Shown here: positions 1 to 52,833 of the stretch, piece after piece | Position numbering within the stretch: the first letter of the stretch is position 1 | Layout: every line of letters begins with the position of its first letter | Assembly (NCBI GenBank): GCA_020854825.1 | Contig: JAHKLY010000005.1 | Location: 1 to 52,833 of the forward strand | Length of the DNA stretch: 52,833 nt | DNA from: Candidatus Micrarchaeota archaeon | Lineage (GTDB): Archaea > Micrarchaeota > Micrarchaeia > Anstonellales > JAHKLY01 | Reading direction: 5' to 3' | The notes under the pieces: model-generated | What the model was told of the DNA's origin: nothing | The model's database searches: none | Seen by the model: the letters and a program-made list of their open reading frames with translations, nothing else | Made by a program: the position numbers and the translations under genes

Positions 1-216
1 ATGTGGCCTAAGTATATTTGGTATTCCATAGGAATATTCAACTTTTTCAATTTTTTTGATTTCAATTTCCGTATCTATATTAACCCCCATCAAAAAATAC
101 AAAGGGAAAAATATAATTTCGTTTATTGAAGCAAGAGCTCCAAGAATCCCGGTCCTTTCAAGTCTAATTATGTCTCCCTCAATAATAATTTTCCCAGTTT
201 TAGTTTCAGCATTCAT
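1..216 (-). CDS. Hypothetical protein, partial (runs off the window start)
   Basis: Manually translated: MNAETKTGKIIIEGDIIRLERTG...IEIKKIEKVEYSYG; open to position 1; not in the ORF track. Confidence 0.6.
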   Translation of the reverse strand, partial: MNAETKTGKIIIEGDIIRLERTGILGALASINEIIFFPLYFLMGVNIDTEIEIKKIEKVEYSYGIPNILRPH

Positions 217-527
217 GTTTATAGATACATACAGATATTTTTAAATACCGAGCACCCATCCCACATAACATCAGTGCTCCAGGTTCTGAAAAAAAATCCT
301 GACAATTATCCTATAATTATCTCTTTTTTACTATCTTTCCTACTTATTCAAAAGCACTGCCAAAAAATCAAAACAAAAACAAAGGAAACAAAACAAAGTT
401 TAATTGATAAACAAGGTTTAAAAAATAAATAAAGTTTAAATAATTAATGTCTAACAAAAAAGGTATAACTAATTAAGATTTAAAGGATAAATAAAATACA
501 AAACAAAAAACAAGAAAAAGAAAAAAA

Positions 528-719
528 CTATTTCTTTTTTCTTTTTGTATAAGCTAGTACTCCCCAAATTCCAAAAATAAAAAATCCAATCATTAATAAA
601 AATCCTATAGTAGGAAGTGCGCTTTCTTTTATCCCAGAAGACATTTGAAACATAAATGATCCAAAGGAAATAACAAAACAAAGTATTGCAATCCCAAATA
701 ATTTAGCATATTTTTCCAT
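528..719 (-). CDS. Small membrane protein with two predicted TM helices
   Basis: 63 aa with two hydrophobic stretches and a basic tail; GGTGA SD-like motif upstream. Confidence 0.6.
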   Translation of the reverse strand: MEKYAKLFGIAILCFVISFGSFMFQMSSGIKESALPTIGFLLMIGFFIFGIWGVLAYTKRKKK

Positions 720-781
720 AAAATCACCAAATTAATTTAATCATATATATATTCTTTTCTATACTCTCAAAATCTATACTC

Positions 782-1786
782 TCAAAAACGTATGAACATT
801 GCATCTCCAAATGAGTAAAACCTATATTTATACTTTATAGCGCTTTCATAAATATCGTGCCATTTATCTCCTATAAGAGAAGCGACTAATAAAAGCAAAC
901 TAGTGCGCGGAAGATGAAAATTAGTTATTAAACCATCAAAATTAAGATTAAACTTATAGCCTGGATAAACAAATAAAGAAGTTTCTTTAGCGCAAGCCTT
1001 AACTTTACCATTTTTTTGAGATGCACTTTCTAATGCACGTAATGATGTAGTACCAACTACATATAAAGCGCCTTTTCGTTTATTTATACTATCGGCTGTT
1101 TTTTTAGATATTTCAAACCATTCTGAATGCATTTTATATTTAGTATAATCTTCATCTCTTATTTCAGCAAAAGTACCTAATCCTACATGTAAACAAACTT
1201 TTTCAACATTAATTCCTTTTTCTTCTAGCCTATCAAGTAATGTTTTACTAAAATGTAATCCTGCAGTTGGTGCAGCAACTGATCCATCTTTAAAAGCAAA
1301 AACAGTTTGATACCTCTTTCTATCATAAGATTCATTATGTATATACCCTGGTAAAGTGAAATCTCCCTTTTGTTTAAGAACTTCTTCAATAGATTGATTA
1401 AAATTTAATAAAAAATGAAAATCAATTTTAGATACAATCTCTGCAATTACTCCGTCTTGAAAAAATAATTTATTACCAATTTGTGGATTTTTACATTTAA
1501 CAAACGCTTCATACTGTTTAGAAGATTTTTTATTTATTATAGTTATTGATACATGCCCCCCAGATTCCTTTTGTCCTTCTAATTTAGTATTGACTACTTT
1601 AGTTTCATTAACTACAAGTATATCTCCTTTTTTTAAATACTCAATAAGTTCAAAAAAGTTTCTATGGTTTATTTTACCCTCTTTAAAATCATAAATTAAC
1701 AAACGTGATTCATGTCTTTTATTAACTGGATTTTGCGCAATTAATTCTGAAGGCAAATTATAATAGTATTGATTTATTGATTTCAT
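782..1786 (-). CDS. queA: S-adenosylmethionine:tRNA ribosyltransferase-isomerase
   Basis: Motifs LPSELIAQ, RYQTVFA, GSVAAPTAGLHF, LHVGLGTF, VGTTSLRALES, TNFHLP, YRFYSFGDAM. Confidence 0.96.
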   Translation of the reverse strand: MKSINQYYYNLPSELIAQNPVNKRHESRLLIYDFKEGKINHRNFFELIEYLKKGDILVVNETKVVNTKLEGQKESGGHVSITIINKKSSKQYEAFVKCKNPQIGNKLFFQDGVIAEIVSKIDFHFLLNFNQSIEEVLKQKGDFTLPGYIHNESYDRKRYQTVFAFKDGSVAAPTAGLHFSKTLLDRLEEKGINVEKVCLHVGLGTFAEIRDEDYTKYKMHSEWFEISKKTADSINKRKGALYVVGTTSLRALESASQKNGKVKACAKETSLFVYPGYKFNLNFDGLITNFHLPRTSLLLLVASLIGDKWHDIYESAIKYKYRFYSFGDAMFIRF

Positions 1787-1907
1787 AATCTCACTTTTAA
1801 GAAAATTATACTAAAATAGACCCTTCAGAGTTTAAAAAGGTATATATACTAACCCCAATATGGATACCCTAGTATCTAGTAAAATAATATTAATAATAAA
1901 TACTAAT

Positions 1908-2564
1908 TTAATAGTCAAAATCAGCAGGTAAATATGAAATATCTTTGATTATCTTATCTGCACTTGATAATTTATCTTTAGGATTAGTTGTTTCAACTGC
2001 TATACAATACGCGCCAGAATCTTTTGCAGCTTTTAAACCTTGAATAGAATCTTCAATAATAACTGTTTCATGCGCTTTGACACCTAGTTTTTTCATAGTT
2101 TTTAAATAAATCTCAGGATTAGGTTTTCCGTTAACAACATCTTCACCAGAATATAAAACCTCAAAATATTTTCTAATATGAAATTTATTAACAACTAAAT
2201 CCATTAACTGCTTAAAAGAAGAAGTTGCAATTGCTAATTTATATCCTTTTTTATTAAGCTCAATTATTTTCTCTTTAGCTTTTGGAAATAATTCTAATTT
2301 ATCTTTAGCAGTTTCAATGAATAATTTTCTTCTTCTTTGAATAGCTTTTTGATTTAAATCTTCTAATTCTTTACCTTTATGTCCTTTTTTCTCTAAAAAA
2401 GGTTTGAAAACCTCATCTTCTGTCTTCCCAATAATTATTGAATATAGTTTATCATCCATAGGGATATCAAATTCTTTATATACTCGAAAATTTATAATTT
2501 TCCAAATAGGTTCTGAATCTACTATAACTCCATCCATATCAAAAATTATTGCTTTCATATACAT
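1908..2564 (-). CDS. HAD-superfamily phosphatase (beta-PGM-like)
   Basis: FDMDGVIVDSE, ATSS, GKPNPEIY, IEDS; start is 2564 or 2558. Confidence 0.9.
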   Translation of the reverse strand: MYMKAIIFDMDGVIVDSEPIWKIINFRVYKEFDIPMDDKLYSIIIGKTEDEVFKPFLEKKGHKGKELEDLNQKAIQRRRKLFIETAKDKLELFPKAKEKIIELNKKGYKLAIATSSFKQLMDLVVNKFHIRKYFEVLYSGEDVVNGKPNPEIYLKTMKKLGVKAHETVIIEDSIQGLKAAKDSGAYCIAVETTNPKDKLSSADKIIKDISYLPADFDY

Positions 2565-3100
2565 TACCAAGGTACATTTTTTAATTTAAAAATATATGCA
2601 AGTAAATTTGCTATTTTATGGAGTGTAAATGTTATTATAATTAAAATCAATACGTCTACAAAGGATAATGTGAATAGAAGACTATCAAAAACAAAACTTC
2701 CAAATAGCAAGGCTATTAAAAGAAAAATTATTTCATCAATAAAAAACATAGACGTGCCCCTTTCTCTATTAAATCTTCTTTTTAGAAAACTTCCGCAAAG
2801 ATCTCCAAAAATAGCACCAAAACCTAATAATACTCCTGAATAAATATATGACATCTGAGAATTAAATATATTATATGGAGTATTAAAAATAAACAAACCT
2901 AATATTCCACCTATAAAAAATCCACCAACAACCGCAGATACAAATCCCCTAACTGTTTTACCAGGACCAAATATTCTCTTTCCGTCTATGAAATTTTTAT
3001 TTAAATCAATAGGAGTTCCATGCCCCAATAATACAGGTAAAGAATTTGCTACATATGCGGGCAAAATAAATATAAATAATTGAATAAAATGAAAAACCAT
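2564..3100 (-). CDS. carS: CDP-archaeol synthase
   Basis: PAYVAN, PID...DGKRIFGPGKTVRG, GDLCGSFLKRR; multiple TM segments. Confidence 0.92.
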   Translation of the reverse strand: MVFHFIQLFIFILPAYVANSLPVLLGHGTPIDLNKNFIDGKRIFGPGKTVRGFVSAVVGGFFIGGILGLFIFNTPYNIFNSQMSYIYSGVLLGFGAIFGDLCGSFLKRRFNRERGTSMFFIDEIIFLLIALLFGSFVFDSLLFTLSFVDVLILIIITFTLHKIANLLAYIFKLKNVPW

Positions 3101-3133
3101 ATATTTATAATAATAAAAAGTATTAAATTGCTT

Positions 3134-3496
3134 ATGAAAAAGAAAAAAACCAAAAAAACTGATAAAATTTTCGTTTTAGTAATAATTATTATATCTATTT
3201 TAGCAATCACAGTAATAGGAATTAAAAAAACAGAAGATTTAAACAAAGAAATACCCCTTATTGAAAATAATACTAAAATAGAATTATCTAGATGTCTTGA
3301 AGGAGAAGAAAAAGAATGTATAACAGAATATAATTGTGATGGAACACAATATTGTAAAAATGGAAAATGGACTAATTGCTACAAAAATAAAGTTGTGTGC
3401 ATACCTAGCAAAGAATACACTTGTGCATTAACTCCTTGTTTATCTGGTACAAAAGTATGCAACGACTGCGGAACAGGTTGGGAAAAATGTAAATAA
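3134..3496 (+). CDS. Small Cys-rich membrane-anchored protein
   Basis: Basic N-terminus, one TM helix, repeated CxxGxxxC...W..C units; ATG at 3134 preferred. Confidence 0.7.
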   Translation: MKKKKTKKTDKIFVLVIIIISILAITVIGIKKTEDLNKEIPLIENNTKIELSRCLEGEEKECITEYNCDGTQYCKNGKWTNCYKNKVVCIPSKEYTCALTPCLSGTKVCNDCGTGWEKCK

Positions 3497-3564
3497 GGCT
3501 ACCAAACATAGGTTTAAATACATTAATTTAGTAAAAATATATAGAAGTTAAAAGGTAGATAGAT

Positions 3565-6372
3565 ATGAAAAAAATTAATGAAGCAGAGTGGCAAGTAGAT
3601 AAAGAAGGAAACATGAAAGTACCTATAACTATTATTGGAACAGAAAAAATTGTTGAACAAATGAAGAGAGATAGAACATTAAATCAAATAAAAAATGTAG
3701 CTTCATTACCTGGAATTGTCAAACACGCATTAGTAATGCCTGATGGACACGAAGGGTATGGTTTCCCTATCGGCGGAGTTGCTGCATTTGACATAGAAAA
3801 TGGAATTATTTCCCCAGGGGGAGTCGGCTATGACATTAACTGCTTAACTGGGAATACAAAAATCCCAACTCCATATGGTTGGTATATGTCTATCAAAGAG
3901 CATAATTTTTTATCAAATATAGAACTAACAACTAATGGGAATACCTATCTTTTTAGTACAACCCAAACATATTCAGTATTATCAAAACAAGGAATATCTA
4001 AAGTTAAAAATTTTATGTATAGGGAACACAAAGGAAAAATATATAAAATAAAAAGTACTGGAGGGACTATAACTTGTACTGGTGAGCATCCTATTTATAC
4101 AACAGAAGGAAAAAAATGTGCAAAAAATATAAATACAGAACAAGGTATACTCACAAATCCAATTATTGGAGTAGAATATAAAAAATATAAAAGTTTGGAA
4201 GAAGACAAAAGATTATCTATAATTACAAAAATATTTGGATATCTTATAGGAGACGGTGTTGTTTACAAATCTAACAATAAATTTTATGCTGTTGCATATG
4301 GTAAAGAAGAAGATCTAAAAAAAATGATGACTGATCTAAAATCTATTGGATACGCTTCAAAAACATATCATAGACTAAGAACCCATAATATAAATGGAAA
4401 ACAATTTGAAGCAGATAATTGGGAATTACATATTTACTCAAAAGAGTTTATTAATGAATTGATTGGTTTGGGGATGCCTTTAGGAAATAAAACTAAAACT
4501 ACTACTAACATTCCAAATTGGATAATGGAAGGTCCTCTTTGGATAAAAAGACAATTTTTGGCAGGATATTTTGGAGCTGAAATGTCTAAACCAAAAAGCA
4601 TGAGTAAAACCTGTTTATATTTACCAGATGTAACTATGACAAAAGAAGCGAAGAATGAAAATAATCTTAGATTTTTTATGCTGCAACTCAGTAAAATTTT
4701 AGAAGAATTTGAAATTGAAGTATCTAAAATAACAACAGTTGAAAAAGATAGTAAAAAAATTCGGATGAGAATTCTTATTAATGGTAAAGCTGAAAATCTA
4801 ATAAAACTTTATTCAAAAATAGGTTTTGAATATAATAAAAAAAGAGAATTTTTAGCAAAATGTGCAATATTATATTTAAGAAAAAAAATTAAACATAGAA
4901 AAGAAAGGAGTGAATTAGCAAAATGGATAAAAAAGAAAAGGAAGCAAGGTTTTAAATCAAAGGAACTTAAAAAAATATTAAAAGGAGAAATAAATAATAG
5001 ATTCATTGAACGTGCATTATATGAAAATGCAGGAACACGAATCTCATTAAATTTTCCTTCTTTTGAAGAATTTGTAAAAAAACAAAAAGGTTACTTGAGA
5101 ATATATGGTGCATTAGTGGCAGAAATTGATACAATAAAAGAAAAAGAATACAAAGGCAAAGTATATGATTTCACTATAGAAAAAGATCATAATTTTGTTG
5201 CTAATGGAATTATTGTATCTAACTGCGGGGTAAGGTTAGTTACAACTGGTTTAACTGTGGAACAAGTTACTCCTAAATTAGATGAATTAATCAAAAAACT
5301 CTTCAATAATGTACCTTCGGGAGTAGGTGCAAAAAGTAAATTAAGAGTGGATGAAACTCAATTAAAAAATGCTTTAATAAATGGAGTACAATGGGCGGTT
5401 AAAAATGGATATGGTAGAGAAGAAGATATTGAACATTGTGAAGAATATGGAAAAATGGAAGGTGCAGATCCATCTGCAGTATCTAAAAACGCCATGAAAA
5501 GAGGAAAACCTCAATTTGGAACACTAGGTGCAGGAAACCATTTCTTAGAAATTCAAAAAGTTGATGAAATAGTATTACCAGATATTGCTGAGAAATTCAA
5601 ATTAAAAAAAGATGAAGTAGTTGTAATGATACATTGCGGTTCAAGAGGATTTGGCCATCAAGTATGCGGAGACTACATTGACATTATGCTTAGGGCCTCT
5701 GAAAAATATAAAATAAATTTACCAGATAGAGAATTATGTTGTGCACCTTTAAAATCAGAAGAAGCTCAAAATTATTTGAAAGCTATGAAGTGTGCTGTTA
5801 ATTATGCATTCACAAACAGACAAGTAATAATGCATTGGGTAAGAGAAACTTTTGATGAAGTATTTGGGAATAAAACAAGTGAAAATATGCACTTAGTTTA
5901 TGATGTTGCACATAATATTGCAAAAATAGAAGAACATGAAGTAGACGGGAAAACAATGAAAGTATGTGTACACAGAAAAGGAGCAACAAGAGCCTTTGCA
6001 AAAGGAAGAAAAGAATTACCTAAAACATATATAGACATTGGACAACCGGTTTTAATACCTGGAAGTATGGGAACAGCATCTTATGTACTAGTAGGAAAAG
6101 AAAAAGGAATGCAAGTTTCATTTGGATCAACCTGCCACGGTGCGGGAAGAGTAATGTCTAGATCTGAAGCAATAAGATCATTTACATTTGATCAAGTTAA
6201 AAAAGAAATGGAAAATAAAGGAATAAAATTATTAGCTGCAGACAAAACCGTAGCACAAGAAGAAGCATCTGGAGCATACAAAGACGTAGACGAAGTAGTT
6301 AAAAGCGTTGCATTATCCGGCATAAGTGATATTGTTGTAAAATTAAAACCAATAGGTGTTGTAAAAGGTTGA
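3565..6372 (+). CDS. rtcB: RNA-splicing ligase RtcB with intein
   Basis: MPDGHEGYGFPIGGV, GYDIN/CGVR, GTLGAGNHF, HRKGAT, PGSMG, CHGAGR, GAYKD, PIGVVKG. Confidence 0.96.
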   Translation: MKKINEAEWQVDKEGNMKVPITIIGTEKIVEQMKRDRTLNQIKNVASLPGIVKHALVMPDGHEGYGFPIGGVAAFDIENGIISPGGVGYDINCLTGNTKIPTPYGWYMSIKEHNFLSNIELTTNGNTYLFSTTQTYSVLSKQGISKVKNFMYREHKGKIYKIKSTGGTITCTGEHPIYTTEGKKCAKNINTEQGILTNPIIGVEYKKYKSLEEDKRLSIITKIFGYLIGDGVVYKSNNKFYAVAYGKEEDLKKMMTDLKSIGYASKTYHRLRTHNINGKQFEADNWELHIYSKEFINELIGLGMPLGNKTKTTTNIPNWIMEGPLWIKRQFLAGYFGAEMSKPKSMSKTCLYLPDVTMTKEAKNENNLRFFMLQLSKILEEFEIEVSKITTVEKDSKKIRMRILINGKAENLIKLYSKIGFEYNKKREFLAKCAILYLRKKIKHRKERSELAKWIKKKRKQGFKSKELKKILKGEINNRFIERALYENAGTRISLNFPSFEEFVKKQKGYLRIYGALVAEIDTIKEKEYKGKVYDFTIEKDHNFVANGIIVSNCGVRLVTTGLTVEQVTPKLDELIKKLFNNVPSGVGAKSKLRVDETQLKNALINGVQWAVKNGYGREEDIEHCEEYGKMEGADPSAVSKNAMKRGKPQFGTLGAGNHFLEIQKVDEIVLPDIAEKFKLKKDEVVVMIHCGSRGFGHQVCGDYIDIMLRASEKYKINLPDRELCCAPLKSEEAQNYLKAMKCAVNYAFTNRQVIMHWVRETFDEVFGNKTSENMHLVYDVAHNIAKIEEHEVDGKTMKVCVHRKGATRAFAKGRKELPKTYIDIGQPVLIPGSMGTASYVLVGKEKGMQVSFGSTCHGAGRVMSRSEAIRSFTFDQVKKEMENKGIKLLAADKTVAQEEASGAYKDVDEVVKSVALSGISDIVVKLKPIGVVKG
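3841..5223 (+). mobile_element. Intein (461 aa) with LAGLIDADG homing-endonuclease domain
   Basis: Starts CLTGNTKI; block B TGEHPI; LAGLIDADG-like FGYLIGDG and FLAGYFGAE; ends VYDFTIEKDHNFVANGIIVSN, followed by Cys+1. Confidence 0.93.
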
Positions 6373-6382
6373 GGTGAAATAA

Positions 6383-7255
6383 ATGGAGATATCAATAGTA
6401 CAAATAATAAAAAATAGTATAAATTTATTTAAAAAATATAAAAAACAAATAATTATGCCTTTTGTAATTATTTTTTTACTTTCATTAACTCTATCTGTCA
6501 TGAGTAATGATTTAAATAAAATGAATGAAGAAATAACAAATACTTCACAAACAAATCCAGATACTCTATCTGTCATGAGTAATGATTTAAATAAAATGAA
6601 TGAAGAAATAACAAATACTTCACAAACAAATCCAGATTTAGCAATATCAAGGATAGGAGAAGATTTAGGATTTTCAATTTTAATTATGATCTTAAGTATT
6701 ATTTTTGGATTTATAAATCAAATGCTTGAGTTCTCTGTATATACTCCAATACAAGAAACAATGAAAAAGACAAAAATAAGTAATTGGAAAACACATTTTA
6801 AAAAACAATTTATTAATACACTTAAACAACTTGTTATTTCTATAATTATATTTATAACTTTAATATTAGGAATCGTTTTAATACTCCTCGGAGCATTCCT
6901 TAATGATTTAATAACCTTTGGGATATTAGGAGGTATATGCATATTAATTTACTTAATCTTACTATTTGTAACAATGTTTTCAAGTTATTATATAGTACTT
7001 AAAAACTCAGGGATCACTAAATCAATTAACTTAAGCTATAAGACAGTAAAAAACAATTTTAAAATCTGCCTATCCTTTATACTAGTATGGGGACTAATAC
7101 TACTAACCTTGAGTTTACTGTATATAATTATAATATTTTTAACAGGAGAAATTCCAACCTATTTATATTATATATCTATCTTTATATCTGCTTTATTTAT
7201 TAATCCAATTCTATTAATCTCATATATTGGATTAGGGGATAAATTAGTAAAATAA
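6383..7255 (+). CDS. Multi-pass membrane protein
   Basis: 290 aa with about 6 hydrophobic helices; internal 25-aa tandem repeat. Confidence 0.8.
   Translation: MEISIVQIIKNSINLFKKYKKQIIMPFVIIFLLSLTLSVMSNDLNKMNEEITNTSQTNPDTLSVMSNDLNKMNEEITNTSQTNPDLAISRIGEDLGFSILIMILSIIFGFINQMLEFSVYTPIQETMKKTKISNWKTHFKKQFINTLKQLVISIIIFITLILGIVLILLGAFLNDLITFGILGGICILIYLILLFVTMFSSYYIVLKNSGITKSINLSYKTVKNNFKICLSFILVWGLILLTLSLLYIIIIFLTGEIPTYLYYISIFISALFINPILLISYIGLGDKLVK
6488..6637 (+). repeat. Exact 75-bp in-frame tandem duplication
   Basis: 6488-6562 is identical to 6563-6637 (TLSVMSNDLNKMNEEITNTSQTNPD twice). Confidence 0.95.
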
Positions 7256-7312
7256 GCCAAAAACAGGGCTCTCCTTTTTAAATTTTTTTATTGTAATAAA
7301 CTCGGCGAGAAG

Positions 7313-8074
7313 ATGTTTATTTGGGATAAAGAAGTAGAAGATATATTAAATAAATACACAAGTGTTAGCCAAGGTAAGGAGGATTTTGAAGAGTTAGAAC
7401 TTGAAAAATTAAAATTAAGACTACTTTTAAAAACAATTGAAAGTTCAAAAACACTTATGGAAGCAGAAGAAAGAGGACAACTAGCAAAGCAAAAAGTAAA
7501 TGAATTGTGTTATGCTTTTTCTTTTGCTTCATTGCTCGATAGAAAAAAGAGAATAAGAAAAAAAATTGAAAAAACTCAGGTCTTATTACAAAAACTTAAT
7601 ACTATTGATTCAAAAGGAGAATTTTATCAAGAATTACTTAAAAAAACTCATGAACGATTACATCAATATACACAAATTGAATCAAGACCACCAATTAAAA
7701 GACACACTATAGAACAAGTAGTATTAGAAGAGATTGAACACAAAATCTCAAAAGCAAAAAAACAGGTGTTATTAAGAGCTATAACTGCTCCACTAAAACC
7801 TGGAAAAGAAATAAGGATTTTATTAGATAAAAAAAATTTAATAATATTAAGTGAGTCAACAAAACTTCAATACGAAACAGAAAAATCAAAAAAAGAAATT
7901 GAAGAAATATTCAAAATTAAAGAATTGTTTGGAATCCCGATAACTAATTTAAATTCTCCATTAGTTATGGATGTAAAAAAACAAGGAAATAATATTGTTG
8001 TTAATATAATAGAAAAAATATTCGAAAAAAACCAAATTAAAACAAAAAACCACTCATTTATCCTCAAAGCATAA
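7313..8074 (+). CDS. Hypothetical protein, helical/coiled-coil rich
   Basis: 253-aa ORF; no motif recognised. Confidence 0.7.
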   Translation: MFIWDKEVEDILNKYTSVSQGKEDFEELELEKLKLRLLLKTIESSKTLMEAEERGQLAKQKVNELCYAFSFASLLDRKKRIRKKIEKTQVLLQKLNTIDSKGEFYQELLKKTHERLHQYTQIESRPPIKRHTIEQVVLEEIEHKISKAKKQVLLRAITAPLKPGKEIRILLDKKNLIILSESTKLQYETEKSKKEIEEIFKIKELFGIPITNLNSPLVMDVKKQGNNIVVNIIEKIFEKNQIKTKNHSFILKA

Positions 8075-8155
8075 GTTTAAAAACATCTATTTACTAATAA
8101 ATATATCGAGATGTGAGCTTTAAGCTTGAATCGACTAATTCAAGAGGTGAATACC

Positions 8156-8683
8156 ATGGGATTATATACATGGATAAAAAAAAGTTTTCAAAAAGAATAC
8201 AAAACAAATAGTCCAGAGTATAAAAAAAGAATTCAAGATTGGAGAAAAGAAGGTGTTATTAATTATGTTGGAAAACCAACTAATTTAGCAAGAGCAAGAT
8301 CATTAGGATATAAAGCAAAAGAAGGATATTTTGTAGTTAGAGTTAAAACTAGAAAAGGAAGAAGAGCAAGAAAAGCCCCAGTTGGGGGTAGAAAACCAAG
8401 TAAAAATTATAAATATATTTCTCCTGGAAAATCCTATCAAGCAATTGCAGAAGAAAAATCAGCAAGAAAATATCCAAATAAAGAAGTTTTAAATTCCTAT
8501 TGGGTTGGTGAAGATGGACAACACAAATATTTTGAGATTATCATGTATGATCCATTGTCTAATTCATTACCAAAAGAATTAATTAATAAAAAAGGTAGAG
8601 CATTTAGGGGATTAACAAGTACAGGTAAAAAACACAGAGGAATAAGACATAGAGGAAAAGGCACAGATAGGCCTGTACGATAG
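8156..8683 (+). CDS. rpl15e: 50S ribosomal protein L15e
   Basis: KPTNLARARSLGYKAK, VLNSYWVGEDGQHKYFE, GRAFRGLTS; GAGGTGA SD before ATG 8156. Confidence 0.96.
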   Translation: MGLYTWIKKSFQKEYKTNSPEYKKRIQDWRKEGVINYVGKPTNLARARSLGYKAKEGYFVVRVKTRKGRRARKAPVGGRKPSKNYKYISPGKSYQAIAEEKSARKYPNKEVLNSYWVGEDGQHKYFEIIMYDPLSNSLPKELINKKGRAFRGLTSTGKKHRGIRHRGKGTDRPVR

Positions 8684-8691
8684 GATCTACT

Positions 8692-9135
8692 ATGTATAAT
8701 ATAACTTTAAATAAAATAGAGAAAAAGTTTGATTATGTAGAACTTTTTCTTTATAATTCTTTTTCTATTTTTAAAACAAATAATACTAGAATCGCAGCTT
8801 CAAATTGTAAAAAAAATCAGATAATATATTTAGAAACATATGATCCTTCTATGGAGATTATTCAAAAAGCAAAGGAAAAAAAAAGTATATTTTTAATAAA
8901 TCTATTAGATATTATAAATGAGGAAGGATCAAATAGAAGTAAAACTATAAATAATATAAAATTATTTTTAAGATTATGTATAAAATACAAAGTTGAATTT
9001 ATAATGTGTTTTTTAGCTTCCAATGAATCAGAATTAAGAACATTAAAAGAAGGAATTGCGTTAGGTACGTTATTAGGTTTAAAACATAAACAAGCTAAAG
9101 ACGCATTTATAAAAATTAAAGATTTAAAGAAATAA
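8692..9135 (+). CDS. rnp3: Short RNase P protein Rpp30-like
   Basis: Lies between rpl15e and rnp2 (conserved order); ASNESELRT...LLGL C-terminal motif. Confidence 0.65.
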   Translation: MYNITLNKIEKKFDYVELFLYNSFSIFKTNNTRIAASNCKKNQIIYLETYDPSMEIIQKAKEKKSIFLINLLDIINEEGSNRSKTINNIKLFLRLCIKYKVEFIMCFLASNESELRTLKEGIALGTLLGLKHKQAKDAFIKIKDLKK

Positions 9136-9168
9136 TTTTGCTAAATCAAATTCATATAAGAGGATAAT

Positions 9169-9504
9169 ATGGGAATTAAACCAACAGTAAGAATGAAAAA
9201 AAGATATATTGCTTTTGAACTTATTGGAAAAGATGCAAATAATATAAATGAAACTGAAATCAAATATGCTTTTTATAAAATATTAAATCAATTATATGGA
9301 GAAATAGGTTTTGCTGATTTAGGTTTTAGATTAATTGAATTCAAACCAGAAACAAAAAAAGGGATAGTTCGTTTTAGAAGACAAAAATTAAATAAAGGAA
9401 TTGCTTGTTTTGCTTTTATTAAAAATATTGAAAAGTATGAAACACGTTTAAAACCTTTAAGTACAAGTGGAAGTTTAAAAAAATTAAGAGAAAGAATAAA
9501 TTAA
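9169..9504 (+). CDS. rnp2: RNase P protein Pop5
   Basis: PTVRMKKRYIAF, LYGEIG, GIVR, TSGSLKKL. Confidence 0.9.
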   Translation: MGIKPTVRMKKRYIAFELIGKDANNINETEIKYAFYKILNQLYGEIGFADLGFRLIEFKPETKKGIVRFRRQKLNKGIACFAFIKNIEKYETRLKPLSTSGSLKKLRERIN

Positions 9505-10190
9505 CAACTTTTAATTATTTTTTGTAATAATTTATTTGAACTATCTATTAATTTTGGATCAACATTCTTTATCTCCTTACTTAAATCCAATAAATATATT
9601 AACCTCTGTTTTGAAATATATCTTAAGTGTAAATACTTCATTTCTGAGATTAATCTATTTTTGTTGCTTGCTTCTTGAGATTTAATATGATAATAATGAA
9701 CTATATTGAGAAATCCTTGTAATACTCTATTAAATATTGGTTCTATTTCTTTATGTTGTTTGGTTGTTAATTCTGCATCCTTAATTACTATATTAAATAT
9801 TTCTAATGCATCCTCCAATACATATGAAGCCACCTTTGGTTTTTTGTAAAAAACAGAATAACTTGCTAAATCTACATTACAATTTAAAAGAAAAATTGTT
9901 CTTTCAACATATTCTGTATGTGAACAATTAGAATTTATTGTTAATAATTTTAAGGATCTTCTAGTTAATTCTATGGCTCTTTTGAACTTTTTACATTCTG
10001 CTGAATATTTTGCCATTTCAAACAGATGAGTAGATAAACTACATTTCGTCATCTCAGAATTTGAACCTGCTAATTTAGCACTAGTTAATTTTGCTCTTAA
10101 AAATATTTGTTTTATTCTATCAACTACTGGAATTGGATAGTAACTAGTAACTACTTTAATACAAGTTGCATCTATAAAATTATTTCTCAT
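9501..10190 (-). CDS. Hypothetical helical protein
   Basis: 229-aa ORF, GGTGA SD; no motif recognised. Confidence 0.6.
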   Translation of the reverse strand: MRNNFIDATCIKVVTSYYPIPVVDRIKQIFLRAKLTSAKLAGSNSEMTKCSLSTHLFEMAKYSAECKKFKRAIELTRRSLKLLTINSNCSHTEYVERTIFLLNCNVDLASYSVFYKKPKVASYVLEDALEIFNIVIKDAELTTKQHKEIEPIFNRVLQGFLNIVHYYHIKSQEASNKNRLISEMKYLHLRYISKQRLIYLLDLSKEIKNVDPKLIDSSNKLLQKIIKSC

Positions 10191-10194
10191 TTAA

Positions 10195-10614
10195 TCACCA
10201 CATTTGAAATTCATATATTGATTTAAGTGCTGTAGTTCGAACTTCTTTTAAATCTTCATCTGATAAAGGTATATCTTTTAAATTATTCATTAACATATTA
10301 AACTTTTTTATATTCTTACTTTTTTCTTTAAAATCTATTTTTATATAACATTGTTCAGCAAATAATAACATTTTTTTAGCTAATAATTTTCTTTCAATAG
10401 TCGTTGGATCCATTGATAATCTTTCTGCTCTTTTCAAACAAATTCTTGCTGCACTTTTATGTTTTAATAGGGCACTTTTTCTTTTTGCTACTTCGAATCT
10501 GTGTTCTGAAAATGAAATATTTCCTTGAAATAAAGAATCAATAAAAATTGTTGCCCTACCTATAAAAGGAATTTCTGATATATTCAATTTTTTTTCATGG
10601 TTTAAGTTAATCAT
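10195..10614 (-). CDS. Hypothetical protein
   Basis: 139-aa ORF, AGGAGGT SD. Confidence 0.6.
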   Translation of the reverse strand: MINLNHEKKLNISEIPFIGRATIFIDSLFQGNISFSEHRFEVAKRKSALLKHKSAARICLKRAERLSMDPTTIERKLLAKKMLLFAEQCYIKIDFKEKSKNIKKFNMLMNNLKDIPLSDEDLKEVRTTALKSIYEFQMW

Positions 10615-10699
10615 TTAATAACCTCCTTTAAAAAAGTATAAATTATACTATAGTTTTCTGTGTTTAAAAAGGTTTTGGTGTGAAAAATTAAAATAAAAA

Positions 10700-10909
10700 C
10701 GCCGAGGGAGGGATTTTCATACACCAAGTTTCTTTCTTGGTACAGCTTCTTTCTTTTTCCAAAGAAAGAAGGTGTTTGAACCCCCATGTCCGTGAAGACA
10801 CACGATTTCTTGTTTTGTTTTCTTTTCTTTGTTTAAACTTTCTCTTCTTTTTCAAAAGAAAAGAAAGGTTATTCCAGTCGTGCGCACTACCAGATTATGC
10901 GACCTCGGC
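10700..10909 (-). tRNA. tRNA-Ser(GGA) with two introns (37/38: 10807-10871, 65 nt; 59/60: 10714-10774, 61 nt)
   Basis: GCCGAGG/CCTCGGC acceptor stem; CACGA-CTGGAA|A-TCGTG anticodon arm; long variable arm; GGTTCAAA|TCCC T-arm; T-loop splice helix TTCA/TGAA. Confidence 0.92.
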
Positions 10910-11118
10910 ATTAATATGACGAGAATTACAAAACGAATGTTTTGTTTGACCTCGGCATCAATGTAATATATGACGAGGGATTTTCATGAAATGAAAACTG
11001 ACCTCGGCATTAATGTAATATATAACGAGGGATTTTCATGAAATGAAAACTGACCTCGGCATTAATGTAATATATGACGAGGGCTGTAAAAACAAAGTTT
11101 TTACTTAACCTCGGCATT
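10910..11118 (-). repeat. Four tandem hairpin units in the tRNA-Ser 5' leader, each repeating the tRNA 5' end
   Basis: ATGCCGAGGT recurs with the G1 equivalent at 10956, 11008, 11060 and 11115 (periods 47/52/52/55); each is followed by a hairpin and (C/T)CTCGT(C/T)AT. Confidence 0.92.
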
Positions 11119-11186
11119 ACTATCTATATATGTAAAAATTATATAAATAAGACTTTAAAAATTGAATGGTAGGAAAGAATATGAAT

Positions 11187-12005
11187 TCAAAAAAAACCTG
11201 GTTCTTCAATCCCAAAATGTTTTTTAAGTTTAGTAATTATTCCTATCGTTTCCCTATTTAGATTTTGTGCTCTTGATGGAGTATATCCATATCTTTCTTC
11301 ATAAAATGAAGGAACTCTAGAATAAAAGTTAGTTTTTGCTTTATAAATATGTTTAAAAATTTTTTTTGAATAATCTGAAAAATCAGTCATAAAAAGGAAC
11401 TCTTGTTCTATATAATCATTTAATGCCCATTCTAATCCATAGCCTACTCTTCTTCTTAAAGATTTTTTACCAGTTTTAGTTGTATAAACTCCAGAAACAA
11501 TATACTCCCATTTAATATCAATTTGTTTTTCATCTAAAATTGGAGCTAATGCAGTTGCTCTTAATGCTCTTTGACCACTACAAAATAAAGAACATCCATC
11601 TACTGTTCCAATTGTCATATTTATTTCTGGTTGTGTTAATATTGGACTAACAAGTAGGTCTATTTGATTTTCTGAAATATCTACTAAATCTGCATCTAAA
11701 ATTAAAATTACGTCTGCGCCCATTTGATAAGATGCTTTTGCTGCGCAGTAAAACGCATATGATTTTCCATAATTTTTAGGTAAAACCATATTAATAAAAC
11801 CAGGATTTTCTAAATAAACTTCTAACTCTTTTTGAGAATTATCTATTGATCCATCATTAATAGCAATTACATTATCTATTTTCCCTTTTGCAATCATATC
11901 AATTAAAGGATTAAGTACATCATGTAAATTTTGTGCCTCATTATACACAGGCACAATCGCTATTATTCGGTTAAACTTTTCTTTAGATATTCTTTGTGAA
12001 TTCAT
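11187..12005 (-). CDS. GT2-family glycosyltransferase
   Basis: IVPVYNE, INDGSID, NYGKS, LDADL, SGQRA. Confidence 0.88.
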   Translation of the reverse strand: MNSQRISKEKFNRIIAIVPVYNEAQNLHDVLNPLIDMIAKGKIDNVIAINDGSIDNSQKELEVYLENPGFINMVLPKNYGKSYAFYCAAKASYQMGADVILILDADLVDISENQIDLLVSPILTQPEINMTIGTVDGCSLFCSGQRALRATALAPILDEKQIDIKWEYIVSGVYTTKTGKKSLRRRVGYGLEWALNDYIEQEFLFMTDFSDYSKKIFKHIYKAKTNFYSRVPSFYEERYGYTPSRAQNLNRETIGIITKLKKHFGIEEPGFF

Positions 12006-12081
12006 ATAAAAGATGTGTTTTTATGTGTTTATAAATGTTTGTATAACTAGATAAAATAAAAAAGGAATAAAATAAAAAAAG

Positions 12082-12145
12082 TATTAGTTTTCTTTTCTTT
12101 TTGTTAATTTTTTCTTTTCTTTTTTAAAAAGAAAAGAAAAAGTTA
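12082..12145 (-). repeat. Free-standing copy of the TTTC/GAAA hairpin element found in the tRNA introns
   Basis: TAAC-TTTTTCTTTTCTTTTT/AAAAAAGAAAAGAAAAAA-TTAACAAAAAGAAAAGAAAAC closely resembles the Ser 37/38 and Gly 15/16 introns. Confidence 0.7.
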
Positions 12146-12448
12146 ATCTAAAGTAATTCTTACGTATACATCATCAGGAACTTTAACACGCATAATTTGT
12201 CTTAAGGTTCTTTCATCTCCTTTTACATCTATGAGACGCTTATGAATACGCATTTCCCAATGTTCATAGGTTTCAGTTCCATCCCCACAAGGACTTTTTC
12301 TTGTTCCTACTTTCATCTTTTTAGTAGGTAATGGGATTGGTCCTTTTATTGGAACTCCTGTAATTTTAGCAATTTCAACTATTTGATTACAAACATCCAT
12401 TAATTTGTCTGGATCCTTACCTATGAGTTTTATACGTGCATTTGCCAT
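12143..12448 (-). CDS. rps10: 30S ribosomal protein S10
   Basis: [28 protein letters not shown]. Confidence 0.97.
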
Positions 12449-12456
12449 AGAATCAC

Positions 12457-13728
12457 TTATTGTTTTTTAGGTTCTACTTCTAATACAACTCCAGCTGCAA
12501 CGGTTTGTCCCATATCTCTGATAGCAAATCTACCTAATGGACCATAATCTTTGTATGTTTCAACGACAACTGGCTTTAGAGGTTTGAACTTAATTATTGC
12601 AATATCTCCTGTTTTTACAAAATCAGGATTTTGAGCTGCTGTTGCACCTGTTTTAGGATCTTTTTTCTCCAAAATTTCAATTACTTGACATGGTAATTGT
12701 GCTGTGTGGATATGGAATACAGGAGTATATCCTTTTCCAATAGCTGTTGGATGATCTAAAACAACAACTTGTGCTGTGAATGTTTCAGCTACTGTTGGTG
12801 GCCTATCTGCTGGTCCAACAACATATCCTCTTTTTATTGCATTTTTATCTACTCCTTTAAGATTAAATCCAATATTATCTCCAGGTCCTGCAGAGGATAA
12901 TTCTTGATGATGCATTTCCATTTTCTTTACATCAGACTTTACTCCAGAAGGCATAATTGAAATAGCCATCCCTGGTTTTATTACTCCTGTTTCAACTCTA
13001 CCTACTGGAACTGTTCCATGTCCTGTGATTGTAAATACATCTTGGATAGGTAATCTCAAATCCTTGTCAATTGGCTTTGGTGGAACTACAAAAGTATCTA
13101 ATAATTTTACTAAACAATCTCCTTTATACCAAGCCATATTTTCACTTTTTGCTGCGATATTGTCTCCTTTATACCCAGAAATTGGAACAAAATTTATTTT
13201 ACTAACATCATATCCAATGGATTTTAACATTTTAGACATTTCTTCTTTAATTTCATTGAATTTCCCTTCATCATAATTTACTACATCCATCTTATTAACT
13301 GCGATCATAATTTGATTTATACCTAATACTTTTGATAAGAAAGCGTGTTCTTTTGTTTGTGGCATTGGACCTTCTCTTGCTGATACAACTAAAACTGCTG
13401 CATCTGCTTGGGAAGCACCTGTAATCATGTTCTTAACAAAATCTCTATGCCCAGGGGCATCAATAATTGTAAAATAATATTTATCTGTTTTGAACTCTTT
13501 ATGATTTACTTCAATTGTAACTCCTCTCTCTCTTTCTGCTTTCAATGTATCCATAGTATAAGCAAACTCAAAAGTTGCTTTACCAAATTTTTCTGCTTCT
13601 TCTTTTAATTTTTTTAATTGTTGTTCTGGTAATGCCTTAGTATCAAATAGGATTCTACCTACTGTAGTAGACTTACCATGGTCGACGTGACCAATAAAAA
13701 TTAAATTCATATGTTCTTTCTCTGCCAT
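12457..13728 (-). CDS. tuf: Translation elongation factor EF-1alpha
   Basis: [39 protein letters not shown]; GAGGTG SD before ATG 13728. Confidence 0.98.
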
Positions 13729-13851
13729 TAATAGCACCTCCACTTTATATTTTTTGAAAAAAACTTCTAATAGTTCTGCAAATACGACAGAATTTAGTGT
13801 ACTTAATTTAACTATAAGTATTTAAAAATGTTTCGTAAGGTTTTCTAACCT

Positions 13852-14625
13852 CTATTTCTTTTTTTGCTTTTTCATTTTAAATTTTGGGAATACTTTATTG
13901 AAAGAATCAATATCTATATATGGATACATCTTCATACTCTCTAAAACACAGTTTAATAAATAGGAATTTGAATTTAATTCTCTATTTGTTTTCAATAGTT
14001 CCGCCAATGTTTGATAACCTTTTTTCTTCCCTTTCGTAATACTTTTTGCTTTTTCATTTACTTCTTTATAACTTAAATTTGTGAAATCAAATGCTTTTCT
14101 ATAAATTGTGTTATATGCACTCACAAGGGTTTGTAAAATTTCTTCCATAGATGTATCTTTGATGATACTCATTCTTTTAACTGCAAAATATTTTTTGTGT
14201 TTTATAAATAATGCAACTCCTTCATATTCTAAAGCCTCTGCTTTTGATTGAGGGGGTTTATTTTTTATCTCATAGTCTTTTAACCAGGCATAAGTTTTTG
14301 TTTTTTCTAATAACCTCCTTAATATATATGCCTCTAAAAAGGGTTTGTATTCTTTTGGGAATTTATCTAAAACCTGTTTGATGTCTTTTGGTTTTATAAT
14401 ATTTAACACTTCAACTAAATCCTGATTATGTTCTTTTAATAATTTATCAAGAAATAAATCTATATCTTTTAAATCACCTAACAACTCGTAAGATCTATCA
14501 GAAACCAACTTATCTATTTTTGAAAGTGCATAAACTGCTTTTTCATCATCATCTTCAAATTCAAATTTTATTAAATCAACCCATTCATACTTTTTATAAT
14601 TACTAACAAATGTTATTTCTGTCAT
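13852..14625 (-). CDS. DUF2666-like protein with two repeated domains
   Basis: Two units resembling the remembered DUF2666 consensus (F...KK....K......EE...L.S..NTI..K); GAGGTGA SD before ATG 14625. Confidence 0.6.
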   Translation of the reverse strand: MTEITFVSNYKKYEWVDLIKFEFEDDDEKAVYALSKIDKLVSDRSYELLGDLKDIDLFLDKLLKEHNQDLVEVLNIIKPKDIKQVLDKFPKEYKPFLEAYILRRLLEKTKTYAWLKDYEIKNKPPQSKAEALEYEGVALFIKHKKYFAVKRMSIIKDTSMEEILQTLVSAYNTIYRKAFDFTNLSYKEVNEKAKSITKGKKKGYQTLAELLKTNRELNSNSYLLNCVLESMKMYPYIDIDSFNKVFPKFKMKKQKKK

Positions 14626-14638
14626 TTTTCTCACCTCT

Positions 14639-17600
14639 CTAAGAACATCTTGTTGAACAATAAATTGTATTTGTCCCAACATCATCTAATATTTTTTCGT
14701 TATTACAAATATTATTTCCTATATTATAAGTTGCATTAACTGAAGTATGGAAGGCATATCTTAAATTATCACAAACATTATTATCAATAAACTTATTATT
14801 GTTTGACTCTCTTCTTATTGAAACTCCGTCTCTAAAATTATTTACTATTTCTAAATTTTTAATTTCATTACTTATACTTCCATAAGTTAACCCTACTCCA
14901 ATATTATTACTATTTGAATATCCTTCTGAAATAAAGTTATTTGAAGATGTTACTAATGATAATCCAGTTTGTATATTATTTGAGATATATACACCATTAA
15001 TTATATTATCATTAGAGCTAGATAATAATACAGAATTTAAATTATTATTTGATGTTATATAATTAAATCTGTTATTATGTGAATTATCTAATCTTAATCC
15101 TATTTGTATATTTCCTATTGTAGTTGTATGATTAATTATAGAATGATCAACTTCTTTTAAATATATTCCTTCCCTCGTATTTCCGCCTGCTTCATTTCCA
15201 TTCATAAAAATATGTTCTGAATCTAAAACATAAATTCCTTGTTCATTATTTTCAGCAACATGATTATTTTCTAATTTTAAATAATCTGAATTAAATGCAT
15301 AAAGACCAATATCATAATGTTGGATATGACAATTTTTTATTGTTATATTATTTTGTTCAAAAACTTCAATTCCTATTTTATAACTTGGTAATGGGTATCC
15401 ATTCAATACAGCACCATTACAATCAAAAACTAAATTATTATTTACAATTTTAAATTGATTTGTATATGTTTTTCCGCGTTCTAATTTAATATCTTCTCTT
15501 ACTAACCAAACATTTTCATCTTCATAAGATAATTCTTCATAAGTACATAAATTACTGCACATATTACATGTTCCATTAAAGAAAGGTACACAAGGCATAC
15601 CATTATTTAATCCTTCATCACAATCTTCTCCTGCTTCTAAAATACCATTCCCACATTTACAATCTGAAGTTTCATTAATTGTAAAATTAAATTTAGAATT
15701 TAAAGGCACATCATGTACATCGTCCCATAATTGTATTAAAAATCTATTATTCTCATCTATAAAAGGAGTTGCATAATCTGAATCAAATTCTAATCTCTTA
15801 ATATCGGAGTAATGTAACTTTGTTAATATACTATTATTATAATCACAACTTATATTGTTTAAAATTAATTGTATAAACCCTCCATATCTATATATTGAAG
15901 TTCCAACATCATCACAAGTTCCTCTCCCCCCATCTTCCCAACTTATTTCATATGTTAATTCATTTAGTTTACTAATGAATGTATTTCTTCTTGAATTATG
16001 TTTTATTAAATTATCATAATAAATTAGAGTATTAGTTGGATCCATATAAATATCTAAATCACTCCCAAAAATATTCACAAATTCACAACTTGCAAAATTA
16101 TGTGTGTCTCTAACACAAACTTCATATGGATATAATAAACAATCATCATTATAGAAACATTCTCCTATTGGTTCTACTGAACAGTCAAAATATGAGGCAT
16201 TATATAATTCTACATCATACAAACAATTGCAGCATTCACATCCTTCAACAGTCATTTCTATTCCATTAATAATAAAATCCCTACATGATGAGATATCTTC
16301 TCCATCACAAGTTTCACCTAATATTTCTTGAATATATCCATCCCCACATGTTGCTAATTTACATTCGTTTGTACAATAATCTGTATTATCTGTATTTCCA
16401 TCATCACATTCTTCCCCATATTCTAATTGTAATTGTTCGTCTCCGCACATAGTACAATCATCTCTGCAATATTCTTCACCATCGCATGCTTCACCATCTT
16501 GTATTATTCCATCTCCACAAAAAGTACAATCATCTCTGCAATATTCTTCACCATCACAAGTTTCATCTAAATTAATTATTTCTCCTGCTTCAGTATAATA
16601 CATAATTCCACTTTGAATATATCCATCTCCACAATAGGGCCTTTGACAATTATCTAAACATTCATCCTCATTATATCTATTGCCATCATCACATTCTTCT
16701 CCATTTATTTCTTGTACTCTCATATCCCCACAGTATGTACAGTCTTCCCTACACCAAGAGTCACCATCACAAGATTCTCCATGTTCTCTTTGAGTTATTC
16801 CATCTCCACAATAAGTACAATCAGTTCTACAAGATTTATTTAACATAGGTTCACAAGATTCACCTTCATAAAAAATAATATATTCTGGTCCTGATGATTC
16901 TAAATTTATCCAAAATCCAAGTGTGGGTTGTATTATTCCATCACCACAATATGTACAATCATTTCTACAAGGATTATTATAAGGTCCAGTTTCAGTTCCG
17001 GGCGGGTCACAGGTTTCATCTAAATTTAAATGTAAATATTCATCCCCGCATCTTGGCAACAAACATTCATTTGTACAATCATCATAATTATTATCATTTC
17101 CATCATCGCAATCTTCCCACATATAATCAATAACTTCATCTCCACAGTATGTACAGTCTTCTCTACACCATTCTTGGCTGTCACAAGATTCCCCATGTAT
17201 TTCTTGTACTCTCATATCCCCACAGTATGTACAGTCTTCCCTACACCAAGATTCACCATCACAAGATTCTCCATGTTCTCTTTGAGTTATTCCATCTCCA
17301 CAATAAGTACAATCAGTTCTACAATAGTCTTCACTATCACAGGTTTCAAACCAAATTGATTGAATATAACCATCACCACAATAAGTACAATCTTCTCTGC
17401 AGTAATTATCATTTGGCATTTCTTCCCCAGGTGGATCACATGTTTCATAAGGCATAAAAATAAATGGAATTGAAATATCTCCTGTTGCTATTTTGAATAA
17501 ATTTTCATTTATTATTTCATCTCCACAAATATTAAATTTACAATCATTTAAACACAAATCATTTTCATTTGCATTTCCATCATCACATTCTTCTCCTGCT

Positions 17601-19990
17601 GTTGTTTGTGTTGTTCCATCACCACAATAAGTACAATCTTCTCTACACACATTTTCATGTGGCCCCCAACCAAGACTTCCTGGGGGTTCACAAGATTCAC
17701 CTGGATCAATATCATTATCTCCACAATAAATTATTGGCATTAAAGTACAATCTTCAAAACAACCAGAACCTCCGTCACATTCTTCCAGGAATCCGTATCC
17801 ATTTGGTGATTGAACTATTCCATCACCACAATATGTTAACATACATTCATGACATAAATCTGTTGGATCAATATTTTCATCATCACATTCTTCTGAAAAA
17901 TCAATATTTCCATCTCCACAATAAGTACAATCAGTTCTGCATAATGGATCTAATATATTATCACAGGTTTCTCCATAATCTAATTGAACTTCACCATCAC
18001 CACAATATGTACAAGTTGTTCTACATGGATTATCCCATGGCCCCCAAACAATTACTCCTTCTAAATTTGGATCACATGTTTCAATAAATCCTAAACTATT
18101 AGGTGTTTGAACATATCCATCACCACAATAGGACAATAAACATGTATTTAAACAATTATCTGTATTATCTGTATTTGCATCATCACATTCTTCAAAATAA
18201 ATATCAATTTTTCCATCTCCACAAAAAGTACAATCAGTTCTACAAGGATATAAATGGGGACTTGTTAATGAATCTGGTGGATCACAGGTTTCTAATTGTC
18301 CATCATCATTTGGAGATTGAATATATTCATCTCCACAGTATTTTGGAATAGGAATTAAATTACATTCTTCATCGCATGGAGGTCCACTTGGATTCATATA
18401 ATCACATTCTTCTCCTTCATTATGAATTCCATCCCCACAACAATCAGTTATATGTTCTGAAATTTGTTCGTAAATTCCTATTAAATCAGATTCATGGGGT
18501 GCAGAATAATAATGACTTGGACTTGATGCAATCTCACTTAGATGGGGTATGCCAGAAGTTACTAAATCTATGGTGTATATGATTATTCCATCTGCTTTTG
18601 CTGCATCTGCTTCATCCCAAGCATAATAACTTGGTGCGCCATCAGATAAAATTATCATAACTTTATTCGCATCTGCTCTTGAATGACTAGATGTAAATTG
18701 TTCATGGGCTAAAGCAATTGCGTCTCTTAAATTTGTTAATCCTGATGCAGTTAAAATATTAATATGAACAATAACACTTGAGTGTTCAAAAGTTAAAACA
18801 TGTCTTAAATATGCATAATCACCAAAAGTTACAAGACCTACTTTATCATTTGTTGAATTTAAAGTTGAAATAAAAAAAACTGCACTTTCTTTTGCATAAT
18901 CTAATCTTGATAAGGGAGCACCAATTTCTCTCATATTCATACTATTAGATGTATCTATAACTAACATAATATCTAAAGGAACAGTTCCAGAACATTCTAC
19001 TAAACAATTTTCACTGCAATCATCACCATTTATTAAATTGCCATCATCACAACTTTCACCCAAATGTATTTCTAATATTCCATTTCCACAATGTTCAGTT
19101 GTAGGTCTTTCTCTGCACTCTTCAGCACATAAAGAAGTAGGAGGAATTGAAATTGTTAATTTTTCTTTATTTGGATTTTTAACAAAAACTCCTTCATTAG
19201 TATATACTCCTACTGTTAATGCAGTTGTTGTTTCATAATTTCCTGTATCTAAATTGTAAGAATATAAATTTTTAATATTGTATTTTTCTAAAATAGATAT
19301 ATGTTCTTTTGTAAAACCACCATATGGCATTCCAATTAAATTCCATCCTGCATTCGTTAATTCTATCTTACCCCCGCAAACTGGATCTCCAGTTAAAAAA
19401 ATTGTTTGGTCTTTTTCTGAATAAACCCAATAACCCATCAAAGGTTTAATTGTTTTAACATCTGTATATTTCCCTTCTTGAGAATAACTATAAATCTTAA
19501 GATCTGAATTAAATATAATCTCATCAACTTCTTTTCCTATAACTGGAGATGAAAATAAATTCCACCCCTTAGATAAAGTGATATTAACGCCACATATTAA
19601 CTCTTCTGTAATTCTCCCTTCTGAAGGAATAACAATTAATGGAGAATGTTCTTTTACTTTAATACATGCCTCTTGTCTTGGAATTCTTTCTGTTTCACAA
19701 AGATAAATTGTTAAATCTCCATACTCATAAGTTGAAGTACTAGGAACATTTACTAACTCAAGCATAGTGGTTGCTGTTGCATCCCAAATTGCAAAATTAA
19801 CACTTCCATCAGAAGGCATAACTATTGAAAAAACAACTGTATAACTATCAGTTCTTAAACTATCACCAACTTCATAAGCTGCGTATCCGTCTCCACAACC
19901 TGAATTAACACAATCAATTGAAAAGGCAAAACTTGCCAAAAATAAAAATAGAATAACTACAATATATTTAGAATTTAATATAGATTTCAT
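14639..19990 (-). CDS. Large secreted/surface protein: GWNL module, vWA domain, Myxococcus-type Cys-rich (DUF4215-like) repeats, C-terminal right-handed beta-helix
   Basis: Signal peptide; DTSNS MIDAS motif and LSDG; more than 20 CGDG....E.CD repeats; NosD-like GI.L..S.NN repeats. Confidence 0.85.
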   Translation of the reverse strand: MKSILNSKYIVVILFLFLASFAFSIDCVNSGCGDGYAAYEVGDSLRTDSYTVVFSIVMPSDGSVNFAIWDATATTMLELVNVPSTSTYEYGDLTIYLCETERIPRQEACIKVKEHSPLIVIPSEGRITEELICGVNITLSKGWNLFSSPVIGKEVDEIIFNSDLKIYSYSQEGKYTDVKTIKPLMGYWVYSEKDQTIFLTGDPVCGGKIELTNAGWNLIGMPYGGFTKEHISILEKYNIKNLYSYNLDTGNYETTTALTVGVYTNEGVFVKNPNKEKLTISIPPTSLCAEECRERPTTEHCGNGILEIHLGESCDDGNLINGDDCSENCLVECSGTVPLDIMLVIDTSNSMNMREIGAPLSRLDYAKESAVFFISTLNSTNDKVGLVTFGDYAYLRHVLTFEHSSVIVHINILTASGLTNLRDAIALAHEQFTSSHSRADANKVMIILSDGAPSYYAWDEADAAKADGIIIYTIDLVTSGIPHLSEIASSPSHYYSAPHESDLIGIYEQISEHITDCCGDGIHNEGEECDYMNPSGPPCDEECNLIPIPKYCGDEYIQSPNDDGQLETCDPPDSLTSPHLYPCRTDCTFCGDGKIDIYFEECDDANTDNTDNCLNTCLLSYCGDGYVQTPNSLGFIETCDPNLEGVIVWGPWDNPCRTTCTYCGDGEVQLDYGETCDNILDPLCRTDCTYCGDGNIDFSEECDDENIDPTDLCHECMLTYCGDGIVQSPNGYGFLEECDGGSGCFEDCTLMPIIYCGDNDIDPGESCEPPGSLGWGPHENVCREDCTYCGDGTTQTTAGEECDDGNANENDLCLNDCKFNICGDEIINENLFKIATGDISIPFIFMPYETCDPPGEEMPNDNYCREDCTYCGDGYIQSIWFETCDSEDYCRTDCTYCGDGITQREHGESCDGESWCREDCTYCGDMRVQEIHGESCDSQEWCREDCTYCGDEVIDYMWEDCDDGNDNNYDDCTNECLLPRCGDEYLHLNLDETCDPPGTETGPYNNPCRNDCTYCGDGIIQPTLGFWINLESSGPEYIIFYEGESCEPMLNKSCRTDCTYCGDGITQREHGESCDGDSWCREDCTYCGDMRVQEINGEECDDGNRYNEDECLDNCQRPYCGDGYIQSGIMYYTEAGEIINLDETCDGEEYCRDDCTFCGDGIIQDGEACDGEEYCRDDCTMCGDEQLQLEYGEECDDGNTDNTDYCTNECKLATCGDGYIQEILGETCDGEDISSCRDFIINGIEMTVEGCECCNCLYDVELYNASYFDCSVEPIGECFYNDDCLLYPYEVCVRDTHNFASCEFVNIFGSDLDIYMDPTNTLIYYDNLIKHNSRRNTFISKLNELTYEISWEDGGRGTCDDVGTSIYRYGGFIQLILNNISCDYNNSILTKLHYSDIKRLEFDSDYATPFIDENNRFLIQLWDDVHDVPLNSKFNFTINETSDCKCGNGILEAGEDCDEGLNNGMPCVPFFNGTCNMCSNLCTYEELSYEDENVWLVREDIKLERGKTYTNQFKIVNNNLVFDCNGAVLNGYPLPSYKIGIEVFEQNNITIKNCHIQHYDIGLYAFNSDYLKLENNHVAENNEQGIYVLDSEHIFMNGNEAGGNTREGIYLKEVDHSIINHTTTIGNIQIGLRLDNSHNNRFNYITSNNNLNSVLLSSSNDNIINGVYISNNIQTGLSLVTSSNNFISEGYSNSNNIGVGLTYGSISNEIKNLEIVNNFRDGVSIRRESNNNKFIDNNVCDNLRYAFHTSVNATYNIGNNICNNEKILDDVGTNTIYCSTRCS

Positions 19991-20023
19991 AAATATATAC
20001 TGTGTTCAATCTTTAAAAAACTA

Positions 20024-20132
20024 CGCCCCGGAACGGGATCGAACCGTTGGCCTTCCGGTTAACAGCCGGACGCTCTACCGTTGCTCGTTTTAGTGTGCTT
20101 ATTGCATACGTAAAACTCTAAGCTACCGGGGC
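20024..20132 (-). tRNA. tRNA-Asn(GTT) with a 37-nt D-loop intron (15/16: 20081-20117)
   Basis: GCCCCGG acceptor; TCCGG-CTGTTAA-CCGGA; GGTTCGATCC; splice motif GCTT-AG|A-GTTTTA...TAAAAC-GAGC-AA|C. Confidence 0.92.
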
Positions 20133-20167
20133 TTAAAAATAGTAAAATAATTTTAGTGGTTGTATAT

Positions 20168-20551
20168 TTAAATGTTTTGTCTAATTTCTAATCTATAATA
20201 TAGTGTTCTCCAACTAACTTCAAGTTTTTTTGCAATTTCTCTAACAGACATTCCTGTTTCTTTTAATTTTTTTGCTCTTTCAATAGTTGATTCTGATAAT
20301 TTATATGGTCTTCCTCTTTTTAAATTTCTTTTAATCACATTTACATTCATTCTTCTTAAAACTTTTATTACTTTTAATGATAAGGTATCATAAATACCTT
20401 TAGAACAATAAATTGTATCTACTTTTGTATTATTTAGTAAATATGCTAAAATATAACTGCTTGGTTTAACTTTTATTACTACTATTCTTTCATTAGAACT
20501 ATTATCAATTGTTTCTTTGATTTCTTTTCTTGTTCCTTTAAGAATCAGCAT
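20168..20551 (-). CDS. DUF1699-like protein with C-terminal HTH
   Basis: NERIVVI.VKPS N-terminus; GRP, then MSVREIAKKLEVSWRTLY helix-turn-helix. Confidence 0.7.
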   Translation of the reverse strand: MLILKGTRKEIKETIDNSSNERIVVIKVKPSSYILAYLLNNTKVDTIYCSKGIYDTLSLKVIKVLRRMNVNVIKRNLKRGRPYKLSESTIERAKKLKETGMSVREIAKKLEVSWRTLYYRLEIRQNI

Positions 20552-41067: not shown

Positions 41068-42296
41068 GTTACTCCAACAACCTCCCTATTATGTGTTGGA
41101 GGATATTCACTTTTATTAAAAACATATGCAGTTAAATTCGCACCTCTTAAACTACTTAAAAAATCATGATATTCTTTTGAAGTTTCACCTGCATAAAAAT
41201 CAATATCCAACACTCCATTTTCTAAAGTTATCCATGCGCCCCTATCTACAGCTTTATACCAACCATCATAATTTGAATTTCTAAACCCTTCAATATAAAT
41301 CCAAGAACCTAATGGAATTTCTTTAGGTACTGCAATTGTATAAAAAGGCACTGCTATTTCTCCTGGTTTAGCAACTAATGGTTTATCTCTTATAACTGAT
41401 TTACCATTGGATATCCAATTTAAATAAGTTCCATCCTTTAACTTAATGGTACCTTGCATATTTAAAGCAGATTCAACTGTTTTAAATCCAAATTTATGTA
41501 TTTCATTCTCATGAATAGTTAAATAAACTGTGGGGTGTATTCGTGAATATTTATAAATATACTCCTCTCTTAAAGGAGGAGAATTATGTAATTCTAGAAT
41601 ATTTTTTGGGATGTTAATAGGAGTTGAATAAATAGAATAAGTATTCCTAATTTTAATATACTCTTCGTCATCTGCAAGTATAAATTTCTTCCATTCCTCT
41701 AAGCTTTTAAAACTTTTCCAAAACCAAGGTAAATACGGATCTTTATAGAATTTTCTACCAGTTGGTGTTTTCATTTCAATTAAAACTCTTTTTACTTCAT
41801 TCTGATTATGGGAATATGAAATAGTAATTAATCTTGAATTTTTTTCATCCATATCCTCAAATCTTTCAATTAATTTTTTTGCGTTTTTTTCTGCTTCAGG
41901 ACCATAATTAGATATGGAACATTTTTCATCCCACCAACCTGGATATTTTTCTATCATATTTTCTAATTGTGCTTGTGTCTTAATATCCTCAATTTCTAGT
42001 TGAATTGCTAATTTTGCCTCTAAATCTGAATTTCTAAACATAGTAATATTAGAAAGTTCAATTTTTTCAACAGATAAAGAAAAAGAATTTATATTATTTT
42101 TTTCAGCCCAAATAGTTAAAGAAGGAAAAATAAAGTTTGGTGATGTGGAATCAAAAAAATTTCCATCTTTAAATAACAATACTCTTGACTCTTTTATTGG
42201 AGAACCAATATGATTAAATTTTATTAAAAAAATTTCATAATTTTGATTTAAATTTTCTTTAGTGGCTTCTTTAATTTCATTAAACTTTGGATTCAT
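41058..42296 (-). CDS. Protein with a C-terminal 3D (MltA-related) domain
   Basis: TIAVPKEIPLGSWIYIEG...YKAVDRGAWI...DIDFYAG. Confidence 0.7.
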   Translation of the reverse strand: MNPKFNEIKEATKENLNQNYEIFLIKFNHIGSPIKESRVLLFKDGNFFDSTSPNFIFPSLTIWAEKNNINSFSLSVEKIELSNITMFRNSDLEAKLAIQLEIEDIKTQAQLENMIEKYPGWWDEKCSISNYGPEAEKNAKKLIERFEDMDEKNSRLITISYSHNQNEVKRVLIEMKTPTGRKFYKDPYLPWFWKSFKSLEEWKKFILADDEEYIKIRNTYSIYSTPINIPKNILELHNSPPLREEYIYKYSRIHPTVYLTIHENEIHKFGFKTVESALNMQGTIKLKDGTYLNWISNGKSVIRDKPLVAKPGEIAVPFYTIAVPKEIPLGSWIYIEGFRNSNYDGWYKAVDRGAWITLENGVLDIDFYAGETSKEYHDFLSSLRGANLTAYVFNKSEYPPTHNREVVGVTYE

Positions 42297-42393
42297 ATTA
42301 TATGTATTATCTTATTCCTATTTAAAAGTTTCCACTAACAAATTAATTTTTCTTATCTTCATTTTAAGCTTACGCTAAGCTTTTATTAAAAAA

Positions 42394-42445
42394 ATGCGTA
42401 AGCATGAAAGAGGTAGTTTTTTTTTGAGACACCTCACTTGGGTAT
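42394..42445 (-). other. 3' arm of the pre-23S processing stem (pairs with 45402-45449)
   Basis: ATGCGTA..AAGAGGTAGTTTTTTT..TGAG..ACTTGGGTAT is an inverted repeat of 45402-45449. Confidence 0.8.
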
Positions 42446-42820
42446 AAACGGCTTTAGTGATGGTAGACTGAACATCTCGCGTGAGCTCAATGCTTACATC
42501 CCCATTCTATCAAAGTTATCTATTATAACCGCCTACTCCACCTAGTCTTGAGATAGACTTCGAGCTTAGATGCTTTCAGCTCTTATCCTATGATGCGTAG
42601 CTACTCAGCAATGCAATGTCACAACTGATAGACCAGAGGCATCGATCCAAGGTTCCTTTCGTACTTTTTGGACCTTCCTCTCAAGTGGAAACGCTCCCAG
42701 TAGATACTACCGTACTGTCTCGCGACGTACTGAACCCAGCTCATGTAGGCTTTTGATGGATGAACAACCCAACCCTTGGAAGCGAATGCACCTCCAGGAT
42801 AGCCTAAGCCGACAGCGATG

Positions 42821-42857
42821 TTTTAGTTAGGTGAGATATCGCTATGACTCACCTAAA
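42821..42857 (-). other. 37-nt BHB intron in the 23S peptidyl-transferase loop (about E. coli 2497/2498)
   Basis: GGT-TTGG-TA|T-TTAGGTGAG...CTCACCTAA-CTAA-AA|C-ATC forms a complete bulge-helix-bulge. Confidence 0.9.
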
Positions 42858-43380
42858 TACCAAACCGCGAGGTCGATGGGTACTCTCGCCCGCGACAAGT
42901 CGGTTACCCCCGGGGTAGCTTGTCTGACAGCTTGGGCCCTCATCAATAGGATTCCAAGGTTCGTTAAGCCCGACTTTCGTCTCTGCGTTTGATTTTGTTA
43001 GAAACGCAGTCAGTCCAACATTTGTCTTTGTCCCTTTAAGAAGGATTTCTGACCCTTCTAAGTTGAACATTGGGCACCCTTGTTACATTTTCGAGGGTGT
43101 ACCGCCCCAGCCGAACTACCCATCTGCTGCTGTCTCTTATTTAGATTAGACATACGCAGACTATTGAGTGGTGTTACATTGTTGCCTATCTACTAACCGA
43201 AACTAGTAGCATAACAGCTCCCACTTACGCTCTGCAACAGCCCACATATACCAACAACAAACTGTAGTAAAGCTCCACGGGGTCTTCTTTTCCCACTAGG
43301 AGTCCCCGGCATATTCACCGCGTAGTGAGTTCACCAGGCCCAAAGCAGGGACAGTGGGAGAGTCGTTACGCCATTCATGC

Positions 43381-43424
43381 TTTGGCAGAAAGAGTTTCAT
43401 AAATAAAATAAGGAACTCTCTCTT
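43381..43424 (-). other. 44-nt BHB-type intron in 23S near helix 71 (about E. coli 1963/1964)
   Basis: TGGC-TT|A-AGAGAGAGTT...AACTCTTTCT-GCCA-AA|G; removal restores GGCTTGCATGAATGG. Confidence 0.88.
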
Positions 43425-45640
43425 AAGCCACCAATTAAGCGGCGAGGTATTACGCTACCTTAAGAGCCTCAGAGTTAGGCCCGCTCTTTACTGGAGCTTT
43501 GCTCAGTTGAACCCGAGTTTAACTTACCAGCAGTGAGCAGACGTCAGCCACTATACTAGTCCTTACGGATTTGCAGTGACCTGTGTTTTTGATAAACAGT
43601 CGCTCCCCCCTTGTCACTGAGACCTGCCGTTCCGTTAAAAACAGCAGGCATGCCTTATACCAAAGGTACGACACTAACTTGCCGACTTCCCTTGCTTCGG
43701 TTACCCTGACACGCCTTGGCTTTTTCCGCCAGCAGCACCTGTACTGGTTCTAGGTACGATCATATGAAATCGAATATATTCTCTTTTCATGGACCCCAGG
43801 GCTTAACCATAATTTCTCCATTCAAAACTTTAGGCTATTTCTCCTCATAACAAGTCTCCATAGCCTTATATTCCTTAGTCTGGATCTCTCCAGTATGGTC
43901 TACCCCAAAGCGTCAAGAATATATCTAGCGTCACCGCATCTATTCACATGGCACAGGAATATTAACCTGTTTCCCTTTCGTTTGAAGGTGATTAGCCTCA
44001 AACTTAGGATCGGCTTACCCTTGTCTGATAATCGTTGACAAGGAACCCGAGTGCTATTCGGCGCCCAGGATTCTTACCTGGGTATTGCTGTTACTAACAC
44101 CAAGATATTCATAACTAATCGGTCCGCAAGACTTTTCAGCCTTGTTTCTACCCAATCAGTTCGCCTTCCTACCGGATTACATAAAGTTATTATGTACCCC
44201 AAGGTATCGGTACCTGGCTATAGCCCCGGACATTTTAAGAGGCTGCCCTCTCGGTCGGTCCGCTATTACGCGTTGGTTAAACGATGGCTGCTTCTAAGCC
44301 TACGTTCCGACTGTTTTGGAGAGGAACATCCTTTAGATTAACACTTAGCCAGAATTTAAGGACCTTAACCTCAGTCCTGGTCATTCCCATAATGGCCAAT
44401 CGGCTTACCCGACTGAACCCCACTCCTGTCTTCTACAGTGAAACCGGATTCGGAGTTTGACAGAAAGTTGAAGAATTTCTTCCCCGTGACTCTCAATCAG
44501 TGCTCTACCCCGGCATCAACCTCAGACAGGGCTGTGCTAAGACACACTTCGGAAGGAACCCGCTATTGCGAGGCTCGACTGGACTTTCACCCCTATACAT
44601 GGATCACCCGAGGAGGATAGACTACCACCGGTTGAAGGCCTCCACCGTCCGTCAAGACGACTTCACCTTGCCCACGCATAGATCGCACTCGCTTCGGGTC
44701 TTACAATAGTGACTAATCCCACTTTCACAGGATATCTCTCACTGCACAAGGCAGTTGCAGATTTTTGGTTTCCCTTTGACTCTCGTCTCGCCACTACCAT
44801 AAACTCCTTGGCCCTTGCTTCGAGAAGGACGATGCAACACTGGTAGCTTTTCCTTCGCTTTTGACATTACTGACAATTGCTTCTGGAAAGATCATTCCTT
44901 TCATGCTGCACCAAAATGTAACCTTACAGTTTCAGGTTCTTTTAACTCCCCTTTCGGGGTCCTTTTCAGCTTTTGCTCACGCTACTACTTCGCTATCGGT
45001 CTCAAGTTATGTTTAGAGTTAGGAGTTGATCCTCCTATATTCACACCTACGTTCCTGCAGATGCTACTCTTCTTCCCCCCTTCCATTTACTTTTATTTAC
45101 GGGGCTATCACCCTCTTTGGCTGTGCTTTTCCAGCACATTCAACTCCGCAAAAGGATAGTTGGGTTCCCACATGTCTTTTACATTACTGTAAAAGATTCA
45201 GGACGCTCTGTCTGGCTTTCAATCGCCTTTACTAACCAGATCGCTATTGCTTTCTCTTCCTCCGGCTACTAAGATGTTTCAATTCGCCGGGTATAAGGAG
45301 AATCCTAGGATCAAAGAATGCCTGCTTCTGCCCTAGGCTTTTCGCAGCTTGCCACGCTCCCTCTACTTGAGCCAAGCCATCCACTGTAAGGTATAAGTAA
45401 CATACCCAAGTTGGTATACTCACTAAAAAAACTACCTCTTCATACGCATTATCGCTGTAAACTTCCGAACAAGTTCGGAAGCGCGAATATAAGGCTCCTC
45501 ACAGTTGTTTGGATACCAGAAATCATCACGTCAAGCTGTAGCTGACGCTCAATTCTAAAATTTGTGCATCGCAACACTTCATTGAGTGCGCTGATGTCCC
45601 TTTCGGGAAAAACAAGTAACTATTTATTGAGTGTATCTCT

Positions 45641-45654
45641 TTTTAAAGGTTTCG
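45641..45654 (-). promoter_or_regulatory. Putative BRE-TATA promoter of the 23S gene
   Basis: CGAAACC-TTTAAAA upstream of a structured leader of about 200 nt. Confidence 0.55.
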
Positions 45655-45754
45655 ATTAAATCGTTGAAAAAAATAAAAATTAAAAAATTTTAAGATTAAT
45701 TTAACCTTTTAGTATATGTTATTAATTTATAATCTTAAATGTTTTTAATAGATT

Positions 45755-46150
45755 ATGTCGCATTTATCTTTTGAAACAAAAAAGCGCCTTAAAAAAGAAT
45801 TGGATAGACTTCTTTTAGATATTCAAAATGGTGAAATAATTGTTGAAGGAAAAAAAGACAAAAAAACGCTGAATAGTATTGGTCTAAAAAATGTGCATAC
45901 ATTACAAGGAGATTATAGGCGCGTAGTTAAAAAATTAAAAGAAAAAAAGGTTCAAAAAGTTTTTATTTTGACTGATTTTGACAGGCGCGGTGATGAATTG
46001 GCTGAAAAACTAAAAGACGAATTAATAGCACAAACTATTGATTTTGATTTGGAAAAAAGAAAGCGTTTAGGGGCTATCTTAAATATCAGATTTTGGGAAA
46101 ACGCAGATACAAACTTAGAACAATTTTTAGAAAAAATAAAAAAAGTTTAA
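45755..46150 (+). CDS. Small TOPRIM-domain protein
   Basis: IIVEGKKDKK and ILTDFDRRGDEL. Confidence 0.88.
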   Translation: MSHLSFETKKRLKKELDRLLLDIQNGEIIVEGKKDKKTLNSIGLKNVHTLQGDYRRVVKKLKEKKVQKVFILTDFDRRGDELAEKLKDELIAQTIDFDLEKRKRLGAILNIRFWENADTNLEQFLEKIKKV

Positions 46151-46217
46151 AAATGCAAACCCTTTTAAACTAAAAAAACACCAAAAATAACATATAATTA
46201 ATTCATTAGGGGATTAA

Positions 46218-46592
46218 ATGCCAAAATATAAAGACGTATCAATGAAAAGAGACTTTGAAGAAAACTTAAAAAAACATAGAAGATTAACTCGTACATTTCC
46301 AAATAAAATTAGAAATAATACTTTAATAGAAAATGGTACTATCTTTGCTTTTGATGGTCAAAATAAAATTAGATTAGGAAATATTTATGATACCAAATCA
46401 TATACTGTTAAAGAAATAAGACAATTAACAGCTAAAGCTGAAAAAGAAAATCTTAAAATATTTATAATTTGGAAAGACCCAAAAGTAATTAATAGTCAAA
46501 TATTTGGATTTTATCTAATAAAACCACTTAAAGGATTTGAAAGTTTGGGTTATGATCCTGATGAAATTAGGAAATTTGGAGGATTAATATAA
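46218..46592 (+). CDS. Hypothetical protein
   Basis: 124-aa ORF with AGGGG SD and an upstream TATA-like sequence. Confidence 0.6.
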   Translation: MPKYKDVSMKRDFEENLKKHRRLTRTFPNKIRNNTLIENGTIFAFDGQNKIRLGNIYDTKSYTVKEIRQLTAKAEKENLKIFIIWKDPKVINSQIFGFYLIKPLKGFESLGYDPDEIRKFGGLI

Positions 46593-46670
46593 CAGTAATT
46601 TTTTAATAAAACAATATTCTACAAAATGAAGAGATTAACTAAAAAAAAGAGTAGCTGAAAAAATAGTTTT

Positions 46671-46910
46671 TTACTCTTTTAGTAATTCTTCGATTTTAGG
46701 TTTGTTAAAACCAACTACCCATTTATCATCAATTTTCATCTGTGGAACTCCTTGCTGTCCTGTGGCGCGGATCATTTCCATTGCTGCATCCTGGTCTTCC
46801 CCAACATTTATTTCTTTAAATTTTACTCCTTTTTGTTTTAAGTAACTCTTTAACATAACACAGTAAGGACATGCGTTCGTTGAGTATACTATTATTTTTT
46901 TATCTGCCAT
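46671..46910 (-). CDS. Glutaredoxin/NrdH-like protein
   Basis: CPYC, GQQGVP, VVGFN; GAGGTG SD before ATG 46910. Confidence 0.92.
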   Translation of the reverse strand: MADKKIIVYSTNACPYCVMLKSYLKQKGVKFKEINVGEDQDAAMEMIRATGQQGVPQMKIDDKWVVGFNKPKIEELLKE

Positions 46911-46921
46911 ACTAAACACCT

Positions 46922-47326
46922 CTACTCTATAGGTTTAATTAAAACCGATTTTATTTTTTCTTTTTTGCTTATTTTATATAGTTTTTTATCACAAGTTAAT
47001 AAACCTAGTGAATATTTTTTAGCTAAATAAATATAAGCTGAATCATAAAATGTTATTTTATTATTAATTGCAATATTTAAAATGCTTTTCATATCAAATG
47101 GATAAATTCTTATCACTCTTTCCCAATTTTGTAAAACATTAAAAATATTTTCAAGATCTTTTTTACAAAATTCTGTTTTCTTTTTTAATAAATTACAATG
47201 TTTCCATAACACATTTCCTATTTCATAAAATGTTAAATCTATTATAAAATAGTCAGTATCTAGTTTCTTTGTTTTTATTAATTCATAAAAAGCACTTGTA
47301 TCATAAATATACATTCTATCTTTCAT
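46922..47326 (-). CDS. vapC: PIN-domain VapC toxin
   Basis: YDTSA, YEIGNVLWK, ITFYDSAY, LLTCDKKL. Confidence 0.9.
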   Translation of the reverse strand: MKDRMYIYDTSAFYELIKTKKLDTDYFIIDLTFYEIGNVLWKHCNLLKKKTEFCKKDLENIFNVLQNWERVIRIYPFDMKSILNIAINNKITFYDSAYIYLAKKYSLGLLTCDKKLYKISKKEKIKSVLIKPIE

Positions 47327-47543
47327 CTCTTGTTCTTCTTATTTCTTTTACAAGATCTTTTGTTGAAAGTTTTTTTGCAGAATCTGATGCCTTATTTAAT
47401 AATTCTTGGAATTTTTCTTGTTTTTCTTTTTCAAGTTTTTCAATTAAAGCTGCTCTCACGGTTTCAGAAATATTTATATCTAATTCTTTACATTCTTCTA
47501 AAATTGAACTATTAACTCTTGCAGTTAGTATTACATCTTTCAT
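47316..47543 (-). CDS. vapB: VapB/CcdA-like antitoxin
   Basis: INISETVRAAL (RHH-like), LVKEIRRTRDER; overlaps vapC. Confidence 0.8.
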   Translation of the reverse strand: MKDVILTARVNSSILEECKELDINISETVRAALIEKLEKEKQEKFQELLNKASDSAKKLSTKDLVKEIRRTRDER

Positions 47544-47579
47544 ATTACATATTTTGTATATACATATTTATAAAATTAA

Positions 47580-48812
47580 CTATCCCATCCATGTATTATA
47601 GAGTTCTTCAAATGTATTTTCATTAATTGAAGCACGAATTTCTTTCATTAAATTTAAAATAAAATACAAATTATGGTAAGTTGCAATGCGCTTTGCTGAA
47701 TATTCATTCACATCAAATAAATGATGTAAATAAGCGCGTGAATACATTTTACACATTTTGCAATTGCAGTTTGGATCTAATGGTCTATTATCATTGTCAT
47801 ACCTCGCATTGCTTACACGATATCTAAATTTATTCTCTTTATTTCCAATTGTTTTTTCTTCATTTTTATCTGTTTTTGTTTCTTCACTGTCAGGCCCAAC
47901 ATAAATATATCCTGTTCTTGCAATCATTTGAGGACCAACACAATCAAATAAATCAATTCCTCTTTTAACACCTTCAAAAATATCTTCAATTGTTCCTATT
48001 CCTAATAAATGTCTAGGCTTATCTTCACTACCATTTTCATTAATAAAAGGATAAATCCAATCTAAAACTTCATTCATTTCCCTTTTTCCAAATGAACCTC
48101 CTATCCCTATTGCATCACAATGTTCATTTACAAATTTAGCGCTTTGTTCTCTTAAATCTCTATATTTTCCGCCTTGAATAATTCCAAAAAGCAATTGATC
48201 ACTTTCTAATTTTTTATGTTCAGAAACACATTTTTTTAACCATCTATGTGTTCTTTCCATACTTTGTTTTGTATATTCATAATCTGCAGAAGGCGGAGAA
48301 CATTCATCAAATGCAAAAATCATATCTGCACCTAATTGTTTTTGAATTTGTATTGATTTTTCAGGAGTAAAAAAATGTTTATCTCCATTATAAACAGATT
48401 GAAAATGAACTCCTTCTTCCGTAACTTTTGCTATTTTATTTTTAACATGTTTTGAATCTTCTTGTTCTTTTGTCATATATTCAAATTTAGAAGCTCCCAA
48501 TTCAGCTCCCAATCCTAATGAAAAAGCTTGAAATCCTCCAGAATCTGTCATTATTGGTTTTTTCCAATTCATAAACCCACGTAAACCCTCATATCGTTCT
48601 ATTAAATCTGAAGTTGGTTTTAAAAATAAATGATATGTATTACACATTAAAATCTGCGAACCCATTTCTAATAAATCTTCATTTGTCATTGTCTTTACTG
48701 TCGCTCTAGTGGCAACTGGAGCAAAAGCAGGAGTTTCAACTACCCCATGTTTTAAACTAAGTATGCCTGTTCTAGCTTTATTTTGTTTATTTAAAATATT
48801 AAATTCATTCAT
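47580..48812 (-). CDS. tgt: Bacterial-type tRNA-guanine(34) transglycosylase
   Basis: NTYHL, TDSGGFQ, FDEC, GIIQGG, HLLGIG, FDCV, CNCKMC, YLHHL, HNL; 410 aa with no archaeal PUA extension. Confidence 0.9.
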   Translation of the reverse strand: MNEFNILNKQNKARTGILSLKHGVVETPAFAPVATRATVKTMTNEDLLEMGSQILMCNTYHLFLKPTSDLIERYEGLRGFMNWKKPIMTDSGGFQAFSLGLGAELGASKFEYMTKEQEDSKHVKNKIAKVTEEGVHFQSVYNGDKHFFTPEKSIQIQKQLGADMIFAFDECSPPSADYEYTKQSMERTHRWLKKCVSEHKKLESDQLLFGIIQGGKYRDLREQSAKFVNEHCDAIGIGGSFGKREMNEVLDWIYPFINENGSEDKPRHLLGIGTIEDIFEGVKRGIDLFDCVGPQMIARTGYIYVGPDSEETKTDKNEEKTIGNKENKFRYRVSNARYDNDNRPLDPNCNCKMCKMYSRAYLHHLFDVNEYSAKRIATYHNLYFILNLMKEIRASINENTFEELYNTWMG

Positions 48813-48881
48813 AAAGTAATATGTTATATAGATTATTTAATAAACGTTTTATTTTTTGAAAGATAGTTTTATTTTATAAAC

Positions 48882-48919
48882 GTTTGATATATCAAACAAT
48901 CATTTGATGTATCAAATGA
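48882..48919. promoter_or_regulatory. Two tandem palindromes between the divergent tgt and rubrerythrin genes (candidate operator)
   Basis: GTTTGATATATCAAAC and TCATTTGATGTATCAAATGA, centres 20 bp apart. Confidence 0.55.
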
Positions 48920-48995
48920 AGAAGCAATAGAAACTTATAAATAATTTGCCTTTATTAGTATTATACTACTTTTATATTAAATTGAGGTGATATAA

Positions 48996-49592
48996 ATGCA
49001 AAAAACTTTAGAAAATTTAACCAAGGCGTTCATAGGAGAAAGCCAAGCAAGAAATAGATATACAATGTATGCTTCTACTGCGAGAAAAGAAGGATATCAA
49101 CAAATATCTGAGATATTTACAATTACTGCAGATAATGAAATAGAACATGCAGAATGGTTATGGAAAATGATCAAACAAATTAAAAAAGATTTAAAAATGA
49201 CTAATGAAGAAATGGACAAACCTATGATAGTTGAAGCTGATTCTCCTCAAATATGGGAAACAACTTTAGATAATTTAAAATCAGCTGCTGATGGAGAAAA
49301 TCATGAATTTGAACAGATGTATCCTTCATTTGCACAAACAGCCGAAGAAGAAGGATTAAAGGATGTTGCAGTAAGATTAAGAGCAATAGCTAAAGCTGAA
49401 CAACACCACAGAGATAGATTTAGAAAATTAATAAAAGAAGTTGAAAATAATACTGTATTTAAAAAAGATGCGCCTGTTATGTGGTTCTGCAGAAAATGCG
49501 GATATTGGTATGAAGGCCCAAAAGCACCAGAAAAATGCCCATCATGTGGACATGACCAAAGTTATTATCAAAGAATGTGTGAAGAATACTAA
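48996..49592 (+). CDS. rbr: Rubrerythrin
   Basis: AFIGESQARNRY, EIEHA, GENHE, EQHH, CRKCG...CPSC. Confidence 0.95.
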   Translation: MQKTLENLTKAFIGESQARNRYTMYASTARKEGYQQISEIFTITADNEIEHAEWLWKMIKQIKKDLKMTNEEMDKPMIVEADSPQIWETTLDNLKSAADGENHEFEQMYPSFAQTAEEEGLKDVAVRLRAIAKAEQHHRDRFRKLIKEVENNTVFKKDAPVMWFCRKCGYWYEGPKAPEKCPSCGHDQSYYQRMCEEY

Positions 49593-49663
49593 CCGAATAA
49601 AAACCGAAATATATATATCTCCTTCTTTTATTTTTTATAATTAAATAAAAAGAGGTTGATTAA

Positions 49664-50206
49664 ATGAAAAAAGCTATGATTGTATTTGCTTTATTTGTAT
49701 TAAGTGCATTTTTAATGTTTGGATGCACAAACCAAGAACAAACAAATTGTGTTTATGATGAAGAAACATGTGCAGAGTTTATTACTGATTGCCCAGAATG
49801 CGCAGTTTGCCAAGAATGTGAAGTTAGTAATTTTGAATCTGGTTATTTCATAAAATGGGATAAAATAGAAGAGTGTAGTGAATCAGACTTTTCAAATACA
49901 AAAAAAATAACTTTTGACAGAAATTACGATGGAAGACTTCAGTTAGATGTTACCATCACTTTAAATTGTGGCAATGAGGAATTAGTTGGAATATATACTG
50001 TTTATAATGATACAATTGATATATTTCTTTATAAAAAAGAAATTGGAAATATGATAACAGATTGTAACTGTGGACACAAATATTTCTTAAAGTTTGATTA
50101 TTTAGATAAAGAATTAATTGAAAATGGGGAAATCCAAATTGAATATACTCTCAAGAACTATAATATCTACTATGAAAATGAATTAATTGAATCCGGAGAA
50201 ATCTAA
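49664..50206 (+). CDS. Predicted Cys-rich lipoprotein
   Basis: MKK, hydrophobic stretch, LMFGC lipobox; NCG and CNC motifs. Confidence 0.7.
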   Translation: MKKAMIVFALFVLSAFLMFGCTNQEQTNCVYDEETCAEFITDCPECAVCQECEVSNFESGYFIKWDKIEECSESDFSNTKKITFDRNYDGRLQLDVTITLNCGNEELVGIYTVYNDTIDIFLYKKEIGNMITDCNCGHKYFLKFDYLDKELIENGEIQIEYTLKNYNIYYENELIESGEI

Positions 50207-50245
50207 TTCTTCTTTTTTTATTTCTTTTTATTTTTTATCATAAAT

Positions 50246-50665
50246 TTATTTTTTTCCCAGCGCATCATTTACTAATTTGTCTGCACGCTGTTGGTATTTG
50301 TCATCGCGCTTGACGTGTTTGTATTCTACTTTTTTAAACTGGCCTTCTGTCCATTTTAAGCGCTTAAAGAGAGGTTTCATATTTAGCGCTTTAACTTGAT
50401 ATTCTTCTATTGCTTGTTTTTGAACTAATTCGCTGTCTAAATAGCATATTACATGCCCATTTGTATAATTAAGCGCTAATTCCAATCCTTTTATAAGCGC
50501 TTTATACTCTGCTTCATTATTTGTAGCTTTTCCTATTTTTCTTTTAAATACTTCTAAAACATCTCGATCCTCATTTTGAACAACTATACCAATTGCACCT
50601 GGTCCTGGGTTTCCACGTGCACCTCCATCTGTATTTAGTACAATTTTATTAATAACATTAATCAT
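50246..50665 (-). CDS. rnhA: Ribonuclease HI
   Basis: TDGGARGNPGP, TNNEAEY, DSELV, ADKLVN. Confidence 0.93.
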   Translation of the reverse strand: MINVINKIVLNTDGGARGNPGPGAIGIVVQNEDRDVLEVFKRKIGKATNNEAEYKALIKGLELALNYTNGHVICYLDSELVQKQAIEEYQVKALNMKPLFKRLKWTEGQFKKVEYKHVKRDDKYQQRADKLVNDALGKK

Positions 50666-50756
50666 ACTTTAATATTTGCCCCGTTTATTTATAAATATTA
50701 GTTATTTAATTTTATTTAATTTAATTATAATTTAATTTAAATTAAGGTGACTAAAA

Positions 50757-51308
50757 ATGAGTAAAAAAAAGATGCTTTTAGATATATGCTGTGCCCCATG
50801 TGCATCAGGCATTATTGAAGAGTTAAAACAAGAATTTGATTTAACTTTATACTTCCATAATGCAAACATATATCCTAAAAAAGAATGGGATAAAAGATTT
50901 GAAAGTGCAGAAAAATTAGCTAAACATTATGATGTTCCATTATTAACAGATATAAAAAGTTATAATAAAAGTCATGCACAATGGAAGGGTTTTGTTTTTG
51001 GATTTGAAGATGAAAAAGAAGGCGGAAAAAGATGTGAAAAATGTTTTGAATATAGATTAGAAAAAGTTTCACATAATGCTAAAAATAAACGTTTTGATAT
51101 TTTTGCTACTACTTTAACAATAAGTCCACATAAAAACGCAGAATTAATAAATAAAATTGGAAAACAAAAAGCAAAAGAAAAGGGAATTGAATTTTATGAA
51201 GCTGATTTTAAGAAAAAAAATGGATTTAAGAAAAGTGTTGATAAATCAAAAGAATTAAATTTATACAGACAAACTTATTGTGGATGCGAATACTCAATAA
51301 ACAAATAG
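50757..51308 (+). CDS. queH: Epoxyqueuosine reductase QueH (DUF208)
   Basis: CCAPC, NIYP..E, EGGKRCEKCF, TTLTISPHK, LYRQTYCGC. Confidence 0.92.
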   Translation: MSKKKMLLDICCAPCASGIIEELKQEFDLTLYFHNANIYPKKEWDKRFESAEKLAKHYDVPLLTDIKSYNKSHAQWKGFVFGFEDEKEGGKRCEKCFEYRLEKVSHNAKNKRFDIFATTLTISPHKNAELINKIGKQKAKEKGIEFYEADFKKKNGFKKSVDKSKELNLYRQTYCGCEYSINK

Positions 51309-51353
51309 TATACTATTCTTAATTTCTAAAAATAAAAATATAAAATAAAAAAA

Positions 51354-52833
51354 TTAAGGTTTGAATACCTTATTCGATGTTGACTTTTCTGGAGAAGTAT
51401 TGGGCTTTATACTTCTATCATTTTCTTTTGGTGTTTTTATTTTTTCAATTCCATCTTTTGTTATTATAAATACTTCCTCAGTTGTATTTAACTCTGGTAA
51501 TGGCCTAGATTTACCAAAACAACTAAATACACATAATCCAAGAGGATCAGAAGTACCACATGTTAACCCAGTAAATGTATTTGTTCCTGTATAGTATGTA
51601 AAAGACTCTTGAACATCAAAATAAGTTATTCCATTATTACAGAATCTTGAATTTTCAAATACATTGTTATCTACTTGTCCAGTGGTATCAAATATAGATA
51701 TACCATATTTATTATTTTCATCTGCAATGTTGCTCCTAAATTCACTGTCTCTTGTTGAAGTAACTCCAATTCCAGTACCTCTATTGTTTGTTGCAGTATT
51801 GTTTTCAACAATATTATATCTACTTGCTTGTACTAAAATTCCAAATACTCCACAATCTTCAACAGTGTTATTTCCAATAATATTATTATTTCCAACACTT
51901 AAAATTCCTCTTTGTGTTGCATTATTTACATAATTATCTCTTATTTCATTATTATTTTGCCATCCAATTACTATTCCATCCCAAACAGTTTGTATTTCAT
52001 TTCCAATTAAATAATTAGTATTTGCATTATAAAGAATTTCAATACCTTTTCCTCCATTACTTATCTCTCCTGATATTCCTGTAATTATATTACTATTAAT
52101 AATATTATCTGATGACTCAGACATATAACTTCCTTGTACTAATATTGCAGTTCTAGCCCCATTAATTTCATTTTCAGATATAAAATTACCTTGTGAACTA
52201 TATATGGAAATTCCTTGGTGTATATTTTCAATTAAATTACTATGAATTAAACAATCTCCTGAATTATCAAGTAACATGCCTGTAGTATAATCACTAATCT
52301 CACAATTCCTTATCTCCACTCCTTCTTTATTTACAATCGAGATAGCATAATACTTTGAGGTAGATACCCCTTTGCCTGCACCAATTAATGTTGAGCCCGC
52401 ACAATCTAAAATGATATTTGAATTATTTATAGATATTGCAATTTTATCATATCCTATATTATTTCCTTCAATCTCATATATCTTAGGTTCTAAAATTACA
52501 TTGTCATTAATGTAATATACTCCACTTAATTCAGTAACTAAATCCCCAAATGTTAATGGATCATCTAAGTCAACTATACTCAAACATCTTGCATCATTTT
52601 CATAAATTGTATACTCCCCACAAGTATTTTCTTCACATGTACATTCATACAAACATCCATTAGGTATATCTGAGTATTCATAATAATCTGGTCCTACACA
52701 ACCACTTAATGCAGAACATTCTGTATCTGTACAGTGTTCATCTAGTCCACATTCTGCACCGCAAACACCTTGTACACAATATTCATTAATTGAAGGTGCT
52801 GAACAATCAGTTTCACAATCTGTACATGAACAA
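51354..52833 (-). CDS. Cys-rich plus NosD-type beta-helix surface protein, partial (start lies beyond the window)
   Basis: Parallel beta-helix repeats (GI.I..S..N.I..N); the frame stays open and Cys-rich to the window end. Confidence 0.8.
   Translation of the reverse strand, partial: CSCTDCETDCSAPSINEYCVQGVCGAECGLDEHCTDTECSALSGCVGPDYYEYSDIPNGCLYECTCEENTCGEYTIYENDARCLSIVDLDDPLTFGDLVTELSGVYYINDNVILEPKIYEIEGNNIGYDKIAISINNSNIILDCAGSTLIGAGKGVSTSKYYAISIVNKEGVEIRNCEISDYTTGMLLDNSGDCLIHSNLIENIHQGISIYSSQGNFISENEINGARTAILVQGSYMSESSDNIINSNIITGISGEISNGGKGIEILYNANTNYLIGNEIQTVWDGIVIGWQNNNEIRDNYVNNATQRGILSVGNNNIIGNNTVEDCGVFGILVQASRYNIVENNTATNNRGTGIGVTSTRDSEFRSNIADENNKYGISIFDTTGQVDNNVFENSRFCNNGITYFDVQESFTYYTGTNTFTGLTCGTSDPLGLCVFSCFGKSRPLPELNTTEEVFIITKDGIEKIKTPKENDRSIKPNTSPEKSTSNKVFKP

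Follow-up and report, generated by a model that had tools for sequence, protein, structure and literature searches.

Tandem hairpin units that copy the ends of neighbouring tRNA genes in a Micrarchaeota genome

The tRNA-Ser(GGA) locus and its upstream array

The window (the whole 52,833-nt stretch of DNA that was analysed) is A/T-rich, with approximately 27-29% G+C, and belongs to an 828 kb genome in seven contigs that is rated 97.6% complete. An archaeal LSU rRNA was identified inside it using Rfam, and the neighbourhood of the feature described here is core chromosome, with genes for EF-1alpha, ribosomal protein S10, a family-2 glycosyltransferase and the RNase P proteins Rpp30 and Pop5. ARAGORN called no tRNAs in the window, and the genome as a whole gave 20 Rfam matches at E-values up to 1. 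Standard tools find few tRNAs because most tRNA genes here hold at least one intron built from CTTTCTTT...AAAGAAAG-type hairpins. The tRNA-Ser(GGA) gene is a case in point, being called by neither ARAGORN nor Rfam in the window because of its introns, and was parsed by eye from the sequence (Table 1). Segments homologous to tRNA-Ser are present in 34 of 41 related genomes. The genome has a complete RNase P, comprising the RNA and the four proteins Rpp30, Pop5, Rpp29 and Rpp21, indicating that a long tRNA leader could be removed and giving no sign of an unusual enzyme; a minimal RNase P is ruled out as an explanation by the presence of these subunits.

Directly 5' of this two-intron gene, four tandem units occupy positions 10916-11117 of the minus strand. 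Each is built to the same plan, beginning with ATGCCGAGGT, an exact copy of tRNA positions -2 to +8, followed by a few unpaired bases, an inner hairpin and the near-complement (C/T)CTCGT(C/T)AT. The initial annotation had described a four-unit array of this kind, and every element that it listed was recovered by inspection of the sequence, repeat searches and shuffles, including the inner hairpins exactly as it quoted them and a TATA-like TTTATATA upstream of the outermost unit. Tandem Repeats Finder delimits 10947-11083 as a repeat of period 52 with 2.6 copies, 96% matches and a score of 260, while a repeat search on the plus strand returned five copies of GACCTCGGCATTAAT at spacings of 47, 52, 52 and 55. 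Exact ATGCCGAGGT occurs five times in the window, always at this array and its tRNA; with up to one mismatch it occurs eight times versus 0.47 expected, a number reached in 0 of 100 shuffles. Every unit is predicted to fold into an outer stem, an internal loop and a capped inner hairpin, with z-scores of -4.15 to -5.27, and the 236-nt leader has a folding z-score of -6.04.

The TATA-like sequence belongs to a larger block, TTTTTAAAGTCTTATT plus the TATA-like element, that precedes the array in the sister species too and that we infer to be a promoter. A 13-mer, ATGAAAATCCCTC, is common to u2, u3 and the T-loop intron/exon junction of the tRNA (10708, 10975 and 11027); a match to this junction had been pointed out in the initial annotation and is genuine in this genome, but is weaker in the sister species. 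Public short-read contigs from four runs labelled as sludge metagenome bear out the tRNA, u4 and part of u3 and are then interrupted by the repeat, and the depth of the u2/u3 unitig relative to its flank is approximately 2.4x (X1) and 1.5x (X3). Among public sequencing runs, none of RNA was found to contain the locus, and the array is spanned by no long read. Small open reading frames starting at the ATG of each unit were considered and dropped, their peptides being inconsistent between units and genomes when compared by eye.

Table 1. Coordinates of the tRNA-Ser(GGA) gene, its upstream units and further tRNA-flanking units in the window
Feature	Position	Strand	Description
tRNA-Ser(GGA)	10909-10700	-	G1 to discriminator; parsed by eye from sequence
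tRNA-Ser(GGA) exons	~10909-10872, 10806-10775, 10713-10700	-	by eye
tRNA-Ser(GGA) introns		-	at 37/38 (~65 nt) and 59/60 (~61 nt); by eye
TATA-like TTTATATA	11147-11140	-	read from sequence; 22 nt before the A of the first ATGCCGAGGT
u1	11117-11074	-	ATGCCGAGGT; inner hairpin GTAAAAAC-TTT-GTTTTTAC; 3' arm CCCTCGTCAT; MFE -13.6, z -4.15
u2	11062-11022	-	inner hairpin TTTTCAT-TTC-ATGAAAA; 3' arm CCCTCGTTAT; z -5.27
u3	11010-10970	-	as u2 except 3' arm CCCTCGTCAT; z -5.04
u4 (closest to tRNA)	10958-10916	-	inner hairpin ACAAAAC-ATTC-GTTTTGT; 3' arm TTCTCGTCAT; z -4.80
Linkers	11073-11063, 11021-11011, 10969-10959	-	three of 11 nt, ATATTACATT followed by A or G
Last linker	10915-10912	-	ATTA, 4 nt; then AT, then tRNA G1 at 10909
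5' unit of tRNA-Phe(GAA) (tRNA 37595-37454)	37602-37643	-	ATGCCGCGGT, TTTTTCAT-TTGT-ATGAAAA, CCGCTGCAT; mismatch 3:70; z -4.11
3' unit after tRNA-Phe	37400-37453	-	T-run/A-run hairpin; hairpin with 3' strand equal to the tRNA's last 7 nt (CGTGGCA); T-run
Two 3' units after tRNA-Gly(UCC) (tRNA 37265-37123)	37015-37122	-	each ends GCCGCA, then T-run
Three 3' units after tRNA-Gly(GCC) (tRNA 36932-36764)	36604-36763	-	Tandem Repeats Finder period 53, 2.9 copies

Recurrence at other tRNA genes and in related genomes

Recurrence at other tRNA loci had been set beforehand as a test of the initial annotation, and the pattern was found both at other tRNAs and in other genomes. Four tRNAs of this genome are preceded by 5' units matching their own sequence: Ser(GGA) with four, Ser(UGA) with one, Phe with one and His with two. 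The unit of tRNA-Phe combines an inner hairpin of the type seen in u2 and u3 with arms that are those of tRNA-Phe, and the inner hairpins of the two tRNA-His units are unrelated. No 9-nt direct repeats within 140 nt were detected at the other 18 of the 19 scanned loci with Rfam or ARAGORN tRNA matches, some of which are weak, and the tRNA-Asn in the window has no such unit. The pattern TTTCAT..ATGAAAAT matches the genome five times, four times in tRNA-flanking units and once in apparently coding sequence.

A second design lies 3' of tRNA-Phe, tRNA-Gly(UCC) and tRNA-Gly(GCC) in the window and also follows a tRNA-Met located on a different contig. Its parts are, in order, a T-run/A-run hairpin, a second hairpin with a 3' strand identical to the last 5-7 nt of the tRNA including the discriminator, and a T-run; 11 of the 12 genomic matches to this pattern fall within two tRNA clusters. 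The 3' units of the Phe/Gly/Gly cluster end in GCA followed by T4-T7, with T4 in the last one before the next tRNA, and the window's 3' units show a hairpin followed by a run of five or more T, as in oligo-T terminators. Lying behind T-runs, these units look like duplicated terminator modules.

Only one other genome of the genus is available for comparison (G001, the genome under study being G000), and it reveals rapid turnover of units. Four Ser(GGA) units here correspond to two in G001, one Ser(UGA) unit to none and two His units to three, and the 3' arrays contain at least four, zero and one units in G001 versus one, two and three here. Unit u3 matches the G001 unit uB at 39 of 41 positions and its linker at 9 of 11, and intron 1 of tRNA-Ser(GGA) differs by five substitutions in 65 nt and one indel (~92% kept). 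The inner hairpin of the tRNA-nearest unit, in contrast, has been swapped (~40% identity), and modules are therefore shuffled between constant segments; the G001 version resembles the outermost unit of G000, and the order of units is shuffled between the two species. The G001 Phe unit has diverged with its pairing kept, the inner TTTTCAT/ATGAAAA having become TTTTCAC/GTGAAAA through a compensatory change and an outer G:C having become A:U, and the position of the non-pair is the same.

Among 176 genomes of the order, the junction of 3' arm, linker and next 5' arm ('CTCGTYAT, 2-30 nt, ATGCCGAGG') occurs 15 times in six genomes from four families, with zero control hits, and its sites precede tRNA-Ser(GGA/UGA/GCU/CGA) and tRNA-Met genes. 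One of these genomes, G159, has three units with identical arms, an identical 11-nt linker and three unrelated inner hairpins, and this array, which is G+C-rich, stands before two different tRNA-Ser genes. All three G159 tRNA-Ser genes are in addition followed by mirror-image 3' units, made of GACGAGGGAG, a hairpin and the final 11 nt of the tRNA repeated exactly, that mirror the 5' units down to their A-rich loops. Single units precede tRNA-Ser(CGA) in G082 and tRNA-Met in G007, and G019 contains two identical 117-nt units in which three hairpins lie within the same arms, so that the outline is that of a cloverleaf (z -7.74), and two C(UUCG)G tetraloops are present. Elsewhere in G159, another tRNA, read as Leu-like, has 50-nt 5' repeats and a further tRNA has a 3' repeat.

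Searches beyond these genomes mark the limits of the pattern. The same scan of 20 tRNA loci in a related A/T-rich control genome (G006) found no tRNA-end copies, and the junction search at phylum level outside the order produced five single matches in 265 genomes versus two in the control, none of them followed by tRNA sequence; these look like chance matches. The TTTCAT..ATGAAAAT pattern was rejected as a marker of units across the order, where 71 of 176 genomes match it. The 24 of these loci that were viewed are unlike units and share a conserved block in G+C-richer sequence, taken as coding, and the order-wide matches provide no evidence for TTTCAT-type units outside the genus. A search with the unit pattern in metagenome and genome contig collections was likewise set aside, giving at least 120 single matches in each, as the pattern is too loose for collections of such size; the genome-collection matches listed are records of unrelated, mostly bacterial organisms.

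Pairing rules and predicted folds

All 21 single units folded, and the cloverleaf-shaped unit of G019 with them, give an outer stem, an internal loop and a capped inner hairpin, the single units having z-scores of -1.65 to -6.41 and variable parts that are hairpins of 19-27 nt. In an alignment of the outer stems of 14 units from six tRNA types and five genomes, covering nine outer pairs and including one row misaligned by two columns, 83.3% of cells are paired versus 75.6 +/- 1.6% after shuffling, a level reached in 0 of 500 shuffles. Five of the nine outer pairs are changed on both sides (equalled in 4 of 500 shuffles), and sliding the partner as a control leaves 26-55% paired. The unpaired rows are at 2:71 in 11 units and at 3:70 in three, or 10 and four once the misaligned row is corrected by eye, and by our reading each unit has one non-pair at 2:71 or 3:70, two or three pairs inward from +1. 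Its bases vary, with C.U, U.U, G.A and C.A all represented.

Mimicry of the neighbouring tRNA's acceptor stem, claimed in the initial annotation, is borne out by the units. The 3' arm is the complement of the unit's own 5' arm, leader bases included, and not of the real 3' strand of the tRNA: the Phe unit has C where the tRNA has U69, and the His unit has GTCAT where the tRNA reads GTCCT. Sense-strand folds contain seven G:U pairs, and u1 folds slightly better as antisense (-15.2 versus -13.6 kcal/mol). Like minihelix substrates, the predicted folds present an acceptor-like helix of approximately 7 bp and a second, capped helix. The single-stranded -1 and free discriminator of such substrates are missing from most 5' units, where -2/-1 pair with 73/74, and the discriminator is free in the predicted folds of the G159 3' units.

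None of the units matched any Rfam family, tRNA and ribozymes among them, in a scan of four loci at E-values up to 5 that included the cloverleaf-shaped G019 unit, and a tRNA or tRNA pseudogene (RF00005) was rejected as an identification on this ground. A bulge-helix-bulge consists of two 3-nt bulges on opposite strands with a 4-bp helix between them; what the folds show on inspection is a 1x1 mismatch together with an asymmetric internal loop, and this reading was also discarded. The whole precursor of G159 tRNA-Ser(GCU) is predicted to form a correct cloverleaf seated on a perfect helix of the leader arm CCCTCGTC with the trailer arm GACGAGGG (z -6.61). In its minimum free energy fold not all of the units are self-contained, and leader arms pair with trailer arms.

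Proposed origin and role of the units

The feature is real, recurrent and structured, with clear rules. Our leading reading, held tentatively and with somewhat less than even confidence, is that the units are co-transcribed, self-folding 'pseudo-acceptor' hairpins derived from the tRNA's own ends, kept matched to them and removed by RNase P or tRNase Z, with the mismatch limiting competition. It builds on the observed anatomy, recurrence, arm covariation, mismatch rule, turnover and RNase P components. On this view the tRNA-Ser precursor would be transcribed with the array as a portion of its 5' leader. We read the 5' arrays in this way because a promoter-like block is conserved upstream of the array in both species, none is found beside the tRNA, and the G159 array itself has no A/T-rich box; the co-transcription proposed in the initial annotation is plausible for units so placed between a block kept in the sister species and the tRNA. 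Within the leader, each unit would form a local hairpin in which the outer arm copies the tRNA 5' end and leader (-2 to +8), the inner arm complements that copy and the variable hairpin forms a cap. With the copied strand paired inside its own unit, folding of the real acceptor stem would, we propose, be left undisturbed. The obligatory 2:71 or 3:70 non-pair would adjoin the point (-2/-1, G1) from which invasion of the true acceptor helix by the inner arm could start, and would cause the real 5' strand to pair less well with the inner arm than with the real 3' strand. RNase P would then remove the leader, possibly cutting at each unit, and the mirror-image 3' units would be removed by 3' end processing. 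Units would be born from the tRNA end, their identity being kept by recombination or gene conversion, and arrays would grow, shrink and shuffle through unequal recombination between the constant arm-plus-linker segments.

UUCG tetraloops and sense-strand G:U pairs favour pairing in RNA of the tRNA sense, while several observations count against this proposal. The fold advantage of u1 as antisense is one. T5 and T6 runs on the sense strand of u1 and of the Phe and Ser(UGA) units could end archaeal transcription before the tRNA is reached, and the window's 3' units, lying behind T5-7 runs, may be untranscribed, which would point to an origin at the DNA level. For the G159 3' units, which mirror the 5' units including their loops, an inverted DNA copy is the simplest account, and the leader-trailer pairing in the predicted fold of the G159 precursor argues against self-contained units. 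RNase P cleavage inside a unit is disfavoured by the pairing of -2/-1 with 73/74 in 5' units. The presence of the Ser-type junction in only six of 176 genomes indicates that it is dispensable, and an identical CCTCGTCAT arm in four families is hard to account for under mere tolerance, suggesting a positive function that the pseudo-acceptor explanation does not name. The predicted cloverleaf on its leader-trailer helix in the G159 tRNA-Ser(GCU) precursor hints at such a function as well.

An alternative that we consider fairly unlikely, yet substantial, is that the units are tandem palindromic DNA repeats with no role as RNA, generated and regenerated where the inverted-repeat ends of tRNA genes undergo replication slippage, template switching and unequal recombination, and harmless in flanks that are trimmed or untranscribed. 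The rapid shift in copy number and order between two congeneric species would follow readily, as would the patchy distribution among genomes, but flanking direct repeats ease deletion, so that useless units should vanish. Near-identical arrays before two G159 tRNA-Ser genes indicate gene conversion, and neighbouring units are perfectly identical in places (2 x 117 nt in G019; u2/u3), whereas single units keep CCTCGTCAT with no second copy to convert against, and arm and mismatch are identical in four families in which the intervening linkers and inner hairpins share nothing. The mirroring of 5' units by 3' units, loop composition included, and the T-runs ahead of the window's 3' units also speak for events in DNA; a non-pair that stays at 2:71 or 3:70 through changes of base (C.U, G.A, C.A, U.U), and UUCG tetraloops and G:U pairs placed on the sense strand, speak against. 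Doubtful too is a reading in which the units are functional RNA devices, either minihelices released as decoys or pseudo-substrates for acceptor-end-reading enzymes or toxins, or modules of a leader-trailer processing stem whose pairing code is made orthogonal to that of the acceptor stem by a single altered base pair. In a version of this idea that we likewise think improbable, they would be lineage-specific programmable pseudo-acceptor modules in tRNA precursors with the 2:71/3:70 non-pair as an anti-determinant. Such a device could act in cis, as an insulator or as an orthogonal leader-trailer stem timing acceptor-stem formation and trimming, or after release, as a decoy for RNase P, tRNase Z, CCA-adding enzyme, synthetases, tRNA-targeting toxins or viral factors. 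Every unit does reproduce exactly the surroundings of a cleavage site, either the leader with the 5' end or the 3' end with the trailer, and the position of the mismatch is conserved with the arm across families, but 5' units have -2/-1 paired and no T-loop-like loop, and units are rare among relatives. The perfectly complementary leader and trailer arms of G159, with their helix predicted to stack under a correct cloverleaf, are what a processing stem would look like; leader and trailer partners are both present in G159 only, however, and the tRNA-Ser of the window is without a complementary trailer. Also in favour of a device is a hairpin substrate from bacterial pre-tRNA-Gly that is reported to be cut efficiently by a protein-only RNase P (PMC12439589).

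Two further readings turn on mobile or invasive DNA. We regard as very unlikely an origin by site-specific recombination, in which the units would be the footprints or decoy copies of an att site located at the 5' end of the tRNA, and the arm-linker-arm junction an imperfect inverted repeat around a spacer that is duplicated with every integration. The patchy distribution is compatible with this, tRNA genes are common integration targets, and the tRNA-nearest junctions have 7-bp imperfect inverted arms around spacers of 7-9 nt. The remaining linkers are 11-22 nt, though, and arms that differ between tRNA types would call for a separate recombinase specificity in every case; the surrounding genes (EF-1alpha, S10, RNase P proteins) belong to the core chromosome, no integrated element lies between units, and the hairpin nature of every insert is left unexplained. 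Scars of repeated insertion, one of the origins offered in the initial annotation, are not supported, with Y1 transposase and TnpB not found above cut-off and arms that track the sequence of each tRNA. A CRISPR-like array, or a hairpin element of the REP/BIME or IS200/IS605 type, is scarcely credible. The resemblance to CRISPR that had been noted holds for the layout, in which variable segments are interspersed with a constant segment of ~31 nt that is partly palindromic, and imperfect palindromes with a fixed mismatch recall HUH-bound hairpins. It fails in that the constant segment is a tRNA gene end and the would-be spacers are neither unique nor free of self-complementarity, being 19-27 nt hairpins of which u2 and u3 are the same. 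Cas1 (PF01867) and Y1 transposase (PF01797) gave no match in this 97.6% complete genome, in which the best TnpB (PF07282) match, at 16.8 bits, is below the cut-off. A CRISPR array was accordingly rejected, and so were REP/BIME and IS200/IS605-type elements, there being no Y1 (HUH) transposase and no dispersal of copies through intergenic regions; in this genome the TTTCAT-type unit occurs at tRNA flanks only.

Several known systems share part of this design. Acceptor/T-arm minihelices and tRNA-like processing signals include the t-elements of plant mitochondria and the tRNA-like element beside haloarchaeal 5S rRNA, and as here an acceptor-like helix and a second capped helix adjoin a processing site in a precursor. 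Unlike those signals, the units copy the neighbouring tRNA's own end, form tandem arrays and carry an obligatory 2:71/3:70 non-pair; they also have no T-loop, have -2/-1 paired in 5' units and are only putative cleavage substrates. In Escherichia coli tyrT, the trailer contains tandem repeats that each start with a copy of the tRNA-Tyr 3' end. The likeness lies in tandem copies of a tRNA terminus in the gene flank, probably arising by unequal recombination; unlike tyrT, the units are hairpins of 40-55 nt that carry the complementary strand, occur also on the 5' side and are found at several tRNAs and in several families. Integron attC sites, with their R''/L''...L'/R' cores, GTTRRRY consensus and IntI integrase, are alike in shape, having two stems, an unpaired spacer and a variable tip, whereas the arms of the units end in CAT, unlike the attC core. 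Leader-trailer processing stems are described for archaeal rRNA and for permuted or split tRNA precursors (PMC3978253, PMC7714728). The complementary G159 arms predicted to stack under the acceptor stem resemble such stems; the predicted folds differ from them in lacking a bulge-helix-bulge, and the tRNA-Ser of the window in lacking a trailer partner. The tRNA-linked short tandem repeats of Entamoeba are also fast-evolving repeats between or beside tRNA genes, but are microsatellite-like, and the abstract of that study mentions neither acceptor mimicry nor a hairpin design (PMC2652664). A full-text literature search, covering main articles, turned up no account of repeats beside tRNA genes that mimic the acceptor. 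In none of the systems compared does an exact copy of the neighbouring tRNA's end occur together with a near-complement bearing a fixed non-pair, a variable hairpin as cap, a tandem arrangement and mirror forms on the two flanks.

If the arrays are transcribed, they would provide an example from nature of a gene whose precursor contains the ends of its own product as folded copies. Interference would be avoided by a simple rule, in which each copy is exact, its complement is nearly so and a single fixed non-pair sits by the entry point. In that event, natural variants would allow direct tests of long-range competition during RNA folding and of what archaeal RNase P and tRNase Z accept as substrates. 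If they are only neutral repeats, they still reveal a specific mutational process at the ends of tRNA genes. On the practical side, short-read assemblies are interrupted at such arrays, which also combine with the introns to conceal tRNA genes from standard finders. The introns, leaders and trailers of the tRNA genes in this genome are shuffling hairpin modules, and the arrays bear on the evolution of heavily interrupted tRNA genes in archaea with small genomes.

tRNA introns and 3' modules

The tRNA genes are heavily interrupted (window 10700-10909 and 36764-37595, and the extracted loci L013 and L049), and their introns have in common hairpin modules of the form CTTTCTTT...AAAGAAAG, which are present also in leaders and spacers. 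A T-loop intron is present in tRNA-Gly(UCC) of the sister species, the only other genome of the same genus, but absent from tRNA-Gly(UCC) in the window, and the sister-species intron and the one that interrupts tRNA-Phe in the window genome are homologs. This difference between congeners is an intron gain or loss within the genus. The anticodon-loop introns of tRNA-Met genes in L013 and in the related genome G007 contain TGATGA and CTGA motifs, in which they resemble box C/D small RNAs.

In the window, each of tRNA-Phe, tRNA-Gly(UCC) and tRNA-Gly(GCC) is followed on its 3' side by one to three tandem modules, consisting of a T-run/A-run hairpin and a second hairpin that terminates in a copy of the tRNA 3' end. 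The sister species has markedly different numbers of these modules: at least four after tRNA-Phe, none after tRNA-Gly(UCC) and one after tRNA-Gly(GCC).

Locations of repeats, structures and genes associated with tRNA loci or detected as tandem repeats
Feature	Location	Strand	Basis
3' tandem modules of tRNA-Phe, tRNA-Gly(UCC), tRNA-Gly(GCC)	window 36604-37453	-	
Perfect tandem duplication, 75 nt	window 6488-6637		TRF
Long arrays of 66-nt repeat, opposite orientations, at two contig ends	C5:1-745; C6:15-869		TRF
Rpp30 and Pop5 (RNase P protein) genes	window 8692-9504	+	
Two adjoining G+C-rich hairpins upstream of tRNA-Ser(UGA)	G000:C2 ~800-860 (L012 ~300-360)		
	L053 ~1770-1810	-	
tRNA-Met anticodon-loop intron motifs	L320 1560-1610 (G007); L013 450-520		
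Four-way junction upstream of tRNA-Ser	L007 1345-1450 (G015)		
Nested segment in tRNA-Ser 3' unit	L342 1355-1450 (G159)	-	

Surroundings of tRNA-Ser genes and RNase P

The sister species conserves both hairpins 5' of tRNA-Ser(UGA), GCCCC-TGAAATAC-GGGGC and GCGCAACTCA...TGAGTTGCGC, and shows a compensatory change to GCTCC/GGAGC; the pair may represent a small structured RNA. A four-way junction with a 10-bp closing stem and no acceptor-stem mimicry lies 10-15 nt upstream of a tRNA-Ser in the related genome G015, adjoining a 5S rRNA gene. About 1.4 kb separates the Rpp30 and Pop5 genes from the array in the tRNA-Ser leader, and an RNase P RNA match spanning only 210 nt was found on contig C4, ~330 nt upstream of tRNA-Met.

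Nested hairpin segments

One tRNA-Ser 3' unit of the related genome G159 has a second hairpin-bearing segment nested within it, suggesting that hairpin modules insert into units or duplicate inside them. The G019 unit with three hairpins inside one pair of arms may have the same origin.
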